Positions 1-12,900 of a stretch of DNA of 12,900 nt are shown here, piece after piece. The stretch is taken from the UHGV virus genome UHGV-0200016; one strand, written 5' to 3'. The position numbers were made by a program, and so were the translations under genes. The DNA comes from a virus. A model generated the notes under the pieces. That model had not been told where the DNA came from. It did no database searches and saw only the letters and a program-made list of their open reading frames with translations. How positions within the stretch are numbered: position 1 is the first letter of the stretch; each line of letters begins with the position of its first letter.

Positions 1-852
1 GTTTTCAAATTGTTCCGGACTGAGGCCGCCACACCAACTGTGCCGCCGCCACCGATTGTAATCACATTCGATATAATTAAACACCGTTGCCCGCATTATT
101 TCCCGGCTGATAAAGTGTTCTCCATGGATACATTCCACTTTCAGCGAATGAAAGAAGCTTTCCACGCAGGCATTATCGTAGCAGCAACCTTTTGCGCTCA
201 TACTTCCACGCAGATTATGCCGCTTCAGTTGCGCCTGATAATCTGCTGAACAGTACTGGCCTCCACGGTCCGTGTGAACGATAACGTTCCGGGGCCTCTT
301 ACGCCGCCACAGCGCCATCTGCAGGGCATCGCAGGCCAGTTGCGCCGTCATGCGTGGCGACATTGACCAGCCAATAACGGCACGTGACCACAGGTCAATG
401 ACCACTGCCAGATACAGCCAGCCTTCATCTGTACGTAAGTACGTGATGTCTCCTGCCCACTTCTGGTTCGGGCCACTGGCGTAAAAATCCTGCTCCAACA
501 GATTTTCTGACACAGGCAGGCCGTGTGCGCGGTAGCTGACCGGGCTGAACTTCCGGGAGGCCTTTGCCCTCAGTCCCTGACGGCGCAGGCTTGCCGCCAC
601 GGTTTTTACGTTAAAGGGGTAACCCTGAGCACGCAGTTCATCCGTCAGGCGTGGGGCACCGTAACGCTGTTTTGACCGGGTAAAAGCCGCGAGGACAACG
701 CTGTCGCAGTGTTGGCGGAACTGCTGACGCGTGCTTATCCTTGTCCGCCGCTGACACCACGTATACCAGCCGCTGCGGGCCACCCGGAGCACGCGGCACA
801 TTGCTTTGATGCTGAACTCAGCCTGATGTTTTTCAATAAAGACATACTTCAT
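1..852 (-). CDS. insF: IS3 transposase OrfB (InsF), 3'-partial (last few codons and stop lie before position 1)
   Basis: Minus-strand translation from the ATG at 852-850 gives [22 protein letters not shown]... and runs to ...[10 protein letters not shown] at the window edge, matching IS3 InsF as I recall it. It overlaps the orfA stop as expected for the -1 frameshift arrangement. It is absent from the ORF track because no stop lies in the window. Confidence 0.9.
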
Positions 853-1148
853 TTCAGGCGCTTCGCGAAGTATGTCGCGGCCTTTTGGAGGATAGCCAGC
901 TCTTCATCCCGTTCTGCCAGCTGGCGTTTGAGACGTGCAATCTCGGTAGACATCTCCAGTTCACGTTCAGAAGACGTCTGCTGATTTTGCTGTTTACTGC
1001 GCCAGTTGTAGAGCTGTGATTCATACAGGCTGAGTTCACGGGCTGCGGCAGTAACACCGATGCGTTCAGCAAGCTTCAGGGCTTCACTGCGAAATTCAGG
1101 CGAATGCTGTTTACGGGGTTTTTTACTGGTTGATACTGTTTTTGTCAT
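849..1148 (-). CDS. insE: IS3 transposase OrfA (InsE), 99 aa
   Basis: ORF track 849..1157 (minus) gives [34 protein letters not shown]...[15 protein letters not shown]. The canonical protein begins at MTKTVS (ATG at 1148-1146); the track begins at an upstream GTG. HTH-type IS3-family OrfA. Confidence 0.9.
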
Positions 1149-1269
1149 GTGAGTCACCTCTGACTGAGAGTTTACTCACTTAGCCGCGTGTCCACTATTG
1201 CTGGGTAAGATCAGGATTCTATCGATGTGGTCAATGGAAGACGGTTACCAGAGATAGGGCTTATGCATA

Positions 1270-1296
1270 AAAAAATAAGCCCGTGTAAGGGAGATT
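1270..1296. other. attL core (P2 att core, 27 bp)
   Basis: Exact 27-mer AAAAAATAAGCCCGTGTAAGGGAGATT, identical to the copy at 11555-11581, lying 80 bp from the integrase stop. It matches the P2 att core as I recall it. Confidence 0.75.
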
Positions 1297-1375
1297 TAGG
1301 GTGTCACCAGTAGGGGCTTTCAACGGTACAATGCGGGTTTGAGCGGCATAAATTACCACTGAAAGCCCTTAAACG

Positions 1376-2389
1376 TTACTCTACTGTGGACACTGTGTGG
1401 ACACTCTCGACCTCAGTACCACCTCTTAGCGGATTAAGAGAAATGGCGTCCTGAAGGTACTCTGGCGCAAAATGAGCGTAAACCATAGTTTGCTCAATCC
1501 GCGTGTGACCTAGTATCCGTTGTAGCGTGATAATACTTCCTCCATTAATCATGAAATGAGTGGCAAAGCTGTGCCTTAGTGCATGTGTAGCTTGCCCCAT
1601 TGGCAAATCCGGTTTTATTGCTTTCATTGTTCGTCTGAAGCGAGGGTAATCAGCATCAGGGAATAAAAAACCTCGTTTGTTATCCGCGATCATTTTGGCA
1701 ACAGCCTCTGAGATCGGGACGGTGCGTGGTTTGTTTGTTTTCGTTTTAACAAACGTGACGCGGTTATGGATGATATTTTCTGCTTTCAAACGAGCTGCTT
1801 CTCCCCAACGTGCTCCAGTACTCAGGCAAAGAATCGCAATCTTTTTGTTGTCGCCGTCAAGAGCAGCAAGCAGTAAGGCAATTTCTTCCTGCGTGAGATA
1901 GCCTGTGTCTGGTTTTTCCTCCTTAAGCCTTTTTGTCCCTCTGATAGGGTGCTCACCAAAGAATAACTCCGCTTCAATCAGGGCTGTAAACATGCCGCTA
2001 ATACATGTTAAATCACGATTGATACTCGAAGGTTTAATACCCTGACTTCTTCGGGTGGCGCAGTACTGGCTGATAAGCGATTTCGTAATTTGAAATGCGC
2101 ATGGGTCATTCGTTATTTTTGTGAAGATTTCAATTTTCCCAAGATTAGATTTCCCATGCTCTTCGTGTTTACCCTTTAAATCCCACCAGATCTGTGTCAG
2201 CTCCGACAGACGTCGCTTGTCTGTTGGTTTTGATAGCCATTCTTTATTGTGGTGGTTGTACAACGTGTATTTCTCGAAAGCGACAGCTTCGCTTTTCTTA
2301 TCAAACTTCCTACGGATGCGTTTTCCATTACGTCCAGTAGGGCGGATGTCCACTTCATATCGACCATCATCGAGTTTTTTGATTGCCAT
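1376..2389 (-). CDS. int: P2-type tyrosine integrase, 337 aa
   Basis: ORF track 337 aa: MAIKKLDDGRYEVDIRPTGRNGKRIRRKFDKK ... HALRHSFATHFMINGGSIITLQRILGHTRIEQTMVYAHF. It carries the tyrosine-recombinase R..HxxR..Y box and is close to residue-for-residue my recollection of P2 Int. Confidence 0.95.
   Translation of the reverse strand: MAIKKLDDGRYEVDIRPTGRNGKRIRRKFDKKSEAVAFEKYTLYNHHNKEWLSKPTDKRRLSELTQIWWDLKGKHEEHGKSNLGKIEIFTKITNDPCAFQITKSLISQYCATRRSQGIKPSSINRDLTCISGMFTALIEAELFFGEHPIRGTKRLKEEKPDTGYLTQEEIALLLAALDGDNKKIAILCLSTGARWGEAARLKAENIIHNRVTFVKTKTNKPRTVPISEAVAKMIADNKRGFLFPDADYPRFRRTMKAIKPDLPMGQATHALRHSFATHFMINGGSIITLQRILGHTRIEQTMVYAHFAPEYLQDAISLNPLRGGTEVESVHTVSTVE
1385..1404. promoter_or_regulatory. 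Tandem TGTGGACAC direct repeats; probable Int arm-type binding sites (P arm), inside the 3' end of int
   Basis: tgtggacac at 1385-1393 and 1396-1404, 11 bp apart. A matching pair with the same spacing lies on the other arm at 11496-11514. P2 Int arm sites are, from memory, direct repeats of roughly this consensus. Confidence 0.5.
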
Positions 2390-2504
2390 CAGAAAACCCT
2401 CCGAGTGGTGTGTTTTTTTGCGACTACTAATCGCTTTTTTCGTGGTGGCTGAAATTTAGCCACCAATAGTAGGCACTTGTGATGAATATATTCACGATGA
2501 ATTG

Positions 2505-2804
2505 TTAACCAGTCTTTTGACCGGAGTGGGGCGACGTTGTTTCGTTTTGCCCAAAGTGTGCGAGAGCGGGCGCAATTTGCCCGGACTCAGGAGCGATCTG
2601 ATTGGTCATGAACCATAAAGTGTATTTGGTGAATTGTGGGGTCTGCAGGATGTTCATCATGACATCTGTTGGAGGTGTTGAACGACCACTTTCATAGTAA
2701 CTCAGCGTGCCATACGGAACCCCTGTTAAATCAGCAAGTTGTTGTCTGCTCAAATACTCTGATTTTCGCATTAAGACTATCTTCTCGCTTATCGTGTTTG
2801 ACAT
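2505..2804 (-). CDS. C: P2 immunity repressor C, 99 aa
   Basis: ORF track 99 aa: MSNTISEKIVLMRKSEYLSRQQLADLTGVPYGTLSYYESGRSTPPTDVMMNILQ... It has an HTH, sits between int and cox and is divergent from cox, as in P2. Confidence 0.9.
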   Translation of the reverse strand: MSNTISEKIVLMRKSEYLSRQQLADLTGVPYGTLSYYESGRSTPPTDVMMNILQTPQFTKYTLWFMTNQIAPESGQIAPALAHFGQNETTSPHSGQKTG

Positions 2805-2918
2805 GGTGTTTAGATCTCAATAGTATTTAGTTTAGATGTAGATTGTTTAGTGCTTGGATGTGGGCACTAAAAGGCATTATAAGACATTAAACGCAATTCA
2901 TGAGGGCTAGAGGACGAC
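2805..2918. promoter_or_regulatory. P2 Pc/Pe divergent promoter and operator (lysogeny/lysis switch) region
   Basis: A 114-bp AT-rich intergenic region between divergent C and cox start codons, containing reiterated TTTAG elements (tatttagtttagatgtagattgtttagtg, 2823-2852). Exact operator boundaries not determined. Confidence 0.5.
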
Positions 2919-3527
2919 ATGAGCAAGCAAGTAACACTCATGACTGATGCGATTCCTTATCAGGAGTTCGCAAAACTAATAGGAAAATCGACAGGAGCGG
3001 TTCTCGGCGCGCGTCATATTCATATCACCAGAACGACGGACTGGCGCATTGTTCCGAAAGTTCCGGTCGTGGAGCCTTTAACTTTAAAAAGCGGCATCGC
3101 CGCGCCTCGGAGTCCTGTCAATAACTGTGGAAAGCTCACCGGTGGTGATACTTCGTTACCGGCTCACACACCTTCTGAGCACGCCGCAGCAGTGCTTAAT
3201 CTGGTTGATGACGGTGTTATTGAATGGAATGAACCGGAGGTCGTGAGGGCGCTCAGGGGGGCATTAAAACACGACCTGAGAACACCAAACCGTCAGCAAA
3301 GAAACGGAAGCCCGTTAAAACCACATGAAATTGCACCATCGGCCAGACTGACCCGGTCGGAAAGAATGCAAATTACCCGTATCCGCGTTGACCTTGCTCA
3401 GAACGGTATCAGGCCGCAGCGATGGGAGCTTGAGGCGCTGGCGCGTGGCGCGACCGTAAATTATTACGGGAAATCTTTCAATTATCAGGTCGCTGATGAG
3501 TGGCCTGGATTTTTGTTACCCATTTGA
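2919..3527 (+). CDS. cox N-terminus (about 28 codons) fused in frame to an unrelated 174-codon reading frame, possibly the 3' part of an early/replication gene; probable deletion product
   Basis: ORF track 202 aa. The first 28 residues, MSKQVTLMTDAIPYQEFAKLIGKSTGAV, match P2 Cox (a 91-aa protein). From about nt 3003 the sequence departs completely (LGARHIHITRTTDW...) and continues to 3527. SD agagga lies upstream of the ATG. Confidence 0.6.
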   Translation: MSKQVTLMTDAIPYQEFAKLIGKSTGAVLGARHIHITRTTDWRIVPKVPVVEPLTLKSGIAAPRSPVNNCGKLTGGDTSLPAHTPSEHAAAVLNLVDDGVIEWNEPEVVRALRGALKHDLRTPNRQQRNGSPLKPHEIAPSARLTRSERMQITRIRVDLAQNGIRPQRWELEALARGATVNYYGKSFNYQVADEWPGFLLPI

Positions 3528-3786
3528 GTAAAAATGCAGCGTGATTTTATATGCCTTTGAATGGATTATGCGAAGCGCCTCTAAGGCAGATGAGGAGCAA
3601 TAGCATGCTGAAGTAGAAGGCTAAATTGTATTGAATCGCTAGCATGTAATTTAAAGCAGCTATTTGATTCGAGTCATAAAAGAGCATCTATTTCGGCTAA
3701 TAAAACCATTGCGAGTGACCTTTTGTCGAAGCATAATTCATCTCGAGCGAAGTCTTGCTAGTCTTTCATCGGAATGATGACAGGCG

Positions 3787-3817
3787 CAAAAAAACCACCC
3801 TGGCAGGTGGTTTTTTT
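3787..3817. terminator. Bidirectional rho-independent terminator
   Basis: aaaaaaaccaccctggcaggtggttttttt: a GC-rich hairpin (ccaccctg/caggtgg) flanked by an A-run on the 5' side and a T-run on the 3' side, so it is terminator-like on both strands. Confidence 0.6.
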
Positions 3818-3829
3818 GTTTGAAGCATA

Positions 3830-3943
3830 CTAAAGAATAATACTTACATGGATATTACTGACGTTTACTGACAAACCACTTGGACTACCATATGGATAGC
3901 CAAAGAGGGCCAGAACGAGAATGCAGTAATAGCACTTCTTCAT
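3830..3943 (-). CDS. Hypothetical small hydrophobic protein, 37 aa (below ORF-track cutoff)
   Basis: Minus-strand ATG at 3943 preceded by a strong SD (caggaggagat-ATG). Translation is MKKCYYCILVLALFGYPYGSPSGLSVNVSNIHVSIIL, with stop at 3832-3830 immediately followed by the terminator at 3787-3817. Coding status is unproven. Confidence 0.3.
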   Translation of the reverse strand: MKKCYYCILVLALFGYPYGSPSGLSVNVSNIHVSIIL

Positions 3944-4518
3944 ATCTCCTCCTGTAAGCAGAGGGCAATTTCCGCCGATATATGCGCTTCTAAGGCGGAG
4001 TTACTATTTAGCGAAGTCTTGCCCTGAAATAATGCTCTGTTTAAACGCAAAGTGATCTGGCATATCACCGAACAGAGAGCCTGAACAACACAACATATAG
4101 TATGTCGTTGTTTCTGGTTGCATTTTATGTTGTGTAATCCTGGTTTTGCATCAAGGATGTTTGAGCTTTTTTTGATATAGCTCAAAGTAAAAAGCAGAGA
4201 CTACGGATGATAAGGTATTGAAAGCAATGTAAATTTTTTAAAGTTATTGGCGGCTAAAAAATGCACGGTTTCAATATGGTGGACTTAAATAAGCAATTAA
4301 AAAAGTCATAAATATCACTAAAATCATGGTGTTACGTTTTTTTTGTGGGAGCTGCGGTGACGCTTAAGTTGATTTGTCATTAAATAAGCCGTGCATGCAA
4401 CAAGTGAATGTTTTTGCATGCGTCGGGGATGCCCGTTCCGGCTGCTTGCGGTCAGAGCTGGTGCGGATCCATAGTATCTATGCAACTGCATTAAAACCGC
4501 CACATGAAGCGGGCGGGC

Positions 4519-4537
4519 GAGGCGGGGAAAGCACTGC
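4519..4537. other. P2-type cos site (19-nt cohesive-end sequence)
   Basis: ggcgaggcggggaaagcac matches the P2/186 cohesive-end sequence as I recall it. It sits in a GC-rich island of about 165 bp (roughly 4380-4545) between AT-rich segments. Confidence 0.6.
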
Positions 4538-4694
4538 GCGCAAAATGTTCTTGAAATATTTGTGACATAAGCTAAGACACAAAATGATTGAAGGGCAGAG
4601 CAAATCCTACAGTCCTATGCTATTGTCTCATGTAATGCAGATAAGTTGAAAATTATCTTAAAATATAAGAGTAAAGACATTAAAAGGATTGGTT

Positions 4695-6956
4695 ATGAAT
4701 AATAACTCTAAGTTATTAAGCTCTATCTCGGTTGAATCTGATTTCGAGAACCTTATAAAACTATATGCAAATGAGTTATTTGGTGGTGAAACATATCTGA
4801 TCGGTGGTCCTTGGGATAATGGAAAGGATTTGGTAATAAAAAAGGGGAATAGAGAGTTAAAGCAAGCTGTACAAATATCTATTCAAGAGAAAAATATTGA
4901 AAGTAAGATTGCTCAAGATATTAAAAAAGTGGCGAAATTGGTTGATGATCATTATTACCCGCCTGTATTATATTTTTTTTGGAGTCATTCAATATCTGAG
5001 CATTTATTGGATAAGATAAGAACAAATGCTCTTAAGGAAGATTTGATTAGATTGGAGTTTTATGATGCCAAACGGATCTCTCAAGATATTACAGATAAAT
5101 ACCCAGGGTTATTGAATTACTTAATAAAAGATATACATAAGATAAGTTCTAATACTGAAGATGCAATTAACTTGCAACAAAGAGCATTTTATGAATATTT
5201 ATTGTTAAGCAAAGATAGTGCTAATTTAAAAAATGAAATAATAAAAGCTAGTATTATGTCTAATTTATATGATGGCGGGAAGTCTGCTGATGATATTCTA
5301 GAGAATCTAAAAGGTGTTAGTCTTACAAAACGTAGTTTACAGGGTAGACTGCAAAACCTAATTCATCAAAATAAAATTAGATTGAATGATGGTATATATA
5401 GCCTGTCACCAGAGGAAATTAAAAAGCTTGAGAATATAAATCTCCGTGAAATTGTCAGAAAAGAAGAGTTGTTATCAGTAATAAATAATGAGTTGCCCAG
5501 AAATACAAGTAAGAATCTGGCTGTTCAAGTTGTTGATTTAATAATAAAGGCTTATGAAGAATCAATAAATGTCCAATTAACAGAAAGTAAATTTGAGCCT
5601 CCAAAATTACAGATATTCAAAACTATAGTACATAATTTAAAGGTGTTGATACGGCAGGAATATGATTTGGATGATGAGTCTTCGGATGCTTTAGCAAAAA
5701 AGCTAATGGAGTTGGCTGGTCAAAATGACTATTTATCCGAGCATTGCTCTGCTAAATTATGTGTGAATCTTTTAAGTGATCGGAAATTAGAGAAATATAT
5801 TGAAAATAAAAATTTTTATATCTACTTTGATGCGCCTGTTCTTATTCCATATTTGATAACTCTTATGTTTGGAGATTTTGAGCTTTTTGATAAGTCGATT
5901 AAAAATATAAATTTACTGAGAGAGTGCATAAATCCCCTCAAAAATAAACATCTGAGAGTTTCTAATGAACATTTTGAAGAAACTGCAAGGCACTACTCTG
6001 AAGCTGAAAAATTAAGTCAGTTTGTAACTGAAGATTTAATTAGTCAACTTGGTGAGTCGAAAAATGTATACTTTAATGTTTATATGCGGTGGAAAAACAA
6101 ACAGCCTAAACGTACAGATTTTTACGATTTTACTTATGCTTTTCTAGGGTTGGATAAAGATGATATTTATGCGGGGTATAAGCATGACACATTTGCGCAA
6201 TGCATTCATAATTTACTAGCGTCAGCAAATATTGTTGTAATTGATAATAAAGACTCGGTGTCACAAGACTTTGTATTTAAAATAAAGCAAAAACTTAAAA
6301 GGGATTTGAATTCTTCACGTCCCGTTCGAGCCATAGAAAATGATGTTATATGTGCTGCAACTTTGAGTGATGAAACCCTACATCTTGATTCCAATGGTTA
6401 CTTCAGTACTCCCATGCTAATAACGCTTGATAGATCTCAATATCTATTGAGAAGCATAGTAAGAAATGAAAGGAGACATGCTGAATGGTTGGTTTATACC
6501 CCTCAAAGAGCAATTGAACGTCTTTCCTTGGTGGGTTTAAAAATATCATCGGAATCGTTAAAGGATGGTGTTTTAGCAACCATATCAGAAGAATATTTCT
6601 TTAAAGAAAGTTCCAGTAGTTTGATTGATACTTTGGCTATTATCATTGGAGATAATCAAGCAAGGCAAGGAGATGTTATTAGGCTTGCATCGCTTTTAAA
6701 AAGAAAGGTCAATGAGGAATCTATTGAGAATTCAGAAATTGATATTGAACACTATAATAACATTAGTTATGTGCTTCTTTTCATTCATCGTGAATTTAAA
6801 TCTGAATTTTCAAATATAATAAAAATTTTTGCTGAGGATAGTAGGCGAGATAAACTGGTTGAAGTTTTGTTATCCACTATTCAAGGAGTTTTTGATGAGA
6901 GTAAAAAGGAAATCTTGCGCTCAAATATAGGACGGTTGTTGGCTGAAATGGGATGA
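4695..6956 (+). CDS. Hypothetical protein of about 753 aa with an N-terminal restriction-endonuclease-like (Mrr-type) motif; candidate anti-phage defence protein
   Basis: ORF track 4689..6956 (755 aa from a TTG). I prefer the ATG at 4695, which has SD aagga 6 nt upstream. The gene is strongly AT-rich and Lys/Asn/Ile-rich, unlike the flanking P2 genes. Residues about 25-100 (FENLIKLYANELFGGETYLIGGPWDNGKDLVIKKGNRELKQAVQIS...PVLYFFWSHSIS) resemble the Mrr catalytic-core pattern. A hairpin terminator follows at 6973-7005. Confidence 0.85.
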   Translation: MNNNSKLLSSISVESDFENLIKLYANELFGGETYLIGGPWDNGKDLVIKKGNRELKQAVQISIQEKNIESKIAQDIKKVAKLVDDHYYPPVLYFFWSHSISEHLLDKIRTNALKEDLIRLEFYDAKRISQDITDKYPGLLNYLIKDIHKISSNTEDAINLQQRAFYEYLLLSKDSANLKNEIIKASIMSNLYDGGKSADDILENLKGVSLTKRSLQGRLQNLIHQNKIRLNDGIYSLSPEEIKKLENINLREIVRKEELLSVINNELPRNTSKNLAVQVVDLIIKAYEESINVQLTESKFEPPKLQIFKTIVHNLKVLIRQEYDLDDESSDALAKKLMELAGQNDYLSEHCSAKLCVNLLSDRKLEKYIENKNFYIYFDAPVLIPYLITLMFGDFELFDKSIKNINLLRECINPLKNKHLRVSNEHFEETARHYSEAEKLSQFVTEDLISQLGESKNVYFNVYMRWKNKQPKRTDFYDFTYAFLGLDKDDIYAGYKHDTFAQCIHNLLASANIVVIDNKDSVSQDFVFKIKQKLKRDLNSSRPVRAIENDVICAATLSDETLHLDSNGYFSTPMLITLDRSQYLLRSIVRNERRHAEWLVYTPQRAIERLSLVGLKISSESLKDGVLATISEEYFFKESSSSLIDTLAIIIGDNQARQGDVIRLASLLKRKVNEESIENSEIDIEHYNNISYVLLFIHREFKSEFSNIIKIFAEDSRRDKLVEVLLSTIQGVFDESKKEILRSNIGRLLAEMG

Positions 6957-6972
6957 TTTCTTGGTTATTGAA

Positions 6973-7005
6973 CGGCACTATGGTCGTTGCTTATAGTGCC
7001 GTTTT
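6973..7005 (+). terminator. Rho-independent terminator downstream of the AT-rich gene
   Basis: cggcactat-ggtcgttgctt-atagtgccg followed by tttt: a 9-bp stem with an 11-nt loop, 17 bp after the stop codon. Confidence 0.55.
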
Positions 7006-7047
7006 AAGGTGTCGTGCCATTATGAATGGCATATCCGAGTTTATATA

Positions 7048-8082
7048 TTAGGTATCGCAAGTATCTAGTGAGTAGTTTTTAAAGCGGATGACCTCCTGAC
7101 CGAGCCAGCCGTTTATCTCGCGGATCCTGTCCTGTAACGGGATAAGCTCATTGCGGACAAAGACCTTTGCCACTTTCTCAATATCGCCCAGTGACCCGAC
7201 GTTCTCCGGCTTGCCGCCCATCAACTGAAAGGGGATGCGGTGCGCGTCCAGTAGGTCAGCGGCGCTGGCTTTTTTGATATTAAAAAAATCGTCCTTCGTT
7301 GCGACTTCACTGAGCGGGATAATTTTAATGCCGTCGGCTTTCCCCTGTGGGGCATAGAGAAACAGATTTTTAAAGTTGTTGCGGCCTTTCGACTTCACCA
7401 TGTTTTCGCGGAGCATTTCGATATCGTTGCGATCCTGCACGGCATCAGTGACGTACATGATGTATCCGGCATGTGCGCCGTTTTCGTAATACTTGCGGCG
7501 GAACAGCGTGGCCGACTCATTCAGCCAGGCAGAGTTAAGGGCGCTGAGATATTCCGGCAGGCCGTACAACTCCTGATTAATATCCGGCTCCAGCAGGTGA
7601 AACACGGAGCCGGGCGCGAAGGCTGTCGGTTCGTTGAAGGACGGCACCCACCAGTAAACATCCTCTTCCACCCCACGGCGGGTATATTTTGCCGGTGAGG
7701 TTTCCAGTCTGATGACCTTACCGGTGGTGCTGTAACGCTTTTCCAGAAACGCATTACCAAACACCAGAAAATCCAGCACAAAGCGGCTGAAATCCTGTTG
7801 TGAAAGCCACGGATGCGGGATAAATGTCGAGGCCAGAATATTACGTTTGACGTAAATCGGTGAGCTGTGATGTACGGCAGCACGCAGGCTTTTTGCCAGA
7901 CCGGTAAAGCTGACCGGTGGCTCATACCATCTGCCGTTACTGATGCACTCGACGTAATCCAGAATGTCACGGCGGTCGAGTACCGGCACCGGCTCACCAA
8001 AGGTGAATGCCTCCATTTTCGGGGCGCTGGCGGTCATTGTTTTTGCCGCAGGTTGCGGTGTTTTCCCTTTTTTCTTGCTCAT
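7048..8082 (-). CDS. Q: P2 portal (capsid portal) protein Q, 344 aa
   Basis: ORF track 344 aa: MSKKKGKTPQPAAKTMTASAPKMEAFTFGEPVPVLDRRDILDYVECISNGRWYEPP... It matches my recollection of P2 gpQ in sequence and length, and its start overlaps the stop of the upstream P fragment (TGATG). Confidence 0.9.
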   Translation of the reverse strand: MSKKKGKTPQPAAKTMTASAPKMEAFTFGEPVPVLDRRDILDYVECISNGRWYEPPVSFTGLAKSLRAAVHHSSPIYVKRNILASTFIPHPWLSQQDFSRFVLDFLVFGNAFLEKRYSTTGKVIRLETSPAKYTRRGVEEDVYWWVPSFNEPTAFAPGSVFHLLEPDINQELYGLPEYLSALNSAWLNESATLFRRKYYENGAHAGYIMYVTDAVQDRNDIEMLRENMVKSKGRNNFKNLFLYAPQGKADGIKIIPLSEVATKDDFFNIKKASAADLLDAHRIPFQLMGGKPENVGSLGDIEKVAKVFVRNELIPLQDRIREINGWLGQEVIRFKNYSLDTCDT

Positions 8083-8360
8083 CAGTAAAACTCCAGAATG
8101 GTGGATGTCAGCGGGGTGCTGATACCGGCGGTGAGTGGCTCATTTAACAGGGCGTGCATGGTCGCCCAGGCGAGGTCGGCGTGGCTGGCTTCCTCGCTGC
8201 GGCTGGCCTCATAGGTGGCGCTGCGTCCGCTGCTGGTCATGGTCTTGCGGATAGCCATAAACGAGCTGGTGATGTCGGTGGCGCTGACGTCGTATTCCAG
8301 ACAGCCACGGCGGATAACGTCTTTTGCCTTGAGCACCATTGCGGTTTTCATTTCCGGCGT
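8082..8360 (-). pseudogene. P: 3' fragment of terminase ATPase gene P (about 90 C-terminal codons); the 5' part is deleted
   Basis: A minus-strand open frame ends at 8082 (...LTAGISTPLTSTILEFY) with its stop overlapping the Q start, as for P2 P-Q. P is about 590 aa in P2, so only the 3' end is present. Assignment rests on synteny and coupling, not on confirmed homology. The upper boundary is approximate. Confidence 0.5.
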
Positions 8361-9245
8361 GTACCCGCACCGGATGTGGTCGAGGAGCTGGACTTTGAAA
8401 CCATTCTTGCCGAACGCAAGGCGACACTGATTTCCCTTTACCCGGAAGACCAGCAGGAGGCGGTCGCCCGTACCCTGACGCTGGAATCTGAGCCTCTCGT
8501 CAAACTGCTGGAGGAAAATGCTTATCGTGAGCTTATCTGGCGTCAGCGTGTGAATGAGGCCGCACGGGCGGTGATGCTGGCCTGTGCTGCCGGTAATGAC
8601 CTTGATGTGATTGGTGCCAATTACAACACCACGCGCCTGATTATCACCCCGGCAGATGATTCGACTATCCCGCCGACACCGGCAGTGATGGAGTCTGACA
8701 CCGATTACCGGCTGCGTATTCAGCAGGCGTTTGAAGGTTTAAGCGTCGCCGGGTCGGTGGGTGCCTATCAGTATCATGGCCGCAGTGCCGACGGGCGTGT
8801 CGCGGATATCTCTGTCACCAGTCCGTCTCCGGCCTGTGTCACCATCTCTGTGCTGTCACGTGAAAATAACGGTGTCGCTTCCGAAGACCTGCTGGCGGTG
8901 GTGCGTAACGCCCTTAATGGCGAGGACGTCAGGCCGGTGGCCGACCGCGTGACCGTGCAGTCTGCCGCCATCGTTGAATACCAGATAAACGCCACGCTGT
9001 ATCTTTACCCTGGTCCCGAAAGCGAACCCATTCGCGCTGCCGCCGTGAAAAAACTGGAAGCGTATATCACGGCACAGCACCGGCTGGGGCGCGACATCCG
9101 TCTGTCTGCCATTTATGCCGCTTTGCATGTGGAAGGCGTACAGCGTGTCGAACTGGCTGCACCGCTGGCCGACATCGTGCTCAACAATACGCAGGCGTCT
9201 TTCTGTACCGAATACCACGTCGTGACCGGAGGCTCGGATGAGTGA
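8361..9245 (+). CDS. J: Baseplate assembly protein J, apparently missing its first roughly 10 codons and its native start and promoter
   Basis: ORF track 8154..9245. From VPAPDVVEELDFETILAERKATLISLYPEDQQEAV... onward it matches P2 gpJ as I recall it. The 70 codons upstream in frame (MHGRPGEVGVAG...) are antisense to the P fragment and are not J-like. Confidence 0.75.
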   Translation, partial: VPAPDVVEELDFETILAERKATLISLYPEDQQEAVARTLTLESEPLVKLLEENAYRELIWRQRVNEAARAVMLACAAGNDLDVIGANYNTTRLIITPADDSTIPPTPAVMESDTDYRLRIQQAFEGLSVAGSVGAYQYHGRSADGRVADISVTSPSPACVTISVLSRENNGVASEDLLAVVRNALNGEDVRPVADRVTVQSAAIVEYQINATLYLYPGPESEPIRAAAVKKLEAYITAQHRLGRDIRLSAIYAALHVEGVQRVELAAPLADIVLNNTQASFCTEYHVVTGGSDE

Positions 9246-9849
9246 TTCGCGACTGCTGCCGACCGGCTCATCACCGCTTGAGGTCGCCGCCGCAAAAGCC
9301 TGTGCGGAAATTGAAAAAACGCCGGTCAGTATTCGTGAGTTGTGGAACCCGGACACCTGCCCGGCAAATCTGCTGCCGTGGCTGGCGTGGTCATTTTCGG
9401 TTGACCGCTGGGATGATAAGTGGCCGGAAGCGACAAAACGCGCTGTTATCCGCGATGCGTATTTCATTCACTGCCATAAGGGCACTATTGGTGCGATTCG
9501 CCGTGTGGTGGAGCCACTCGGCTATCTGATTGAGGTGAGGGAGTGGTGGCAGCTCAACGAGGAGCCGGGGACGTTCCGTATCGTTGTCGGCGTGCTTGAG
9601 CAGGGTATTACCGAGGAAATGTATCAGGAGCTGGAGCGCCTCGTTGCTGATGCAAAACCGGCAAGCCGCCATCTGACGGGACTGGCTATCAGTTTAAGTA
9701 CAACCGGCAACATTTTTGCCGGTGCGGGATGCTATCACGGCGACGCCCTGACGGTTTATCCCTACACCCCGGAGGCCATTATTGTCGGAGGGGATTATTT
9801 CCCGGCCTCGGCCATTCATTTAATTGATAACCTGAGAGTAAACGCATGA
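9238..9849 (+). CDS. I: Baseplate protein I (P2 gpI-like), 203 aa
   Basis: ORF track 203 aa: MSDSRLLPTGSSPLEVAAAKACAEIEKTPVSIRELWNPDTCPANLLPWLAWSF... The ATG overlaps the J stop (ATGA) and the stop overlaps the next gene's start, giving the J-I-H order of P2. Confidence 0.85.
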   Translation: MSDSRLLPTGSSPLEVAAAKACAEIEKTPVSIRELWNPDTCPANLLPWLAWSFSVDRWDDKWPEATKRAVIRDAYFIHCHKGTIGAIRRVVEPLGYLIEVREWWQLNEEPGTFRIVVGVLEQGITEEMYQELERLVADAKPASRHLTGLAISLSTTGNIFAGAGCYHGDALTVYPYTPEAIIVGGDYFPASAIHLIDNLRVNA

Positions 9850-11153
9850 CAGTGAAATACTACGCCATTCTGACTAATCAGGGCGCAGCACGGCTGGCTA
9901 ACGCGACGATGCTCGGCAGTAAGCTGAATCTGACGCAAATGGCCGTTGGTGATGCGAATGGTGTATTACCGACACCAGACCCGGCACAGACAAAACTGAT
10001 TAACCAGAAACGCATTGCACCGCTGAATATTCTGAGCGTTGACCCTAACAATCAGAGCCAGATTATTGCGGAGCAAATTATCCCTGAAAACGAGGGAGGA
10101 TTCTGGATCCGTGAGATTGGGCTTTATGATGATGAAGGCGTACTCATTGCGGTGGCGAACTGCCCGGAAACGTACAAACCGCAGTTGCAGGAAGGCAGTG
10201 GTCGTACCCAGACTATCCGCATGATTCTGGTTGTCACGAATACCGAAGCTATTACGCTGAAAATCGACCCGTCGGTGGTACTGGCGACCCGTAAATACGT
10301 GGATGATGAAGTCCTGGAATTAAGGCTGTATGTGGATGAACAGATGAGAAACCACATTGCCGCACAGGATCCTCATACCCAGTATGCACAGAAACATAAT
10401 CCGACATTTACCGGAGAACCAAAAGCGCCGACGCCTGCCGCAGGAAATAACACCACGCGGATTGCGACCACTGCGTTTGTACAGGCTGCTATTACCGCTC
10501 TGATTAACGGCGCGCCAGCCACGCTGGACACACTGAAAGAAATTGCCGCGGCCATTAACAATGACCCGAAATTCAGCACCACCATTAACAATGCGCTGTC
10601 AGGTAAGCAGCCACTGGATGAGACGCTGACTCATTTGAGTGGAAAGGATGTTGGAGCCTACACCGGCGTAACGGCAAAGTGGTTACACACCAAAGACCCG
10701 AAGCCGCAAAAGCAGAAGGTAAAACTGAAACGCAAAAAGAAAGAGAAACACCTGCGCGCACTGGAGCACCCGAAAGCGAAACCGGTCAGGCAGAAGAAAG
10801 CGCCAAAAGTACCGGAAGCGCGCGAAGGTGAATACATGGCCGGTGAGGCTGACAACGTTTTTGCCCTGACCACGGTATATGCCACGAAAGCACAGGCCAT
10901 GCGTGCTGCTCAGGCGAAGTGGGATAAACTGCAACGGGGCGTTGCGGAGTTCTCCATCATCCTGGCTACCGGTCGTGCAGATATTTACACGGAAACACCG
11001 GTCAGAGTGTCAGGCTTTAAGCGCGTCATAGACGAGCAGGACTGGACAATCACTAAGGTGACACATTTTCTGAATAATAGCGGCTTCACGACGTCCTTGG
11101 AGCTTGAGGTCAGGCTTTCTGATGTGGAGTACGAAACAGAAGATGATGAGTGA
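9846..11153 (+). CDS. Chimeric ORF: tail-fibre H-like N-terminal domain (about 270 aa) fused to the C-terminal part of tail protein D; deletion product
   Basis: ORF track 435 aa. The N-terminus (MTVKYYAILTNQGAARLA...GGFWIREIGLYDDEGVLIAVANCPETYKPQLQEGSGRTQT...) has the P2 gpH-type tail-fibre N-terminal signature. The C-terminus (...PVRVSGFKRVIDEQDWTITKVTHFLNNSGFTTSLELEVRLSDVEYETEDDE) is the gpD end that immediately precedes ogr in P2. A Lys-rich linker lies between. G, Z/fun, FI, FII, E, T, U and most of D are absent. Confidence 0.65.
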   Translation: MTVKYYAILTNQGAARLANATMLGSKLNLTQMAVGDANGVLPTPDPAQTKLINQKRIAPLNILSVDPNNQSQIIAEQIIPENEGGFWIREIGLYDDEGVLIAVANCPETYKPQLQEGSGRTQTIRMILVVTNTEAITLKIDPSVVLATRKYVDDEVLELRLYVDEQMRNHIAAQDPHTQYAQKHNPTFTGEPKAPTPAAGNNTTRIATTAFVQAAITALINGAPATLDTLKEIAAAINNDPKFSTTINNALSGKQPLDETLTHLSGKDVGAYTGVTAKWLHTKDPKPQKQKVKLKRKKKEKHLRALEHPKAKPVRQKKAPKVPEAREGEYMAGEADNVFALTTVYATKAQAMRAAQAKWDKLQRGVAEFSIILATGRADIYTETPVRVSGFKRVIDEQDWTITKVTHFLNNSGFTTSLELEVRLSDVEYETEDDE

Positions 11154-11234
11154 TGTTTTGTTTTTATCTGTTTGTTTTATAAGGATAAATTAACTAAAAT
11201 GGCACCATTAACAAAACCGGAAGAGGTGCTCGCG

Positions 11235-11453
11235 ATGTTTCATTGTCCTTTATGCCAGCATGCCGCACATGCGCGTACAAGCCGCTATATCACTGACACG
11301 ACAAAAGAGCGTTATCACCAGTGCCAGAACGTGAATTGCAGCGCCACGTTCATCACTTATGAGTCGGTACAGCGATACATCGTGAAGCCGGGAGAAGTCC
11401 ACGCCGTGAGGCCGCACCCGTTGCCGTCAGGGCAGCAAATTATGTGGATGTAA
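11235..11453 (+). CDS. ogr: P2 late-gene transcriptional activator Ogr (zinc-finger), 72 aa
   Basis: MFHCPLCQHAAHARTSRYITDTTKERYHQCQNVNCSATFITYESVQRYIVKPGEVHAVRPHPLPSGQQIMWM with the C-x2-C...C-x4-C zinc finger. The ORF track begins 21 codons upstream (11172), but the canonical start is the ATG at 11235. Confidence 0.9.
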   Translation: MFHCPLCQHAAHARTSRYITDTTKERYHQCQNVNCSATFITYESVQRYIVKPGEVHAVRPHPLPSGQQIMWM

Positions 11454-11464
11454 TTACAAACAGA

Positions 11465-11490
11465 AAGCCCCTCAGTCGAGGGGCTTTTTT
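11465..11490 (+). terminator. Rho-independent terminator of ogr
   Basis: aagcccctc-agtc-gaggggctt followed by tttt, 12 bp after the ogr stop. Confidence 0.7.
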
Positions 11491-11495
11491 GTCGA

Positions 11496-11514
11496 TGTGG
11501 TCAATGTGTGGACG
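11496..11514. promoter_or_regulatory. Direct repeats TGTGGTCA / TGTGGACG; probable Int arm-type binding sites (P' arm)
   Basis: tgtggtca at 11496-11503 and tgtggacg at 11507-11514, 11 bp apart, mirroring the pair at 1385-1404 on the int-proximal arm. Confidence 0.45.
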
Positions 11515-11554
11515 TGACCAGAAATAAATCCTTTTATTTCAATTTGTTGTACGT

Positions 11555-11581
11555 AAAAAATAAGCCCGTGTAAGGGAGATT
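11555..11581. other. attR core (P2 att core, 27 bp)
   Basis: Exact copy of AAAAAATAAGCCCGTGTAAGGGAGATT, followed by AT-rich non-phage DNA leading into the convergent host gene. Confidence 0.75.
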
Positions 11582-11725
11582 ACACAGGCTAAGGAGGTGG
11601 TTCCTGGTACAGCTAGCATTTTATGGGTTATGTTTTTCAGCGAAACGGATGATAACCTTAATAAATGCAGCTGTATGTGATCGGTTTCTAAGAATTTTCC
11701 ATCCGGGAAAAATAATCGAAATTAA

Positions 11726-12900
11726 TCACTTACCGTGTGGGTTACGCGTGGTTTCCCCGGAGAAATTACGCATCAGCAGAGCGTAATTGAGCTCAAGATC
11801 CTGCGGGACCGGGAGCCACACAGTATAACCATCGCCTGGTGCGACCGGCATCGCTTCACCTTTGGCGTTTTCCATGTGCTCAAGGGTAAAGTTAATGTTG
11901 CCTTGCGGCGTCATCAGCTCAAGGCTGTCGCCAACGGAGAATTTATTTTTCACCGCTACCGCCGCGAGGTCCCCCTTGCGCTCACCGGTAAACTCACCAA
12001 CAAACTGCTGGCGGTCAGAAACTGAATAACCGTATTCGTAGTTCTGATAATCGTCGTGAGTATGACGACGCAGGAAACCTTCGGTATAGCCACGATGCGC
12101 CAGACCTTCCAGAGTTTCCAGCAGGCTGGTATCGAACGGTTTGCCCGCAGCGGCGTCATCGATAGCTTTACGGTAAACCTGTGCGGTGCGTGCGCAATAG
12201 TAGAAAGATTTAGTACGGCCTTCGATTTTCAGCGAATGCACGCCCATTTTGGTCAGGCGTTCTACATGGGCGATGGCGCGCAGATCTTTCGAGTTCATGA
12301 TGTAAGTGCCGTGCTCATCTTCAAACGCGGTCATATACTCGCCCGGACGCTGGGCTTCTTCGATCATAAACACTTTGTCGGTTGGCGCGCCGATACCCAG
12401 CGTCGGCTCAACATTTTGCACCGGAATCGGCTCGTACTTGTGTACGATGTTGCCAACGTCATCTTCTTTCCCTTCCTGGACGTTGTACTCCCAGCGGCAG
12501 GCGTTGGTGCAGGTACCCTGGTTCGGATCGCGCTTGTTGATATAGCCAGAGAGCAGGCAGCGACCGGAGTAGGCCATGCACAGTGCGCCGTGAACGAAGA
12601 TCTCGATCTCCATATCCGGCACCTGATTGCGGATCTCTTCAATCTCTTCCAGCGACAGCTCGCGAGAGAGGATCACGCGGGTCAGGCCCATTTGCTGCCA
12701 GAATTTCACCGTCGCCCAGTTTACGGCGTTAGCCTGCACCGAGAGGTGGATCGGCATTTCAGGGAAGTGCTCACGCACCAGCATAATCAGCCCTGGATCG
12801 GACATAATCAGCGCATCCGGCCCCATTTCCACCACCGGTTTCAGGTCACGGATAAAGGTTTTCAGCTTGGCGTTGTGCGGTGCAATGTTGACCACGACAT
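11726..12900 (-). CDS. yegQ: U32-family peptidase-like protein (YegQ/TrhP-like), 5'-partial (N-terminus beyond window end)
   Basis: ORF track 389 aa: ...EIFVHGALCMAYSGRCLLSGYINKRDPNQGTCTNACRW... contains the U32 peptidase signature (E-x-F-x2-G-[SA]-[LIVM]-C-x4-G-x-C-x-[LIVM]-S). It is convergent with ogr, as yegQ is with ogrK in E. coli K-12. Gene symbol is from recollection and synteny. Confidence 0.8.
   Translation of the reverse strand, partial: VVVNIAPHNAKLKTFIRDLKPVVEMGPDALIMSDPGLIMLVREHFPEMPIHLSVQANAVNWATVKFWQQMGLTRVILSRELSLEEIEEIRNQVPDMEIEIFVHGALCMAYSGRCLLSGYINKRDPNQGTCTNACRWEYNVQEGKEDDVGNIVHKYEPIPVQNVEPTLGIGAPTDKVFMIEEAQRPGEYMTAFEDEHGTYIMNSKDLRAIAHVERLTKMGVHSLKIEGRTKSFYYCARTAQVYRKAIDDAAAGKPFDTSLLETLEGLAHRGYTEGFLRRHTHDDYQNYEYGYSVSDRQQFVGEFTGERKGDLAAVAVKNKFSVGDSLELMTPQGNINFTLEHMENAKGEAMPVAPGDGYTVWLPVPQDLELNYALLMRNFSGETTRNPHGK

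Follow-up and report, generated by a model that had tools for sequence, protein, structure and literature searches.

The 56 nucleotides lying between an IS3 element and the attL core of a defective P2-like prophage are the normal, species-wide host B arm of the site where P2 integrates in Escherichia coli, at the cyaR 3' end. It is likely, in our judgement, that this B arm is at the same time the attR end of a fossil P2-type element that became fixed in E. coli; the neighbouring IS3 is unrelated to it. The window discussed here is the whole stretch of DNA that was analysed, 12,900 nucleotides in length; a first-pass annotation of it had read the same nucleotides as a possible trace of an older, tandem P2-like prophage that IS3 had truncated.

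In P2-type integration, the integrase Int attaches both to core-type sites and to the arm-type repeats of P and P', with IHF bending the P arm. The integrase recombines the 27-bp core of attP with an identical core in the cyaR terminator, which generates attL and attR, and the copy brought by the phage restores the terminator. We take attL (B-core-P') to be 1214-1410 and attR (P-core-cyaR) to be 11492-11643 in the window, and the E. coli attachment site at the cyaR 3' end presumably corresponds to locI of the P2 literature.

Attachment-site sequences in the window

The window has two copies of the 15-mer TCGATGTGGTCAATG and no more, at 1222-1236 and 11492-11506, each on the plus strand. Even with two mismatches allowed, about 0.03 matches would be expected by chance, and two or more copies appeared in none of 200 shuffles. 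This repeat, in the attL flank and again after the ogr terminator, had been noticed in the first-pass annotation, which located the left copy correctly and put the right copy 3 nt off, at 11495-11509; the single arm-site-like repeat that it saw within the 15-mer is there as well (TGTGGTCA, 1226-1233). Its measurements of the flank also hold: IS3 ends at 1213, 56 nt from the core, and the 27-bp core AAAAAATAAGCCCGTGTAAGGGAGATT is common to both ends (1270-1296 and 11555-11581). The distance from 15-mer to core is 48 nt at the left copy and 63 nt at the right.

Two of its statements on the arm need amending. The sequences were said to diverge between 15-mer and core, but a local alignment of the flank with the phage P arm continues past the 15-mer and reaches 30/36 identities with a z-score of 10.9 (flank TCGATGTGGTCAATG-GAAGACGGTTACCAGAGATA, phage arm TCGATGTGGTCAATGTGTGGAC-GTGACCAGAAATA); the similarity beyond the 15-mer alone has p ~0.006, and the flank shows a 16-nt gap against the phage arm. 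The arm was also called P', yet in the P2 record AF063097 the label P arm belongs to the Int site beside ogr (24293-24320, tcgatgtggtcaatgtgtggacgtgacc), and P' to the one beside int. The 15-mer is the initial 15 nt of this P-arm Int footprint. The remaining features of the record (terminator 24265-24288, IHF 24324-24357, core 24356-24383, Cox 24399-24472, Int P' arm 24470-24496) could be carried over to the window, which is 99.3% identical to P2 across the att region (Table 1).

Table 1. Features of the window and the evidence on which each was placed
Feature	Position	Strand	Basis
IS3, cut by the window start	1-1213	-	RefSeq IS3 family transposase in L006 (1218KP) and L008 (AB104); junctions read
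GGA, right copy of the 3-bp IS3 target duplication	1214-1216	.	junction compared with empty site
Host B arm of the P2 attachment site in E. coli, at the right end of the yegR island; probable decayed P-arm homologue	1214-1269	+	5394/5426 genomes, empty sites, P-arm alignment
Left 15-mer copy with arm-type Int repeat TGTGGTCA (1226-1233)	1222-1236	+	sequence, P2 record
27-bp att core at attL	1270-1296	+	sequence match
P' arm of the resident prophage; TGTGGACA repeats at 1385-1392 and 1396-1403	1297-1410	+	sequence; P2 Cox 24399-24472, Int P' arm 24470-24496
int, P2-type tyrosine integrase	1376-2389	-	Pfam Int_N and Phage_integrase
Repressor C	2505-2804		
cox'-A' fusion: first 29 aa of Cox and C-terminus of the replication protein	2919-3527		
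755-aa ORF	4689-6956	+	no Pfam and no PADLOC match
Portal	7048-8082		
Terminase fragment abutting baseplate J	8082-8351		
Fusion of tail-fibre N-terminus and gpD C-terminus	9846-11153		
ogr	11235-11453	+	Pfam Ogr_Delta; annotated ogrK in L006 (1218KP)
ogr terminator hairpin, then T run	11467-11490	+	sequence; P2 terminator 24265-24288
P-arm Int binding site (predicted)	11492-11519	+	sequence, P2 record; equivalent to P2 24293-24320
P-arm Int repeat TGTGGTCA	11496-11503	+	
P-arm Int repeat TGTGGACG	11507-11514	+	
P-arm IHF site, by equivalence to P2 24324-24357	11523-11556	+	window 99.3% identical to P2
27-bp att core at attR; 3' terminator half of cyaR	11555-11581	+	sequence match, Rfam
cyaR (RyeE) sRNA gene	11558-11643	-	Rfam RF00112, 100.7 bits, E = 1.2e-19
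yegQ/trhP, host gene on the B' side, running off the window	11726-12900	-	annotation in L006 (1218KP) and L004 (strain 219)

The resident prophage is defective, with about 10.3 kb between its cores; it contains deletion fusions and also has J and I. Roughly 1.1 kb without a long ORF (3528-4688) precedes the 755-aa ORF, which lies between the replication remnant and the portal gene, a position that we take to be the tin/old cargo hotspot of P2-like phages; it may be an uncharacterised defence cargo.

Occurrence of the flank in E. coli

Flank and core together (1214-1296) form a segment that is present as a single copy in 5394 of 5426 complete E. coli genomes, about 99%. The empty site of strain 219 (L004 4001-4083) carries the flank too, its 15-mer equally far from the core, and reads in order yegS, yegR, about 100 nt containing a hairpin, the 56-nt flank with its 15-mer, core, cyaR and yegQ. 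The first-pass annotation had itself pointed to an empty attB with the 15-mer at this position as the observation that would mark it as host sequence, and its view of the flank as a trace of an earlier P2-like prophage in this lysogen is contradicted by an identical flank in nearly the whole species. What survives of its proposal is that the flank is truly homologous to a P2-type arm and probably descends from an earlier integration at the same core, an event that is ancient and whose product is fixed throughout the species. In annotations, 1214-1269 is best treated as the usual host attB flank, with no second prophage in this strain.

A comparison with the ogrK junction of K-12 had also been suggested. 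A genome of the K-12 type has the order yegR, flank, first 18 nt of the core, D' (213 nt), ogrK, terminator, full P arm, core, cyaR, so that a decayed P2-type remnant does sit at the same core, but to the right of the shared flank. Because it was inserted right of the same flank, the K-12 remnant is a separate, younger element at the same core. The remnant (yegZ/D' - ogrK - attR) was reportedly described by Barreiro and Haggard-Ljungquist in J Bacteriol in 1992. It resembles the relic in the flank in being a decayed P2-type sequence at the same cyaR-terminator core, in the same orientation and with a P arm adjoining the intact core. Unlike the relic it keeps D', ogr, the terminator and the full P arm, is strain-specific and is joined to nucleotide 18 of the attL core, whereas the relic, free of phage genes, is shared by about 99% of E. 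coli and is itself the attB flank.

The yegR island and its boundaries

One genome per species was scanned with a cyaR pattern, which gave 21 loci. The core lies about 90 nt from the yegS start codon, directly preceded by the homologous yegS-side flank, in seven of these genomes: E. whittamii, Escherichia sp. E1V33, Silvania, Kluyvera sp., Kosakonia, Enterobacter sp. EA-1 and WN89Y. Neither yegR nor the 15-mer is present at the cyaR locus of these seven, and the uninterrupted arrangement of yegS and core occurs in 0 of the 5426 E. coli genomes. The contig labelled Vagococcus sp. WN89Y has an enterobacterial yegS-cyaR-yegQ locus and is probably a contaminant or mislabelled.

Alignment of E. coli and E. 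whittamii holds through ...GATGAAAGTCG and runs on into a 27-mer resembling the core, AAAAAGTCAGTTCAAGTATGGAGGATT (strain 219, L004 3262-3288), after which strain 219 has 768 unrelated bases (L004 3289-4056) and then the intact core and cyaR. The GC content of this island is 38.7%, below the 49.8% of yegS and the 54% of yegQ. Parsimony over about seven genomes suggests that the island was inserted, rather than precisely lost in the outgroups.

The core-like 27-mer matches the core at 18/27 positions and is the best core match on either strand of the 405-nt spacer between yegS and yegR. A shuffle over the whole region gives p = 0.012; since the left copy lies exactly at the breakpoint of homology between E. 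coli and the outgroups, a fixed-position probability is also used, and the binomial value is ~9e-5. The same island is present in a sister species (L021, labelled E. coli SCPM-O-B-8794, with yegS 86% identical), where the left copy, AAACCGTCAGTCTGCATAAGAGAGATT, matches the CCTGCG-type core of other Escherichia at 20/27 positions (p = 6e-4). We infer that the common ancestor of the two left copies matched the core at 24/27 positions, if it kept the core residue wherever either copy does.

The left boundary also has a phage-like continuation. The 24 nt after the degenerate core, GTTACCACCAGGAGCTTGCAATGG, agree with the P' side of P2, GTCACCAGTAGGGGCTTTCAACGG, at 18/24 positions (p = 0.001-0.0035), and their distance from the core end differs from that in P2 by just 1 nt. 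The order inside the island is degenerate core, P'-like stub, AT-rich DNA with yegR, hairpin, decayed P arm and intact core. No core remnant is found between yegR and the P-arm stub; the best match in the spacer is the left boundary itself.

Phage genes were sought in the island by blastn (word size 7) and tblastx against the prophage of the window, and nothing was found beyond the arm and the core. A tblastn search with YegR and a blastn search with the island against phage records returned only two records, both of which contain host DNA. One of the two is ON470606 (L001, 'Escherichia phage vB_EcoM-720R8, partial genome'), which carries gatR, yegS and yegR. YegR is a lipoprotein nearly confined to Escherichia and Shigella, and its family in the protein database is PF27694. 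The few distant homologues lie in an IS-rich island or in a chromosomal spacer, in contexts that are not phage-like. YegR does match phrog_21109 (E = 9.5e-71), which was considered as a sign of phage origin and discounted, as the family probably reflects host flanks included in prophage predictions, like ON470606.

In strain FDAARGOS_1077 (L032 1950-2020) most of yegR has been deleted between two copies of CTGGTTGTGCT, and the relic flank and the 15-mer have been kept. The yegR island is still decaying.

Variation and condition of the relic arm

The relic shares with the P arm of P2 attP (AF063097) the first 15 nt of the Int footprint, including TGTGGTCA, and an ACCAGA.ATA motif; it differs in its degenerate second repeat, in the absence, in this haplotype, of 16 nt of the IHF region and in having a host hairpin in place of the ogr terminator. 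The first arm-type repeat is preserved at 8/8 positions and the second at 5/8 (GGAAGACG against TGTGGACG), so a pair of repeats is not retained. The IHF region, with a 48-nt spacing against 63 in P2 and the 16-nt gap, does not offer an IHF site at the P2 spacing. Since one of the two repeats is kept and 16 nt of the IHF region are lost, the relic B arm is probably inert as an Int/IHF arm. Upstream of the flank, empty sites have the hairpin AGCACGATGCC...GGCATCGTGCT, which lacks a T run, and then yegR; no ogr terminator is present there.

Among 97 sampled flanks there are 16 haplotypes. The 30 nt around the 15-mer are invariant in all 97, and the adjacent stretch is polymorphic and rich in indels, some haplotypes matching P2 better (GTGACCAG) than others. 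Rare long haplotypes (L031, L037, L094) fill most of the 16-nt gap, leaving about 4 nt (...GGTGACCAGGGATCAATCCGTATTTACAGCTTATGCAT), and keep the AATCC..ATTT of the P2 P arm; their similarity to the P arm with the 15-mer excluded has z = 6.5, a level reached in 0 of 4000 shuffles. The arm of L021 is the reverse of that of E. coli, with an intact IHF part and a diverged Int-site part, and simple orthology between the two arms is therefore in doubt.

To find a living phage whose arm is of the E. coli type, the 56-nt flank was compared by blastn with 50,697 phage records (E <= 10), and only the same two records containing host DNA were returned. A scan of IMG/VR with GTGGTCAATGGAAGACGG gave 116 contigs, all of them attL junctions with the host hairpin upstream, and the ogr terminator in 0/116.

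A probable fossil P2-type element as the source of the B arm

These observations are best explained, we think, by a single old integration. Some ancestor of E. coli would have acquired a P2-type element at the cyaR core, and this would then have decayed to the 768-bp yegR island, flanked by a degenerate left core and an intact right core. That intact right-hand core, the old attR, would now serve as attB for modern P2-like phages; the present defective 10.3-kb prophage and, independently, the D'-ogrK remnant of K-12 would have entered there, and IS3 would have inserted last, into the relic. In favour of this reading are a core repeat at either end of the island, relatives in which the site is uninterrupted, P'-like and P-like ends in the correct orientation and an atypical GC content. 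The island itself holds only yegR and no phage gene or fragment. Two further observations count against the proposal: the similarity on the P' side is modest, and a perfect 15/15 run within a relic that is otherwise about 70-75% identical is unexpected if neutral decay was evenly spread (roughly 1% per position, as an estimate). The perfect 15-mer and the 30 invariant nucleotides around it suggest either later gene conversion from incoming prophages or constraint.

If the fossil reading is right, today's attB is an old attR, which might help explain why the E. coli core is identical to that of attP at 27/27 positions. A single sRNA terminator would have been used in succession by the fossil island, by K-12-type remnants or the present prophage, and the site then by IS3. 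All that is left of the ancient P2-type integration would seem to be the spacer between yegS and cyaR, orphan gene yegR included. The finding adds one more remnant, an older one, to a kind and a site already known; it refines the history of the P2/CyaR locus and brings no new mechanism. No paper treating yegR, the flank or the cyaR attachment site as a fossil was found in a literature search, outside which lay a 1992 paper on the P2 attachment site.

The competing account that fares best divides this history into two events, a yegR island brought by some unrelated mobile element or insertion at the cyaR terminator, and a P-arm stub that came later as a remnant of the K-12 kind, by repeated recombination or gene conversion with the P arms of incoming prophages, or as host DNA captured by a phage. 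It would account for an island without phage genes, for yegR homologues in IS-rich or chromosomal contexts, for a perfect 15-mer beside decayed and polymorphic sequence with certain haplotypes nearer to P2 (GTGACCAG), and for the different halves of the arm conserved in E. coli and L021. We nevertheless regard it as unlikely. The left end of the island is P2-like as well, with its degenerate core and a P' match in register, as fits one element with two ends, and there is no additional core remnant between yegR and the stub. The capture of the flank by a phage from its host was rejected: over the stretch that runs from the ogr terminator through the IHF site, the P arm is common to many P2-like phages (of Escherichia, Yersinia and Klebsiella, and Wphi) that diverge from the arm of the window before the core, and is for that reason native to the phage.

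One could go further than the fossil reading and propose that the host 15-mer repeat was kept since it still binds Int, biasing integration or excision, and that the attB donated by the old phage includes the 3' half of the CyaR terminator. The 15/15 identity to P2, the invariance in 97 flanks and the polymorphic neighbouring stretch are the grounds for this, and we hold it to be a rather doubtful extension; were it true, an old prophage would have primed the site for its relatives.

Chance or convergence between host flank and arm, which the first-pass annotation had offered as its alternative, is very improbable. Intergenic DNA rich in A and T does yield short matches, and the two sequences are of unequal length, but two 15-mer copies arose in none of the shuffles, homology extends beyond the 15-mer in the long haplotypes, and the left end of the island is collinear with the P' side and carries a degenerate core, a likeness far beyond coincidence.

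cyaR as an integration site

The 3' ends of sRNA and tRNA genes are used as integration sites at which the phage copy regenerates the gene end, for example at the sdsR locus in Salmonella (PMC3333887). The cyaR site shares with such sites a core that is the terminator half of the gene and a downstream region that varies by genus and is often foreign DNA; it differs from pristine sites of this kind in that what the phage uses today seems to have been inherited as the attR of an earlier element. The DNA beyond the cyaR core differs in nearly every genus (Enterobacter, Kluyvera, Leclercia and Mangrovibacter, over eight loci), and on this sequence comparison integration seems to favour the cyaR 3' end generally, as a hotspot. 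E. bugandensis has a terminator and after it TTTTTGTCGAT, an arrangement reminiscent of the ogr terminator with the P arm beginning behind it.

The terminator half of the core comes in three variants: CCCGTG in E. coli, P2, Kluyvera and E. hormaechei, CCTGCG in E. whittamii, E1V33, E. albertii and others, and CCTGTG in L021. The variants swap a G-U wobble within the terminator stem. The left copy of L021 (about 1685-1711) matches the CCTGCG type at 20/27 positions, against 18/27, as would be expected of an attL that keeps the host half. This hints that the terminator half of cyaR in E. coli may be phage-derived.

In E. albertii NBRC 107761 (L015 4990-7560) the P arm by the cyaR core is truncated in its Int-site part and abuts an apparent IS fragment, with ORFs that by eye resemble cdtA and cdtB about 1-2.5 kb beyond the truncated arm. 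This comes close to the situation that the first-pass annotation had imagined, an arm cut by an IS, in another species.

The IS3 insertion

Strain 1218KP (L006), which was taken as the source genome, matches the window at 100% over 1100-1400, across the junctions of IS3, flank and int (window x corresponds to L006 x + 11901). Its IS3 is a full-length element of 1258 bp (L006 11857-13114) with GGA on either side, and the junction reads ...gaaggagga|IS3|ggattct, where the empty site reads gaaggaggattct. Beyond the outer end of IS3, where the first-pass annotation had advised looking, the hairpin and yegR are intact and the host sequence is contiguous. As yegR and the hairpin are intact on the far side, nothing was deleted by IS3, and the suggestion that it had removed the rest of an older prophage falls away. 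A recent, different P2-like prophage lying in tandem to the left, reduced to its arm by an IS3 that entered 56 bp from the core and removed all else, is therefore hardly credible: the 15-mer does match the phage arm and K-12 does have P2 remnants at the locus, but the identical flank is found in nearly all of the species and at empty attB sites, and the IS3 has a clean 3-bp duplication, contiguous host sequence and an intact yegR beyond. The IS3 came in later by simple transposition, landing in the relic 8 nt upstream of the 15-mer, and should be annotated as an unrelated insertion.

The spacer between yegR and cyaR has been entered by IS3 at least twice independently, at a GGA site and at a CAC site. 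The latter is found in the MEI008 group (L007 2856-4115), where IS3 lies elsewhere in the spacer, inside the hairpin, with a CAC duplication and an empty attB. Isolate AB104 (L008) has a second copy of IS3 within int, and a K-12-type genome (L003 488-1650) has one in a DeoR-family regulator gene adjoining gatD. The surroundings of yegR and cyaR may be a local hotspot for IS3.

What the first reader, a model, noticed from the sequence alone, without database searches (positions are those of the whole stretch)
1270..11581. Selectively retained module set (int, C repressor, ogr, cos, Q, cargo gene) in a roughly 10-kb P2 remnant at the yegQ locus
Seen in sequence: what survives is not random. The immunity repressor C and int remain intact, as does ogr with its terminator, the cos site and the AT-rich cargo gene, while capsid, lysis, replication and most tail functions are deleted by at least three separate junctions (cox fusion, P'/'J, H'/'D). 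Established knowledge: C confers superinfection immunity to P2-type phages. Inference: the remnant looks like a domesticated protection island (repressor immunity plus a candidate defence gene) rather than neutral debris. The intact Ogr could still respond to, or interfere with, late-gene activation of an infecting P2-like phage.
Basis: partly seen in the sequence, partly recalled or inferred. Interest (0 to 1): 0.45.

Follow-up and report, generated by a model that had tools for sequence, protein, structure and literature searches.

The report
Recently decayed P2 prophage carrying defence cargo
This is a freshly degraded P2 prophage at its usual E. coli attachment site that still carries P2's own immunity switch and an untested candidate anti-phage gene, but the evidence does not show that its surviving genes were kept by selection.

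Summary
Window 1270-11581 is a 10,312-bp P2-family prophage remnant, bounded by identical 27-bp att cores, at the yegR/CyaR-yegQ(trhP) site. Three internal deletions (cox'/'A, P'/'J, H'/'D) leave four blocks.

What is intact:
- C plus its operator/promoter region, and Ogr, are 100% P2.
- Int, cos, the ori nick region and Q are present.
- A 753-aa AT-rich cargo gene lies between cos and Q, inside the published gpA-gpQ anti-phage hotspot.

The domestication reading is only partly supported.
- All four Ogr-dependent late promoters are deleted. Q, J, I and H'::'D are therefore promoterless debris that is still intact.
- An intact sibling prophage differs by only 2 substitutions in about 6.8 kb outside one mosaic patch. 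The decay is too recent for intact reading frames to show selection.
- The same cargo protein sits mostly in intact P2-like prophages, so it was inherited.
- The architecture occurs in one clone. Only about 9 of 410 P2-immunity elements have lost cox but kept C.
- Random placement of the three deletions keeps int-C and ogr half the time. It keeps the hotspot only 6% of the time.

The cargo is predicted to combine an Mrr-like nuclease fold, a winged helix and a PIN-like domain. It matches no known defence family. Unexpectedly, independent remnants reuse the same deletion endpoints.

The parts
1..1214 (-). IS3 element, cut by the window edge. It lies outside the prophage, about 55 bp from attL.
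   Evidence: PGAP annotates an IS3 family transposase here. Homology to IS-free loci resumes at window 1213-1215.
1270..1296 (.). attL core, 27 bp, identical to the P2 attP core
1313..1410 (.). Cox binding sites and the Int P' arm of attL
   Evidence: 74/74 and 26/27 identical to P2
1376..2389 (-). int, intact, 337 aa
   Evidence: Pfam Int_N + Phage_integrase. 335/337 identical to P2 Int.
2505..2804 (-). C immunity repressor, intact, 99 aa
   Evidence: 99/99 identical to P2 C. Pfam HTH_3.
2798..2918 (.). Immunity switch: Pe, O1, O2 and Pc
   Evidence: The intergenic region is 114/114 identical to P2 and every annotated hexamer and operator is identical.
2919..3527 (+). In-frame Cox(1-30)::gpA C-terminal fusion ORF. 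Deletion junction 1 is at 3002-3007. The P2 ori nick position maps to about 3109.
   Evidence: Pfam Phage_Cox on residues 1-29; PHROG 'nicking at origin' on residues 29-195. Junction sequence. ori +-30 nt is 60/61 identical to P2.
3528..4515 (.). A-to-cos spacer. It has no P2 tin/old homology. It contains a hairpin at about 3786-3818 and a 37-aa ORF at 3830-3943 (-).
   Evidence: Shared at >=80% coverage by 148 complete genomes. No Pfam, PHROG or Rfam assignment.
4516..4534 (.). cos, the 19-nt cohesive-end sequence
   Evidence: Exact match to P2 cos; 0.01 matches expected by chance
4542..7059 (+). Cargo module. It replaces P2 nt 27-198, which hold the tQ terminator and the last 3 codons of Q.
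   Evidence: Comparison with the cargo-free sibling prophage in Ecol_AZ159 and with P2
4695..6956 (+). Cargo gene, 753 aa (WP_053286240). Predicted Mrr-like PD-(D/E)xK fold, winged helix and PIN-like domain.
7048..8082 (-). Q portal gene. The ORF is intact but its promoter (pP) is deleted.
   Evidence: Pfam Phage_portal. 340/344 identical to P2 Q. pP at P2 3016 lies in deleted DNA.
8082..8363 (-). 3' fragment of terminase gene P. Deletion junction 2 is at 8362/8363.
   Evidence: Pfam Terminase_6C. Junction sequence. The junction occurs in 1 of 5426 complete genomes.
8364..9245 (+). J baseplate gene lacking its first 8 codons; promoterless
   Evidence: P2 11317-12200. Pfam Baseplate_J.
9238..9849 (+). 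I baseplate gene, intact; promoterless
   Evidence: Pfam Tail_P2_I. Same protein accession as in an intact prophage.
9846..11153 (+). In-frame fusion of the tail-fibre H N-terminus to the D C-terminus. Deletion junction 3 is at 10651/10652.
   Evidence: Pfam Phage_tail_fib on residues 1-150 and Phage_GPD on 254-412. Junction sequence.
11172..11487 (+). ogr promoter (11172-11201), ogr (11235-11453) and its terminator (11464-11487)
   Evidence: Ogr 72/72; the -35, -10 and terminator are identical to P2
11492..11581 (.). Int P arm, IHF site and attR core (11555-11581)
   Evidence: 28/28, 33/34 and 27/27 identical to P2
11558..11643 (-). CyaR (RyeE) sRNA gene. Its 3' end overlaps the attR core.
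   Evidence: Rfam RF00112, 100.7 bits against a gathering score of 47
11726..12900 (-). trhP/yegQ, the host flank
   Evidence: PGAP annotation

Best explanation
The region is a young, dead-end decay intermediate of a P2-family (Peduovirus) prophage at the yegR/cyaR-yegQ attachment site.

How it arose. The parent was an ordinary P2-like phage with P2's immunity type. It already carried the 753-aa cargo gene in the cos-Q slot of the gpA-gpQ hotspot. In this clone, three short-microhomology deletions of about 3.7, 9.8 and 9.7 kb removed three things:
- cox to most of A, so the element can no longer excise or replicate;
- most of P through W, taking terminase ATPase, capsid, lysis, tail completion and the pP, pO and pV promoters;
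- the 3' part of H through most of D, taking fibre, sheath, tube, tape measure and pF.
An IS3 also landed beside attL.

What probably still works (inferred from sequence identity, not measured):
- The C-int transcription unit and the Pe/Pc switch should give immunity to P2-immunity phages.
- ogr keeps its own promoter.
- The cargo gene is most likely an anti-phage nuclease-type effector that the phage carried as a lysogenic-conversion gene.

What is silent wreckage: Q, J, I, H'::'D and the Cox::A fusion.

Why these pieces survive. Selection for a protection island is not needed to explain it:
1. The decay is recent.
2. Two of the four blocks are the prophage ends. The right end is protected by the adjacent CyaR gene.
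3. C could not be lost while the early operon it represses was still intact.
4. The late region is about two thirds of the target.
For: - Mapping to P2 and the junction sequences.
- Immunity switch, Ogr, att, ori and cos are identical or nearly identical to P2.
- The late promoters annotated in P2 at 3016-3127, 10239-10308 and 17555-17628 all fall in deleted intervals.
- A cargo-free but otherwise 98.8-99.6% identical intact prophage sits at the same locus in Ecol_AZ159.
- The exact cargo protein is indexed in 444 blocks of the assembly collection. Ten distinct places were shown among the 24 longest contigs read: six apparently intact P2-like prophages at this locus (L026, L028, L030-L033), one intact at another locus with a different integrase and repressor (L035), and three remnants (L029, L027, L034).
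- L033 (intact) against the window: 0 mismatches in 1796 bp of the left arm. There are 19 mismatches in 5362 bp, and 17 of them cluster at 3062-3365 with alleles also seen in L035.
- L027 has an identical yegQ flank (0 of 2249 mismatches) but a different single deletion. The same prophage therefore decayed independently in a closely related host.
- L029 is identical to the window except for 1 base in 12,900.
- In an evenly spaced sample of 13 of the 1126 genomes with ogr-attR-yegQ, 8 hold full-length or near-full-length prophages (three judged only from the right-hand 12 kb). Four are the K-12 lineage, taken from prior knowledge to be the minimal remnant and not fetched. One is this window.
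- About 9 of 410 P2-immunity C regions lack an intact cox next to them.
- Null model: int-C and ogr both survive in 51% of random placements.
Against: - The hotspot block survives only 6% of random placements, and all three modules together only 2.4%.
- Ten other independent remnants at this locus also keep int-C, a hotspot cargo and ogr while losing the late region. That sample was chosen by similarity to this window, so it is biased.
- Deletion endpoints recur between independent remnants far more often than chance: 7 coincident pairs against 0.25 expected, with 0 of 5000 simulations reaching 7. Deletion is therefore not a uniform random process, and selection on boundaries is not excluded.
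- No expression or phenotype data exist for C, ogr or the cargo in this strain.
Confidence: 0.72

Rival explanations
1. Domesticated protection island. Selection removed the dangerous and costly lytic, replication and excision functions. It actively retains C (immunity), the hotspot cargo (defence) and perhaps ogr. The remnant is therefore a stabilised host defence locus.
For: - Convergent content of independent remnants at the same locus. They hold SIR2, a retron-type reverse transcriptase, DUF7380, DarTG, NACHT or ABC-three-component cargos alongside int-C and ogr, and all have late-region deletions.
- Four remnants, including this one, have independent cox-to-A deletions with C kept.
- Nominal p of about 0.02-0.06 for keeping the hotspot.
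[quoted passage not shown] It also reports that gpA is the core gene most often pseudogenised. It explicitly leaves domestication open (PMC13586616).
Against: - The architecture is confined to one clone.
- It differs by only 2 substitutions from an intact sibling, so there is no record of persistence.
- Promoterless Q, J and I are just as intact as the supposedly selected genes.
- The cargo is mostly carried by intact phages.
- C kept without cox is rare, about 9 of 410.
- One remnant (NMBU-W12E19) has its SIR2 cargo split by an IS.
- K-12 is known from the literature to keep only 'D-ogr at this site; this was not fetched here.
- The comparison set is biased towards this window's content.
Confidence: 0.2
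2. Helper-dependent mobilisable cassette, working like a satellite. The remnant keeps every cis site needed to be excised, replicated and packaged by a heteroimmune P2-like helper: attL/attR with arm, IHF and Cox sites, int, ori and cos. Its 10.3-kb length is inferred to be in the size range of phage P4, and three copies would approach one P2 genome length. It could therefore spread its immunity and cargo genes by transduction.
For: att cores 27/27, arm sites intact, ori +-30 nt 60/61, cos 19/19, int 335/337. Length 10,312 bp.
Against: - No Cox.
- No homologues of P4 sid, psu, delta, epsilon or primase. The ORF list and Pfam scans show only P2 debris.
- gpA is cis-acting according to the classical P2 literature (prior knowledge, not tested here).
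- The remnant was found only in one host background, with identical flanks including the IS3.
- It still carries useless J, I and H'::'D fragments.
Confidence: 0.03

Closest known systems
Bacteriophage P2 (Peduovirus P2, AF063097) prophages and their remnants at the yegR/cyaR-yegQ attachment site
   Same: Same att core, gene order and orientation. The immunity switch and Ogr are identical, and Int, Q, J and D are near-identical. The insertion site next to CyaR is the same. 1126 of 5426 complete E. coli genomes carry ogr-attR-yegQ here.
   Different: About 23 kb is missing through three deletions. tin/old are replaced by a 1-kb gene-poor spacer. A 2.5-kb cargo module sits between cos and Q. The tail-fibre and I alleles are not P2's.
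The gpA-gpQ (cos-proximal) anti-phage hotspot of P2-like phages (Rousset et al. 2022, PMC9122126; 2026 survey PMC13586616)
   Same: The cargo lies between gpA and gpQ beside cos. The slot is empty or holds other defence genes in otherwise syntenic prophages. The protein accession WP_053286240 appears in that paper's supplementary file 6 as a one-gene 'hypothetical' entry.
   Different: No anti-phage activity has been shown for this gene. It matches no PADLOC, Pfam or NCBIfam model. Here the hotspot sits in a defective element.
Defective P2/P4 elements with conserved defence genes (PMC13586616) and the general pattern of lytic-gene loss in cryptic prophages (PMC7744054)
   Same: Mobility, replication and packaging genes are lost, gpA is hit, and the integrase and the neighbouring defence-type gene are kept intact.
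   Different: This example can be dated as very recent against an intact sibling. It therefore says little about long-term stabilisation.
PIN-domain (VapC-like) nucleases and Mrr-type PD-(D/E)xK nucleases used as effectors in defence proteins (for example the Avs4 N-terminal nuclease)
   Different: There is no antitoxin partner and no STAND ATPase. The canonical (E/Q)xK lysine is not in place (Q60-I-S62, with an invariant K71 instead). No solved structure or named family shares the whole architecture.

Membership tests
P2-family prophage at the yegR/cyaR-yegQ site | Flanked by direct repeats of the 27-bp P2 att core | tested here: met
   1270-1296 and 11555-11581 are both 27/27 identical to attP
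P2-family prophage at the yegR/cyaR-yegQ site | P2 gene order and homology (int, C, cox ... A, cos, Q, P ... J, I, H ... D, ogr) | tested here: met
   Collinear BLAST blocks at 93-99% identity. Pfam domains.
P2-family prophage at the yegR/cyaR-yegQ site | A complete set of essential replication, packaging, head, tail and lysis genes (a functional prophage) | tested here: not met
   B, most of A, most of P, O through W, G, FI through U and most of D are absent
Anti-phage system of the P2 gpA-gpQ hotspot | Located between gpA and gpQ next to cos, in a slot that varies between otherwise syntenic prophages | tested here: met
Anti-phage system of the P2 gpA-gpQ hotspot | Belongs to a described defence family | tested here: not met
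   No PADLOC hit at E<=1. No Pfam or NCBIfam hit. Only one PHROG hit, of unknown function, at E=0.012.
Anti-phage system of the P2 gpA-gpQ hotspot | Reduces phage plating when expressed | not testable with these tools
   Needs cloning and phage challenge
Domesticated (host-retained) prophage remnant | Persists by vertical descent across diverged host lineages | tested here: not met
   >=80% of the window in 1 of 5426 complete genomes. P'/'J junction in 1 of 5426. Only one further near-identical genome was found.
Domesticated (host-retained) prophage remnant | Purifying selection acting since inactivation (dN/dS below 1 on retained genes, decay of the others) | tested here: inconclusive
   Only 2 substitutions separate it from an intact sibling outside a recombinant patch. 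Promoterless genes are also intact.
Domesticated (host-retained) prophage remnant | Retention pattern departs from random deletion | tested here: inconclusive
   int-C plus ogr survive in 51% of random placements, the hotspot in 6% and all three in 2.4%. The test is post hoc.
P4-like satellite or helper-dependent mobile element | cos plus its own integrase and att sites | tested here: met
P4-like satellite or helper-dependent mobile element | Helper-manipulation and own replication genes (sid, psu, delta, epsilon, primase) | tested here: not met
   None found in the ORF list or the Pfam scans
PIN-domain nuclease (cargo residues ~374-610) | PIN fold with four conserved acidic residues | tested here: met
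PIN-domain nuclease (cargo residues ~374-610) | Matches a curated PIN profile | tested here: not met
   No Pfam hit for the window protein. There is only a sub-threshold PIN_12 hit in a distant relative, P0189.
Mrr-type PD-(D/E)xK nuclease (cargo residues ~1-150) | Restriction-endonuclease fold with a D...(E/Q)xK catalytic motif | tested here: inconclusive

The most novel reading that the evidence does not exclude
Two readings remain open.
1. The 753-aa cargo founds a new single-gene anti-phage family: an Mrr-like nuclease or, in distant relatives, another N-terminal domain, fused to a winged helix and a PIN-like core.
2. More novel: P2 remnants at this locus are shaped by a directed or strongly constrained pruning process. 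Independent lineages reuse the same deletion endpoints to the nucleotide, in P, in A near the ori nick, and in the 3' part of D. That process converges on cassettes holding immunity, hotspot and ogr.
Probability: 0.15. Interest if true: 0.6.

Novelty: new member of a known kind. Interest (0 to 1): 0.3.

Why it matters
Whether dead prophages become stable host defence loci is an open question. The 2026 survey of P2 and P4 defence hotspots states it explicitly.

This locus offers a natural series for that question. It runs from intact prophage to one-deletion remnant to three-deletion remnant, within nearly identical sequence. At least ten other independent remnants occupy the same site. Together these could be used to measure how fast such elements decay and whether the hotspot is protected.

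On its own, this window does not answer the question.

The cargo gene is a concrete, untested candidate for a new defence family. The recurrent breakpoints suggest that prophage decay is not a uniform random process.

Tried and rejected
- Family scans of the cargo (Pfam, PADLOC, NCBIfam, PHROGs) gave nothing usable.
- tblastn of the cargo against 50,697 phage records gave no match.
- A profile search against PDB sequences and Foldseek against PDB gave nothing significant. The AlphaFold-database fold library was not available.
The remnant differs from an intact sibling by 2 substitutions. The look-up that found the siblings selects for identical cargo protein.
- I tested whether the P' endpoint shared with AB104 reflects common descent followed by a hotspot swap. 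It was rejected, because 31 differences are spread along the whole Q-P' segment up to 71 nt from the junction. The shared IS3 site remains unexplained.
- Rfam and Pfam on the 1-kb A-cos spacer and its small ORFs gave only sub-threshold noise.
- The promoter scan upstream of the cargo found fewer sites than in shuffles and no convincing promoter.
- The P4-like satellite reading was considered and rated very unlikely.


Full report
**Source and overall layout**

The window is E. coli strain 1218KP, chromosome NZ_CM173878.1 positions 1766861-1779760. The host order is yegS, yegR, IS3, the element, CyaR, trhP/yegQ.

Alignment with phage P2 (AF063097, annotation) shows a collinear but heavily deleted P2-family prophage:
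- Window 1270-3007 equals P2 24356-26094: att core, int, C and the first 30 codons of cox, at 99.4% identity.
- Window 3002-3511 equals P2 29785-30294: the gpA C-terminus.
- Window 4487-4541 is the cos region, with an exact 19/19 cos at 4516-4534.
- Window 7060-8363 equals P2 199-1502: Q and the 3' end of P.
- Window 8362-9674 equals P2 11317-12629: J without its first 8 codons, then I.
- Window 10652-11581 equals P2 23453-24382: the last 167 codons of D, ogr, and attR.

Both att cores match attP 27/27. The three junctions are real and carry 1-6 nt of microhomology.

**What is intact**

- C is 99/99 identical to P2 C.
- The C-cox intergenic region is 114/114 identical, including Pe, Pc, O1 and O2.
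- Int is 335/337 identical.
- Ogr is 72/72 identical, with identical -35, -10 and terminator.
- The Int arm sites, IHF site and Cox sites are intact.
- The ori nick region inside the gpA fragment is 60/61 identical.
- Q is 340/344 identical (all).

The 'cox fusion' is an in-frame Cox(1-30)::gpA C-terminal ORF.

The P2 late promoters lie at 3016-3127 (pP and pO), 10239-10308 (pV) and 17555-17628 (pF). All fall in deleted intervals. Q, J, I and the H'::'D fusion therefore have no known promoter, and Ogr has no target left in cis. These useless genes are as intact as the supposedly selected ones.

cos, the cargo, Q and 'A form a single contiguous block. The remnant is four blocks, and two of them are just the prophage ends.

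The right end abuts the CyaR sRNA gene (Rfam RF00112, 100.7 bits, 11558-11643). Its 3' end overlaps the attR core. ogr ends about 100 bp away, so deletions that spare cyaR will usually spare ogr.

**The cargo gene**

The cargo gene (4695-6956, 753 aa, GC about 0.31) lies between cos and Q.

An almost identical intact prophage at the same site in strain Ecol_AZ159 has only the usual 188-bp cos-Q spacer. The cargo module (4542-7059) therefore replaces P2 nt 27-198, including the tQ terminator and the last three codons of Q. A 71%-identical homologue occupies the same slot in an intact P2/186-like prophage of Rahnella bonaserana.

Other homologues occur in these places:
- at the end of a lambdoid prophage in Klebsiella aerogenes;
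- in integrase- or resolvase-bearing islands of Vibrio and Pseudomonas.

This slot belongs to the published gpA-gpQ anti-phage hotspot beside cos (PMC9122126). The protein accession WP_053286240 appears in that paper's supplementary file 6 as a one-gene 'hypothetical' entry.

It matches no Pfam, PADLOC, NCBIfam or informative PHROG family. It also has no phage-database or PDB sequence match.

- a winged helix (MarR/PadR, about 9.4);

D379, E429, D550 and D579 are invariant in 31 homologues, as expected for a PIN active site. The Mrr-like motif has invariant D41, D45 and Q60 but lacks the canonical lysine position.

A profile search finds 359 representatives at E<=1e-10. Most are 750-780 aa long. 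Some have a different N-terminal domain in place of the nuclease, with weak DUF4062 hits. Such effector swapping is typical of defence proteins (prior knowledge).

I conclude that it is a plausible but untested single-gene defence candidate.

**Is the retention selective?**

Several results argue that this cannot be concluded.

1. *The cargo is inherited.* The exact cargo protein is indexed in 444 blocks of the assembly collection. Ten distinct places were shown among the 24 longest contigs read:
   - Six are apparently intact P2-like prophages at this same locus (L026, L028, L030-L033).
   - One is intact at another locus with a different integrase and repressor (L035).
   - One is this remnant again (L029, 1 difference in 12,900 bp).
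   - Two are other remnants with different deletions (L027, L034).
2. *The decay is recent.* The intact sibling L033 has 0 mismatches over 1796 bp of the left arm. It has 19 mismatches over 5362 bp. Of these, 17 cluster in a 300-bp patch of the gpA fragment whose alleles are shared with another phage. That leaves one synonymous change in the cargo and one change in Q. Intact reading frames therefore carry no information about selection, and dN/dS is not usable.
3. *The same prophage decayed independently nearby.* L027 shares an identical yegQ flank yet carries a different single deletion.
4. *The architecture is rare.* It covers >=80% of the window in 1 of 5426 complete genomes, and the P'/'J junction is equally unique. 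The cargo DNA is also found in 1 of 5426.
5. *Intermediate remnants are a minority.* 1126 genomes carry ogr-attR-yegQ. In an evenly spaced sample of 13 of them:
   - Eight hold full-length or near-full-length prophages. Three of these were judged only from the right-hand 12 kb.
   - Four are the K-12 lineage, taken from prior knowledge to be the minimal remnant and not fetched.
   - One is this window.
6. *C kept without cox is uncommon.* Only about 9 of 410 P2-immunity C regions lack an intact neighbouring cox.
7. *Most of the retention is unsurprising under a random model.* Placing three deletions of the observed sizes at random keeps int-C in 59% of trials and ogr in 88%. Both survive in 51%, the hotspot block in 6% and all three in 2.4%. 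Only the hotspot is nominally unexpected, and the test is post hoc.

Ten other remnants at this site have their own junctions: AB104, 700481, EC2001, NMBU-W12E19, FT130, LR-28, H5, H2, 18AR0366 and H1827/12.
- Wherever the left end is in view, they keep int and C.
- All keep a hotspot cargo: SIR2, SIR2 plus ATPase, a reverse transcriptase, DUF7380, NACHT or an ABC-three-component system.
- All keep ogr.
- All have lost most of the late region.
- Three of them, plus this window, have independent cox-to-A deletions.

This matches the 2026 survey of P2 and P4 hotspots. It reports that defective elements keep near-identical defence genes and that gpA is the core gene most often pseudogenised. It leaves domestication as an open question (PMC13586616). 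It also matches the general loss of lytic functions in cryptic prophages (PMC7744054).

My remnant sample was chosen by similarity to this window, so it is biased. One of its cargos is split by an IS.

**Verdict**

The best explanation is a young decay intermediate of an ordinary cargo-bearing P2-like prophage.
- It most likely still confers P2-type immunity. This is inferred from complete identity of the switch.
- It may confer whatever the cargo does.
- Its content is explained by recency, by end effects, by the need to keep C while the early operon existed, and by the size of the late region.

Domestication is possible but not shown (about 0.2). A satellite-like mobilisable reading is very unlikely (about 0.03).

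**Unexpected side result**

Deletion endpoints recur between independent remnants, each time with a different partner:

| Region | P2 endpoint | Remnants |
|---|---|---|
| P | 1501 / 1502 / ~1504 | H5, this window, AB104 |
| P | 1455 / 1458 | L034, 700481 |
| A | 29940 | NMBU-W12E19, LR-28 |
| D | 23485 | H1827/12, LR-28 |
| D | 23803 / 23804 | FT130, H2 |

There are seven coincident pairs within 3 nt against 0.25 expected. None of 5000 simulations reached seven.

Common descent does not explain this. The Q-P' segments of the three strains that share the ~1502 endpoint differ by 2.4-2.8% along their whole length.

Three of the five cox-to-A deletions end within about 110 nt of the ori nick. 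I could not explain this.

Noticed in passing
window 8362/8363, 3002-3007 and 10651/10652; loci L002, L011, L018-L025, L027, L034: Independent P2 remnants at this locus reuse the same deletion endpoints to within 0-3 nt, each time with a different partner. In P2 coordinates these are ~1502 (three remnants), ~1455 (two), 29940 (two), 23485 (two) and 23803/4 (two). That is 7 coincident pairs against 0.25 expected, with 0 of 5000 simulations reaching 7. Common descent is contradicted by 2.4-2.8% divergence of the adjoining Q-P' segments.
   Followed up: partly
window 3002 (P2 29785); L019 and L021 (P2 29940): Three of the five cox-to-A deletions examined have their right endpoint within about 110 nt of the gpA nick site at ori (P2 29892). 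This hints that nicking may seed these deletions.
   Followed up: no
window 11558-11643 (-): The CyaR/RyeE sRNA gene overlaps the attR core (11555-11581). Prophage integration therefore supplies the 3' end of cyaR, and deletions through the right prophage end would damage it.
   Followed up: partly
window 1-1214; L002 1410-4148: An IS3 sits about 55 bp outside attL. Isolate AB104 has an IS3 at the same position plus a second copy inside int, yet it carries a different hotspot cargo (SIR2) and a 2.4% divergent Q-P' segment.
   Followed up: partly
window 3830-3943 (-): A 37-aa ORF (MKKCYYCILVLALFGYPYGSPSG...) with a strong Shine-Dalgarno sequence lies in the 1-kb A-cos spacer. The spacer is shared by 148 complete genomes, and the ORF is called as a gene in several assemblies. 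It has no family match.
   Followed up: partly
window 3062-3365: A 300-bp patch of the gpA fragment holds 17 of the 19 differences from the closest intact sibling prophage. Many of its alleles are shared with a P2-like phage at another locus (L035). This is a recombination mosaic rather than decay.
   Followed up: yes
window 7048-7059: The cargo module supplies the last three codons and the stop codon of Q (DND changed to CDT) and removes the P2 tQ terminator. The same arrangement is present in intact sibling prophages.
   Followed up: yes
proteins P0131, P0146, P0166, P0174, P0176, P0180, P0181, P0189, P0191: Distant relatives of the cargo match only from about residue 150 onward and carry a different N-terminal domain of about 200 aa. 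Two have weak DUF4062 hits. One has a weak PIN_12 hit over the central domain. This suggests effector-domain swapping within the family.
   Followed up: partly
L001 1161-3267 (source genome, upstream of the window): An IS903B insertion splits the galactitol-1-phosphate dehydrogenase-like gene a few kb left of the window.
   Followed up: no

What the first reader, a model, noticed from the sequence alone, without database searches (positions are those of the whole stretch)
2919..3527. cox truncated after about 28 codons and fused in frame to an unrelated 174-codon segment
Seen in sequence: the ORF starts exactly like P2 cox (MSKQVTLMTDAIPYQEFAKLIGKSTGAV) but from about nt 3003 continues as LGARHIHITRTTDWRIVPKV...RIRVDLAQNGIRPQRWELEALARGATVNYYGKSFNYQVADEWPGFLLPI for a total of 202 aa, against 91 aa for P2 Cox. 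A 174-codon open frame is unlikely to be out-of-frame noise, so the downstream part is probably the true frame of another gene's 3' end; by position in the P2 map that would be a replication or early gene such as A, which is my inference. The consequence is loss of intact Cox (excisionase and directionality factor, also the Pc repressor) and of B/A replication functions, so the remnant cannot excise or replicate normally while the C repressor and int remain.
Basis: partly seen in the sequence, partly recalled or inferred. Interest (0 to 1): 0.45.

Follow-up and report, generated by a model that had tools for sequence, protein, structure and literature searches.

The report
Deletion scar fusing P2 cox to A
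The 202-codon gene is the scar of a 3.7-kb deletion inside a decayed P2 prophage that joined the first 28 codons of the excision gene cox, in frame, to the last 174 codons of the replication gene A; this is ordinary prophage decay that leaves the element unable to excise or replicate.

Summary
The observation and the interpretation both hold. ORF 2919-3527 (+) is P2 Cox residues 1-28 joined to gpA residues 585-end. One 3,697-bp deletion (P2 26090-29786) with a 2-nt TC microhomology at window 3002-3003 made it. The deletion removed cox codons 29-91, orf78, B, orf80-83 and A codons 1-584.

What remains of Cox lacks residues shown experimentally to be essential. What remains of gpA lies wholly outside the Phage_GPA catalytic domain, although the ori nick site survives at window 3109.

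The fusion sits in a 10.3-kb P2 remnant (attL 1270, attR 11581) at the yegR-cyaR/yegQ site, which has two further deletions. C repressor and Ogr are 100% identical to P2, Int 99.4%.

The exact protein occurs on 126 contigs, always in this remnant where checked, so it is not an artefact. No phage record contains it.

Four other complete E. coli genomes carry independent cox-to-A deletions at the same site. All five break in or just before cox, and only this one is in frame. That fits "grounding" by loss of the excisionase, a known concept.

Low interest. A side observation is an uncharacterised 755-aa cargo gene with predicted Mrr-like and PIN nuclease folds.

The parts
1..1212 (-). IS3 copy inserted just outside attL. 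It is absent from some otherwise identical contigs and is not part of the prophage.
   Evidence: RefSeq annotation of H56 calls it an IS3 family transposase. L004 carries the same remnant without it and matches the window only from 1213.
1270..1296 (.). attL core, 27 bp, AAAAAATAAGCCCGTGTAAGGGAGATT (P2 attP core 24356-24382)
   Evidence: BLAST map against P2, sequence print, P2 annotation.
1376..2389 (-). int, 337 aa, 99.4% identical to P2 Int (E161D, A327V)
2505..2804 (-). C immunity repressor, 99 aa, 100% identical to P2 C
2798..2901 (.). Intact Pe/Pc switch region. Pe -35 is at 2798-2803 and -10 at 2821-2826, operators O1 at 2808-2815 and O2 at 2830-2837, Pc -10 at 2876-2881 and -35 at 2896-2901. 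All positions were transferred from the P2 annotation.
   Evidence: Window 2850-2918 is identical to P2. The whole stretch 1270-3007 is 99.4% identical to P2. The promoter scan recovers Pe as TTGACA-17-TAGTAT. P2 feature table.
2919..3001 (+). cox', codons 1-28 of P2 cox (beta1, alpha1, turn, and the first part of helix alpha2)
3002..3003 (+). Deletion junction: a TC dinucleotide shared by both parental sequences (microhomology)
3004..3527 (+). 'A, codons 585-758 of the P2-type replication initiator gene A plus its natural stop codon, in frame with cox'
   Evidence: (phrog_91 'nicking at origin of replication')
3109..3109 (+). Retained P2 ori nick site (P2 29892). From 30 nt before the nick to 30 nt after it the sequence is identical to P2; the only differences in the printed comparison lie 31-38 nt upstream.
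   Evidence: P2 annotation
3528..4486 (.). Spacer between A and cos, shared at 97-99.8% identity with many P2-like prophages. It contains a 37-aa ORF at 3830-3943 (-).
4487..4534 (+). cosR-homologous end (P2 33546-33593)
4689..6956 (+). Cargo gene in the gpA-cos-gpQ hotspot, 755 aa (753 aa in RefSeq), function unknown
7048..8082 (-). Portal gene Q, 98.8% identical to P2 Q
8082..8363 (-). P', the 3' end of the large terminase gene
8362..8363 (.). Second deletion junction (P2 1502 joined to 11317, TA microhomology). It removes the 5' part of P and O through W.
8364..9849 (+). 'J (baseplate, lacking its first codons) and I
9846..11153 (+). H'-'D in-frame fusion (tail fibre N-terminus joined to gpD residues 215-387), the third deletion
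11235..11453 (+). ogr, 100% identical to P2 Ogr
11555..11581 (.). attR core, the same 27 bp as attL. It overlaps the 3' end of the sRNA gene cyaR (11558-11643, -).

Best explanation
The ORF is a by-product of illegitimate recombination. A single 3,697-bp deletion with 2 nt of microhomology inside a resident P2-type prophage joined cox codon 28/29 to A codon 585, and the join happens to be in frame. No function needs to be assigned to the chimeric product. Its Cox part is an incomplete helix-turn-helix without the wing or the oligomerisation helices. Its gpA part is the C-terminal tail that lies outside the nickase domain. The effect that matters is the loss. Without Cox the prophage cannot excise or shut off Pc, so C stays on. 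Without B and A it cannot replicate. The prophage is 'grounded' at the yegR-cyaR att site while it keeps immunity (C), int, ogr, both att cores and the hotspot cargo gene. The fusion ORF sits behind the intact, C-repressed early promoter Pe, so it is probably almost silent. The structure, the endpoints and the losses are shown by the data. The silence of Pe, the inertness of the protein, and the idea that loss of cox is what lets such remnants persist are inferences.
For: Both flanks are collinear with P2 and with an intact sister prophage at the same site, and the junction geometry is identical in both comparisons. Pfam sees only Phage_Cox positions 1-29 of 87 and no Phage_GPA domain in the fusion, whereas full-length gpA has Phage_GPA at residues 133-462. 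Cox mutagenesis shows that R29A, R51A, R73A, R78A, W81A, W84A and a stop at codon 70 are null (PMC3936717). C is 100% identical to P2 C and Pe with O1 and O2 is intact. The exact 202-aa protein is on 126 contigs, and all 24 contigs read show the same remnant. The same element has two further deletions, the one mapped at base level (P'/'J) with a 2-nt overlap. Five independent cox-to-A deletions occur at this site in complete genomes, with microhomologies of 0-3 nt, and only one is in frame. The literature describes grounded prophages (PMC6379469). It also reports that defective P2 elements keep defence cargo while the replication gene is the core gene most often pseudogenised (PMC13586616).
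Against: There are no expression data. An in-frame join behind an intact promoter and ribosome-binding site could in principle be translated. The A' segment shows only 4 amino-acid changes against 17 nucleotide changes relative to Ecol_AZ159, but that comparison reflects divergence between phage lineages, not post-deletion evolution, so it says nothing either way. The survivorship argument for cox rests on five events and a crude null model (P about 0.001).
Confidence: 0.92

Rival explanations
1. The chimeric protein has been co-opted. For example, the gpA C-terminal tail expressed from Pe, or the retained chromosomal ori, could interfere with replication of incoming P2-like phages as a dominant-negative factor or decoy.
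For: The join is in frame behind an intact Pe and the native cox ribosome-binding site. The ori nick site is perfectly conserved. The sequence is stable across 126 contigs.
Against: The four other independent deletions are out of frame or lack the cox start codon, and two of them have lost the ori nick site, so neither feature is a common property of these remnants. The 126 contigs are identical, which points to clonal descent and is no evidence of selection. C is intact and should keep Pe repressed. The fusion has no recognisable complete domain, and the single-sequence model is poor (mean pLDDT 48).
Confidence: 0.04
2. The junction is an assembly or sequencing artefact: a chimeric contig joining two parts of an intact prophage.
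For: None specific. Only one of 5,426 complete genomes has the junction.
Against: The exact protein is recorded on 126 contigs from NCBI, ENA and Logan assemblies. It occurs in a complete chromosome and in a metagenome contig of 68 kb, with the same neighbours. The rest of the element is also deleted, so no intact prophage exists there to be mis-joined.
Confidence: 0.01
3. The protein is a natural long Cox-family variant of some P2-like phages, not a fusion.
For: GenBank DAG44166.1 labels the identical protein 'Regulatory phage protein cox'.
Against: No record among 50,697 phage genomes aligns to both halves in one place; the matches cover residues 29-202 only and lie inside gene A. The two halves map 3.7 kb apart in P2 and in the intact sister prophage. 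Only 29 of 87 Cox profile positions are present.
Confidence: 0.005
4. The junction arose in two or more steps, or by recombination between two different P2-like prophages, rather than by one deletion. This is suggested by the left part being 99.4% and the right part only 94.3% identical to P2.
For: Identity to P2 is unequal on the two sides. A second genome has a slightly smaller deletion nested within this one (26155|29720).
Against: An intact prophage at the same site (Ecol_AZ159) matches both sides well (99.6% and 98.8%), so one deletion in such an ancestor suffices. The nested-deletion genome has different cargo and a 95%-identical A' segment, so it is not an ancestor.
Confidence: 0.05

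Closest known systems
P2 remnant of E. coli K-12 (ogrK / yegZ) at the yegR-yegQ locus
   Same: Same chromosomal attachment site and the same right end (D', ogr, attR next to cyaR/yegQ). RefSeq notes 'in E. coli K-12 this is in prophage P2 remnant' on the homologous ogr fragment.
   Different: From my own knowledge, the K-12 remnant has lost everything except D' and ogr. The present element still has int, C, the Pe/Pc switch, cox'-'A, cos, cargo, Q, P', 'J, I and H'-'D.
Defective P2-like elements described in PMC13586616 (NAR 2026)
   Same: Incomplete P2 prophages in which mobility genes are pseudogenes, the replication gene most often, while neighbouring hotspot genes remain intact. Here A is truncated and the adjacent cargo ORF is intact and belongs to a conserved family.
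   Different: That study reports no specific cox-A fusions or endpoints. Here the pseudogene forms an in-frame chimera and the cargo gene is not recognised by PADLOC.
'Grounded' prophages (PMC6379469) and P2 cox-defective lysogens
   Same: Loss of the excision directionality factor locks the prophage in the chromosome while immunity is kept.
   Different: Classical cox mutants are point mutants of otherwise complete phages. Here cox is lost together with the whole replication module and most structural genes.
Independent cox-to-A deletions in strains 2017.11.01CC, LR-28, NMBU-W12E19 and EC2001
   Same: Same att site, identical C protein (WP_001306384.1), left endpoint in or just before cox, right endpoint in A, 0-3 nt of microhomology.
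   Different: The endpoints differ (P2 26155|29720, 26194|29940, 25995|29940, 26161|28634). None gives an in-frame Cox-gpA chimera. The cargo differs (retron-type reverse transcriptase, DUF7380 plus DarT, SIR2 proteins), and so do the other deletions.

Membership tests
Cox family (Pfam PF10743, P2 Cox / PDB 4LHF) | Complete winged helix-turn-helix (beta1-alpha1-T-alpha2-beta2-loop-beta3) | tested here: not met
   Only profile positions 1-29 of 87 are present. The alignment to 4LHF stops at residue 28. Helix alpha2 residues R29 and R30 and the wing are missing.
Cox family (Pfam PF10743, P2 Cox / PDB 4LHF) | C-terminal helices alpha3-alpha4 that mediate oligomerisation (R73, R78, W81, W84; a stop at codon 70 is null) | tested here: not met
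   The sequence after residue 28 is gpA. The functional data are from PMC3936717.
P2 gpA rolling-circle replication initiator (Pfam PF05840 Phage_GPA) | Catalytic Phage_GPA domain carrying the active-site tyrosine pair (YIAKY, residues 450-454 in P2 gpA) | tested here: not met
   The domain maps to gpA 133-462 and the tyrosine motif to 450-454. The fusion keeps only residues 585-758 and has no Phage_GPA hit. That Y450 and Y454 are the catalytic residues comes from my own knowledge of the P2 literature; it was not found in the library.
P2 gpA rolling-circle replication initiator (Pfam PF05840 Phage_GPA) | C-terminal region homologous to gpA and containing ori within its coding sequence | tested here: met
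   95-98% identity to gpA C-termini. phrog_91 profile positions 602-747 match. The nick site is conserved at window 3109.
Defective (cryptic) P2-like prophage | P2 gene order between directly repeated att cores at a known P2 attachment site | tested here: met
   The 27-bp cores lie at 1270-1296 and 11555-11581. All segments are collinear with P2 in prophage order. The element lies between yegR and yegQ.
Defective (cryptic) P2-like prophage | Loss of essential genes | tested here: met
   Three deletions remove B, A (5' part), P (5' part), O, N, M, L, X, Y, K, R, S, V, W, the 3' part of H, G, FI, FII, E, T, U and the 5' part of D.
Microhomology-associated illegitimate deletion | A single breakpoint with both flanks collinear to the parent and only a few shared bases at the join | tested here: met
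   The TC overlap is the same against P2 and against the intact Ecol_AZ159 prophage.
Functional chimeric (exapted) gene | The chimeric architecture is conserved across diverged lineages, or there is evidence of expression or function | tested here: not met
   Every occurrence is the identical sequence in the same remnant. Independent deletions do not recreate the chimera. Expression cannot be tested with these tools.

The most novel reading that the evidence does not exclude
The cox-to-A deletion is not random decay but one instance of a recurrent, selected 'grounding' lesion. Under this reading, P2 prophages at the cyaR/yegQ site persist as immune, defence-carrying islands only after losing cox together with A. 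There may also be a preferred break site 48 nt downstream of the ori nick, since two independent remnants share the identical right endpoint at P2 29940. In the strongest form of this reading, the in-frame Cox(1-28)-gpA(585-758) product or the retained chromosomal ori additionally acts against incoming P2-like phages.
Probability: 0.15. Interest if true: 0.45.

Novelty: new member of a known kind. Interest (0 to 1): 0.2.

Why it matters
On its own it matters little. It is a clean, base-resolved example of how a temperate phage is immobilised, and it corrects database labels. The identical protein is called 'Regulatory phage protein cox' in GenBank, and RefSeq annotates only a truncated replication endonuclease.

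Collectively, the five independent cox-to-A deletions at one attachment site form a small natural experiment on prophage domestication. Each keeps an identical C repressor and a different hotspot cargo. This suggests that loss of the excisionase, rather than of any arbitrary gene, is the step that lets a defence-carrying P2 remnant persist. The idea could be tested on the hundreds of thousands of draft E. coli genomes.

Tried and rejected
1. AlphaFold2 on the fusion as a single sequence gave mean pLDDT 48. That is too poor for a fold search, so no structural claim is made about the gpA tail.

2. I considered that retention of ori explains why the A 3' end is kept. I rejected this because LR-28 and NMBU-W12E19 break 48 nt downstream of the nick site and have lost it.

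3. I considered that right endpoints cluster at ori. I rejected this after a longer split query removed most of the ascertainment bias and found EC2001 with a right endpoint at P2 28634.

4. I tested whether LR-28 and NMBU-W12E19 share ancestry, which would explain their identical right endpoint. This is not supported: their A' segments are 92.5% identical and differ at nt 14 and 22 after the junction. The coincidence is left unexplained.

5. A 10-nt repeat, CGTCGGATGA, occurs in cox (P2 26089-26098) and in A (P2 29721-29730). It abuts one endpoint in each of two genomes, but no junction is the product of recombination between the two copies. I treat this as coincidence.

6. Pfam, PADLOC, NCBIfam and PHROGs searches of the cargo protein returned nothing, apart from a sub-threshold Mrr_cat hit. 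A PDB sequence-profile search gave nothing meaningful.

7. A literature search for the gpA active-site and cis-action papers returned nothing relevant. A search for the cyaR-P2 att relationship gave no direct statement.

Full report
**1. The observation**

The ORF listing returns an ORF at 2919..3527 on the + strand. The upstream region with the ribosome-binding site is visible.

Residues 1-28 are identical to P2 Cox. phmmer against the PDB aligns residues 1-29 to 4LHF chain A residues 1-29, and the first mismatch is at position 29. Pfam Phage_Cox matches only profile positions 1-29 of 87.

Residues 29-202 are gpA. tblastn against 50,697 phage records gives 83 records that cover at least 80% of the query. 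All of these matches lie inside gene A, with E-values around 1e-104. Identity to P2 gpA over residues 29-198 is 95.3%. No phage record aligns to both halves in one place.

**2. The junction**

BLAST and base-by-base comparison place cox sequence through window 3003 (P2 NC_001895 position 26089). A sequence starts at window 3002 (P2 29785). The two share the dinucleotide TC.

The deletion is 3,697 bp (P2 26090-29786). Because cox and A are offset by 2,029 nt (1 mod 3), a deletion of length 1 mod 3 is in frame. Cox codon 28 is therefore followed by gpA codon 585.

According to the P2 feature table, the deleted block holds cox codons 29-91, orf78, B, a putative terminator, orf80-83 and A codons 1-584.

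An apparently intact P2-like prophage sits at the same chromosomal site in strain Ecol_AZ159. It matches the window at 99.6% on the left and 98.8% on the right of the junction. It gives the same geometry: TC overlap and a 3,697-bp deletion. It also shows that the fusion ends at the natural stop of this A allele (758 aa), with 4 amino-acid differences in 174.

**3. What is lost and what is kept**

Full-length gpA carries its Phage_GPA domain at residues 133-462 and a YIAKY motif at 450-454. From my own knowledge of the P2 literature, these are the two active-site tyrosines. None of this is in the fusion.

The Cox structure paper shows the fold beta1-alpha1-T-alpha2-beta2-L-beta3-alpha3-alpha4. 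R29A, R51A, R73A, R78A, W81A and W84A abolish function, and so does a stop at codon 70 (PMC3936717). A 28-residue stub therefore cannot be a working Cox.

The ori nick site annotated at P2 29892 maps to window 3109. From 30 nt before it to 30 nt after it the sequence is identical to P2; the only differences in the printed comparison lie 31-38 nt upstream.

The C protein is 100% identical to P2 C, Ogr is 100% identical, and Int is 99.4% identical with two substitutions. Window 2850-2918 is identical to P2, and the rest of the Pe/O1/O2/Pc region lies in a stretch that is 99.4% identical to P2. The promoter scan recovers Pe as TTGACA-17-TAGTAT at 2798-2826.

**4. The surrounding element**

Mapping the whole window on P2 gives the following picture.

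- A 10.3-kb remnant is bounded by identical 27-bp att cores at 1270-1296 and 11555-11581.
- It lies between yegR and yegQ/trhP.
- The attR core overlaps the sRNA gene cyaR (Rfam, 100.7 bits).

Besides the cox-A deletion there are two more deletions.

- P2 1503-11316 is missing, joining P' to 'J with a 2-nt TA overlap.
- An H'-'D fusion of 435 aa is also in frame.

An IS3 copy occupies window 1-1212, just outside attL. It is missing from an otherwise identical metagenome contig.

**5. Artefact or real?**

The exact 202-aa protein is on record on 126 contigs from NCBI, ENA and Logan. All 24 contigs that were read show the same neighbourhood.

One complete genome, strain 1218KP, matches the whole window at 99.99%. 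RefSeq annotates only a truncated 'replication endonuclease' there. GenBank DAG44166.1 calls the identical protein 'Regulatory phage protein cox'.

**6. Recurrence**

I used split queries to look for other genomes in which cox-5' and A-3' lie close together. The queries joined C-to-cox-codon-20 (or int-to-cox-codon-20) to the A 3' end. They found five of 5,426 complete genomes.

All five are at the yegR-yegQ site and carry the identical C protein WP_001306384.1. Their cargo genes and their other deletions all differ.

| Strain | Junction on P2 coordinates | Overlap | Frame |
|---|---|---|---|
| window / 1218KP | 26089\|29785 | TC | in frame |
| 2017.11.01CC | 26155\|29720 | none | out of frame |
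| LR-28 | 26194\|29940 | TA | out of frame |
| NMBU-W12E19 | 25995\|29940 | TA | cox start codon deleted |
| EC2001 | 26161\|28634 | CAG | out of frame |

The in-frame chimera is therefore unique to this lineage. One of the four junctions that retain the cox start codon is in frame, which is what chance predicts.

All five left endpoints fall in or just before cox. Under a crude null of uniformly distributed endpoints within the space my search could detect, each event has a 0.257 chance of doing so, and five events have a chance of about 0.001. This is my own rough estimate. It is conditional on retention of int and C, and it assumes the events are independent.

A simple reading is survivorship. 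A prophage that lost replication but kept Cox could still excise and be lost, whereas one that lost cox is locked in place. This matches the 'grounded prophage' concept (PMC6379469). It also matches the recent report that defective P2 elements retain intact defence genes while the replication gene is the core gene most often pseudogenised (PMC13586616).

**7. Unexplained points**

LR-28 and NMBU-W12E19 share the same right endpoint to the nucleotide (TA|CCGGCTCC, 48 nt past the nick site). Yet their A' segments are only 92.5% identical and already differ within 25 nt of the junction. This may be a hotspot or a coincidence; I cannot tell.

Retention of ori is not a shared feature, because those two genomes lack it. 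Right endpoints are not confined to the ori region either, since EC2001 breaks at 28634.

**8. Mechanism and verdict**

The best-supported account is a single microhomology-associated deletion in an Ecol_AZ159-like P2 prophage. It produced an accidental in-frame cox'-'A ORF behind a promoter that the intact C repressor should keep off. The biological effect is the loss of excision and replication functions, not a gain of function.

A role for the chimeric protein or the chromosomal ori against incoming P2-like phages is not excluded, but nothing here supports it.

The case is a new instance of a well-known kind of event and is of low interest by itself.

**9. Side observation: the cargo gene**

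The gene between cos (4487-4534) and Q is a 755-aa ORF in the gpA-cos-gpQ hotspot defined by Rousset et al. (PMC9122126).

- It has no hit in Pfam, PADLOC, NCBIfam or PHROGs.
- It has no hit in phage records.
- It occurs in one complete E. coli genome only.
- It nevertheless belongs to a conserved family of about 753-762-aa proteins, 36-73% identical, in Enterobacterales, Vibrio, Aeromonas, Shewanella and Burkholderia.
- In the two relatives whose context was retrieved it is a solitary gene in mobile-element contexts.

Invariant acidic residues D381, E431, D552 and D581, and the invariant N-terminal pattern G40-D43-G45-D47...Q62, fit PIN and Mrr-type active sites. That assignment is inference. 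The only sequence support is a sub-threshold Mrr_cat hit (E = 0.096).

Noticed in passing
[not shown]
   Followed up: partly
L003 12220/12221; L007 12603-12604; L008 12404-12405; L014 10858-10860: Four further independent cox-to-A deletions lie in P2 remnants at the same yegR-yegQ site in other complete genomes. All have the identical C repressor protein but different cargo (retron-type RT, DUF7380 plus DarT/macro, SIR2 proteins). All left endpoints are in or just before cox.
   Followed up: yes
L007 12603 and L008 12404 (both = P2 29940): Two remnants with different left endpoints and only 92.5%-identical A' segments share exactly the same right deletion endpoint, TA|CCGGCTCC, 48 nt downstream of the ori nick. 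This may be a hotspot or a coincidence and remains unexplained.
   Followed up: partly
window 11558-11643 (-): The sRNA gene cyaR (RyeE) matches Rfam RF00112 at 100.7 bits. Its 3' end overlaps the 27-bp attR core (11555-11581), so the P2 attachment site lies within the end of cyaR.
   Followed up: partly
window 9846-11153 (+): A second in-frame chimeric ORF in the same remnant: a tail-fibre H-like N-terminus (Phage_tail_fib, residues 1-150) fused to gpD residues 215-387. RefSeq annotates it as an intact 'phage tail-collar fiber domain-containing protein'.
   Followed up: partly
window 8362-8363: A third deletion junction joins the 3' end of terminase gene P (minus strand) to baseplate gene J lacking its first codons (P2 1502|11317, TA overlap). 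It removes about 9.8 kb of head, lysis and tail genes.
   Followed up: yes
window 3830-3943 (-): A 37-aa hydrophobic ORF (MKKCYYCILVLALFGYPYGSPSGLSVNVSNIHVSIIL) with a strong AGGAGG ribosome-binding site. It lies in the A-to-cos spacer, which is shared at 97-99.8% identity by many P2-like prophages. Read by eye, an A-run/CCACC...GGTGG/T-run hairpin lies next to it at about 3787-3817. Function unknown.
   Followed up: no
window 1-1212: An IS3 copy is inserted 57 bp outside the attL core. It is present in 1218KP and GCA_048475675.1 but absent from an otherwise identical ENA metagenome contig, so it is a recent polymorphism within the lineage.
   Followed up: partly
window 2919-3527: Database annotation of this ORF is inconsistent. 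GenBank DAG44166.1 names it 'Regulatory phage protein cox' in a contig labelled Caudoviricetes sp. RefSeq marks only the A part as a pseudogene. PHROGs contains a family of about 222 aa (phrog_14675, 'unknown function') that is essentially the gpA C-terminal tail.
   Followed up: no

What the first reader, a model, noticed from the sequence alone, without database searches (positions are those of the whole stretch)
3528..4380. About 0.85 kb AT-rich segment with no long ORF where P2 carries orf91/tin/old
Seen in sequence: between the stop of the cox-fusion ORF (3527) and the GC-rich cos island there is no ORF of 100 codons or more on either strand. The segment nevertheless contains a bidirectional terminator (3787-3817), a small SD-preceded ORF (3830-3943) and short imperfect direct repeats (gcgcctctaaggcaga at 3575-3590 versus gcgcttctaaggcgga at 3984-3999; agcgaagtcttgc at 3746-3758 and again at 4010-4022). 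Inference: either decayed remains of a former cargo gene set or a locus encoding small RNAs or peptides. Long non-coding stretches are unusual in phage genomes.
Basis: partly seen in the sequence, partly recalled or inferred. Interest (0 to 1): 0.4.

Follow-up and report, generated by a model that had tools for sequence, protein, structure and literature searches.

The report
Unannotated small-RNA/small-protein toxin-antitoxin-like module
The "empty" stretch after the P2 replication gene is a compact, conserved and so far unannotated gene pair, a 37-residue hydrophobic protein and a small antisense RNA that should silence it, which also rides on Klebsiella plasmids and other phages and whose protein gene is driven by a copy of the host's anaerobic nrdDG promoter.

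Summary
Window 3528-4380 has no ORF of 100 codons, is AT-rich, and holds the terminator, the small ORF and both direct repeats at the stated coordinates.

It is not decayed cargo. About 610 bp (about 3655-4262) form a self-contained module. The module is 85-100% identical behind gene A in intact P2-like prophages of 150 of 5426 complete E. coli genomes. A more diverged form occurs in an N15-like phage-plasmid, an inovirus-like prophage and 392 plasmids, 390 of them Klebsiella. It is almost never annotated.

The module has these parts:
- A promoter block on the minus strand that matches the E. coli nrdDG promoter at 63 of 67 positions, including its FNR sites.
- A structured 5'UTR of about 171 nt.
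- A 37-codon ORF under purifying selection (dN/dS 0.12-0.38).
- A shared bidirectional terminator.
- A convergent sRNA of about 74 nt with its own conserved sigma-70 promoter.

The other copy lies in the toxin 5'UTR, so the two RNAs are complementary.

My best reading is a new family of type I toxin-antitoxin-like addiction modules with the architecture of par of plasmid pAD1. Transcription, toxicity and FNR control are all inferred and have not been shown.

The parts
3528..3654 (+). P2-lineage-specific spacer between the gene A stop codon and the module, probably the 3' UTR of gene A. It holds the first copy of the 16-nt repeat (3575-3590).
   Evidence: It is conserved only among P2-like prophages and absent from the plasmid and N15-like copies. 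The 46-aa ORF inside it is broken by stop codons in other lineages.
3664..3677 (.). Conserved TTGAT-N4-GTCAT motif about 73 bp upstream of the predicted sRNA start. It may be a weak FNR-type site or the edge of the module.
   Evidence: TTGATT is conserved at this position in 7 of 9 lineages examined. Its function was not tested.
3709..3737 (+). Predicted sigma-70 promoter of the sRNA: TTGCGA, 17-nt spacer, CATAAT.
   Evidence: Found by the promoter scan. In every lineage with an intact module that was scanned, both hexamers and the 17-nt spacing are conserved while the spacer sequence varies.
3744..3817 (+). Predicted antitoxin-like sRNA of about 74 nt: 5' single-stranded seed, central hairpin, intrinsic terminator.
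   Evidence: Covariance model hit of 104 bits; every full module in the loci searched was found at 63-106 bits. In the central hairpin 7 of 9 pairs show compensatory changes and 94% of cells are paired. Folding z-score is -4.5.
3746..3758 (+). sRNA seed AGCGAAGUCUUGC, which is copy 1 of the 13-nt direct repeat.
   Evidence: It is invariant in every module. It is complementary to the minus-strand transcript of 4010-4022. Duplex prediction always places the sRNA 5' end on this target.
3787..3818 (.). Bidirectional intrinsic terminator shared by the two convergent transcripts.
   Evidence: 13-nt arms, 100% complementary, flanked by A7 and T7. It is nearly identical in all lineages.
3830..3943 (-). 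37-codon gene for a small hydrophobic protein, MKKCYYCILVLALFGYPYGSPSGLSVNVSNIHVSIIL (the putative toxin).
   Evidence: Of 20 distinct nucleotide versions, 19 have 37 codons and one has 38. Variable sites by codon position are 19, 13 and 29. dN/dS is 0.12-0.38. The SD AGGAGG is at 3953-3948.
3944..4114 (-). Structured 5' UTR of the small-protein mRNA, about 171 nt. It contains hairpin SL2 (4077-4035), the target hairpin, hairpin SL3 (3999-3971) and the anti-SD tract CCCUCU (3965-3960).
   Evidence: RNAalifold consensus structure: 98% of cells paired against 36-60% with slid partners, and 4 pairs with compensatory changes. The whole-mRNA folding z-score is -3.3. The 5' end is inferred from homology to nrdDG.
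4010..4022 (-). sRNA target in the 5' UTR, GCAAGACUUCGCU, which is copy 2 of the 13-nt repeat. It ends 67 nt upstream of the AUG.
   Evidence: Across lineages the core of the target varies only by transitions that give G-U pairs with the invariant seed. In the window lineage one further difference (A for C) at the edge of the repeat shortens the pairing. In L073 the DNA between the two repeat copies has been deleted.
4122..4127 (-). Predicted -10 hexamer TAAAAT of the small-protein gene.
   Evidence: TA[AG]AAT is conserved in the eight module lineages compared and aligns with the -10 of the nrdDG promoter.
4141..4185 (-). Two FNR-box positions, 31 bp apart as in nrdDG. Site-2, TTGAGCTATATCAA (4185-4172), is intact. 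Site-1, TTGATGCAAAACCA (4154-4141), has a degenerate second half in this lineage.
   Evidence: The block is almost identical to the published E. coli nrdDG promoter 54-mer, whose FNR sites lie at -64.5 and -33.5 (PMC10245656; alignment).
4145..4262 (-). Block homologous to the chromosomal treC-nrdD intergenic (nrdDG promoter) region.
   Evidence: A 121-nt local alignment to E. coli K-12, with 63 of 67 identical positions in the core. The first clue was a 65-nt match to the Salmonella nrdD upstream region.
4263..4380 (.). Variable junction between the module and the cos region. It is not part of the conserved module.
   Evidence: Conservation between P2-type lineages ends at about 4245-4290.

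Best explanation
Window ~3655-4262 is a self-contained, horizontally mobile two-gene module of the type I toxin-antitoxin kind.

The minus strand is read from a promoter copied from the host nrdDG operon, which carries FNR sites. It gives an mRNA of about 330 nt with a structured 5' UTR of about 171 nt, a Shine-Dalgarno sequence that is largely base-paired, and a 37-codon ORF for a small hydrophobic protein.

The plus strand is read from a conserved sigma-70 promoter and gives an sRNA of about 74 nt that converges on the same bidirectional terminator.

The 13-17 nt at the 5' end of the sRNA are complementary to the 5' UTR about 65 nt upstream of the AUG. The two RNAs are also perfectly complementary across the roughly 31-nt terminator.

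I infer the following:
- The sRNA pairs with the mRNA and blocks its translation and/or triggers its decay.
- The protein damages the inner membrane when it is made.
- The pair stabilises its carrier (prophage, phage-plasmid or plasmid), or acts as an abortive-infection switch in the P2 defence hotspot.
- mRNA synthesis rises under anaerobiosis through FNR.

Shown here: conservation, protein-coding selection, RNA structure covariation, complementarity, promoter homology and distribution on mobile elements.

Inferred only: that both RNAs are made, that pairing represses, that the protein is toxic, and that FNR (and possibly NrdR) regulates it.
For: Distribution:
- 150 of 5426 complete E. coli genomes, always chromosomal.
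- The module follows the stop codon of an intact gene A in intact prophages and phage records.
- It lies in an N15-like contig between a 1383-aa ORF and a 618-aa ORF that I read as RepA-like and protelomerase-like from their size and the N15 gene order.
- It is found in 392 plasmids, 390 of them Klebsiella.
- In Kluyvera it lies in a contig whose neighbouring ORFs look inovirus-like by eye.
- One contig carries two copies 2.9 kb apart, and one contig has a deletion between the repeats.

Small ORF: the length is kept, third codon positions vary most, and dN/dS is 0.12-0.38. All other small ORFs in the segment are broken in some lineage.

sRNA: the promoter hexamers and the 17-nt spacing are conserved over a variable spacer. 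The central hairpin covaries, with 7 of 9 pairs showing compensatory changes. The z-score is -4.5.

Pairing: the seed is invariant and the core of the target changes only to G-U pairs. The best predicted duplex is always at this site, and 0-1 of 60 shuffles do as well.

5' UTR structure and the anti-SD/SD helix.

Promoter: 63 of 67 positions identical to the nrdD promoter of E. coli K-12. The FNR sites of that promoter are documented in PMC10245656.

Architecture: convergent promoters, a bidirectional terminator, direct repeats and a sequestered SD, as described for par of pAD1 (PMC7472228).
Against: - There are no expression data. I found no transcriptome that covers a carrier strain; pKPN3 of MGH 78578 lacks the module.
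- Toxicity is not tested, and the peptide matches no known toxin family.
- The hydrophobic stretch is only about 12-13 residues, closer to a signal-peptide core than to a full transmembrane helix. The single-sequence AlphaFold model is only moderately confident (pLDDT 70).
- In the window lineage the continuous seed pairing is only 13 bp.
- FNR site-1 is half-degenerate in the P2 lineage.
- A test of whether blocking the target closes the SD gave inconsistent results across lineages, so the step at which repression acts is open.
Confidence: 0.6

Rival explanations
1. The pair is an sRNA-regulated accessory ("moron") gene rather than a toxin-antitoxin system. On this reading the 37-aa protein is a harmless small membrane or exported peptide. 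It could, for example, be a signal peptide followed by an amphipathic 15-aa tail with a role in anaerobic growth or in exclusion of other elements. The sRNA would simply tune its level.
For: The N-terminus looks like a signal peptide: MKK or MNR, then about 12 hydrophobic residues, then the conserved GYPxGSxSG. The nrdDG-type promoter suggests a physiological, anaerobic role. There is no similarity to any toxin family.
Against: The module is carried by four unrelated kinds of mobile element, occurs in duplicate copies, and has lost exactly the ORF and sRNA body in one remnant. These are typical of addiction modules. The tight multi-layer repression (a paired SD plus an antisense RNA) is characteristic of toxic products.
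Confidence: 0.25
2. The sRNA is mainly a trans-acting regulator of host genes, and its complementarity to the neighbouring mRNA is secondary.
For: The sRNA has a free 5' seed, a hairpin and a long U-tailed terminator, as Hfq-dependent sRNAs do.
Against: In all lineages the seed is always accompanied by its target in cis at a fixed distance. Target changes keep the pairing. I did not search for host targets.
Confidence: 0.08
3. The segment is decayed remains of former cargo genes such as old, tin or orf91.
For: It occupies the old/tin position and lacks long ORFs.
Against: It is conserved at 85-100% behind an intact gene A in intact phages. It is present as a unit on plasmids. The small ORF is under purifying selection. 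There is no match to any protein family.
Confidence: 0.02
4. The segment is a cis-acting DNA element of P2, for example for packaging, replication or a late promoter.
For: It lies next to cos and gene A.
Against: The same module occurs on IncF plasmids, an N15-like element and an inovirus-like element that share neither cos nor gene A. In several P2-like phages cargo genes separate it from cos.
Confidence: 0.02

Closest known systems
par (Fst / RNA I-RNA II) of Enterococcus faecalis plasmid pAD1, and par-like loci of Firmicutes
   Same: Convergent promoters; a shared bidirectional intrinsic terminator that makes the two 3' ends complementary; DNA direct repeats read in opposite directions that give a second region of complementarity; a Shine-Dalgarno sequence paired inside the mRNA; a toxin of about 33-37 aa; carriage on plasmids and phages (PMC7472228, compared).
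   Different: There is one repeat pair, not two (DRa and DRb). The target lies about 65 nt upstream of the AUG rather than over the translation start. The peptide lacks the charged C-terminal tail of Fst and does not match the Pfam or NCBIfam libraries, which I assume include the Fst/Ldr models. The hosts are Enterobacteriaceae. The promoter is nrdDG-derived.
timP/TimR (ryfA locus) of Salmonella and other enterobacteria
   Same: [quoted passage not shown]
   Different: TimR is divergent and upstream, whereas here the sRNA is convergent and downstream. The Rfam ryfA model (RF00126), which covers the timP RNA, does not match at E <= 5. timPR is a core chromosomal locus, whereas this module is on mobile elements.
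zorO/orzO, tisB/istR-1, shoB/ohsC and ralR/ralA (E. coli type I systems with short trans-type complementarity)
   Same: A short seed of 13-17 nt, against 16-21 nt in those systems, pairs with the toxin 5' UTR rather than with a long cis-antisense overlap (RalA 16 nt: PMC4041452; the other figures are from my own knowledge).
   Different: Those gene pairs are divergent or tandem and do not share a terminator. There is no sequence match to their toxins. The OrzO-P Rfam model gave only 20 bits against a gathering score of 60.
nrdDG promoter of E. coli and Salmonella
   Same: 63 of 67 identical positions to E. coli K-12 in the core; FNR site-2; the 31-bp site spacing; the -10 hexamer; the first ~25 nt of the leader.
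   Different: It drives a 37-codon gene on a mobile element, not a ribonucleotide reductase. In the P2 lineage the stretch between site-1 and the -10, where the NrdR box 1 of nrdDG lies, has been replaced.

Membership tests
Type I toxin-antitoxin system (generic definition) | Small (<60 aa) hydrophobic protein gene | tested here: met
   A 37-aa ORF under purifying selection, with a hydrophobic N-terminal half.
Type I toxin-antitoxin system (generic definition) | Adjacent gene for a small RNA complementary to the toxin mRNA | tested here: met
   Predicted sRNA at 3744-3817 with a conserved promoter, a covarying hairpin and a terminator. There are 13-17 nt of seed complementarity and about 31 nt of terminator overlap. 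Transcription itself was not observed.
Type I toxin-antitoxin system (generic definition) | The protein is toxic when expressed, and the RNA neutralises it by blocking translation or stability | not testable with these tools
   This needs induction and co-expression experiments.
par/Fst family (Fst/Ldr superfamily) | Architecture: convergent promoters, bidirectional terminator, direct repeats, SD-sequestering stem | tested here: met
   compared with the description in PMC7472228.
par/Fst family (Fst/Ldr superfamily) | Toxin sequence: Fst-type hydrophobic domain with the PXXXG(C) motif and a charged C-terminal tail; a match to the Fst or Ldr profiles | tested here: not met
   No Pfam or NCBIfam hit at E <= 0.1. 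I assume, but did not verify, that these libraries include the Fst/Ldr models. The C-terminus is uncharged (SVNVSNIHVSIIL).
timP/TimR (ryfA) | mRNA matches Rfam ryfA (RF00126), and the sRNA is divergent and upstream | tested here: not met
   No RF00126 hit at E <= 5 on the window or on the Klebsiella copy. The sRNA is convergent and downstream.
hok/sok, ldr/rdl, ibs/sib, tisB/istR, shoB/ohsC, zorO/orzO, dinQ/agrB | The toxin matches the family profile, or the antitoxin matches the Rfam model | tested here: not met
   No Pfam, NCBIfam, PHROGs or PADLOC family. I assume these libraries carry the toxin models. All Rfam matches are far below gathering score and centred on the terminator.
nrdDG-type FNR-activated promoter | Two FNR boxes centred at -64.5 and -33.5, 31 bp apart, upstream of TAAAAT | tested here: met
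   Site-2 is intact and site-1 is half-conserved in the window but intact in the plasmid and N15-like copies. The spacing is 31 bp. 63 of 67 positions are identical to E. coli K-12. FNR binding and activation were not tested.
P2 gpA-gpQ defence hotspot cargo (Rousset et al. 2022) | Located between gpA and gpQ next to cos, and variable between phages | tested here: met
   The position is confirmed. The module is present in only a subset of P2-like prophages. Anti-phage activity was not tested.

The most novel reading that the evidence does not exclude
The module may be a stress-sensing suicide or defence switch that has hijacked the host's nrdDG control region. The small membrane toxin would then be produced when FNR is active and NrdR repression is lifted, that is, under anaerobiosis combined with dNTP or replication stress such as a competing phage infection causes. 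The constitutive sRNA would set the threshold. The promoter tracks the host's own nrdD promoter (E. coli-type in E. coli prophages, Salmonella/Klebsiella-type elsewhere). This suggests repeated recombination with the chromosome to stay tuned to the local regulators.
Probability: 0.12. Interest if true: 0.8.

Novelty: new member of a known kind. Interest (0 to 1): 0.6.

Why it matters
**Annotation.** A conserved 0.6-kb unit is present in about 3% of complete E. coli genomes and in hundreds of clinically relevant Klebsiella IncF-type plasmids. Annotation pipelines do not see it. A library of 1.84 billion protein representatives holds only six members of the peptide family, none of them named in the sources searched.

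**Plasmid and prophage stability.** If the module is an addiction module, it adds a maintenance function to resistance and virulence plasmids. It also adds an RNA-based component to the P2 defence hotspot, which has so far been surveyed by protein content (my reading of Rousset et al. 2022).

**Evolution of regulation.** The capture of a host anaerobic and nucleotide-stress promoter by a mobile toxin gene would be a clear case of a mobile element wiring itself into host regulation. It gives directly testable predictions with fnr and nrdR mutants and with anaerobic shifts.

**Architecture.** It would place the par(pAD1)-type RNA architecture, described mainly in Firmicutes, in Enterobacteriaceae.

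Tried and rejected
- **Known RNA families.** Three Rfam searches (whole window, the module alone, the Klebsiella copy) gave only sub-threshold hits on the terminator hairpin: RNAI, Phe_leader and OrzO-P at 20-26 bits against gathering scores of 47-60.
- **Known protein families.** Pfam, NCBIfam, PADLOC and PHROGs gave nothing for the peptide. The word-indexed protein search needed a query of at least 40 aa. With a padded query it found 2 proteins. Full HMMER against 1.84 billion representatives found 6 family members and 2 spurious long proteins.
- **Other ORFs.** The 46-aa, 81-aa and 39-aa minus-strand ORFs and the 37-aa TTG plus-strand ORF are interrupted by stops or a 2-nt indel in other lineages.
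- **The 16-nt repeat (3575 and 3984).** It is real in this lineage but absent from the E. coli W lineage, and its first copy lies outside the module. I did not assign it a role.
- **Expression data.** The Klebsiella MGH 78578 transcriptome and RIL-seq study looked usable, but its plasmid pKPN3 lacks the module. pKPN4 to pKPN7 were not checked.
- **MAFFT alignment of the sRNA.** RNAalifold on the MAFFT alignment missed the central hairpin, because the stems differ too much to align by sequence. A covariance-model alignment resolved it, with the caveat that such an alignment leans towards the model's structure.
- **SD switch.** The idea that sRNA binding frees an anti-SD tract and closes the SD was tested by constrained partition-function folding. 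It held for the window (SD unpaired probability 0.40 to 0.09) but not consistently across 11 lineages.
- **First genome contigs pattern.** It found nothing. One of the two hits of the second pattern (L048) was a chance match inside a GC-rich gene.
- **Literature.** Searches found no description of this module.
Full report
**Setting**

The window is 100% identical to the chromosome of E. coli strain 1218KP at the yegR-ogrK-cyaR locus. It is a heavily deleted P2-like prophage. In order it contains:
- the integrase gene (1376-2389, minus strand);
- the C repressor gene (2505-2804, minus strand);
- an ORF (2919-3527) whose first 29 residues are Cox, while PGAP annotates 3000-3527 as the C-terminal remnant of the replication endonuclease gpA;
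- the segment in question;
- the 19-nt P2 cos sequence at 4516-4534 (the sequence itself is recalled from memory, but it coincides with the physical end of the linear record OQ383618);
- a 755-aa low-GC ORF;
- the portal gene Q, a terminase stump, tail genes and ogrK;
- CyaR (Rfam, 100.7 bits).

**Check of the observation**

- No ORF reaches 100 codons. The longest is 81 aa with a TTG start.
- GC is 0.34-0.42.
- The inverted repeat 3787-3799 / 3806-3818 is perfect, with A7 before and T7 after, so it can terminate transcription in both directions.
- The 37-codon ORF 3943-3830 has AGGAGG 4 nt upstream of its ATG.
- Both direct repeats exist.

**The segment is conserved, not decayed**

Megablast finds the 853 bp in 150 of 5426 complete E. 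coli genomes, always on the chromosome, in identity classes of about 99%, 93%, 89% and 85%. It also finds three phage records. In the intact prophages and phages that I opened, the segment begins at the stop codon of a full-length gene A (2277 bp). It is followed either by cos or by various cargo genes and then cos. Nothing is annotated in it, except a "hypothetical protein" for the 37-aa ORF in one phage record. A multiple alignment shows conservation from 3528 to about 4245-4290 and unrelated sequence beyond.

**The core is a mobile unit of about 610 bp**

A pattern scan of IMG/VR returned 31 loci. One of them (L017) is not P2-like. There the unit lies between a 1383-aa ORF and a 618-aa ORF, which I read as RepA-like and protelomerase-like from their size and from the N15 gene order as I remember it. 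It is 72% identical to the window over 3698-4198.

A tblastn search with the peptide found full-length 37-codon matches (55-65% identity) in 392 of 72,556 plasmids. Of these, 390 are Klebsiella and 2 Enterobacter, and 332 are typed as conjugative. None was annotated in the listed records.

Further scans added Kluyvera georgiana and 32 metagenome contigs. In Kluyvera the neighbouring ORFs look inovirus-like by eye, resembling a Zot-type ATPase and a gpII-type replication protein.

Aligned in the sense of the small ORF, all copies share the same order and spacing of elements over window ~3655-4262.

**The small ORF is a real gene**

Among 20 distinct nucleotide versions, 19 have exactly 37 codons and one has 38. 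Variable sites fall 19, 13 and 29 on codon positions 1, 2 and 3. Pairwise dN/dS between lineages is 0.12-0.38.

The consensus is M-[KN]-[KR]-x-x-[YL]-C-I-[LI]-[VL]-L-[AT]-L-[FL]-G-Y-P-x-[GD]-[SGN]-[PQ]-S-G-[LW]-S-x-x-[VI]-[SN]-[NH]-[IV]-x-[VI]-[SN]-[IF]-x-[LM]. This reads as:
- a positively charged start;
- about 12 hydrophobic residues;
- a conserved GYPxGSxSG turn;
- a tail of alternating polar and hydrophobic residues.

A single-sequence AlphaFold model gives two helices (residues 3-13 and 22-36) at pLDDT 70. I treat this as weak evidence.

All other small ORFs in the segment are interrupted in some lineage.

The peptide matches no Pfam, NCBIfam, PADLOC or PHROGs family. It is almost absent from protein databases. 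The word-indexed search of 5.8 billion proteins returned 2 entries. Full HMMER against 1.84 billion representatives found 6 family members.

**The sRNA**

On the plus strand, TTGCGA-17 nt-CATAAT (3709-3737) is a predicted promoter. In every lineage with an intact module that was scanned, both hexamers and the 17-nt spacing are kept while the spacer sequence differs. That pattern is the signature of a working promoter.

Transcription would start near 3744 and end at the terminator, giving about 74 nt:
- a free 5' seed, GAGCGAAGUCUUG, invariant everywhere;
- a central hairpin;
- the terminator hairpin.

The central hairpin has different stem sequences in different lineages but always forms at the same place. 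On a covariance-model alignment of 15 distinct sequences, 7 of its 9 pairs show changes on both sides and 94% of cells are paired. When partners are slid, 49-66% of cells of the whole structure are paired. That alignment is fitted to the model, so these counts lean towards the structure. The window sRNA folds with z = -4.5.

**Complementarity: the meaning of the 13-nt repeat**

Both copies of AGCGAAGTCTTGC are on the plus strand. The copy at 3746-3758 is the sRNA seed. The copy at 4010-4022 lies in the 5' UTR of the minus-strand mRNA, so the two RNAs are complementary there.

Continuous pairing is 13 bp in the window lineage, about 15-17 bp in the E. coli W lineage and 17 bp in the Klebsiella plasmids. 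The core of the target varies in only two ways across lineages: GGCAAGGCUUCGCUC and GGUAAGACUUCGCUC. Both are transitions that replace a Watson-Crick pair with a G-U pair against the invariant seed. In the window lineage a further difference (A for C) at the 3' edge of the repeat accounts for its shorter pairing.

Duplex prediction puts the sRNA 5' end on this site in all 8 lineages tested, ending about 65 nt upstream of the AUG. Only 0-1 of 60 shuffled sRNAs do as well.

The two transcripts also overlap over the roughly 31-nt terminator.

One metagenome contig (L073) has lost exactly the DNA between the two repeat copies, that is, the ORF, the terminator and the sRNA body. Another contig (L069) carries two different copies 2.9 kb apart.

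The 16-nt repeat (3575 and 3984) is different in nature. Its second copy is the 5' arm and loop of hairpin SL3. Its first copy lies in the P2-specific spacer outside the module and is not conserved in the E. coli W lineage. I give it no role.

**The 5' UTR**

RNAalifold on 13 diverse sequences predicts the following:
- a 13-bp hairpin, SL2 (4077-4035);
- a small hairpin that presents part of the target in its loop;
- hairpin SL3 (3999-3971), with G-C, A-U and U-A variants at one pair;
- a helix between a C-rich tract (3965-3960) and the Shine-Dalgarno sequence.

In this structure 98% of cells are paired, against 36-60% for slid partners, and four pairs show compensatory changes. The full mRNA folds with z = -3.3.

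The SD is predicted to be mostly paired in all lineages. Whether sRNA binding closes it further is not consistent between lineages. The repression step could therefore be a standby-site block, RNase III cleavage or a structural switch.

**The promoter of the small-protein gene is a copy of the nrdDG promoter**

A weak blastn match of window 4145-4209 to Salmonella chromosomes turned out to lie in the treC-nrdD intergenic region. The published 54-bp E. coli nrdDG promoter fragment is 5'-TACTTTGAGCTACATCAAAAAAAGCTCAAACATCCTTGATGCAAAGCACTATAT. It has FNR site-2 at -64.5 and site-1 at -33.5 (PMC10245656). The minus strand of the window reads TACTTTGAGCTATATCAAAAAAAGCTCAAACATCCTTGATGCAAAACCAGGATT.

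The local alignment to E. coli K-12 covers 121 nt (window 4262-4145). In the 67-nt core the window shares 63 of 67 positions with the K-12 nrdD promoter. This is more than with the module promoters of other host genera (44-51 of 67). Those promoters in turn resemble the Salmonella nrdD promoter more (53-57 of 67) than the E. coli one (47-54 of 67).

The homology continues through the -10 (TAAAAT, 4127-4122) to about +25 and then stops. By this homology the mRNA starts near 4114.

FNR site-2 is reported as necessary and sufficient for nrdDG activation (Roca et al. 2008, as summarised in PMC10245656). It is intact in the window (4185-4172). Site-1 has lost its second half in the P2 lineage but is intact in the plasmid and N15-like copies.

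The nrdDG promoter also carries NrdR boxes (PMC2892513). In the P2 lineage the stretch where NrdR box 1 lies is replaced, and a box-2-like ATATGTTGT is kept. I did not score NrdR boxes formally.

**Comparison with known systems**

The architecture consists of convergent promoters, a shared bidirectional terminator, direct repeats read in opposite directions and a paired SD. This is the architecture described for par of pAD1 and its relatives (PMC7472228). However, the peptide is not an Fst/Ldr protein, and the target is upstream of the start region rather than over it.

Functionally the module resembles timP/TimR: a 38-aa signal-peptide-bearing toxin, a long 5' UTR and an sRNA pairing in the UTR (PMC7667032). 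However, the gene order differs and the Rfam ryfA model does not match.

The location is the gpA-gpQ hotspot of P2-like phages (Rousset et al. 2022). Full-text searches found no description of this module.

**Verdict**

The "decayed cargo" reading is wrong. The "small RNA or peptide locus" reading is right and can be stated precisely.

The most likely function is a type I toxin-antitoxin-like addiction or stress module of a new sequence family (confidence about 0.6). I have higher confidence (about 0.8) in the narrower claim that this is an sRNA gene and a small-protein gene linked by antisense pairing. Transcription, repression, toxicity and FNR control all remain to be shown.

Noticed in passing
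window 4689-6956 (+): A 755-aa ORF with very low GC (about 0.30) lies between cos and the portal gene Q, inside the P2 gpA-gpQ defence hotspot. It has no Pfam, NCBIfam, PADLOC or PHROGs match and PGAP calls it hypothetical. It is a candidate uncharacterised defence or accessory gene.
   Followed up: partly
window 11558-11643 (-): CyaR (RyeE) sRNA, a full-length Rfam match at 100.7 bits. It marks the yegQ/trhP-ogrK attachment region at the right end of the prophage.
   Followed up: no
window 1-1148, 2919-3527, 8082-8351: The prophage is a remnant. An IS3 element abuts the integrase end. Cox residues 1-29 are fused in frame to the last ~175 residues of gpA, so the early operon from cox to most of gene A is deleted. 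Only a stump of the large terminase remains, joined to baseplate genes. The sRNA/small-ORF module has nevertheless stayed intact.
   Followed up: partly
E. coli RefSeq assemblies, hits H11, H50-H54, H58, H68, H73-H75, H78: In many complete E. coli assemblies the match starts at record position 2278. Their chromosome therefore begins exactly at the start of the P2-like gene A (2277 bp). The assemblies were presumably rotated by software that took the phage replication gene for a replicon start.
   Followed up: no
L073 (metagenome contig OWPP01003510): A natural deletion variant. The 5' UTR runs up to the target repeat and is joined directly to the sRNA promoter side. This is as expected from recombination between the two 13-17 nt direct repeats, and it removes the ORF, the terminator and the sRNA body.
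   Followed up: yes
L069 (Ga0268256_1001162), matches at 3674-3705 and 6595-6626: Two different copies of the module lie 2.9 kb apart on one contig. Their peptides are MNRWCLC... and MNRVCLC.... Multi-copy type I toxin loci show the same pattern.
   Followed up: partly
The copy at 3984 is the 5' arm and loop of UTR hairpin SL3. The copy at 3575 lies in the gene A 3' spacer. If gene A transcripts read through to the terminator, they would carry a second stretch complementary to the small-protein mRNA. The repeat is present only in some P2 lineages.
   Followed up: partly
window 3664-3677: A conserved TTGAT-N4-GTCAT motif lies about 73 bp upstream of the predicted sRNA start. It matches the FNR consensus at 8 of 10 positions, so the sRNA promoter might also respond to oxygen.
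   Followed up: no
module promoters versus L083 (E. coli K-12) and L082 (Salmonella): The nrdDG-like promoter of the module resembles the nrdD promoter of the host genus more than it resembles the promoters of modules from other genera. This suggests recombination with the chromosome or host-specific tuning.
   Followed up: partly
L049 (Kluyvera georgiana NZ_LXEU01000048): Here the module lies next to ORFs that by eye look like an inovirus set: a Zot-like assembly ATPase, a gpII-like replication protein and a secretin-like protein. That would be a fourth kind of carrier element. Its peptide has 38 residues.
   Followed up: partly

What the first reader, a model, noticed from the sequence alone, without database searches (positions are those of the whole stretch)
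3787..3960. Small hydrophobic 37-aa ORF with a strong Shine-Dalgarno, ending at a bidirectional terminator (possible small membrane protein or type-I-toxin-like gene)
Seen in sequence: on the minus strand caggaggagat-ATG (ATG at 3943) opens a frame encoding MKKCYYCILVLALFGYPYGSPSGLSVNVSNIHVSIIL, stopping at 3832-3830 directly before the hairpin at 3787-3817. A near-perfect SD ahead of a short, hydrophobic, cysteine/tyrosine-rich peptide is the architecture of small membrane proteins and type I toxins, and prophage variable regions often carry them. It is missed by length-thresholded ORF calling. The larger overlapping 81-codon frame upstream has a TTG start and no SD, and looks non-coding. Function is speculative.
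Basis: inference. Interest (0 to 1): 0.45.

Follow-up and report, generated by a model that had tools for sequence, protein, structure and literature searches.

The report
Unannotated toxin-like gene with antisense RNA
The 37-codon ORF is a real, conserved small membrane-protein gene. It forms a roughly 585-bp cassette with a convergent antisense small RNA and a promoter copied from the host's anaerobic ribonucleotide-reductase gene, and this undescribed, type-I-toxin-antitoxin-like module rides on P2 prophages, Klebsiella plasmids and other mobile elements.

Summary
ATG 3943, stop 3832-3830, AGGAGG 3953-3948 and a perfect 13-bp hairpin at 3787-3818 are all present.

The ORF alone proves nothing, but comparison does.
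- I found 82 copies (48 distinct) on P2-like prophages, an inovirus-like prophage, conjugative elements and about 400 plasmids.
- All 25 distinct ORF sequences are intact at 37-39 codons. Indels keep the frame, and dN/dS is about 0.1-0.5.

A conserved sigma-70 promoter (3709-3737, + strand) would drive an ~80-nt RNA ending at the same terminator. Its 5' end (3746-3758) is complementary to the mRNA leader (4022-4010), always about 80 nt before the ATG. The 14-bp core of this helix is never broken. Four of the 17 tested pairs show compensatory double changes, and the intermediates are G.U wobbles only.

The mRNA promoter (about 4245-4116) is homologous to the E. coli nrdDG promoter, which FNR and NrdR regulate.

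The layout matches the Gram-positive par (fst/RNA II) system. The peptide hits no Pfam or NCBIfam model, including TimP, and the RNAs hit no Rfam family.

Toxicity, expression and regulation are untested.

Verdict: a new type-I-TA-like family.

The parts
4116..4245 (-). Promoter of the smORF mRNA, homologous to the E. coli nrdDG promoter. It contains TTTACAT at 4233-4227, the FNR-2-like site TTGAGCTATATCAA at 4185-4172, the FNR-1-like site TTGATGCAAAACCA at 4154-4141, and the -10 hexamer TAAAAT at 4127-4122. An inverted repeat ACACAACATA/TATGTTGTGT (4135-4126 / 4097-4088) resembles NrdR half-boxes.
   Evidence: Window 4145-4241 matches the treC-nrdD intergenic region of all 5426 E. coli genomes at about 84% identity. 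All family promoters align with K-12 PnrdD over about 150 nt. The K-12 probe that binds NrdR covers the same segment (PMC12176259). FNR-consensus matches have 1 and 2 mismatches. The inverted repeat was found.
3944..4115 (-). Structured 5' UTR of about 172 nt. The TSS near 4115 is inferred from the -10 hexamer and from the nrdD homology.
   Evidence: Helix CUCUGUU (4077-4071) / AACAGAG (4041-4035) encloses the hairpin at 4069-4051. A second hairpin is CCGCC (3997-3993) / GGCGG (3975-3971). 94% of cells are paired, against 39-51% when the partners are slid, and 7 pairs show compensatory changes.
4051..4069 (-). UTR hairpin GGUGAU-AUGCCAG-AUCACU. Its loop UGCCA(G) (4062-4057) repeats the mRNA terminator loop and is complementary to the sRNA terminator loop CUGGCA.
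   Evidence: The stem covaries (GGUGAU/AUCAC, GUGCUU/AAGCAC, GGUACUU/AAGUAC) while GCCA in the loop is invariant. A kissing interaction is inference only.
4010..4023 (-). sRNA-binding box in the mRNA leader, (G)GCAAGACUUCGCU, starting 80 nt upstream of the ATG.
   Evidence: It is an exact 13-nt direct repeat of 3746-3758. It sits at a fixed distance of 80-83 nt from the ATG in all copies with an intact leader. Covariation was tested.
3948..3953 (-). Shine-Dalgarno sequence AGGAGG.
   Evidence: Read directly from the sequence. A GGAG-type SD is kept at the same spacing in all clades.
3830..3943 (-). smORF of 37 codons plus stop. It has a basic N-terminus (MKK), a hydrophobic stretch CYYCILVLALFGY, a Gly/Pro/Ser turn, and a C-terminal stretch of alternating hydrophobic and polar residues, LSVNVSNIHVSIIL.
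   Evidence: There are 25 distinct intact nucleotide versions of 37-39 codons, dN/dS is 0.08-0.48, and M1, C7 and L11 are invariant.
3787..3818 (.). Bidirectional intrinsic terminator shared by the mRNA (minus strand) and the sRNA (plus strand).
   Evidence: A perfect 13-bp inverted repeat with a 6-nt loop. It is invariant in all P2-type copies. It is identical in loci that are otherwise only 60-73% alike, though the searches were seeded on it.
3709..3737 (+). sRNA promoter: TTGCGA (3709-3714), a 17-nt spacer, then CATAAT (3732-3737), preceded by the AT-rich block TAATAAAA.
   Evidence: Found by the consensus scan. TTGCNN-17/18-GCATAAT and the upstream TAATAAA are kept in all clades while the spacer is free to vary. 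The hexamers are invariant among 14 P2-type sequences while the spacer varies.
3745..3824 (+). Predicted convergent sRNA of about 80 nt, the putative antitoxin. It has a 5' single-stranded box AGCGAAGUCUUGC (3746-3758), a hairpin at about 3761-3785, and a terminator hairpin with a U tail.
   Evidence: The fold gives -31.9 kcal/mol, z = -4.0. The consensus structure has 6 covarying pairs in the internal hairpin and an unpaired 5' box. The ends are inferred, not mapped.
3664..3677 (+). Conserved motif TTGATTCGAGTCAT about 73 nt upstream of the sRNA start. It marks the outer limit of the cassette and may be a regulator-binding site.
   Evidence: It is kept as TTGMY-N4-RTCAT in all clades, while sequence beyond it diverges. 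It matches the FNR consensus with 2 mismatches, which is not significant on its own.

Best explanation
Window 3660-4245 is a self-contained mobile cassette of the type I toxin-antitoxin kind.

On the minus strand, a promoter homologous to the host nrdDG promoter drives an mRNA of about 330 nt. It has a structured 172-nt leader, a strong SD, and a 37-aa protein with a basic N-terminus and a hydrophobic anchor. The protein is probably inserted in the inner membrane and probably harmful when over-produced.

On the plus strand, a constitutive-looking sigma-70 promoter drives an RNA of about 80 nt that ends at the same bidirectional terminator. Its single-stranded 5' end pairs with a 14-nt box in the mRNA leader, 80 nt upstream of the start codon. 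The two terminator hairpins are also mutually complementary. Pairing is proposed to keep the protein from being made, either by blocking a ribosome standby or entry site, by remodelling a long-range leader helix that overlaps the box, or by triggering cleavage.

The nrdD-like promoter suggests that transcription of the protein gene rises in anaerobiosis (FNR). In most family members it may also rise when the dATP/ATP signal sensed by NrdR falls.

Shown by comparison: the coding status, the sRNA promoter, the RNA-RNA complementarity with covariation, the leader structure, the promoter homology and the mobility.

Inferred: expression, transcript ends, toxicity, the mode of repression, and FNR/NrdR control.
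For: Coding status. All 25 distinct ORF sequences are intact at 37-39 codons and indels keep the frame. Mean pS is 0.61 against pN 0.29, and dN/dS is 0.08-0.48. Within the P2 clade, 5 of the 8 variable sites in the ORF and its stop codon are silent. Prokka called the same CDS in Salmonella phage MET_P1_103_31. An exhaustive HMMER search returns only family members.

sRNA. The -35 and -10 hexamers and the upstream AT block are conserved while the spacer is free. The RNA has a stable fold (z = -4.0) with 6 covarying pairs.

Pairing. There is an exact 13-nt direct repeat. In the copies with an intact leader, the box starts 80-83 nt before the ATG and the sRNA-gene copy ends 5-8 nt from the -10 hexamer. 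95% of cells are paired, against 29-43% when the partners are slid. The 14-bp core is never broken. Four pairs show double changes (GCAAGACUUCGCU in one clade, GUAAGGCUUUGCU in the other, in both copies), and intermediates are G.U only. Cognate duplexes are -25.6 to -32.8 kcal/mol; one of the two cross-clade pairs is only -9.8.

Leader structure. 94% of cells are paired and 7 pairs are compensatory.

Promoter. The window segment is about 84% identical to the nrdD promoter of every E. coli genome, and the whole family aligns with it. The homologous K-12 segment binds NrdR (PMC12176259). FNR control of nrdDG is stated in PMC4009431.

Mobility, typical of addiction or defence modules. The cassette is found in P2 prophages (152 of 5426 E. 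coli genomes), next to Zot and secretin genes, next to traI and an integrase gene, on 426 plasmids using the Leclercia copy as query, and on 387 mostly Klebsiella plasmids carrying the full-length Klebsiella variant.

Architecture. It matches par of pAD1 (PMC7472228).
Against: - No experimental datum is available here: there is no transcript mapping, no translation evidence and no toxicity test.
- The hydrophobic stretch is short, at 13-15 residues. It looks more like a signal or anchor sequence than a classical pore-forming helix, so the protein might be harmless.
- The peptide hits no known toxin family.
- The pairing site is 80 nt from the start codon, so direct occlusion of the SD is excluded. 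A simple thermodynamic test showed no consistent change in SD accessibility when the box is blocked.
- Three of the four compensatory changes separate just two clades, so they may represent few independent events.
- Several searches were seeded on the terminator and the -10 hexamer, so conservation of those two elements is partly ascertainment.
- In the window's P2 clade, the canonical NrdR box 1 is not conserved. The FNR-like sites are not significant on their own.
Confidence: 0.7

Rival explanations
1. The cassette encodes a non-toxic small membrane protein. It would be a moron that modulates a host membrane function under anaerobiosis, with its level fine-tuned by the antisense sRNA. It would then be an sRNA-regulated small protein, not a toxin-antitoxin pair.
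For: The hydrophobic stretch is short and resembles a signal anchor. There is no similarity to known toxins. The promoter points to a physiological condition rather than constitutive toxin mRNA production.
Against: The cassette spreads as an autonomous unit across unrelated mobile elements. It combines a long structured leader, convergent promoters, a shared terminator and a dedicated, tightly covarying sRNA. That package is known from addiction and toxin modules. TimP, the closest protein type, is toxic despite having a signal-like N-terminus (PMC7667032).
Confidence: 0.2
2. The two copies of the 13-nt repeat are DNA sites for a protein such as a regulator or recombinase, not partners in RNA-RNA pairing. 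In that case the plus-strand 'sRNA' has no antisense role.
For: They are direct repeats at the DNA level. Concerted change of both copies would also suit a shared binding protein.
Against: Every difference between the two copies is a transition in the direction that gives G.U, and never A.C, in roughly six independent cases. One copy always sits exactly at the predicted 5' end of a promoter-terminator unit. The other always sits at a fixed position in a transcribed leader. No protein gene travels with the cassette.
Confidence: 0.06
3. The minus-strand transcript is a non-coding RNA, and the ORF is conserved only because of RNA-level constraints.
For: The leader is as conserved as the ORF among the near-identical P2 copies.
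Against: Synonymous sites are near saturation between clades while the peptide pattern, length and frame are kept. The SD and the ATG are conserved. Other frames are closed.
Confidence: 0.03
4. It is a chance ORF next to the terminator of phage gene A.
For: Short ORFs are common here. The terminator also serves the gpA remnant.
Against: The same unit occurs, conserved, without gene A on plasmids and other elements.
Confidence: 0.01

Closest known systems
par (fst / RNA II) of Enterococcus faecalis plasmid pAD1 and its Gram-positive relatives
   Same: Convergent promoters and a shared bidirectional intrinsic terminator, giving complementary terminator stem-loops. A DNA direct repeat transcribed in opposite directions gives a second region of complementarity. 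The toxin mRNA has intramolecular leader structure. The system is carried on mobile elements (PMC7472228).
   Different: There is one repeat, not two, and it lies 80 nt upstream of the start codon instead of over the initiation region. The YUNR-like motif (CUGG) is in the sRNA loop, not the toxin RNA loop. The peptide has no Fst/Ldr features: no PXXXG motif, no charged C-terminal tail, and no Pfam hit. The hosts are Enterobacteriaceae. The toxin promoter is nrdD-like.
timP / TimR (RyfA / RyfB) of Salmonella and E. coli
   Same: The protein is of similar size (38-41 aa) with most of its hydrophobic residues in the N-terminal, signal-like part. The N-terminus has a similar pattern, MK.. C.C I(V/L)(L/V). 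The mRNA is about 300 nt with a long structured leader. The sRNA's 5' end pairs within the 5' UTR (PMC7667032).
   Different: There is no match to NCBIfam NF040796; the control scores 86.8 bits. hhalign gives a probability of 6% over only 10 residues. There is no RyfA Rfam hit. timR is divergent and upstream, whereas here the sRNA is convergent and downstream. timPR is a chromosomal core locus, whereas this cassette is on mobile elements.
tisB/IstR-1, zorO/OrzO, dinQ/AgrB, dqlB/agrB (enterobacterial type I systems with trans-acting, partially complementary sRNAs)
   Same: A short stretch of complementarity lies far upstream of the SD in a long leader, and the sRNA pairs through its 5' end (my own knowledge of these systems; dqlB/agrB as described in PMC12365149).
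   Different: In those systems the antitoxin genes are divergent or separate and do not share a terminator. The toxins are single amphipathic or hydrophobic helices unrelated to this peptide. Their promoters are LexA-controlled or constitutive, not nrdD-like.
E. coli nrdDG promoter (class III ribonucleotide reductase)
   Same: The family aligns with it over about 150 nt, including both FNR sites, the -10 hexamer and, in most family members, NrdR box 1.
   Different: Here it drives a 37-aa ORF on mobile DNA. In the window's clade, NrdR box 1 is replaced and the box-2-like sequence is displaced by about 10 bp.

Membership tests
Type I toxin-antitoxin system (general class) | Small (under 60 aa) hydrophobic protein gene | tested here: met
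   A 37-39-aa ORF under purifying selection, with a basic N-terminus and a hydrophobic stretch.
Type I toxin-antitoxin system (general class) | An RNA antitoxin encoded at the locus and complementary to the toxin mRNA | tested here: met
   The promoter and terminator unit is conserved. The 14-bp core of the complementarity covaries, and the terminators overlap. Expression of the RNA itself has not been shown.
Type I toxin-antitoxin system (general class) | The protein is toxic when over-produced, and the RNA prevents its synthesis | not testable with these tools
   This needs inducible expression, reporter fusions and compensatory mutations.
par / Fst-RNA II family | Convergent promoters with a shared bidirectional terminator | tested here: met
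   the feature is described in PMC7472228.
par / Fst-RNA II family | Direct repeats DRa and DRb overlapping the toxin's translation initiation region | tested here: not met
   There is a single repeat, 80 nt upstream of the ATG and not over the SD or start codon.
par / Fst-RNA II family | Fst/Ldr-type toxin (hydrophobic domain with PXXXG, charged C-terminal tail) | tested here: not met
   No Pfam or NCBIfam hit at E<=10 for the family peptides scanned (8 against NCBIfam, 6 against Pfam). The C-terminus is uncharged.
TimP / TimR (RyfA) | Protein matches NCBIfam NF040796 (toxic_TimP) | tested here: not met
   Zero hits for 8 family peptides, while the TimP control scores 86.8 bits. hhalign probability is 6%.
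TimP / TimR (RyfA) | mRNA matches Rfam RF00126 (RyfA) | tested here: not met
   No RyfA match even at E<=10.
TimP / TimR (RyfA) | Antitoxin gene divergent and upstream of the toxin gene | tested here: not met
   Here the sRNA gene is convergent and downstream. The timR layout was seen in K-12.
Hok, Ldr, TisB, ShoB, Ibs, ZorO, DinQ and other curated enterobacterial toxins | Match to the curated protein model | tested here: not met
   No NCBIfam or Pfam family at E<=10.
FNR/NrdR-regulated nrdDG-type promoter | Sequence homology to the characterised nrdDG promoter | tested here: met
   About 84% identity over 97 nt to all E. coli genomes, and a family-wide alignment over about 150 nt.
FNR/NrdR-regulated nrdDG-type promoter | Two FNR sites close to TTGAT-N4-ATCAA at nrdD-like positions | tested here: inconclusive
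   There are sites at 4185-4172 (1 mismatch) and 4154-4141 (2 mismatches) at the positions homologous to nrdD. Such matches are common in the window: 18 found against 8.7 expected.
FNR/NrdR-regulated nrdDG-type promoter | Two 16-bp NrdR boxes 15-16 bp apart | tested here: inconclusive
   Box 1 (TCACTATATRTAG) is kept in Klebsiella, Leclercia, Salmonella, Citrobacter and Enterobacter copies but not in the window's P2 clade. The window has a displaced inverted repeat with NrdR-like half-sites whose starts are 32 bp apart.
FNR/NrdR-regulated nrdDG-type promoter | Anaerobic induction and NrdR repression in vivo | not testable with these tools
   This needs reporter fusions in fnr and nrdR mutants.

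The most novel reading that the evidence does not exclude
Mobile elements have wired a membrane toxin to a copy of the host's nrdDG promoter. Toxin transcription would then report the cell's oxygen status (FNR) and deoxynucleotide status (NrdR), while a constitutive antisense RNA sets the threshold. The cassette would act as a nucleotide-pool or anaerobiosis-triggered addiction or abortive-infection switch. That would explain its place in the P2 defence hotspot next to cos and on Klebsiella conjugative plasmids.
Probability: 0.2. Interest if true: 0.8.

Novelty: new variant of a known kind. Interest (0 to 1): 0.62.

Why it matters
If the prediction holds, this is an undescribed type I toxin-antitoxin family. 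It is unannotated in nearly all records inspected: the Salmonella phage record carries a Prokka 'hypothetical protein' over the ORF, and one plasmid record shows a hypothetical protein under the match. It sits on about 400 sequenced plasmids, mostly conjugative Klebsiella pneumoniae plasmids, and in about 3% of complete E. coli genomes.

It would bring the par-type architecture (convergent promoters, shared terminator, direct repeat) into Gram-negative bacteria. It would also be, as far as I could find, the first toxin gene driven by a ribonucleotide-reductase-type promoter.

That gives directly testable links between oxygen or dNTP status and plasmid or prophage maintenance or phage defence. 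It is also a clean example of what length-thresholded annotation misses.

Tried and rejected
- **Rfam.** At gathering threshold only CyaR was found elsewhere in the window. At E<=10 over 3400-4750 there were only weak, terminator-driven hits such as RNAI, Phe_leader and STnc130, all far below their thresholds.
- **Terminator scan.** The simple scan missed the hairpin. I relied on the repeat finder and folding instead.
- **Protein word search.** It gave three clusters. P0003 (64% identity) looked like a distant homologue but is a deletion fusion next to the P2 C repressor gene, so it was discarded.
- **The 81-codon TTG ORF.** This and other local ORFs are not conserved.
- **Structural switch.** I tested whether sRNA binding would free an anti-SD segment. 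Blocking the box in silico did not change SD accessibility consistently across 16 leaders, so I do not claim it.
- **RNAduplex.** Run on whole RNAs, it was dominated by long, loopy alignments and was uninformative. Core duplex energies were used instead.
- **Homology to TimP.** Only a 10-residue N-terminal resemblance was found.
- **Long-range leader helix.** It appears in many single-sequence folds, but the MAFFT alignment puts the clades in different registers. I did not score it formally.
- **Literature.** Full-text searches for the peptide and box sequences, and for related concepts, found no description. The pOXA-48 'novel type I TA' is DqlB/agrB, a different family. The Boston and Atlung paper on nrdDG and FNR is not held, so the exact FNR site positions rest on my memory of that work and of Roca et al. 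2008.
Full report
**Context**

The window is a defective P2-like prophage of E. coli, 100% identical to strain 1218KP. It lies at the yegR / ogrK-CyaR locus. In order it contains:
- integrase (1376-2389, minus strand);
- C repressor (2505-2804, minus strand);
- a Cox-N-terminus::gpA-C-terminus fusion (2919-3527, plus strand);
- about 1 kb without annotated genes;
- a 755-aa orphan ORF;
- portal gene Q and remnants of late genes.

The P2 cos 19-mer is at 4516-4534. The finding therefore lies between the end of gene A and cos, where P2 itself carries tin and old. That last point is my own knowledge of the P2 map.

**The observation**

A 37-codon ORF is not remarkable in itself, since 21 ORFs of at least 30 codons lie within 3 kb. 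The question was therefore whether it is conserved as a gene.

**First lead: the promoter**

A sensitive search with 3700-4250 hit every one of 5426 E. coli genomes over query positions 446-542, at 82-84% identity. The hit lies in the treC-nrdD intergenic region. The alignment shows the window carries a copy of the nrdDG promoter, oriented toward the smORF. The shared features are:
- the TTTACAT block;
- TTGAGCTAtATCAA, which is FNR-2;
- TTGATGCAAA.., which is FNR-1;
- the TAAAAT -10 hexamer.

The K-12 57-mer that binds NrdR in vitro (PMC12176259) covers the homologous segment. FNR control of nrdDG is stated in PMC4009431. The published site positions, -64.5 and -33.5, I recall from Boston and Atlung 2003 and Roca et al. 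2008, which I could not read here. By homology the transcript would start near 4115, giving a 172-nt leader.

**Second lead: a direct repeat and a convergent promoter**

The repeat finder gave an exact 13-nt direct repeat, 3746-3758 = 4010-4022. The promoter scan gave TTGCGA-17-CATAAT at 3709-3737 on the plus strand. A plus-strand RNA starting about 7 nt after that -10 hexamer would begin with the repeat and run about 80 nt to the shared terminator. It would therefore be complementary, through its 5' end, to the mRNA leader. It folds stably (z = -4.0).

**Relatives**

I collected copies from several sources:
- Near-identical copies (90-100%) occur in P2-like phages and prophages.
- A scan of one genome per species with the terminator 30-mer found diverged copies in Kluyvera (73% identity), Leclercia and an Enterobacter MAG.
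- A blastn search with the Leclercia copy found 426 plasmids. The Klebsiella variant alone is full-length on 387 plasmids, mostly conjugative IncF.
- A metagenome scan and a viral scan, anchored only on the sRNA -10 hexamer and the terminator, brought the total to 82 copies, 48 of them distinct.

Neighbouring genes differ completely between hosts:
- P2 gene A and cos;
- Zot and secretin, indicating an inovirus-like prophage;
- traI, a DsbA-like gene and an integrase gene;
- Rpn, Abi and partition genes on plasmids.

Homology stops at about 4245 on one side and about 3660 on the other. The unit is therefore an autonomous cassette of about 585 bp. Almost none of the records inspected annotates it. 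The exceptions are a Prokka 'hypothetical protein' over the ORF in one Salmonella phage and a hypothetical protein under the match on one plasmid.

**Coding status**

All 25 distinct ORF sequences are intact. Lengths are 37-39 codons, and the indels are whole codons. Between clades, synonymous sites are near saturation (pS up to 0.9) while pN is 0.17-0.53. dN/dS is 0.08-0.48 wherever it can be computed.

The peptide pattern is conserved:
- M, then basic residues;
- an invariant Cys7;
- I/L-L/F-V-L-x-L;
- a G/S/P/Q turn;
- a C-terminal run of alternating hydrophobic and polar residues.

The SD and the ATG are kept. The 81-codon upstream frame is not conserved outside the P2 clade and one metagenome copy.

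An exhaustive phmmer search of 1.84 billion representatives returns only this family. No Pfam or NCBIfam model matches, while the TimP control scores 86.8 bits. A profile-profile comparison with TimP aligns only the first 10 residues, at 6% probability.

**RNA-RNA pairing**

In every copy with an intact leader, the box starts 80-83 nt before the ATG. The sRNA-gene copy ends 5-8 nt from the -10 hexamer.

I concatenated the two segments from 16 distinct cassettes and scored them:
- 95% of cells are paired, against 29-43% when the partners are slid.
- Fourteen contiguous pairs are never broken.
- Four pairs show changes on both sides. Clade A has GCAAGACUUCGCU and clade B has GUAAGGCUUUGCU, in both copies. 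L058 has a separate G-C to A-U change.
- Where the two copies differ, the difference always gives G.U and never A.C.

That last point argues for RNA pairing rather than a shared DNA site.

Cognate duplexes are -25.6 to -32.8 kcal/mol. The window mRNA with the Leclercia sRNA gives only -9.8 kcal/mol. The reverse pair keeps -24.9 kcal/mol through wobbles.

The sRNA promoter (TTGCNN, a 17-18-nt spacer, GCATAAT, plus an upstream TAATAAA block) is conserved while the spacer varies freely. The sRNA's internal hairpin covaries at 6 pairs, and the 5' box stays unpaired in the consensus.

**Leader structure**

A helix, CUCUGUU/AACAGAG, encloses a hairpin whose stem covaries. A second hairpin lies nearer the SD. 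Overall 94% of cells are paired, against 39-51% when slid, and 7 pairs are compensatory.

The enclosed hairpin's loop keeps UGCCA(G). This is the same as the mRNA terminator loop and complementary to the sRNA terminator loop CUGGCA. This could be a kissing contact, but that is inference.

Single-sequence folds often show a long-range helix between the 5' part of the box and a segment about 20 nt before the SD. Examples are GGGCAA/UUGCCC, GGUGGC/GCCGCC, GGUGGU/ACCACC and GGUGAC/GUCACC. sRNA binding would compete with this helix. However, blocking the box in silico did not change SD accessibility consistently. The mode of repression therefore stays open.

**Promoter across the family**

All copies align with K-12 PnrdD over about 150 nt. 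NrdR box 1 (TCACTATATRTAG) is kept in most clades but not in the window's P2 clade. There, an inverted repeat with NrdR-like half-sites lies about 10 bp downstream. The FNR-like sites are not significant by count alone, so the inference rests on homology.

**Comparison with known systems**

The layout is that of par (fst/RNA II) of pAD1: convergent promoters, a shared bidirectional terminator, and a direct repeat read in both directions (PMC7472228). The differences are that there is one repeat, placed far upstream of the start codon, and that the peptide is unrelated.

In protein type and leader length it most resembles timP/TimR (PMC7667032). It fails every membership test for that family. 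I found no description of this cassette in the searchable literature.

**Verdict**

It is best described as a new family of type-I-toxin-antitoxin-like cassettes with par-like architecture and an nrdD-type promoter. My confidence in each step is:
- about 0.9 that the ORF is a protein-coding gene;
- about 0.8 that the convergent sRNA exists and pairs with the leader;
- about 0.55 that the protein is toxic and the pair behaves as a TA system;
- about 0.5 that FNR controls the promoter, and less that NrdR does in this particular copy.

Noticed in passing
window 4689-6956 (+): A 755-aa ORF lies between the P2 cos site and portal gene Q. RefSeq calls it hypothetical, and it has no Pfam or PADLOC hit. 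It is an orphan cargo gene in a position where P2-like phages carry variable, often defensive, genes.
   Followed up: partly
window 4516-4534 and 4364-4541: The P2 cohesive-end 19-mer GGCGAGGCGGGGAAAGCAC is present. The surrounding 178 bp is the piece conserved in about 2100 E. coli genomes and many P2-like phages. In several relatives, about 2.5 kb of other cargo sits between the cassette and cos. There are therefore variable slots on both sides of cos.
   Followed up: partly
window 2919-3527 (+): A 202-aa ORF joins the first 29 residues of Cox (Pfam PF10743) to the C-terminal part of replication endonuclease gpA. A deletion has removed the P2 early genes, so the prophage is defective.
   Followed up: partly
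window 8082-8351 (-) and 8377 onward: A remnant of terminase P abuts baseplate gene J. This second large deletion removes most late genes. The window starts inside an IS3 copy, left of the integrase gene.
   Followed up: no
window 11558-11643 (-): The CyaR (RyeE) sRNA gene scores 100.7 bits. It lies next to ogrK at the prophage's right end.
   Followed up: no
window 3664-3677 (+): The motif TTGATTCGAGTCAT lies about 73 nt upstream of the predicted sRNA start. It is kept as TTGMY-N4-RTCAT in all clades, while flanking sequence diverges. It could be a regulator site for the antitoxin promoter.
   Followed up: partly
window 3575-3590 and 3984-3999: A second, imperfect direct repeat (14 of 16 nt) links the region downstream of gene A with the mRNA leader. 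A gene A read-through transcript would be complementary to the leader there. I did not examine this in other clades.
   Followed up: no
L022 4550-5700 (Enterobacter MAG): A 217-aa ORF with hydrophobic stretches and no Pfam hit is inserted between two copies of the terminator. It separates the smORF from the sRNA gene. Both halves keep the box and the terminator.
   Followed up: partly
P0001 and P0003: Two damaged copies exist. One has lost the stop codon and reads through to 68 aa. The other is truncated by a deletion that fuses the first 16 codons to sequence next to the C repressor gene.
   Followed up: partly

What the first reader, a model, noticed from the sequence alone, without database searches (positions are those of the whole stretch)
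4380..4545. cos site preserved as a GC-rich island between two AT-rich cargo segments
Seen in sequence: about 165 bp of GC-rich DNA ending in ggcgaggcggggaaagcac-tgcgcgc is flanked by AT-rich DNA on both sides (3528-4380 and 4546-7047). Only about 8 bp of P2-like sequence appear to follow the 19-mer before the AT-rich gene region starts. Established knowledge (recollection): this 19-mer is the P2/186 cohesive end, and P2 terminase needs flanking sequence on both sides of cos. Inference: cargo was inserted immediately beside cos with apparent selection to keep the packaging site. An intact cos in a remnant that still has int raises the possibility that the element, with its cargo gene, can be mobilised by a helper P2-like phage, much as P4 satellites are.
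Basis: partly seen in the sequence, partly recalled or inferred. Interest (0 to 1): 0.5.

Follow-up and report, generated by a model that had tools for sequence, protein, structure and literature searches.

The report
Intact P2 cos site in prophage remnant
The GC-rich island is a complete packaging (cos) site of a P2-type phage, sitting in the already described cargo hotspot between the phage replication and portal genes. It was inherited unchanged from an intact prophage, so it is real but ordinary, and nothing shows that the remnant is mobilised.

Summary
The 19-nt P2/P4 cohesive end lies at 4516-4534 (chance expectation 0.01). It sits in a 61-bp conserved cos core (4481-4541) with a second conserved block at 4388-4424, and AT-rich DNA lies on both sides.

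The "only ~8 bp" after the 19-mer is not a truncation. In 116 distinct viral cos junctions, and in P4 itself, conservation stops after the heptamer TGCGCGC. P4-like satellites and about 8% of sampled P2-like contigs carry unrelated, mostly AT-rich cargo from that base onward.

The same 753-aa cargo gene, with the same cos junction, occurs in apparently intact P2-like prophages. One of them is 100% identical to the window over 3528-4700. The left AT-rich segment is a shared phage module, not remnant-specific cargo.

The window is a 10,285-bp deletion remnant of a P2 prophage at the yegR/cyaR-yegQ site. It keeps attL, attR, int, repressor C, the ori nick site and cos, but has lost cox, B, most of A and the head, terminase and tail genes.

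Its deletion junctions occur in one lineage only. No selection in the remnant is needed to explain cos retention. Helper mobilisation is conceivable but unsupported. The architecture is already published (Dodd & Egan 1996; Rousset 2022).

The parts
1270..1296 (.). attL core: the 27-bp P2 att core AAAAAATAAGCCCGTGTAAGGGAGATT
   Evidence: Perfect direct repeat with 11555-11581. It aligns to the annotated P2 attP core 24356-24382.
1313..1386 (.). P' arm region, corresponding to the annotated P2 Cox-binding stretch
   Evidence: Window 1270-3007 is 99.4% identical to P2 24356-26094. The P2 annotation places the Cox site at 24399-24472. Coordinates are mapped by offset, which is an inference.
1376..2389 (-). 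int, a 337-aa tyrosine integrase almost identical to P2 Int
   Evidence: Pfam Int_N and Phage_integrase. DNA alignment to P2.
2505..2804 (-). C, the P2-type immunity repressor; the Pe/Pc operator region follows at about 2798-2901
   Evidence: HTH_3 hit. In the alignment to P2, no mismatch falls in C or in Pe/Pc.
2919..3527 (+). cox' (first ~29 codons) fused to the last ~175 codons of replication gene A. Deletion junction J1 lies at 3002-3007. The P2 ori nick site maps to about 3109.
   Evidence: Pfam Phage_Cox on residues 1-29 only. Alignment A3. Blast map: 3002-3511 = P2 29785-30294. P2 rep_origin is at 29892.
3528..4363 (.). AT-rich A-to-cos spacer module. It contains a 37-aa ORF at 3830-3943 (-) and a hairpin at 3790-3820.
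   Evidence: About 99% identical in an apparently intact prophage (ETEC1730) and in the EC2001 remnant. The same 988-bp A-to-cos spacing is seen in other phage contigs. The small ORF is called as a gene in L134, L138, L139 and L142.
4388..4424 (.). Distal conserved cos block with the inverted repeat GCATGCAACAA / TTTTTGCATGC
   Evidence: Conserved with 186 and P4. Positions -128 to -92 are moderately conserved in 116 junctions. Inverted repeat I1.
4481..4541 (.). cos core, positions -35 to +26 relative to the first base of the 19-mer. This corresponds to the '55-bp' conserved cos of P2 and P4.
   Evidence: Per-position conservation of 0.9 or more across 116 distinct junctions. The window differs from the consensus only at one variable position. 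The 55-bp core is cited in PMC5694545 and PMC9594776.
4516..4534 (+). 19-nt cohesive-end sequence, where the terminase makes its staggered cut
   Evidence: Exact match to P2 cosL and to the P4 left end.
4535..4541 (+). Heptamer TGCGCGC, the last conserved bases of cos and the fixed left edge of the right-hand cargo slot
   Evidence: Present in 116 of 125 junctions. 47 distinct 20-mers follow it.
4695..6956 (+). Cargo gene of 753 aa (WP_053286240), 32% GC, unannotated family. The model shows a PD-(D/E)xK-like N-terminal domain, a winged helix and a PIN-like domain.
7048..8082 (-). Q, the portal gene. Homology to P2 resumes at 7060 (P2 nt 199).
   Evidence: Pfam Phage_portal. Blast map. Right-edge alignment.
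8082..8363 (-). 'P, only the C-terminal ~90 codons of the large terminase. Deletion junction J2 lies at 8362-8363 and joins P2 nt 1502 to nt 11317.
   Evidence: Terminase_6C hit. Blast map.
8376..11153 (+). Tail-gene leftovers: 'J, I and an H'-'D fusion ORF
   Evidence: Pfam Baseplate_J, Tail_P2_I, and Phage_tail_fib plus Phage_GPD in one ORF. RefSeq annotation.
11235..11453 (+). ogr (ogrK), the late-gene activator
   Evidence: RefSeq annotation. Window 10652-11581 is 97.4% identical to P2 23453-24382.
11555..11581 (.). attR core. The P arm Int and IHF sites map to about 11492-11556. The core overlaps the 3' end of the CyaR sRNA gene (11558-11643, - strand).
   Evidence: Direct repeat. Rfam CyaR_RyeE at 100.7 bits. 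P2 annotation of the P arm and IHF site, mapped by offset.

Best explanation
The island is the complete cos site of a P2-family phage. It is the sequence that the phage terminase (gpM plus gpP) recognises on a closed circular genome and cuts with a 19-nt stagger before packaging.

It lies in the known variable region between replication gene A and portal gene Q. There, foreign and usually AT-rich genes are exchanged on either side of an invariant cos core. The right-hand slot begins exactly 7 nt after the cohesive-end sequence.

The window is a 10.3-kb deletion remnant of such a prophage, integrated at the P2 att site overlapping cyaR. Three internal deletions and a neighbouring IS3 removed cox, B, most of A, most of terminase P, the capsid, lysis and most tail genes.

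Cos survives because it sits 160 bp upstream of a retained cargo gene and the remnant is very young. Selection for packaging of the remnant is not needed to explain it. In this context cos is most likely idle.

Shown: identity and completeness of cos, the hotspot architecture, descent from an intact prophage, and the gene losses.
Inferred: that cos is currently unused, and that the cargo is what selection retains.
For: - Exact 19-mer, chance expectation 0.01.
- Alignment with the P2, 186 and P4 junctions: the window and P4 diverge from P2/186 at the same column, 7 nt after the 19-mer.
- 120 IMG/VR contigs with the 19-mer: 85 P2-like with 170-189 bp between cos and Q, 8 P2-like with 0.9-3.2 kb of cargo starting right after the heptamer, and 20 P4-like that also diverge there. 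47 distinct sequences follow the heptamer.
- The conservation profile defines the core as -35 to +26, and the window matches it.
- The exact cargo protein is indexed in 444 blocks of the collection. In all 10 contexts read, the junction GCAC-TGCGCGC-AAAATG and the 160-nt spacing are identical, and most of those contexts are apparently intact prophages.
- L140, an intact-looking prophage at the same locus, is 100% identical to the window over 3528-4700. It has 0 mismatches over attL-int-C and 19 mismatches over 5.4 kb.
- The map onto P2 shows the three deletions.
- Published descriptions of the hotspot: PMC9122126; PMC5694545, citing Dodd & Egan 1996 and Nakayama 1999. The cargo accession is listed in Rousset Table S5.
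Against: - No experiment shows that this cos is idle.
- All cis-acting sites needed for a helper-dependent life (att cores, int, ori nick site, cos) happen to be intact, and the element length of 10,285 bp is close to the P4 genome size of 11.6 kb. This could be more than coincidence.
- The other remnants carrying this cargo (L134, L141, and EC2001 with a different cargo) also keep cos. However, they were found through cos or through the adjacent gene, so this is ascertainment bias rather than evidence.
Confidence: 0.85

Rival explanations
1. The remnant is a helper-dependent 'hitcher'. A P2-like helper supplies Cox, terminase and capsids. The 10.3-kb circle excised by its own Int is cut at cos and packaged, as happens with P4 or cos-carrying islands. 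Cos is therefore kept by selection.
For: - Perfect 27-bp att cores 10,285 bp apart.
- int, the P' arm with the Cox-site region and the P arm are about 99% identical to P2.
- The ori nick sequence is retained.
- The cos core is complete.
- Plasmids of 5-10 kb carrying a P4 cos are packaged into P4-size capsids in a P2 lysogen infected with P4, and closed circles are the preferred substrate (PMC2231350).
Against: - cox, B and the N-terminal three quarters of A are deleted.
- There are no P4-type helper-manipulation genes; no psu-like hit was found for the window type, and there is no sid, epsilon or alpha.
- C and its operators are identical to those of P2. By inference the cell should be immune to wild-type P2. 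A heteroimmune helper would bring a different excisionase (recollection).
- The P2 A protein acts preferentially in cis (recollection).
- Junctions J1 and J2 are found only in the source strain among 5,426 complete genomes, plus one near-identical GenBank genome with the same IS3. That is clonal, not horizontal, spread.
- The source chromosome shows only one place matching A, P, J or cos fragments, so no close resident helper is present.
- Identity to an intact prophage means that no selection needs to be invoked.
Confidence: 0.06
2. The cos core matters here as a recombination joint rather than as a packaging site. Conserved cos on the left and Q on the right act as homology arms, or the cohesive ends of different genomes anneal. 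Cargo cassettes are then swapped between resident remnants and incoming P2-like phages, which is marker rescue. The cargo would be mobilised by recombination into a helper genome, not by packaging of the remnant.
For: - EC2001 (a remnant at the same locus) is 98-99% identical to the window from the end of A through cos to +6, then carries a SIR2 gene instead of the 753-aa gene, then Q again.
- The same cargo is joined to at least three different left flanks. In L133, shared sequence starts exactly at the core edge (4481). In L135 it starts at 4380.
- L142 carries the same A-cos-cargo-Q block in a prophage with a different integrase at another site.
- Rousset et al. speculate on exactly this mechanism. 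The 2026 NAR paper asks whether defective elements still swap defences.
Against: - The breakpoints only show that exchange happened somewhere in the history of these phages, not that remnants take part.
- Homologous recombination and cohesive-end annealing cannot be told apart from these data.
- This reading is compatible with the best explanation rather than a true alternative to it.
Confidence: 0.25
3. The 19-mer is a fortuitous match in a GC-rich stretch, or the island is a small protein-coding gene (ORFs 4324-4503 on the - strand, 4374-4565 on the + strand).
For: Two short ORFs overlap the island.
Against: - Chance expectation is 0.01.
- About 150 bp upstream is 94-96% identical to the right ends of sequenced phages, whose records end exactly at the 19-mer.
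- The island has the correct position between A and Q.
- The ORFs have no PADLOC match.
Confidence: 0.01

Closest known systems
cos region of phages P2, 186 and satellite P4 (the 55-bp core of Ziermann & Calendar 1990, as cited in PMC5694545, PMC9594776 and PMC2231350)
   Same: - Identical 19-nt cohesive end.
- Conserved core from -35 to +26.
- A distal GCATGC-containing block like those of 186 and P4.
- Location between the A-side variable region and the portal gene on the opposite strand.
   Different: The window lacks the GC-rich ~130-bp spacer and the tQ terminator that follow the heptamer in P2 and 186. In this respect it resembles P4, where unrelated AT-rich DNA starts at the same base.
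The cos-adjacent cargo/defence hotspot of P2-like phages (Dodd & Egan 1996: retrons replace DNA between cos and a terminator of a 186-related prophage; Nakayama 1999; Rousset et al. 2022, PMC9122126)
   Same: - A variable AT-rich gene lies between cos and Q.
- The same cargo accession is already tabulated in that hotspot.
- The same cargo occurs in apparently intact prophages.
   Different: Here the carrier is a deletion remnant. The cargo has no assigned function and no PADLOC match.
Defective P2 prophages that retain defence genes (PMC13586616, 2026), and the cryptic P2 remnant at the cyaR/yegQ site of E. coli K-12 and B (recollection: Barreiro & Haggard-Ljungquist 1992; source of P2 Hy dis)
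   Same: Same chromosomal site, next to ogrK, CyaR and yegQ. Mobility and replication genes are lost while the cargo gene is intact.
   Different: This remnant is larger than the K-12 remnant, which by recollection has only ogrK and a D fragment. It still has int, C, cos and Q.
Helper-dependent islands that carry the helper's packaging site: P4-like satellites, cos-type PICIs and PICMIs (PMC10803314)
   Same: Integrase, att sites and the helper's cos on a ~10-kb element that also carries a probable defence gene.
   Different: - No replication module of its own.
- No helper-sensing or helper-manipulating genes.
- No capsid-size genes.
- No multi-lineage distribution.
- Clearly derived by recent deletion from a full phage.

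Membership tests
P2-family cos site | 19-nt cohesive-end sequence GGCGAGGCGGGGAAAGCAC (186 differs at 2 positions) | tested here: met
   19/19 at 4516-4534, identical to P2 cosL and to the P4 left end.
P2-family cos site | Conserved ~55-bp core around the cut sites, including the heptamer YGCGCGC on the left-end side | tested here: met
   The window matches the consensus of 116 distinct junctions over -35 to +26, except at one variable position.
P2-family cos site | Position between the A-proximal variable region and the portal gene Q, which is transcribed towards cos | tested here: met
   'A ends at 3527 and Q is at 7048-8082 on the - strand.
P2-family cos site | Cleavage and packaging by the gpM/gpP terminase | not testable with these tools
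   This needs an in vivo cos-cleavage or transduction assay.
P2 A-cos-Q cargo (defence) hotspot | Variable, compositionally foreign genes directly flank an invariant cos between gpA and gpQ | tested here: met
   The cargo has 32% GC against 53% for the phage backbone. Different cargo occupies the same slot in EC2001 and ETEC1730 and in 8 IMG/VR contigs.
P2 A-cos-Q cargo (defence) hotspot | The same cassette is carried by functional-looking P2-like phages | tested here: met
   L133, L135, L137-L140 and L142 have the full early, head and lysis gene sets within the sequenced flank.
P2 A-cos-Q cargo (defence) hotspot | The cargo confers anti-phage defence | not tested
   No PADLOC, Pfam or NCBIfam match. 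There are only fold-level hints of nuclease domains.
P4-like satellite | Own replicon (alpha primase-helicase, ori/crr) | tested here: not met
   No such gene is in the window. Only a 3' fragment of P2 A with the nick site remains.
P4-like satellite | Helper-exploitation genes (epsilon, delta, sid, psu) | tested here: not met
   All ORFs are accounted for as P2 genes or as the cargo. The psu probe hits only P4-like contigs. ogr is the phage's own activator.
P4-like satellite | Integrase plus the helper-type cos | tested here: met
   int at 1376-2389 and cos at 4481-4541.
Minimal helper-dependent island (cos-PICI / PICMI-like) | Spread as a unit: the same element in different lineages or at different sites | tested here: not met
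   Junctions J1 and J2 are found in the source strain only among 5,426 complete genomes, plus the near-identical CP056794 with the same IS3.
Minimal helper-dependent island (cos-PICI / PICMI-like) | Helper-induced excision, replication and packaging | not testable with these tools
   This requires infection experiments. The excisionase cox is deleted.
Defective P2 prophage at the cyaR/yegQ att site | P2 att core duplicated at both ends, a P2 gene order with internal deletions, and flanking yegR and cyaR-yegQ | tested here: met

The most novel reading that the evidence does not exclude
The remnant is an accidental satellite. Deletions have trimmed a P2 prophage to 10,285 bp, a P4-capsid-sized length, while it still has att, int, the ori nick site and cos. 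In a cell that also holds a P2-type helper able to supply Cox (and P4 for small capsids, or multimers in large heads), it could be excised, cut at cos and transduced, carrying its nuclease-like cargo gene. This would show one route by which phage satellites arise from defective prophages.
Probability: 0.05. Interest if true: 0.6.

Novelty: already known. Interest (0 to 1): 0.15.

Why it matters
As it stands, this is a clean and typical example of a published architecture: an invariant cos flanked by swappable cargo in P2-like phages.

The useful points are practical.
- The right-hand limit of the functional cos can be read from natural variation. It lies at +26, the end of TGCGCGC.
- The left 'AT-rich cargo' is a conserved phage module.
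- The 753-aa gene next to cos is an uncharacterised, widely spread candidate defence gene with PD-(D/E)xK-like and PIN-like domains. It travels in the cos-Q slot.

If a helper could mobilise such remnants, that would bear on how satellites originate. Nothing here indicates that it does.

Tried and rejected
- Rfam at gathering threshold found only CyaR. A permissive scan of 3450-4720 gave only sub-threshold chance hits.
- The promoter/terminator scan of 3450-7100 found no more sites than shuffled sequence.
- PADLOC, Pfam and NCBIfam on the cargo and on the small ORFs over the island gave nothing.
- tblastn of the cargo against 50,697 phage records gave no match. The cargo is known only from prophages in bacterial assemblies.
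- Foldseek against the PDB gave no significant whole-chain hit. The afdb50 library was unavailable.
- Several other remnants seemed to break gene P at the same base as this one (query ends 126-129). I rejected this as a shared breakpoint, because those alignments simply stop where the query leaves P. Intact P genes give the same end.
- The original Ziermann & Calendar 1990 paper is not in the library. The '55-bp core' is therefore quoted second-hand, and the exact minimal flanks they determined could not be checked.
- Loci fetched in parallel calls were not copied to the script machine at first. This delayed the population analysis but did not change it.
- I did not test whether the source genome carries a P4-like satellite. 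Only close P2-like helpers were excluded, and only indirectly.

Full report
**What is in the window**

The window is E. coli 1218KP chromosome 1766861-1779760. Reading left to right:
- an IS3 copy (1 to about 1212);
- a 27-bp sequence at 1270-1296 that is repeated perfectly at 11555-11581 and is the annotated attP core of phage P2;
- int (1376-2389, - strand);
- an HTH repressor (2505-2804, - strand);
- an ORF (2919-3527) whose first 29 residues are Cox and whose remainder is the C-terminus of replication protein A;
- an AT-rich stretch;
- the GC-rich island;
- a 753-aa AT-rich gene (4695-6956);
- portal gene Q (7048-8082, - strand);
- the last ~90 codons of terminase P;
- J, I and an H'-'D fusion;
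- ogr;
- the second att core, overlapping the CyaR sRNA gene;
- trhP/yegQ.

A blast map onto P2 gives these blocks:

| Window | P2 | Identity |
|---|---|---|
| 1270-3007 | 24356-26094 | 99.4% |
| 3002-3511 | 29785-30294 | 94.3% |
| 4487-4534 | 33546-33593 | 95.8% |
| 7060-8363 | 199-1502 | 97.9% |
| 8362-9674 | 11317-12629 | 92.8% |
| 10652-11581 | 23453-24382 | 97.4% |

The element is therefore a 10,285-bp deletion remnant of a P2-type prophage. It has lost cox, B, most of A, most of P, all capsid and lysis genes and most tail genes.

**Check of the observation**

The 19-mer GGCGAGGCGGGGAAAGCAC occurs once, at 4516-4534. The chance expectation is 0.01 even when three mismatches are allowed. 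It is identical to the annotated cosL of P2 and to the left end of P4.

Phage genome records end exactly at its borders. One Yersinia phage record stops at window 4515. A Salmonella phage record starts at 4534. Both show 95-96% identity over the ~150 bp upstream.

GC content is 0.55 in 4380-4545, against 0.39 on the left and 0.32 on the right. Only TGCGCGC (4535-4541) follows the 19-mer before similarity to P2 and 186 ends.

**Is the short right flank a defect?**

It is not. In the alignment of the circularised junctions of P2, 186 and P4 with the window, P4 reads GCAC-CGCGCGC-AAACCGACAAG and the window reads GCAC-TGCGCGC-AAAATGTTCTT. Both leave the P2/186 sequence at the same column and become AT-rich. 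P4 uses the P2 terminase for packaging and shares only a core cos with P2 (PMC9122126). Other papers describe that core as 55 bp.

I then collected 120 IMG/VR contigs containing the exact 19-mer and classified them with tblastn probes for Q, the end of A, and P4 psu:
- 85 are P2-like, with 170-189 bp between cos and the Q stop codon;
- 8 are P2-like, with 0.9-3.2 kb of other DNA in that interval;
- 20 are P4-like;
- the remaining 7 are 3 P2-like contigs with only the A side in range and 4 unclassified.

The heptamer TGCGCGC follows the 19-mer in 116 of 125 junctions. After it there are 47 different 20-mers. In the cargo-bearing P2-like and the P4-like contigs, the next 100 bp are mostly 25-43% GC.

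A per-position profile over 116 distinct junctions shows conservation of 0.9 or more from -35 to +26, a weaker block at -128 to -92, and a collapse immediately after +26. The window matches the core except at one variable position.

The position of the boundary is not in doubt.

**Where the arrangement comes from**

The exact 753-aa protein is indexed in 444 blocks of the assembly collection. Ten contexts were read.
- Six (L133, L135, L137-L140) are apparently intact P2-like prophages at the same yegR/yegQ site.
- One (L142) is an apparently intact prophage with a different integrase at a different site.
- Two (L134, L141) are independent, differently deleted remnants.
- One (L136, CP056794) is the same remnant with the same IS3, with 1 mismatch in 12.9 kb.

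All ten have the identical junction GCAC-TGCGCGC-AAAATG and 160 nt between cos and the start codon.

L140 is 100% identical to the window over 3528-4700. It has no mismatch over attL-int-C and 19 mismatches over 5.4 kb. The cos-cargo arrangement was therefore present in a functional-looking phage, and the remnant is a very recent derivative.

The left AT-rich segment (3528-4363) is about 99% identical in the apparently intact ETEC1730 prophage and in the EC2001 remnant. The same 988-bp spacing between A and cos occurs in other phage contigs. It is a common phage module, not cargo specific to this remnant.

EC2001 is identical to the window up to +6 after the 19-mer and then carries a SIR2 gene instead. 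ETEC1730 carries a third gene from +9. The right edge of the slot varies. In ETEC1730 the P2-type spacer and terminator are kept. In the window they, and the last four Q codons, are replaced.

**How it works**

By established knowledge of P2 and P4, closed circular genomes are the preferred packaging substrate. The terminase cuts the cos core with a 19-nt stagger (as summarised in PMC2231350). By sequence, everything known to be conserved in that site is present here. I infer that the site would be cut if terminase and a circular substrate were available. Nothing in the window can provide either.

**Mobilisation by a helper**

In favour:
- both att cores are perfect;
- int is intact;
- the P' arm and P arm are P2-like;
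- the ori nick sequence is retained at about 3109;
- the length is close to that of P4;
- 5-10-kb plasmids carrying a P4 cos are packaged into P4 capsids.

Against:
- The excisionase cox is deleted, as are B and the catalytic part of A.
- The repressor C and its operators are identical to those of P2. The cell should therefore be immune to wild-type P2 (inference). Heteroimmune relatives carry different excisionases (recollection).
- There are no P4-type helper-manipulation genes.
- The two deletion junctions tested are unique to this lineage among 5,426 complete genomes.
- The source chromosome has only one place matching A, P, J or cos fragments, so no close helper is resident.
- Because cos is identical to that of an intact relative, its survival needs no selective explanation.

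I put this reading at about 5%.

**A more likely route for the cargo to move**

Recombination is more likely. The same cargo is joined to at least three different left flanks. Shared sequence begins exactly at the core edge (4481) in L133 and at 4380 in L135. Different cargos are joined to the same left flank. This fits exchange within or at the cos core, as Rousset et al. speculated, and marker rescue from remnants. The data do not show that remnants take part.

**Comparison with what is known**

- Cargo between cos and the portal gene of P2/186-like prophages was described for retrons by Dodd & Egan 1996 and noted by Nakayama 1999 (cited in PMC5694545).
- The gpA-cos-gpQ region was catalogued as a defence hotspot by Rousset et al. 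2022. Their supplementary table lists this very protein accession as a single 'hypothetical' arrangement, on the same contig as L142.
- Defective P2 elements with intact defence genes are described in PMC13586616.

The finding is therefore already known in kind and catalogued in detail.

**Side result on the cargo**

The 753-aa protein has no Pfam, NCBIfam or PADLOC match. It has 46 homologous clusters in Gammaproteobacteria, all unnamed.

- winged-helix regulators.

Invariant residues D379, E429, D550 and D579 sit where I would expect the PIN acidic residues, judging by eye from the local sequence motifs. No residue-level structural alignment was made. The protein is a reasonable candidate defence nuclease, but it is untested.

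**Verdict**

This is a real and complete cos site in its normal, published genomic context, passively inherited by a young prophage remnant. Interest is low.

Noticed in passing
[not shown]
   Followed up: partly
window 3830-3943 (-), with hairpin 3790-3820: A 37-aa hydrophobic ORF (MKKCYYCILVLALFGYPYGSPSGLSVNVSNIHVSIIL) with a GGAGGAG ribosome-binding site and a following hairpin lies in the conserved A-to-cos spacer. Gene callers call it in several related assemblies. Short sequences recur nearby (agcgaagtcttgc at 3747 and 4011; gcg..ctctaaggc at about 3570 and 3985). Possibly a small membrane peptide or toxin module. Function unknown.
   Followed up: no
window 1217-1256 versus 11487-11526: The DNA just left of the attL core, on the 'bacterial' side, is 75% identical to the P2 P-arm region left of attR. 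This suggests that the attachment site at this locus is itself the relic of an older P2-type insertion. The same sequence is present in strains without the IS3 (L140 aligns from 1213).
   Followed up: partly
window 1-1212: An IS3 copy ends 57 bp from the attL core. It is absent from related strains that carry the intact prophage, and present in the one other genome (CP056794) that has the identical remnant. It marks the lineage.
   Followed up: partly
window 2919-3527 (+) and 9846-11153 (+): Two deletions left open reading frames that fuse unrelated gene pieces: Cox residues 1-29 joined to the A C-terminus (downstream of the intact Pe promoter), and the tail-fibre H N-terminus joined to the D C-terminus. 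Junction J1 has 6 bp of overlap between the two P2 segments (3002-3007).
   Followed up: partly
L142 (NRXI01000012) versus the window: The same A-cos-cargo-Q-P block (99.5% identical over 5.4 kb) sits in a prophage with a different integrase and repressor at a different chromosomal site. The integration and immunity modules and the cos/cargo module therefore reassort.
   Followed up: partly
window 11558-11643 (-): The CyaR sRNA gene (Rfam, 100.7 bits) overlaps the attR core at its 3' end. Prophage integration regenerates the sRNA 3' end from phage sequence.
   Followed up: no

What the first reader, a model, noticed from the sequence alone, without database searches (positions are those of the whole stretch)
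4546..7047. Orphan AT-rich 2.3-kb gene between cos and Q: candidate single-gene anti-phage defence protein with an Mrr-like N-terminus
Seen in sequence: one uninterrupted ORF (4695-6956) dominates a roughly 2.5-kb block whose base composition (AT-rich, Lys/Asn/Ile-rich protein) contrasts sharply with the GC-balanced P2 genes on either side. The block begins within a few bp of the cos site and ends just before the Q stop. The gene has its own SD (aagga, 6 nt before the ATG at 4695) and its own hairpin terminator (6973-7005), and is convergent with Q, so it does not depend on phage late transcription. The N-terminal segment reads ...GGPWDNGKDLVIKKGNRELKQAVQIS...PVLYFFWSHSIS, which resembles the Mrr/type IV restriction-endonuclease catalytic core (D-x-G-x-D-L-[IV] ... 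[VL]-Q-x-K ... hydrophobic strand then S-x-[ST]) as I recall it, but the lysine of the Q-x-K element is displaced (LKQAV rather than VQCK), so catalytic competence is uncertain. The remaining 600-odd residues have no motif I can assign. Two R-x4-H motifs occur (RVSNEH at nt 5955-5972; RNERRH at nt 6462-6479, the latter of the R-N-x3-H form common in HEPN RNases), but R-x4-H can arise by chance. Established knowledge: P2-like prophages carry exclusion and defence genes (old and tin in P2) in the variable region between the replication genes and Q, and such hotspots are a rich source of new systems. Inference: this is a horizontally acquired defence or exclusion gene that may explain why this crippled remnant is retained. 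I cannot assign it to a named system from sequence alone.
Basis: partly seen in the sequence, partly recalled or inferred. Interest (0 to 1): 0.88.

Follow-up and report, generated by a model that had tools for sequence, protein, structure and literature searches.

The report
Uncharacterised two-nuclease prophage defence candidate
A foreign, AT-rich gene in the known defence hotspot of a decayed P2-like prophage encodes an untested 753-residue protein with a divergent Mrr-type nuclease domain, a winged helix and an invariant PIN nuclease core, making it a good but unproven candidate for a new single-gene anti-phage system.

Summary
One intact ORF (4695-6956, 753 aa, GC about 0.31) fills a 2.5-kb cargo block (about 4551-7059) between the P2 cos site (4516-4534) and the portal gene Q. 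It has the stated SD and 3' hairpin.

The family has 499 representatives at 50% identity. Its N-terminal module is swapped for DUF4062 (a validated TIR-like NADase effector) or a HEPN-like domain, while the PIN core stays constant. The gene is always solitary, AT-rich, and in prophage or island cargo slots.

It matches no PADLOC, Pfam or NCBIfam model and is not related to the validated PIN systems DS-3 and DS-5. It was already catalogued as "hypothetical" (Rousset 2022) and as a "predicted novel defense gene" (DefensePredictor, log-odds 13.06). It has never been tested.

The parts
4516..4534 (.). P2-type cos core GGCGAGGCGGGGAAAGCAC. It is the left landmark of the hotspot.
   Evidence: Read directly. 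The same sequence is found 179 nt upstream of the identical gene in IMG/VR loci L014 and L015.
4551..7059 (.). Variable cargo block, AT-rich, replaced by other cargo or nearly empty in other P2-like prophages.
   Evidence: blastn against L002 (about 175 bp between the flanks) and L003 (a different 334-aa cargo). GC profile. 2,154 genomes match only the flanks and 1 matches the block. No flanking direct or inverted repeats.
4684..4688 (+). Shine-Dalgarno AAGGA, 6 nt upstream of the ATG.
   Evidence: Sequence read.
4695..6956 (+). CDS of the 753-aa protein (WP_053286240.1), stop codon included.
   Evidence: AF2 model with pLDDT 82.3 and pTM 0.71.
4695..5099 (+). Residues 1-135: divergent Mrr-type PD-(D/E)xK domain. 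Motif G38-x2-D41-x-G43-x-D45 ... K56-x3-Q60-x-S62 ... K71, D75, K78. The canonical lysine is replaced by Ser/Thr.
5172..5408 (+). Residues about 160-238: winged helix-turn-helix, with near-invariant K179 and L237.
5409..5786 (+). Residues 239-364: helical linker of unknown role.
   Evidence: Secondary structure of the model. No fold or family match.
5787..6539 (+). Residues 365-615: PIN-like nuclease domain with acidic quartet D379, E429, D550, D579 (plus T577, N457, P603). A helical insertion of roughly 100-120 residues lies between E429 and D550.
6540..6953 (+). Residues 616-753: C-terminal helical bundle (D645 near-invariant), role unknown.
   Evidence: Model secondary structure. Conservation.
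6970..7032 (+). Two 3' hairpins (6970-7004 followed by UUUU; 7014-7032) between the convergent stop codons. Probable terminator(s).
   Evidence: RNA fold -30.1 kcal/mol, z -4.13.
7048..8082 (-). P2 portal gene Q, convergent with the cargo gene. It is the right landmark of the hotspot.
   Evidence: RefSeq annotation 'phage portal protein'.

Best explanation
The block is phage-borne cargo carrying one self-contained anti-phage defence gene.

The protein is a modular nuclease. A constant chassis (winged helix, helical linker, PIN nuclease with a large helical insertion, C-terminal helical bundle) is fused to an exchangeable N-terminal enzymatic module. Here that module is a divergent Mrr-type PD-(D/E)xK domain.

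Proposed mechanism (inferred, not shown):
1. The protein is held inactive in uninfected cells by intramolecular occlusion. There is no antitoxin partner.
2. On infection, the winged helix and helical regions recognise a phage nucleic acid or protein cue.
3. The PIN active site, which is obligatory in every family member, then cleaves nucleic acid. RNA is the likelier substrate by analogy with VapC-type PINs.
4. The N-terminal module adds a second, lineage-specific activity: DNA binding or cleavage here, NAD+ hydrolysis in DUF4062 variants, RNA cleavage in HEPN-like variants.
5. The outcome is either loss of phage nucleic acid or abortive infection.

Shown: gene integrity, cargo status, the three folds, active-site conservation, module swapping, solitary context.
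Inferred: the defence function, the trigger, the substrate, and the division of labour between the two nuclease domains.
For: Position. It lies in the gpA-cos-gpQ hotspot of P2-like phages, which Rousset et al. 2022 showed to be a reservoir of defence systems. This exact protein is listed there as the sole cargo of two loci. The same slot is occupied in an intact Rahnella P2/186-like prophage and in IMG/VR prophages. Other homologues sit beside integrases, after tail-fibre genes, downstream of ssrA, or next to DndB, DUF5677 or HEPN_LA2681 genes.

Composition. GC is 0.28-0.33 in every host, against flanks of 0.42-0.59.

No partner. No conserved neighbouring gene appears in any context.

Folds. 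Mrr-type, winged helix and PIN.

Conservation. The PIN quartet is conserved in 104-105 of 105 members, and it stays intact in members whose N-terminus is swapped or lacks the acidic triad.

Module swapping. The N-terminus is replaced by DUF4062 (E 4e-5 and 6e-5) or by a helical domain carrying an R-N-x2-3-H motif (one HEPN_Apea hit at E 0.0033). DUF4062 is an experimentally shown NADase effector of the single-gene defences Swarozyc and Evangelion.

Independent prediction. DefensePredictor gives a log-odds of 13.06 against a stringent cut-off of 4, and labels it 'Predicted novel defense gene'.

Precedent. DS-3 is a validated one-protein PIN defence with no antitoxin, and its catalytic mutants lose defence.
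Against: There is no experimental test of this protein or of any family member.

It matches no PADLOC model and no phage record.

The Mrr-like site lacks the canonical catalytic lysine throughout the family, so that domain may not cleave DNA.

The PIN assignment rests on fold, topology and motif. Sequence support is one sub-threshold PIN_12 hit and no PIN hit in the PDB profile searches.

No promoter was identified: promoter-like sites are no more frequent than in shuffled sequence.

Two viral-contig copies are frameshifted.

The hotspot also carries non-defence cargo, such as partition systems.
Confidence: 0.55

Rival explanations
1. It is a type IV-like (modification-dependent) restriction enzyme. 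The winged helix reads modified phage DNA, the Mrr-like domain is the sole DNA-cutting effector, and the PIN-like domain is a structural or regulatory scaffold.
For: Mrr-type fold. HHblits hit to a type IV Mrr protein at 97.1%. An Mrr catalytic domain plus a winged helix is the domain pair of Mrr itself (established knowledge). D41, D45 and Q60 are strongly conserved.
Against: The catalytic lysine is Thr/Ser in 95 of 105 members, and none of 113 members has Q-x-K. The Mrr-like module is replaced by non-DNase modules, or lacks the acidic triad, in some lineages, while the PIN quartet never varies. An invariant four-acid site is hard to explain for a mere scaffold.
Confidence: 0.12
2. It is not an anti-phage defence. 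It could be a selfish addiction or toxin module, or a phage-beneficial moron (for example host takeover, exclusion of satellites, or a nucleic-acid processing enzyme) carried in variable slots.
For: PIN domains are classic toxins (VapC hits). The hotspot also carries non-defence cargo. In the Rousset study only a bit over a third of the cloned hotspot systems showed activity. Some copies are solitary in core-gene neighbourhoods with no phage genes nearby.
Against: There is no antitoxin-like partner in any context. The modular swapping with DUF4062 and HEPN-like effector domains is typical of immune proteins. The DefensePredictor score is very high. The gene co-occurs with other defence-type genes.
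Confidence: 0.2
3. It is a decaying or inert passenger gene of a dead prophage with no current function.
For: The prophage is heavily deleted. Two homologues in viral contigs are frameshifted. This locus occurs in only 1 of 5,426 complete E. coli genomes.
Against: The ORF is intact and 100% identical to copies in more complete prophages. Full-length conservation and invariant catalytic residues extend across 499 representative clusters. The SD and terminator hairpins are preserved.
Confidence: 0.05

Closest known systems
Mrr / type IV restriction endonuclease catalytic domain (Pfam Mrr_cat PF04471; structural neighbours AspBHI, AF1548, and the N-terminal nucleases of Avs4 and LlaBIII)
   Different: The lysine of Q-x-K is Thr/Ser family-wide. 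No member reaches the Pfam threshold (best E 0.0037). The domain is N-terminal and is followed by, not preceded by, the winged helix. It is one of several interchangeable N-terminal modules.
VapC-type PIN nucleases (toxins of VapBC toxin-antitoxin systems) and Pfam PIN_12
   Different: There is no VapB-like antitoxin. The domain is embedded in a 753-aa protein. It carries a helical insertion of roughly 100-120 residues between the second and third acidic residues. No significant sequence match exists to any PIN model or PDB chain; one member gives only a sub-threshold PIN_12 hit.
DS-3 and DS-5 (DefensePredictor, Science 2026): experimentally validated E. coli PIN-based defence systems
   Same: DS-3 is a single-protein PIN defence without an antitoxin, and its PIN is interrupted by a large helical insertion. 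DS-5's PIN_12 protein is also cargo of the P2 hotspot. In both, PIN catalytic mutants lose defence.
   Different: No detectable homology: hhalign probability is 0.5% against a 20-sequence DS-3 profile and 0.6% against DS-5's PIN protein. DS-3 is 340 aa and has no Mrr-like or winged-helix domain. DS-5 needs a second protein.
Swarozyc / Evangelion (DUF4062 TIR-like NADase single-gene defences, 2026 preprints)
   Same: The design principle is the same: one polypeptide with an N-terminal enzymatic effector coupled to a C-terminal region that contains a winged-helix or HTH fold. Some members of the present family carry DUF4062 exactly where this protein has its Mrr-like domain.
   Different: This protein has no DUF4062. 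The Swarozyc and Evangelion auxiliary regions are not reported to contain a PIN domain (zero or one mention of 'PIN' in those texts). Whether the DUF4062-bearing relatives found here fall within those named families was not tested.
Shedu (SduA)
   Same: A single-protein immune nuclease in which a constant nuclease core is regulated by diverse N-terminal domains (abstract seen). This is the closest logical analogue for a constant PIN core with a variable N-terminus.
   Different: The Shedu core is a DUF4263 PD-(D/E)xK nuclease, not a PIN. There was no PADLOC Shedu hit.

Membership tests
Mrr / type IV restriction endonuclease (Mrr_cat) | PD-(D/E)xK alpha/beta fold of the Mrr type | tested here: met
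Mrr / type IV restriction endonuclease (Mrr_cat) | Significant match to the Pfam Mrr_cat profile | tested here: not met
   No hit for the window protein at E <= 10. 13 of 60 relatives match only weakly (best E 0.0037). A published HHblits search gives 97.1% probability, so the homology is remote.
Mrr / type IV restriction endonuclease (Mrr_cat) | Catalytic D ... (Q/E)-x-K triad | tested here: not met
   D45 (93 of 105) and Q60 (87 of 105) are present, but the K position is Ser here and Thr/Ser in 95 of 105. None of 113 Mrr-like members has Q-x-K.
Mrr / type IV restriction endonuclease (Mrr_cat) | Cleavage dependent on DNA modification | not testable with these tools
   Needs biochemistry or phage assays.
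PIN domain nucleases (VapC-like) | PIN fold (parallel beta-sheet with flanking helices) | tested here: met
PIN domain nucleases (VapC-like) | Four conserved acidic residues forming the metal site | tested here: met
   D379 in 104 of 105; E429, D550 and D579 in 105 of 105; T577 as T/S in 105 of 105. Their positions fit PIN topology. Superposition onto VapC catalytic residues could not be inspected because no coordinates were available.
PIN domain nucleases (VapC-like) | Significant sequence match to a PIN profile | tested here: not met
   No Pfam or NCBIfam PIN hit for the window protein. One relative matches PIN_12 end to end at E 0.0055, 17.5 bits against a cut-off of 32.
VapBC toxin-antitoxin system | Adjacent cognate antitoxin gene (VapB) | tested here: not met
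   No conserved neighbour in the contexts examined.
   H426 is Tyr in 99 of 105 and R590 is variable. Both motifs lie inside the alpha/beta PIN fold. A HEPN-like domain does occur in some paralogous family members, but as an N-terminal replacement.
DS-3 / DS-5 (validated PIN defences) | Sequence homology to the DS-3 or DS-5 PIN protein | tested here: not met
   hhalign probability 0.5% (profile against profile) and 0.6%.
Any system in PADLOC-DB v2.0.0 | Match to a PADLOC model | tested here: not met
   Zero families at E <= 10. Later DefenseFinder and PADLOC releases could not be run here.
P2 cos-proximal hotspot cargo (Rousset et al. 2022) | Located between gpA and gpQ, next to cos, and variable among otherwise homologous prophages | tested here: met
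   The protein itself is listed in their Table S5A.
Anti-phage defence system (functional class) | Reduces phage plaquing or burst when expressed | not testable with these tools
   Prediction only: DefensePredictor log-odds 13.06. It was not found in the tested-systems tables of Rousset 2022 or among the DS systems listed.

The most novel reading that the evidence does not exclude
This protein is the founding example of an unnamed, widespread defence family (499 clusters at 50% identity). The family is built on a constant winged-helix and PIN chassis that accepts interchangeable N-terminal effectors: a lysine-less Mrr-like domain, a DUF4062 NADase, or a HEPN-like domain. In this reading the invariant PIN site is more than a second toxin. 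It is the sensing or licensing step: it processes a phage nucleic-acid cue and that switches on whichever effector is attached. This would be a nuclease-gated immune switch of a kind not described for single-protein systems.
Probability: 0.2. Interest if true: 0.75.

Novelty: new variant of a known kind. Interest (0 to 1): 0.55.

Why it matters
If the gene protects against phages, it would add a new single-gene family to the defence catalogue, with a domain combination (Mrr-like, winged helix, PIN) that I did not find described in the literature searched.

The family also offers a natural experiment in effector swapping. DNase-like, NADase and RNase-like heads sit on one chassis, which could show how single-polypeptide immune proteins couple sensing to killing without an antitoxin or an NTPase switch.

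It would supply an experimental case for two open points. One is what a PD-(D/E)xK domain does when its catalytic lysine is systematically replaced. The other is whether embedded PIN domains in defence proteins cut RNA or DNA.

Practically, the gene is a compact (2.5 kb), self-contained cassette with native signals. It is already flagged by a machine-learning predictor, so a test would be cheap and decisive.

Tried and rejected
- HEPN reading of RVSNEH and RNERRH: rejected. The motifs are unconserved and lie within the PIN fold.
- Direct profile searches of the protein (Pfam, PADLOC, NCBIfam, PHROGs): nothing significant.
- tblastn against 50,697 phage records: no match.
- Sequence-profile searches of the PDB: no nuclease hit, only a weak winged-helix hit.
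- Foldseek of the full-length model against the PDB: no hit at E <= 0.001. The multi-domain query gave only scattered winged-helix and restriction-enzyme leads.
- AFDB50 fold search: library unavailable.
- Homology to the validated PIN defences DS-5 and DS-3: rejected by hhalign, including a purpose-built DS-3 family profile.
- Transposon or IS origin of the block: no flanking repeats.
- Non-coding RNA in the block: no Rfam hit there.
- A sigma-70 promoter upstream of the gene: no convincing site, and matches are no more frequent than in shuffles.
- The idea that the gene explains retention of the crippled prophage: not testable. This deletion architecture is unique to one complete genome.
Full report
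**1. The observation**

The window carries a 10.3-kb remnant of a P2-like prophage in E. coli strain 1218KP. From left to right it holds int, a C-type repressor, a 3' fragment of gene A, cos, the gene in question, portal gene Q, a stub of P, then J, I, a tail-fibre fusion and ogrK.

The reported ORF is real and uninterrupted (4695-6956, 753 aa, WP_053286240.1). GC falls to 0.28-0.35 across it, against 0.48-0.59 in the late genes. The P2 cos core GGCGAGGCGGGGAAAGCAC is at 4516-4534.

Comparison with two other P2-like prophages fixes the variable block at about 4551-7059. Homology runs through cos and stops within 7-16 nt. It resumes 12 nt inside the 3' end of Q. One comparator has only about 175 bp there, and another has a different 334-aa gene.

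The SD (AAGGA, 6 nt before the ATG) and the hairpin (6970-7004, then UUUU) are as described. With a second hairpin they fold at -30.1 kcal/mol, z = -4.1. All quoted peptides are at the stated coordinates.

**2. What the protein is**

No profile library recognises it. Pfam, PADLOC, NCBIfam and PHROGs give nothing significant, and so do 50,697 phage records.

A word-indexed search of 5.8 billion proteins finds only 46 clusters. All are unnamed and lack Pfam domains, and they come from Rahnella, Erwinia, Serratia, Klebsiella, Enterobacter, Pantoea, Pectobacterium, Vibrio, Aeromonas, Shewanella and Pseudomonas. An exhaustive profile search widens this to 499 representatives at 50% identity, mostly 750-790 aa.

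- PIN: VapC15 9.1 and VapC21 9.0.

**3. Conservation**

In 105 diverse members (about 20% identity to the query), the invariant or nearly invariant residues are D379, E429, D550 and D579, with T577, N457 and P603.

The four acids sit at the end of beta1, at the start of the helix after beta2, in a helix after beta3, and in a T-x-D turn after beta4. From my knowledge of PIN domains, this is the PIN metal-site pattern. The family consensus reads LDTxxL ... ExxxH ... NDxxxxxxL ... PxxxTWDxxF. A helical insertion of roughly 100-120 residues separates E429 from D550.

The N-terminal motif is also strongly conserved: D41 in 91, G43 in 89, D45 in 93, Q60 in 87, K71 in 89 and D75 in 88 of 105. However, the position of the canonical Q-x-K lysine (residue 62) is Thr/Ser in 95 of 105. 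Among 113 full-length Mrr-like members none has Q-x-K. A Lys/Arg four residues upstream (K56) is present in 86 of 105.

Mrr_cat matches 13 of 60 members weakly (best E 0.0037). An independent published HHblits search reports a type IV Mrr hit over 18.3% of this very protein at 97.1% probability.

The two R-x4-H motifs are not conserved. H426 is Tyr in 99 of 105 and R590 is variable. Both lie inside the PIN fold, so the HEPN lead fails for this protein.

**4. Module swapping**

A minority of relatives match the profile only from about position 150 and carry other N-terminal domains.
- Two to three have DUF4062 (E 3.9e-5 and 6.3e-5 on the isolated segments, just under the Pfam cut-off).
- Seven have an N-terminal region of about 190 aa with a conserved R-N-x(2,3)-H-N-S-P motif. 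I take this region to be helical, but I ran no structure prediction for it. One of the seven hits HEPN_Apea at E 0.0033.
- About six have an N-terminus that I read by eye as alpha/beta and that lacks the D...D...Q triad.

All of these keep the PIN quartet.

DUF4062 has just been shown to be a TIR-like NADase effector in the single-gene defences Swarozyc and Evangelion. In those systems it is coupled to variable auxiliary sensor regions, and the Swarozyc one has an HTH/winged fold that binds the phage portal.

Swapping of DNase-like, NADase and RNase-like heads on one chassis is the pattern expected of an immune effector slot. The absolute constancy of the PIN site, even where the head looks inactive, argues that PIN catalysis is the obligatory step.

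**5. Context**

The gene is always solitary.
- It occupies the same cos-Q slot in an intact Rahnella P2/186-like prophage.
- It occupies the same slot in two IMG/VR prophage contigs that encode the 100%-identical protein. Those contigs have about 3.6 kb more DNA between int and the A C-terminus, so their early region is more intact. The gene was therefore phage cargo before this copy decayed.
- A 64%-identical homologue sits on the other side of cos, in the old/tin position (L018).
- Elsewhere it lies next to integrases or resolvases, after tail-fibre genes, at the cI edge of a 186-like prophage, in an islet downstream of ssrA, beside DndB/DUF5677 or HEPN_LA2681 genes, or alone between baeR and trhP in Enterobacter.

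In every host its GC is 0.28-0.33 against flanks of 0.42-0.59. No partner gene recurs. No transposon-like repeats flank the block, and no Rfam family lies within it.

**6. Prior knowledge**

Rousset et al. 2022 defined the gpA-cos-gpQ region of P2-like phages as a defence hotspot. Their Table S5A lists WP_053286240 twice as the sole 'hypothetical' cargo. I did not find it in their tables of tested systems.

DefensePredictor (Science 2026) lists it in Table S10, among 1,041 uncharacterised predicted clusters. Its mean log-odds is 13.06 against a stringent cut-off of 4, with the label 'Predicted novel defense gene'. It was not among the DS systems listed, which came from 69 other strains.

Their validated PIN systems are different proteins. 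DS-5's PIN_12 protein and a 20-sequence DS-3 family profile both give hhalign probabilities below 1% against this family. I found no paper describing an Mrr-like, winged-helix and PIN architecture.

**7. Mechanism**

My best reading, at confidence 0.55, is a self-contained defence nuclease.
- The winged helix and helical parts recognise an infection cue.
- The PIN site is the obligatory catalytic engine. RNA is the likelier target by analogy with VapC, but DNA is not excluded.
- The Mrr-like head is an exchangeable second module. Its lysine-less site may bind or cut DNA non-canonically.
- Autoinhibition must be intramolecular because there is no antitoxin. The PIN insertion and the C-terminal bundle are candidates for this.

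Everything beyond folds, conservation and context is inference.

Rivals:
- A type IV-like enzyme in which only the Mrr-like domain cuts (0.12). The missing lysine and the invariant PIN site weaken it.
- A non-defence toxin or moron (0.2).
- An inert passenger (0.05). Full-length conservation argues against it.

**8. Verdict**

The main correction is that the best-conserved and probably central element is a PIN nuclease domain preceded by a winged helix. The HEPN hints are chance.

Novelty is moderate. The domain types and the hotspot are well known, and the gene has already been flagged computationally. The family, its architecture and its effector swapping are, as far as I could find, undescribed and untested.

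Interest is 0.55: a strong, cheap experimental candidate rather than a surprise.

Noticed in passing
window 1270-1296 and 11555-11581 (CyaR at 11558-11643, minus strand): A perfect 27-nt direct repeat, AAAAAATAAGCCCGTGTAAGGGAGATT, brackets the whole prophage remnant (10.3 kb). I take it to be attL/attR. The right copy forms the 3' end (terminator) of the host sRNA CyaR (Rfam RF00112, 100.7 bits), so the phage integrated into the cyaR 3' end and regenerated it. Enterobacter locus L010 has a single copy of the site.
   Followed up: yes
window ~8082-8376 (P stub / J junction): The terminase P gene is reduced to a short stub abutting baseplate gene J, so the capsid, lysis and most tail genes are deleted. 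This junction is found in one continuous piece in only 1 of 5,426 complete E. coli genomes (the source strain). Two other genomes cover the query in two pieces and have different junctions.
   Followed up: partly
window 9846-11153: A 435-aa ORF annotated 'tail-collar fiber domain-containing protein' appears to be an in-frame fusion of a tail-fibre (H-like) N-terminus to an unrelated, Lys/Glu-rich C-terminal part. It marks another internal deletion of the prophage. I did not analyse it.
   Followed up: no
window 2919-3527: A 202-aa ORF whose C-terminal ~175 residues are the end of replication gene A (RefSeq: pseudogene, missing N-terminus). The cox-B-A early region is deleted here but appears to be present in IMG/VR contigs L014 and L015, which carry the identical cargo gene.
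   Followed up: partly
window 1-1148 (minus strand): An IS3-family element (OrfA-like ORF at 849-1157; RefSeq 'IS3 family transposase, programmed frameshift') sits just outside attL, next to the prophage integrase.
   Followed up: no
L010 8001-10271 (Enterobacter cloacae complex): A 54%-identical homologue sits alone between baeR and trhP, with no cos-like site and no similarity to the window's P2 sequences nearby. This is the same chromosomal neighbourhood as the E. coli remnant, but on the other side of trhP. How it got there is unexplained.
   Followed up: partly
L018 (IMG/VR UViG_2508501071_000003) 6001-8247; cos-like at 8961; Q at 10996-12009: In this P2-like prophage a 64%-identical homologue lies between gene A and cos (the old/tin side). 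About 2 kb of other sequence lies between cos and Q. The same gene family therefore uses both sides of cos.
   Followed up: partly
L021 4054-6359 and L022 5965-8270: Two viral-contig homologues (41-43% identity) are split into two ORFs each, probably by frameshifts. The L022 copy is next to a HEPN_LA2681 gene (E 4e-31) and phage replication genes.
   Followed up: partly
family members P0165, P0174, P0177, P0179, P0182, P0188, P0190 (N-terminal ~190 aa): These relatives replace the Mrr-like head with an N-terminal region of about 190 aa, apparently helical, bearing a conserved R-N-x(2,3)-H-N-S-P motif. One gives a weak HEPN_Apea hit (E 0.0033).
   Followed up: partly
window 3528-4515: About 1 kb of AT-rich sequence (GC 0.35-0.44) lies between the A fragment and cos, with no ORF over 81 aa. 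It is conserved at 98.8% in another P2-like prophage (L003). Its function is unknown.
   Followed up: no

What the first reader, a model, noticed from the sequence alone, without database searches (positions are those of the whole stretch)
8082..8370. Deletion junction joining the 3' end of terminase gene P to baseplate gene J (loss of O-N-M-L-X-Y-K-R-S-V-W)
Seen in sequence: the minus-strand P-like frame ends at the Q start (TGATG overlap at 8080-8084), yet J-like protein sequence begins on the plus strand by about 8361 (VPAPDVVEELDFE...) with no J start codon or RBS. The ORF-track N-terminus of the J frame (MHGRPGEVGVAG...) is simply the antisense of the P fragment read in an open frame. Established knowledge: in P2 about 9 kb of capsid, terminase small-subunit, lysis and tail genes lie between P and J. 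Inference: a single deletion removed them, leaving 'J, I and the H'-'D chimera without their late promoter.
Basis: partly seen in the sequence, partly recalled or inferred. Interest (0 to 1): 0.4.

Follow-up and report, generated by a model that had tools for sequence, protein, structure and literature searches.

The report
Prophage deletion scar at recurrent breakpoint
This is the scar of one roughly 9-kb deletion that removed the head, packaging, lysis and early tail genes of a decaying P2-like prophage in E. coli. That is ordinary, except that its left end falls on the same nucleotide used by at least ten other independent deletions in related prophages.

Summary
Window 8082-8363 (minus strand) holds the last 93 codons of terminase gene P. 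Window 8362 onward (plus strand) is baseplate gene J from its 26th nucleotide. The two segments meet at a shared TA (8362-8363), with no filler DNA and no insertion sequence. Relative to phage P2, 9,816 bp are missing (P2 1503-11318). Relative to an intact prophage at the same yegR/trhP site (E. coli C2), 8,941 bp are missing. The lost DNA covers 84% of P, the P/O and V late promoters, O, N, M, L, X, Y, K, lysABC, R, S, V, W and J codons 1-8. It is one of three deletion scars in a 10.3-kb P2-like remnant that is fixed in one E. coli lineage (at least 168 data sets).

The unexpected result is that the left end is not random. P2 coordinate 1502 (GGCGTGTA|) is the left end of 11 different deletions on diverged phage backgrounds. 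A second site 47 bp away (GGCGGATA|, 1455) is the left end of 5 more. Nearly all junctions sit on a shared TA. Control positions gave none. The mechanism is unresolved. I found no report of this hot spot.

The parts
8082..8363 (-). 3' fragment of terminase large-subunit gene P: the last 93 codons plus the stop codon. It has no start codon or promoter of its own.
   Evidence: 97.9% identical to P2 199-1502 together with Q. Translation matches the gpP C-terminus. Annotated as a pseudogene 'missing N-terminus' in 1218KP.
8362..8363 (.). Deletion junction: a TA shared by both parental sequences. It corresponds to P2 1501-1502 and to P2 11317-11318.
   Evidence: Base-by-base comparison with P2 and with the intact prophage of E. 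coli C2 at the same locus.
8364..9245 (+). Baseplate gene J lacking its first 25 nt (codons 1-8), its ribosome-binding site and its promoter. Codon 9 is the hybrid GTA at 8361-8363.
   Evidence: Pfam Baseplate_J domains are listed on the product.
8154..8360 (+). Open-frame leader upstream of 'J. It is the antisense of the P fragment, not J sequence. GTG codons at 8154 and 8181 are used by some gene callers.
7048..8082 (-). Portal gene Q, intact. Its start codon overlaps the P stop codon.
9238..9849 (+). Tail gene I, intact.
9846..11153 (+). In-frame H'-'D chimera from a second deletion. The junction is the TG at 10652-10653.
   Evidence: Pfam Phage_tail_fib covers residues 1-150 and Phage_GPD covers 254-412. 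blastn against L004 and P2 places the junction.
11235..11453 (+). ogr (ogrK), the late-gene activator. It is retained although none of its target promoters remains.
2919..3527 (+). In-frame cox'-'A fusion from a third deletion (P2 26095-29784 missing). The junction is at 3002-3007.
1270..1296 (+). attL: the 27-bp P2 att core.
11555..11581 (+). attR: the 27-bp P2 att core, which marks the right end of the 10.3-kb prophage remnant.
4516..4534 (+). cos: the 19-nt cohesive-end sequence.

Best explanation
Window 8362-8363 is the scar of one deletion formed by illegitimate recombination, meaning joining without long homology. It lies in a P2-like prophage integrated at the yegR/trhP attachment site of E. 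coli.

Shown:
- The deletion joined a TA inside terminase gene P (P2 coordinate 1502) to a TA in codon 9 of baseplate gene J (P2 11318).
- It removed about 9 kb: most of P, the P/O and V late promoters, and the head, small-terminase, lysis, tail-completion and early baseplate genes.
- Two further deletions (cox'-'A and H'-'D) reduced a roughly 30-kb phage to a 10.3-kb remnant with no late promoter. This remnant is inherited vertically in one clone.
- The left end is one of two nucleotide-precise hot spots, GGCGTGTA| at P2 1502 and GGCGGATA| at P2 1455. Independent deletions in diverged P2-like prophages repeatedly start at these sites and run rightward to many different partners. They are almost always joined on a shared TA.

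Inferred, and weakly supported (about 35% as stated):
- The DNA at these two sites suffers a position-specific break, nick or replication arrest that leaves an end at ...TA.
- That end is joined, or primes synthesis, wherever 2-5 nt of microhomology is found downstream.
- Only rightward deletions are recovered because they remove lethal late and lysis functions while keeping repressor and integrase.
For: The deletion itself:
- Colinear P2 segments abut with a 2-nt overlap and no inserted DNA.
- An intact prophage at the same locus in strain C2 shows both parental sequences.
- The same junction occurs in the assembled 1218KP chromosome record, in a metagenome contig and in at least 168 data-set blocks, always in the same neighbourhood.

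The hot spot:
- Scans not anchored on the site gave 14 events with a left end in the last ~480 nt of P: BLAST of E. coli complete genomes and a search for C-terminal gpP fragments. Seven are at 1502, four at 1454-1457 and three elsewhere. The binomial probability is about 5e-12.
- Anchored pattern scans added further partners.
- Distinct partners of 1502 are P 2117, P 2537, V 10392, V 10670, J 11318, H 12758, two sites in tail-fibre-assembly genes, FI 18477, U 22307 and ogr 24053. Distinct partners of 1455 are V 10670, the V 3' end, J 11395, FI 18477 and T 21847.
- Left flanks differ by 1.6-3.4% between events, so the events are independent.
- The same kind of scan at four control positions (P2 823, 1352, 1392, 1433) found no P2-related junction.
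- A 7-nt homology (CGGATGT) lies close to both parental sites of the window's event but was not used. This argues for a defined end rather than a free homology search.
- Other junctions in the same degraded prophages carry ordinary 1-6-nt microhomologies of any sequence.
Against: - The cause of the hot spot is not identified. The sites show no significant single-strand structure. They show no convincing resemblance to the P2 Int core or arm sites, to the A-protein nick site, or to invertase crossover sites.
- Part of the event list comes from scans anchored on the site, which cannot by themselves show enrichment.
- The rightward polarity rests on a single strict reciprocal pattern scan with no hits and on a selection argument. 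It was not tested properly.
- Whether the window's three deletions happened in the integrated prophage or in a phage genome before it integrated cannot be told.
- Whether 'single deletion' is literally one event cannot be proven from an end product.
Confidence: 0.85

Rival explanations
1. An enzyme-catalysed reaction made the junction. A recombinase or transposase-like enzyme would recognise the site in P and exchange strands with any target that carries the same central TA dinucleotide, as serine recombinases or TA-targeting transposases do.
For: - Almost every junction at both hot spots lies on a TA shared by both parents, and extra homology is no longer than chance predicts.
- One fixed site pairs with many loosely defined partners.
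- V 10670 and FI 18477 each recur as partners.
- CGGATA/TATCCG lies exactly on the junction TA at 5-6 of 20 TA breakpoint sites, against 1.9% of all TA sites in P2 (P = 3e-5, tested post hoc).
Against: - No candidate enzyme fits. The tail-fibre invertase crossover sites are cix-like with a central TT/AA.
- The P2 Int core matches the site only 11/18, and 76 places in P2 match as well or better. The Int arm sites (TGTGGACA) are unrelated.
- No transposable element is present at any junction.
- The partner sites share no motif beyond TA.
- One event type (L028/L192) joins 5 nt to the right on ACGAA, and one (L342) joins on a single T. This is more like microhomology use than a fixed crossover.
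Confidence: 0.2
2. The deletion happened before integration. Incoming or replicating phage DNA was cut by a nuclease (a restriction enzyme, or P2 terminase at a pseudo-cos site), rejoined, and the shortened genome then lysogenised. Fixed cut sites would explain the recurrence, and the need for int, C and attP would explain the polarity.
For: - All the defective prophages seen keep int, C, cos and the att-proximal ends.
- P2 1495-1513 is one of the three best matches in the whole P2 genome to the 19-nt cos sequence (13/19, same strand).
- Several TA breakpoints lie in GATATC or in sites one base away from it.
Against: - The second hot spot has no resemblance to cos (10/19; 735 sites match as well or better).
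- Terminase nicks would fall at 1494/1495 and 1513/1514, not at 1502.
- Usually only one of the two partner sites is GATATC-like, and hot spot 1 itself is not (3/6).
- Blunt-end rejoining is inefficient in E. coli (from general knowledge).
- The intact relative in strain C2 sits at the same chromosomal site as the remnant, which is equally compatible with decay in place.
Confidence: 0.12
3. There is no hot spot. The window's deletion has random end points, and the coincidences come from biased searching or from shared ancestry.
For: - Pattern scans anchored on the site can only find events at that site.
- Some events sit in prophages with the same non-P2 type of integrase (L018, L034, L157).
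Against: - Unanchored sampling still places 11 of 14 events in two 7-nt zones.
- Control positions gave no events.
- Left flanks differ by 20-43 substitutions per 1,250 nt.
- Eleven different right-hand partners cannot descend from one junction.
Confidence: 0.02
4. The deletion is an adjacent deletion mediated by an insertion sequence, or the junction is an assembly artefact.
For: IS3 and IS903B copies lie near the prophage in 1218KP.
Against: - There is no insertion-sequence DNA at or near the junction.
- The IS3 copy lies outside attL and is absent from another carrier of the same junction (L348).
- The junction was recovered independently in at least 168 data-set blocks, which include both a genome assembly and a metagenome assembly.
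Confidence: 0.01

Closest known systems
Cryptic P2 remnant of E. coli K-12 (ogrK plus the gpD fragment yegZ, next to yegQ/trhP)
   Same: - It occupies the same chromosomal attachment site next to trhP.
- It keeps the same right-hand end: the 3' part of D, ogr and attR. PGAP names the window's gene ogrK.
- It is likewise the product of internal deletion of a P2-like prophage.
   Different: - The K-12 remnant is only about 0.6 kb (from memory: Barreiro and Haggard-Ljungquist 1992). The window keeps 10.3 kb, including int, C, ori, cos, a cargo gene, Q, 'P, 'J, I and H'.
- From that remembered size, its D breakpoint would lie near P2 23744, not at the window's P2 23453, so the two remnants would not be successive stages of one decay series. 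This was not checked against the K-12 sequence here.
Prophage decay ('grounding' or domestication) by deletion
   Same: - Loss of lysis, head and packaging genes.
- Retention of immunity, integrase and cargo genes.
- Several short-microhomology junctions in the same element.
   Different: Decay is normally described as random deletion filtered by selection. Here one end is reused to the nucleotide in many independent lineages.
Known deletion hot spots at sites of replication arrest or nicking: terB, and the origin nick sites of rolling-circle plasmids and phages such as pC194 and M13 (from memory: Bierne, Ehrlich and Michel 1991; Michel and Ehrlich 1986)
   Same: - One fixed, nucleotide-precise end is joined to many variable partners.
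- Little or no homology is used at the joint.
- The events are polar.
   Different: - No Tus/Ter site, origin or nick site is known or detectable at P2 1455 or 1502.
- The P2 A-protein nick sequence (GCGCCTCG|GAGTCC, P2 29892) is unrelated.
P2 eduction and Int-promoted deletions at secondary att sites
   Same: These are prophage-associated deletions with a fixed phage end.
   Different: Eduction uses the att core as one partner. None of the junctions here involves the att core, and the hot spots resemble it only weakly.

Membership tests
P2-like (Peduovirus) prophage remnant | The 27-bp P2 att core at both ends, flanking host genes at a known P2 attachment site. | tested here: met
   Identical cores at 1270-1296 and 11555-11581. 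The flanking genes are yegR and trhP.
P2-like (Peduovirus) prophage remnant | Gene order and sequence colinear with P2 (int, C, cox, A, cos, Q, P, J, I, H, D, ogr). | tested here: met
   Six P2-colinear blocks at 92.8-100% identity in P2 prophage order, plus one weak (67%) match inside H. An intact relative lies at the same locus.
Simple deletion by illegitimate (short-microhomology) recombination | The two flanks are colinear, in the same orientation, and contiguous in the intact relative except for the missing segment. | tested here: met
   P2 1502 joins 11317. In strain C2 (locus L320), 12464 joins 21404.
Simple deletion by illegitimate (short-microhomology) recombination | No filler DNA and no mobile element at the joint, and a few shared bases. 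| tested here: met
   Only a TA is shared, and nothing is inserted.
Simple deletion by illegitimate (short-microhomology) recombination | End points distributed without site preference. | tested here: not met
   11 distinct deletions share P2 1502 and 5 share P2 1455. Binomial P is about 5e-12 for the unanchored sample.
IS-mediated adjacent deletion | An insertion-sequence end at the junction. | tested here: not met
   The junction joins P sequence directly to J sequence.
P2 Int site-specific recombination at secondary sites | Both partner sites resemble the att core/overlap, or att itself is one partner. | tested here: not met
   Hot spot 1 matches 11/18 (76 sites in P2 as good or better) and hot spot 2 matches 8/18. 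I saw no core resemblance at the J partner by eye (not scored). No event involves att.
Cin/Hin/Gin-type invertase recombination at quasi-sites | A crossover site with the half-site TTNTCNNAAACC and a central dinucleotide matching the true sites. | tested here: not met
   The true sites in a relative are TTCTCGCATACC TT GGTTTGGGAGAA, with a central TT/AA. The hot spots are unrelated and centre on TA.
Terminase cleavage at a pseudo-cos site | Resemblance to the 19-nt cos sequence, with break positions at its borders. | tested here: inconclusive
   Hot spot 1 matches 13/19, among the top three in the genome. Hot spot 2 does not match. The junction lies 8 nt inside the 19-mer.
Replication-arrest or nick-site deletion hot spot | A physical strand break or fork pause at the fixed end. 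| not testable with these tools
   This needs break or pause mapping in P2 lysogens. Folding of the single strands gave no significant structure.

The most novel reading that the evidence does not exclude
A sequence-specific DNA-cutting or strand-transfer activity acts at GGCGKRTA / (G)CGGATA-type sites near the 3' end of the P2 terminase gene. The activity could be host- or phage-encoded and is not yet identified. By starting polar deletions of the late region, it repeatedly converts P2-like prophages into harmless remnants that keep immunity, integrase and cargo genes. Prophage 'grounding' in this family would then be partly a site-directed process rather than random decay.
Probability: 0.25. 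Interest if true: 0.75.

Novelty: new member of a known kind. Interest (0 to 1): 0.5.

Why it matters
As a single locus this is routine. It documents how a P2-like prophage at the K-12 'ogrK' site was disarmed, and it shows that the annotated 'baseplate assembly protein' and 'tail-collar fiber' genes there are truncated or chimeric leftovers with no late promoter.

The wider point is the recurrence. Decay of temperate phages in bacterial genomes is usually modelled as random deletion plus selection. Here two nucleotide positions in the terminase gene account for most deletions that enter the late region from the left, in unrelated E. coli strains and in metagenomes.

If a specific break, pause or enzyme underlies this, it would be:
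- a new, experimentally tractable example of site-directed genome instability;
- a predictor of how P2-like prophages, which carry many anti-phage defence cargo genes, become fixed as immobile defence islands;
- a simple PCR-testable marker for studying prophage inactivation in real time.

Tried and rejected
- Single-strand hairpins at the hot spots: z-scores between -1.1 and +1.4, not significant.
- Tail-fibre invertase: its crossover sites are cix-like with a central TT/AA.
- P2 Int: the core match to hot spot 1 is unremarkable (11/18, with 76 equal or better sites), and the arm sites (TGTGGACA) are unrelated.
  - The best pseudo-core site in P2 (18/27, at 22308) happens to adjoin the partner of the L028/L192 junction. 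However, that joint lies about 15 nt from where the crossover would be, so I treat it as coincidence.
- P2 A-protein ori nick sequence: unrelated.
- Motif test: the third copy of CGGCGKRTA (P2 815-823, in Q) gave no junction.
- Control scans at P2 1352, 1392 and 1433: none gave a junction in viral contigs. One event each at 1352 and 1392 later turned up in the protein-based sample.
- Reciprocal events that keep the right flank of 1502: 0 hits, but the pattern was strict.
- Search with the N-terminal 497 aa of gpP to find reciprocal truncations: it returned only full-length terminases and was uninformative.
- Genome contigs and most metagenome-contig hits to the 17-mer were chance matches in unrelated taxa and had to be filtered by flank identity.
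- EcoRV-like cutting (GAT|ATC): it fits several partner sites but not hot spot 1, and rarely fits both partners of one event.
- Gyrase: no usable consensus could be extracted from the Topo-Seq paper text, and a 4-nt stagger does not obviously give TA joints (PMC6379681).
- Literature searches for a P2 gene-P deletion hot spot found nothing.
- Pfam and PADLOC gave no hit for the 755-aa cargo ORF.
Full report
**What the window is.** The 12.9-kb window differs at one base (position 274) from the chromosome of E. coli 1218KP. blastn against phage P2 (NC_001895) resolves it into P2-colinear blocks:

| Window | P2 coordinates | Content |
|---|---|---|
| 1270-3007 | 24356-26094 | att core, int, C, first 30 codons of cox |
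| 3002-3511 | 29785-30294 | 3' end of A, including ori |
| 4487-4541 | cos region | joined cos site |
| 7060-8363 | 199-1502 | Q and the 3' end of P |
| 8362-9674 | 11317-12629 | J from nt 26, and I |
| 10652-11581 | 23453-24382 | 3' end of D, ogr, att core |

- Host genes yegR and trhP (yegQ) flank the element, and an IS3 copy lies just outside attL.
- The window is therefore a 10.3-kb remnant of a P2-like prophage with three internal deletions.
- E. coli C2 carries an intact P2-like prophage at the same site. It is 99.3-99.6% identical to the window over int-C and over Q-'P.

**Checking the finding.**
- 8080-8084 is CATCA, whose reverse complement TGATG is the P stop codon overlapping the Q start codon.
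- The minus-strand frame 8082-8366 encodes the last 93 residues of gpP.
- The plus-strand frame from 8361 reads VPAPDVVEELDFE..., which is gpJ from residue 9. Its upstream 69 codons (from GTG 8154) are the antisense of the P fragment.
- At base level the window reads ...TTTCCGGCGTG TA CCCGCACCGG.... P2 and C2 read ...GGCGTG TA GCGGAT... in P and ...ACCAGC TA CCCGCACCGG... in J. The joint is therefore a shared TA at 8362-8363, with nothing inserted.
- The missing segment is P2 1503-11318 (9,816 bp), or 8,941 bp in C2 coordinates.
- By the P2 annotation the missing segment contains codons 1-497 of P, the divergent P and O promoters with their activator site, O, N, M, L, X, Y, K, lysA, lysB, lysC, R, S, orf30, the V promoter, V, W and the first 25 nt of J.
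- No J start codon or ribosome-binding site remains. PGAP calls a 289-aa protein from GTG 8376, and other pipelines call a 354-aa protein from GTG 8181.
- A consensus scan found no promoter-like site upstream on the plus strand between 7000 and 8400.

**Context of the other scars.**
- The H'-'D chimera is real. H sequence (98% identical to relatives L004 and L253) runs to window 10653 and D sequence starts at 10652, so the two share a TG. The fusion is in frame.
- The cox'-'A joint (3002-3007) is also in frame.
- With these deletions, all four Ogr-dependent late promoters of P2 (P, O, V and F) are gone while ogr is kept.
- The junction-spanning ORF occurs in at least 168 blocks of the assembly collection, always with the same neighbours. 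One carrier lacks the IS3 copy. The remnant with all three scars is therefore fixed in a clone, and the IS3 insertion came later.

**The unexpected part: the left end recurs.** The 901-bp query across the junction was not anchored on any particular breakpoint. Besides 1218KP it picked up three other complete or near-complete E. coli genomes in which a short P fragment abuts late tail genes. Their joints are:
- ZH177: P2 1502 to V 10670.
- 1916D18: P2 1455 to V 10670.
- 700481: P2 1455 to the 3' end of V.

I then scanned public collections for the 17 bases to the left of the TA, followed by any base other than the native one. This recovered four more partners of 1502:
- P 2537 (L034).
- H 12758 (L157).
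- FI 18477 (L018).
- U 22307 (L028 and L192). This joint lies 5 nt to the right, on ACGAA.

The window's own junction also appeared in a metagenome contig (L168). The same scan design at 1455 found J 11395 (L253) and the V-end type again.

**An unanchored second sample.** Searching the protein database with the 94-aa gpP fragment returned short ORFs in which foreign N-termini are fused to gpP:
- Five clusters are fused exactly at Y498, which corresponds to P2 1502.
- Three clusters are fused at V513/I514, which corresponds to P2 1455.
- Single cases are fused elsewhere.

Fetching their DNA gave further events:
- From 1502: to P 2117, V 10392, ogr 24053 and two sites in tail-fibre-assembly genes.
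- From 1455/1454: to FI 18477 and T 21847.
- Single events from 1352, 1392 and 1427.

**Totals and statistics.**
- There are 11 distinct partners for 1502, 5 for 1455 and 3 events elsewhere in the last ~480 nt of P.
- Counting only the unanchored samples, 11 of 14 events fall in two 7-nt zones. Conditioning on the first event at each site gives a binomial P of about 5e-12.
- Left flanks of different events differ by 20-43 substitutions per 1,250 nt, as much as each differs from P2. The events are therefore independent, and eleven different right-hand ends cannot derive from one junction in any case.
- The same scan design at four other positions (P2 823, 1352, 1392, 1433) found no P2-related junction in viral contigs.

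**Properties of the joints.**
- Every joint at the two hot spots, except the L028/L192 type and L342, lies on a TA present in both parents.
- Additional shared bases (GTA, TAA, TAAC, GTAG) occur about as often as chance predicts.
- In the window's event, a 7-nt homology (CGGATGT) lies 1 nt and 7 nt downstream of the two TAs and was not used.
- V 10670 and FI 18477 were each used with both hot spots. V 10670 is also the left end of another deletion (L345).
- Other deletion joints in the same degraded prophages have ordinary microhomologies of any sequence: TG (four times, including the window's H'-'D joint), CA, AG, C, CTGA and TCGG.
- The two hot spots share CGGCGKRTA.
- The 7-mer GCGGATA occurs 12 times in P2. 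Its terminal TA lies exactly on breakpoints at 1392, 1455, 12403 and 30164. Hot spot 1 lies immediately 5' of another copy (1503-1509).
- CGGATA/TATCCG is found at 5 of 20 TA breakpoint sites, against 1.9% of all TA sites in P2 (P = 3e-5, post hoc).

**Mechanism.** The deletion itself is securely an illegitimate-recombination event. For the hot spot I could exclude several obvious agents:
- No insertion sequence lies at any joint.
- The invertase crossover sites are different.
- P2 Int core and arm sites do not fit.
- The A-protein nick sequence does not fit.
- No significant hairpin forms at either site.

Hot spot 1 is one of the three best pseudo-cos sites in P2 (13/19). However, hot spot 2 is not cos-like, and the joint lies inside the 19-mer rather than at its borders. 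I therefore treat this as unresolved.

The pattern is one fixed, nucleotide-precise end, many partners and 2-5 nt of terminal homology. It is what is seen at sites of replication arrest or strand nicking (terB, rolling-circle origins; from memory). That is my best guess, at about 35%.

A recombinase- or transposase-like reaction with a TA crossover (about 20%), and cutting of phage DNA before lysogenisation (about 12%), remain open.

The rightward polarity may simply reflect selection, because only deletions that keep C and int and remove late and lysis genes are recovered. It was not rigorously tested.

**Comparison with what is known.**
- The element belongs to the P2-like prophages and sits at the site of the K-12 ogrK/yegZ remnant, but it is a much larger remnant. 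From the remembered size of the K-12 remnant, its D breakpoint appears to differ from the window's; this was not checked against the K-12 sequence here.
- Prophage decay by deletion is well known.
- Four literature searches found no report of a recurrent breakpoint in P2 gene P.

**Verdict.** The finding is correct and, as a single locus, ordinary. Its left end, however, belongs to a previously unremarked and statistically very strong deletion hot spot in P2-like prophages. The cause of that hot spot is unknown and can be tested experimentally.

Noticed in passing
window 4689-6956 (+): A 755-aa ORF with no Pfam or PADLOC match lies between cos and the end of Q. This is the variable cargo position of P2-like phages, which holds old/tin in P2 and different genes in relatives C2, ZH177, 1916D18 and 700481. 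It could be an uncharacterised anti-phage or other cargo gene, and it is conserved in all carriers of this remnant.
   Followed up: partly
window 2919-3527 (+), junction 3002-3007: A second deletion scar. The first 29-30 codons of cox are fused in frame to the C-terminal part of replication gene A, and the region homologous to the P2 ori nick site is kept. The microhomology is TCGG within an imperfect 6-mer.
   Followed up: partly
window 9846-11153 (+), junction 10652-10653: A third scar. The tail-fibre H N-terminus is fused in frame to the gpD C-terminus, sharing TG. In the intact relative L004, the H breakpoint lies 7 nt before the cix-like crossover site of the tail-fibre invertase (L004 12362-12388).
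   Followed up: partly
window 11235-11453 and the whole remnant: ogr (ogrK) and its own promoter region are kept, but all four Ogr-dependent late promoters of P2 (P, O, V, F) have been deleted. The activator has no target left in this element.
   Followed up: partly
window 1 to about 1214: An IS3 copy lies immediately outside attL. It is absent from another carrier of the identical remnant (L348), so it was inserted after the three deletions. The only base that differs between the window and 1218KP (position 274) lies inside it.
   Followed up: partly
P2 (L002) 1392, 1455, 12403, 30164, and 1503-1509: The 7-mer GCGGATA (12 copies in P2) coincides with deletion breakpoints at four copies, with the joint on its terminal TA. 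A fifth copy starts right after hot spot 1. Near-palindromes GGGGATATCCGG (19952) and GCCGATATCCGG (about 8378) are also breakpoints.
   Followed up: partly
L028 and L192 (P2 1507 joined to 22307): The identical junction (GTGTAACGAAAAATG) occurs on left flanks that differ by 18 substitutions in 1,250 nt. Either the same deletion arose twice, or the flank was later exchanged by recombination.
   Followed up: no
L345, L034, L157, L338, L339 (related loci): Many other P2-like remnants carry three to five separate internal deletions each. V 10670 (CACGGTA|AGCGGAAT) serves as the right end in two events and as the left end in a third.
   Followed up: partly
protein P0072: An ORF fuses the N-terminal 83 residues of gpD (plus strand in P2) to the gpP C-terminus from about K536 (minus strand). 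This implies an inversion-type junction a few bases from the GCGGATA copy at P2 1386-1392.
   Followed up: no

What the first reader, a model, noticed from the sequence alone, without database searches (positions are those of the whole stretch)
9846..11153. In-frame tail-fibre H N-terminus fused to tail protein D C-terminus through a lysine-rich linker
Seen in sequence: a 435-aa ORF whose first roughly 270 residues carry a tail-fibre N-terminal (baseplate-attachment) signature similar to, but clearly diverged from, P2 gpH, and whose last roughly 100 residues are the gpD C-terminus that precedes ogr. In between is an unusual Lys-rich stretch (KPQKQKVKLKRKKKEKHLRALEHPKAKPVRQKKAPK, about nt 10690-10800). 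The divergence of the H-like part from P2 H, alongside near-P2-identical int/C/Q/ogr, suggests mosaic ancestry. Whether the Lys-rich stretch is native D sequence or a junction artefact cannot be decided by eye. E. coli K-12 yegZ is, from memory, a comparable D fragment next to ogrK.
Basis: partly seen in the sequence, partly recalled or inferred. Interest (0 to 1): 0.4.

Follow-up and report, generated by a model that had tools for sequence, protein, structure and literature searches.

The report
Deletion-made tail-fibre/hub fusion ORF
The 435-codon gene is a leftover of a decaying P2-like prophage, made when an 8.4-kb deletion joined the start of the tail-fibre gene in frame to the end of the baseplate-hub gene; it is real but an ordinary product of prophage decay.

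Summary
The ORF at 9846-11153 exists and is a chimera. Residues 1-269 are the N-terminus of a P2-like tail fibre (gpH), 266/269 identical to phage pro483 H. Residues 270-435 are gpD residues 222-387, 164/166 identical to P2 gpD. The joint lies at window 10652/10653 on a 2-base "TG" overlap and keeps D's reading frame. Relative to intact relatives it removes about 8.4 kb: the H 3' end, G, the invertible fibre segment, FI, FII, E/E', T, U and the first 221 codons of D.

The Lys-rich stretch (aa 286-321, nt 10701-10808) is not a linker or junction artefact. It starts 16 residues after the joint and is native gpD sequence, identical in P2 and pro483 over the part compared.

The prophage (attL 1270-1296, attR 11555-11581) carries two more microhomology deletions and has lost all four Ogr-dependent late promoters and most structural genes.

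The same junction occurs in one E. coli sub-lineage: 1 of 5,426 complete genomes and 106 contigs elsewhere. The K-12 yegZ remnant has a different breakpoint. Three other in-frame H::D fusions with other breakpoints exist.

Most likely this is a non-functional by-product of decay, so interest is low. A side lead is an uncharacterised 755-aa nuclease-like gene in the P2 defence hotspot.

The parts
9846..11153 (+). Chimeric ORF H'::'D, 435 aa (WP_206642421.1, annotated 'phage tail-collar fiber domain-containing protein')
   Evidence: ORF list; Pfam PF12571 + partial PF05954; RefSeq annotation of strain 1218KP
9846..10653 (+). H-derived part: codons 1-269 of a pro483-type tail-fibre gene H (baseplate-attachment / tail-collar N-terminal domain plus the first shaft repeat)
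   Evidence: 96.7% DNA identity to pro483 19058-19865; 266/269 aa identical; 99.9% DNA identity over these 808 nt to E. coli 2196 prophage H (H32)
10652..10653 (.). Deletion junction: 2-base 'TG' shared by both parents. H homology ends at 10653 and D homology starts at 10652, with D's frame preserved.
   Evidence: Three-way base alignment and frame arithmetic; same coordinates against pro483, P2 and the intact prophage L015
10652..11153 (+). D-derived part: gpD residues 222-387 (C-terminal 43% of the baseplate hub protein)
   Evidence: 97.0% DNA identity to pro483 28310-28811; 164/166 aa identical to P2 gpD; aa 343-419 align to the pyocin R2 chain 6u5h_C residues 246-320
10701..10808 (+). Lys-rich stretch KPQKQKVKLKRKKKEKHLRALEHPKAKPVRQKKAPK (aa 286-321). 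It is native gpD sequence and an insertion relative to the Pfam GPD model.
   Evidence: Identical over the printed part in intact P2 and pro483 gpD; the whole D part differs from P2 only at aa 372 and 387; coordinates; 159 query residues span 123 model positions
9238..9849 (+). Gene I (203 aa), intact, with its stop overlapping the chimera's start (ATGA)
   Evidence: Pfam Tail_P2_I, 3e-56; same protein accession WP_001285340.1 as in an intact prophage
8362..9245 (+). 'J: baseplate gene J lacking its first 25 nt, its ribosome-binding site and the pV promoter
   Evidence: Window 8362 corresponds to P2 11317, while J starts at P2 11292; junction alignment
8082..8363 (-). P': 3' fragment of the large terminase gene, joined tail-to-head to 'J by a 9.8-kb deletion with a 2-base overlap at 8362-8363
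   Evidence: blastn against P2; junction alignment; RefSeq pseudogene annotation
7048..8082 (-). Portal gene Q, intact (344 aa)
   Evidence: Pfam Phage_portal; 97.9% identical to P2
11235..11453 (+). ogr (OgrK), the late-gene activator, intact (72 aa by the RefSeq start)
   Evidence: Pfam Ogr_Delta, 1.6e-21; RefSeq annotation
11555..11581 (.). attR: 27-bp P2 att core, identical to attL, lying inside the 3' end of the cyaR gene
   Evidence: Exact match to P2 24356-24382; Rfam CyaR at 11558-11643 on the minus strand, 100.7 bits
1270..1296 (.). attL: 27-bp P2 att core, the left end of the 10.3-kb remnant
   Evidence: Exact match to the P2 attP core
2919..3527 (+). Second in-frame deletion chimera, cox'::'A: Cox aa 1-28 fused to the last ~175 aa of replication protein A. 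It comes from a 3.7-kb deletion with a 6-base overlap at 3002-3007.
   Evidence: blastn against P2; junction and translations; PHROG 272 (Cox, aa 4-29) plus PHROG 91 (A, aa 29-195)

Best explanation
The ORF is a chimeric pseudogene created by one illegitimate-recombination deletion in a P2-like prophage integrated at the cyaR/ogrK site. The deletion removed about 8.4 kb between a 2-base 'TG' in codons 269/270 of the tail-fibre gene H and the same dinucleotide in codons 221/222 of the hub gene D. By chance (1 in 3) it left D in frame. The open frame therefore encodes H(1-269) followed by D(222-387).

Shown: the exact parents, the breakpoint, the frame, the native origin of the Lys-rich stretch, the loss of the partner genes and of all four late promoters, and the restriction of this junction to one E. 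coli sub-lineage.

Inferred: the product has no function. It lacks the receptor-binding C-terminus of H and its chaperone G. It keeps only the last ~40% of the hub domain, which cannot build the hub ring. It has no sheath, tube, tape measure or spike to assemble with, and it has no recognisable promoter.
For: Collinearity on both sides of the joint with three intact phages or prophages at identical coordinates (H nt 808 / D nt 663): pro483, P2 for the D side and the E. coli 2196 prophage. Base-by-base junction with the 2-nt overlap and frame arithmetic. D part 164/166 identical to P2 gpD, including the Lys-rich stretch. Two further deletions in the same prophage have 6-nt and 2-nt overlaps, so the element is in multi-step decay. 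The P2 activator sites for pP/pO (3057-3087), pV (10239-10266) and pF (17555-17583) all fall in segments absent from the window. The only TGT-N12-ACA motifs are at 827 and 11569, fewer than the chance expectation, and there is no sigma-70-like site upstream of 'J-I-H'. No phage record covers at least 80% of the protein in one place. Only 1 of 5,426 complete E. coli genomes has the joint. The exact protein occurs on 106 contigs, always at the yegR...ogrK-trhP site in isolate genomes. One carrier has lost a further ~8 kb from the IS3 end (L005). Three other in-frame H::D fusions with different breakpoints exist (P0009-P0011), and P0011 sits in an otherwise complete prophage at another att site.
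Against: The ORF is intact and identical in more than 100 assemblies, and its native start (coupled to the stop of I) is preserved, so some translation from read-through transcripts cannot be excluded. Both same-strand deletions in this prophage are in frame (chance about 1/9). In-frame H::D fusions recur, which could hint at selection, although out-of-frame events would not be seen by a protein search. No expression data were available.
Confidence: 0.93

Rival explanations
1. The fusion protein is made and retained because it is useful. For example, it could act as a dominant-negative decoy whose H N-terminal baseplate-attachment domain or D fragment poisons tail assembly of superinfecting P2-like phages.
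For: The ORF is open with its native translational start and is identical on 106 contigs. It survives a further deletion in L005. At least four independent in-frame H::D fusions exist. Gene I, whose stop overlaps the chimera's start, is intact.
Against: No promoter is detectable and all Ogr-dependent late promoters are deleted. Sequence identity among carriers indicates a recent origin and says nothing about constraint. The few variants differ in dense patches typical of recombination or assembly mixing with other P2 alleles, so they carry no signal of selection on the chimera. The junction is rare, at 1 of 5,426 complete genomes. The protein search can only find in-frame events. There is no PADLOC hit.
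Confidence: 0.04
2. The chimera is an assembly artefact, a mis-join of two parts of a complete prophage.
For: Some metagenome contigs with this junction look mosaic, and one (L010) continues into a different chromosomal site, pflB-focA.
Against: The junction is identical in independent isolate assemblies, including chromosome-scale contigs of 4.9-5.0 Mb, and in many draft and Logan assemblies. The deleted genes are absent from the locus, which runs continuously into ogr, attR, cyaR and trhP.
Confidence: 0.01
3. It is the native architecture of a tail protein from an undescribed P2-like phage or tailocin, i.e. a true fibre-hub fusion.
For: Both Pfam domains sit in one polypeptide, and the NCBI pipeline annotates it as an ordinary CDS.
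Against: Each half is 97% or more identical in DNA to separate genes of intact phages, and the break falls in the middle of the GPD domain (model position ~182 of 305). No phage among 50,697 records has it. The locus lacks sheath, tube, tape measure, spike and head genes.
Confidence: 0.01

Closest known systems
E. coli K-12 cryptic P2 remnant yegZ-ogrK (between yegR and cyaR/yegQ)
   Same: It occupies the same chromosomal site and orientation. It retains the 3' end of gene D, ogr and attR next to cyaR and trhP(yegQ).
   Different: K-12 keeps only 71 codons of D (from about window 10941), joined directly to part of the attL core (about window 1287). It has no H part and no int, C, Q, J or I. 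Its D-ogr DNA is 96.2% identical to the window, against 98.6-99.9% for alignments that are mainly chromosomal flank. This suggests a separate deletion and probably a separate phage allele.
Intact gpH (tail fibre) and gpD (baseplate hub) of P2-like phages: pro483 gp31/gp42, P2 gpD, E. coli 2196 prophage
   Same: The two halves are 97% or more identical to these genes. The N-terminal tail-collar domain and the C-terminal hub segment, including the basic insertion, are unchanged.
   Different: H lacks residues 270 to the end (the receptor-binding part). D lacks residues 1-221. The 8.4 kb between them is gone.
Other in-frame H::D deletion fusions in enterobacterial P2-like prophages (P0009 680 aa, P0010 539 aa, P0011 632 aa)
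   Same: They have the same two-domain make-up (PF12571 + PF05954) produced by loss of the G-to-U tail block. P0011 lies directly before ogr in a prophage.
   Different: They come from a different phage lineage (H part ~74-75% identical to pro483 H, D part 44-53% identical to P2 gpD). Their breakpoints differ: D starts at about residue 116 in P0009, 163 in P0011 and roughly 200 in P0010. The P0011 prophage is otherwise complete and sits at ybjL-grxA.

Membership tests
P2-type tail fibre gpH (Phage_tail_fib, PF12571) | N-terminal tail-collar / baseplate-attachment domain | tested here: met
   PF12571 covers positions 1-150 of 150, E=2.7e-62; 266/269 identical to pro483 H
P2-type tail fibre gpH (Phage_tail_fib, PF12571) | C-terminal shaft and receptor-binding domain, followed by the tail-fibre assembly gene G | tested here: not met
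   H homology stops at codon 269. No G homologue follows, and the next gene is ogr.
Baseplate hub gpD (Phage_GPD, PF05954; gp27/VgrG-like) | Complete GPD domain (about 305 model positions) | tested here: not met
   Only model positions 182-304 are matched, at 31.3 bits against a cut-off of 30.1. D residues 1-221 are absent.
Baseplate hub gpD (Phage_GPD, PF05954; gp27/VgrG-like) | Encoded at the end of the FI-FII-E-T-U-D tail operon under the pF promoter | tested here: not met
   FI, FII, E, T, U and the pF site (P2 17555-17583) all lie in the deleted interval
Cryptic (defective) P2-like prophage | Flanked by direct repeats of the P2 att core at a known type of integration site, and collinear with intact P2-like genomes | tested here: met
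   27-bp cores at 1270-1296 and 11555-11581 are identical to the P2 attP core. Collinear blocks match P2, pro483 and L015. The cyaR 3' end overlaps attR.
Cryptic (defective) P2-like prophage | Loss of genes essential for lytic growth | tested here: met
   About 10.3 kb remain of a ~30-33 kb genome. B, most of A, most of P, O-N-M-L, the lysis genes, R, S, V, W, G, FI-U and most of D are absent, and cox is truncated.
Deletion by illegitimate (microhomology) recombination | Abrupt switch between two collinear parental segments at a short shared sequence, with no inserted DNA | tested here: met
   A 2-nt 'TG' overlap and no filler bases. The other two junctions have 6-nt and 2-nt overlaps.
Anti-phage defence protein (PADLOC models) | Match to a known defence-system profile | tested here: not met
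   No PADLOC family at E<=0.01 for the chimera

The most novel reading that the evidence does not exclude
In-frame H'::'D chimeras are not neutral debris. They would be expressed at a low level from read-through transcription and act as dominant-negative assembly poisons (an orphan baseplate-attachment domain plus a hub fragment) that protect the host against superinfecting P2-like phages. This would explain why open H::D fusions arose at least four times and why this one stays intact while neighbouring genes are lost.
Probability: 0.03. Interest if true: 0.5.

Novelty: new member of a known kind. Interest (0 to 1): 0.1.

Why it matters
This matters little for biology. It is a clear, fully resolved example of how prophage decay by microhomology deletions produces open chimeric ORFs that annotation pipelines then name as ordinary phage proteins. 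Here the ORF is WP_206642421.1, 'phage tail-collar fiber domain-containing protein'.

It has some practical value. The junction is a precise lineage marker for one E. coli sub-lineage. The case also shows that PF12571+PF05954 'architectures' in protein databases are deletion artefacts of prophages and should not be read as a real fibre-hub fusion family. Finally, it shows that the occupied K-12-type cyaR/ogrK site has been filled and eroded independently in different lineages.

Tried and rejected
1. End-to-end homologue. I ran tblastn against 50,697 phage records and a word-indexed HMMER search of 5.8 billion proteins. Only same-junction copies cover the full length, so the 'single intact protein' reading is rejected.

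2. Lys-rich stretch as a linker or artefact. Rejected, because it is native gpD sequence.

3. Selection test on the chimera. I fetched DNA for the variants P0003, P0004 and P0005. The differences fall in dense patches: J, and D/ogr from window 10784 onward, plus patches in I and H' in L009. The 9218-10783 core is identical in two of the three loci. This means recombination or metagenome-assembly mixing with other P2 alleles, so dN/dS would reflect the donor phages and not the chimera. I abandoned the test.

4. K-12 yegZ as a descendant of the same deletion. Rejected, because the breakpoints differ and the prophage DNA is about 4% diverged.

5. Late promoter search using TGT-N12-ACA and a sigma-70 scan. 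Nothing was found upstream of the ORF.

6. Defence role. There is no PADLOC or NCBIfam hit for the chimera.

7. Junction 43-mer in 185,579 species-representative genomes: 0 hits.

8. Literature searches for yegZ/ogrK and for P2 attachment at cyaR found nothing useful. Statements on P2 site preference therefore rest on my own knowledge and on the direct att-core/CyaR overlap.

9. I built an alignment for a structure prediction of the chimera but did not submit it. The alignment was shallow and gappy, and a model would not change the verdict.

Full report
**Observation**

The window holds an ATG-to-stop ORF of 435 aa at 9846-11153 on the + strand. Its start overlaps the stop of the upstream gene I (ATGA), as H does in P2-like phages.

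Pfam finds the complete tail-collar fibre N-terminal domain (PF12571, aa 1-150, E=2.7e-62). It also finds only the last part of the baseplate-hub domain (PF05954, model positions 182-304 of 305, aa 254-412, E=1.6e-7, just above the cut-off).

**Parents and breakpoint**

Against phage pro483 (NC_028943), window 8362-10653 is collinear with 17574-19865 ('J, I and the first 808 nt of H; 97.0%). Window 10652-11541 is collinear with 28310-29200 (the last 502 nt of D, then ogr; 97.3%).

The same two coordinates (H nt 808, D nt 663) come out against an intact E. coli prophage in strain 2196. For the D side they also come out against reference P2.

The base-by-base view shows H sequence up to ...GGAAAGGATGTTG and D sequence from TGGAGCCTACACC..., sharing only 'TG' at 10652-10653, with no inserted bases. 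D position 28310 is a third codon position, and so is ORF position 807, so D stays in frame.

The protein is therefore H(1-269) + D(222-387). The H part is 266/269 identical to pro483 H, and the D part is 164/166 identical to P2 gpD. The deleted interval is 8,446 bp in pro483 coordinates and 8,439 bp in the strain 2196 prophage. It contains the 3' part of H, G, the invertible fibre segment with its invertase, FI, FII, E/E', T, U and codons 1-221 of D.

**The Lys-rich stretch**

The stretch KPQKQKVKLKRKKKEKHLRALEHPKAKPVRQKKAPK is ORF aa 286-321 (window 10701-10808; 17 of 36 residues are K or R). It begins 16 residues downstream of the joint.

The part printed side by side is identical in intact P2 and pro483 gpD. 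Over the whole D part the ORF differs from P2 gpD only at aa 372 and 387. So the stretch is native gpD (residues 238-273) and is neither a linker nor a junction product.

It appears as an insertion relative to the Pfam model: 159 residues span 123 model positions. A D protein of another P2-like lineage has a different but equally basic stretch at the same place (KKESTTVKRKRRTKKQKKEPEAK in P0009-P0011).

**Context: a prophage in multi-step decay**

The element is bounded by two identical 27-bp copies of the P2 att core, at 1270-1296 and 11555-11581. The right copy lies inside the 3' end of the CyaR sRNA gene (Rfam 100.7 bits, 11558-11643, minus strand), next to trhP(yegQ).

Only about 10.3 kb remain. 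Besides the H-D deletion there are two others.
- A 3.7-kb deletion joins cox codon 28 in frame to the last ~175 codons of A (ORF 2919-3527, with a 6-nt overlap at 3002-3007).
- A 9.8-kb deletion joins the 3' end of terminase gene P, on the opposite strand, to J at its 26th nucleotide (2-nt overlap at 8362-8363).

All three junctions are short-microhomology joints, which is the signature of illegitimate recombination.

**Expression signals**

The annotated Ogr-activator sites of the four P2 late promoters are pP/pO at 3057-3087, pV at 10239-10266 and pF at 17555-17583. All lie in segments missing from the window.

The motif TGT-N12-ACA occurs only at 827 (in IS3) and 11569 (in cyaR), fewer than the chance expectation. 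No sigma-70-like site lies upstream of the 'J-I-H'::'D block. Ogr is intact but has nothing left to activate here.

**Mosaic ancestry**

int-C-cox' is 99.4% identical to P2 but only 66-70% identical to pro483. P2 homology ends at window 9674 inside gene I, after which I-3'/H is of the pro483 type. The H part is only 42% identical in protein to reference P2 gpH. So the parent phage was a mosaic relative to both references. This is the usual situation for the I/H module of P2-like phages (my own knowledge of the family).

**Distribution**

Among 5,426 complete E. coli genomes, 2,393 match some part of the query. In all the best-ranked records the match is the H part alone (ORF nt 1-808). Only one genome (strain 1218KP) has the fused ORF.

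The exact protein occurs on 106 contigs in the 15-billion-protein collection. In isolate genomes it is always at yegR-IS3...ogrK-trhP, and the window is 100% identical to three of the four carrier loci fetched over the shared length. The fourth carrier (GCA_964055015.1) has lost a further ~8 kb from the IS3 end into gene I, which shows that decay is continuing.

The junction 43-mer is absent from 185,579 species-representative genomes.

Four near-identical variants (P0002-P0005) come from metagenome assemblies; I fetched DNA for three of them (P0003-P0005). Their differences are clustered in patches with the density of inter-phage alleles, and one contig continues into a different chromosomal site. 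I read these as recombinants or assembly mosaics, and they give no usable test of selection.

**Comparison with K-12**

In a K-12-type genome, yegR is followed by 75 bp that correspond to window 1213-1287, ending inside the attL core. This is joined with a 3-nt overlap to D at about window 10941 (71 codons), followed by ogrK. This is a different breakpoint.

The K-12 D-ogr DNA is 96.2% identical to the window. The alignments that are mainly chromosomal flank are 98.6-99.9% identical. yegZ is therefore analogous to the present chimera and did not descend from it.

**Recurrence**

The deep protein search found three other proteins that combine PF12571 and PF05954: P0009, P0010 and P0011. They come from a different P2-like lineage, and D starts at about residue 116, roughly 200 and 163 respectively. 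P0011 lies in an otherwise complete prophage at ybjL-grxA, directly before ogr.

H-to-D deletions are therefore a recurrent way of inactivating these prophages. A protein search can only reveal the in-frame third of such events, so recurrence alone does not indicate selection.

**Interpretation**

The best explanation (confidence about 0.93) is a chimeric pseudogene left by a single microhomology deletion, open by chance.

The product lacks the receptor-binding part of H and the chaperone G. It has only the last ~40% of the hub domain; aa 343-419 align to residues 246-320 of the 329-residue pyocin R2 chain 6u5h_C. It has no assembly partners and no promoter.

The rivals are a functional decoy (about 0.04), an assembly artefact (about 0.01) and a native fibre-hub protein (about 0.01). 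They are treated in their own section of this report.

**Novelty and interest**

Prophage erosion that leaves fused ORFs is well known, and this very site carries the classic K-12 remnant. This is a new, precisely mapped member of that kind. Interest is low (0.1).

**Side observations**

The most interesting thing in the window is not the finding itself. A 755-aa ORF (4689-6956) sits in a 29-35% GC island between cos and Q, inside the gpA-gpQ cos-proximal defence hotspot of P2-like phages described by Rousset et al. 2022 (PMC9122126). Its accession WP_053286240 is listed there only as a lone 'hypothetical'.
- It has no Pfam, PADLOC, PHROG or NCBIfam match.
- It has no match in 50,697 phage records, and its DNA is in 1 of 5,426 complete E. 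coli genomes.
- About 54 homologue clusters are scattered over Enterobacterales, Vibrio, Aeromonas, Shewanella and Burkholderia.
- It is a plausible but untested single-gene defence nuclease.

Noticed in passing
window 4689-6956 (+), inside the low-GC island at about 4500-7000: A 755-aa orphan ORF (WP_053286240) sits between cos and Q in the P2 gpA-gpQ defence hotspot. It has no Pfam, PADLOC, PHROG or NCBIfam hit, is absent from 50,697 phage records, and its DNA is in 1 of 5,426 complete E. coli genomes. About 54 homologue clusters are scattered across Gammaproteobacteria and Burkholderia. It is listed only as 'hypothetical' in Rousset 2022 Table S5. The AF2 model (pLDDT 79.5) shows REase-like, winged-helix and PIN-like domains, with invariant D41, D45, Q60, K71 and D379. 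It is a candidate single-gene anti-phage nuclease and is untested.
   Followed up: partly
window 2919-3527 (+): A second in-frame deletion chimera in the same prophage: Cox residues 1-28 fused to the last ~175 residues of replication protein A. It comes from a 3.7-kb deletion with a 6-nt overlap at 3002-3007. Loss of most of Cox should make the remnant non-excisable despite an intact int and intact att cores.
   Followed up: yes
window 8082-8376: A third junction: the 3' fragment of terminase gene P (minus strand) abuts J at its 26th nucleotide (9.8-kb deletion, 2-nt overlap at 8362-8363). A 363-aa ORF (8154-9245) reads from antisense P' into J. The RefSeq pipeline instead starts J at 8376.
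   Followed up: yes
window 11555-11643: The 27-bp P2 att core (attR) lies within the 3' terminator end of the CyaR (RyeE) sRNA gene (Rfam 100.7 bits, minus strand). The phage therefore integrates into, and regenerates, the end of an sRNA gene.
   Followed up: partly
window 1-1214, and L005 8271-9489: An IS3 copy ends at window 1214, 55 bp from attL, and is absent from this position in K-12. In one carrier genome (GCA_964055015.1) a deletion runs from the IS3 end to window ~9325 inside gene I with a 9-nt overlap, which looks like an IS-adjacent deletion.
   Followed up: partly
window 10701-10808; P2 gpD residues 238-273: Intact gpD of P2-like phages carries a ~36-residue, ~47% Lys/Arg insertion relative to the Pfam GPD model. 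A different but equally basic stretch occupies the same place in another P2-like lineage (P0009-P0011). Its role in the hub is unknown to me.
   Followed up: no
L010 (ENA ERZ27275571 k141_4054), 1258-5464: A metagenome contig carries the same H'::'D junction but continues after ogr into pflB-focA-ycaO instead of cyaR-trhP. From window 10784 onward its D-ogr allele differs by about 4-5%. It is probably an assembler join between the chimera and a second P2-like prophage, but a real recombinant is not excluded.
   Followed up: partly
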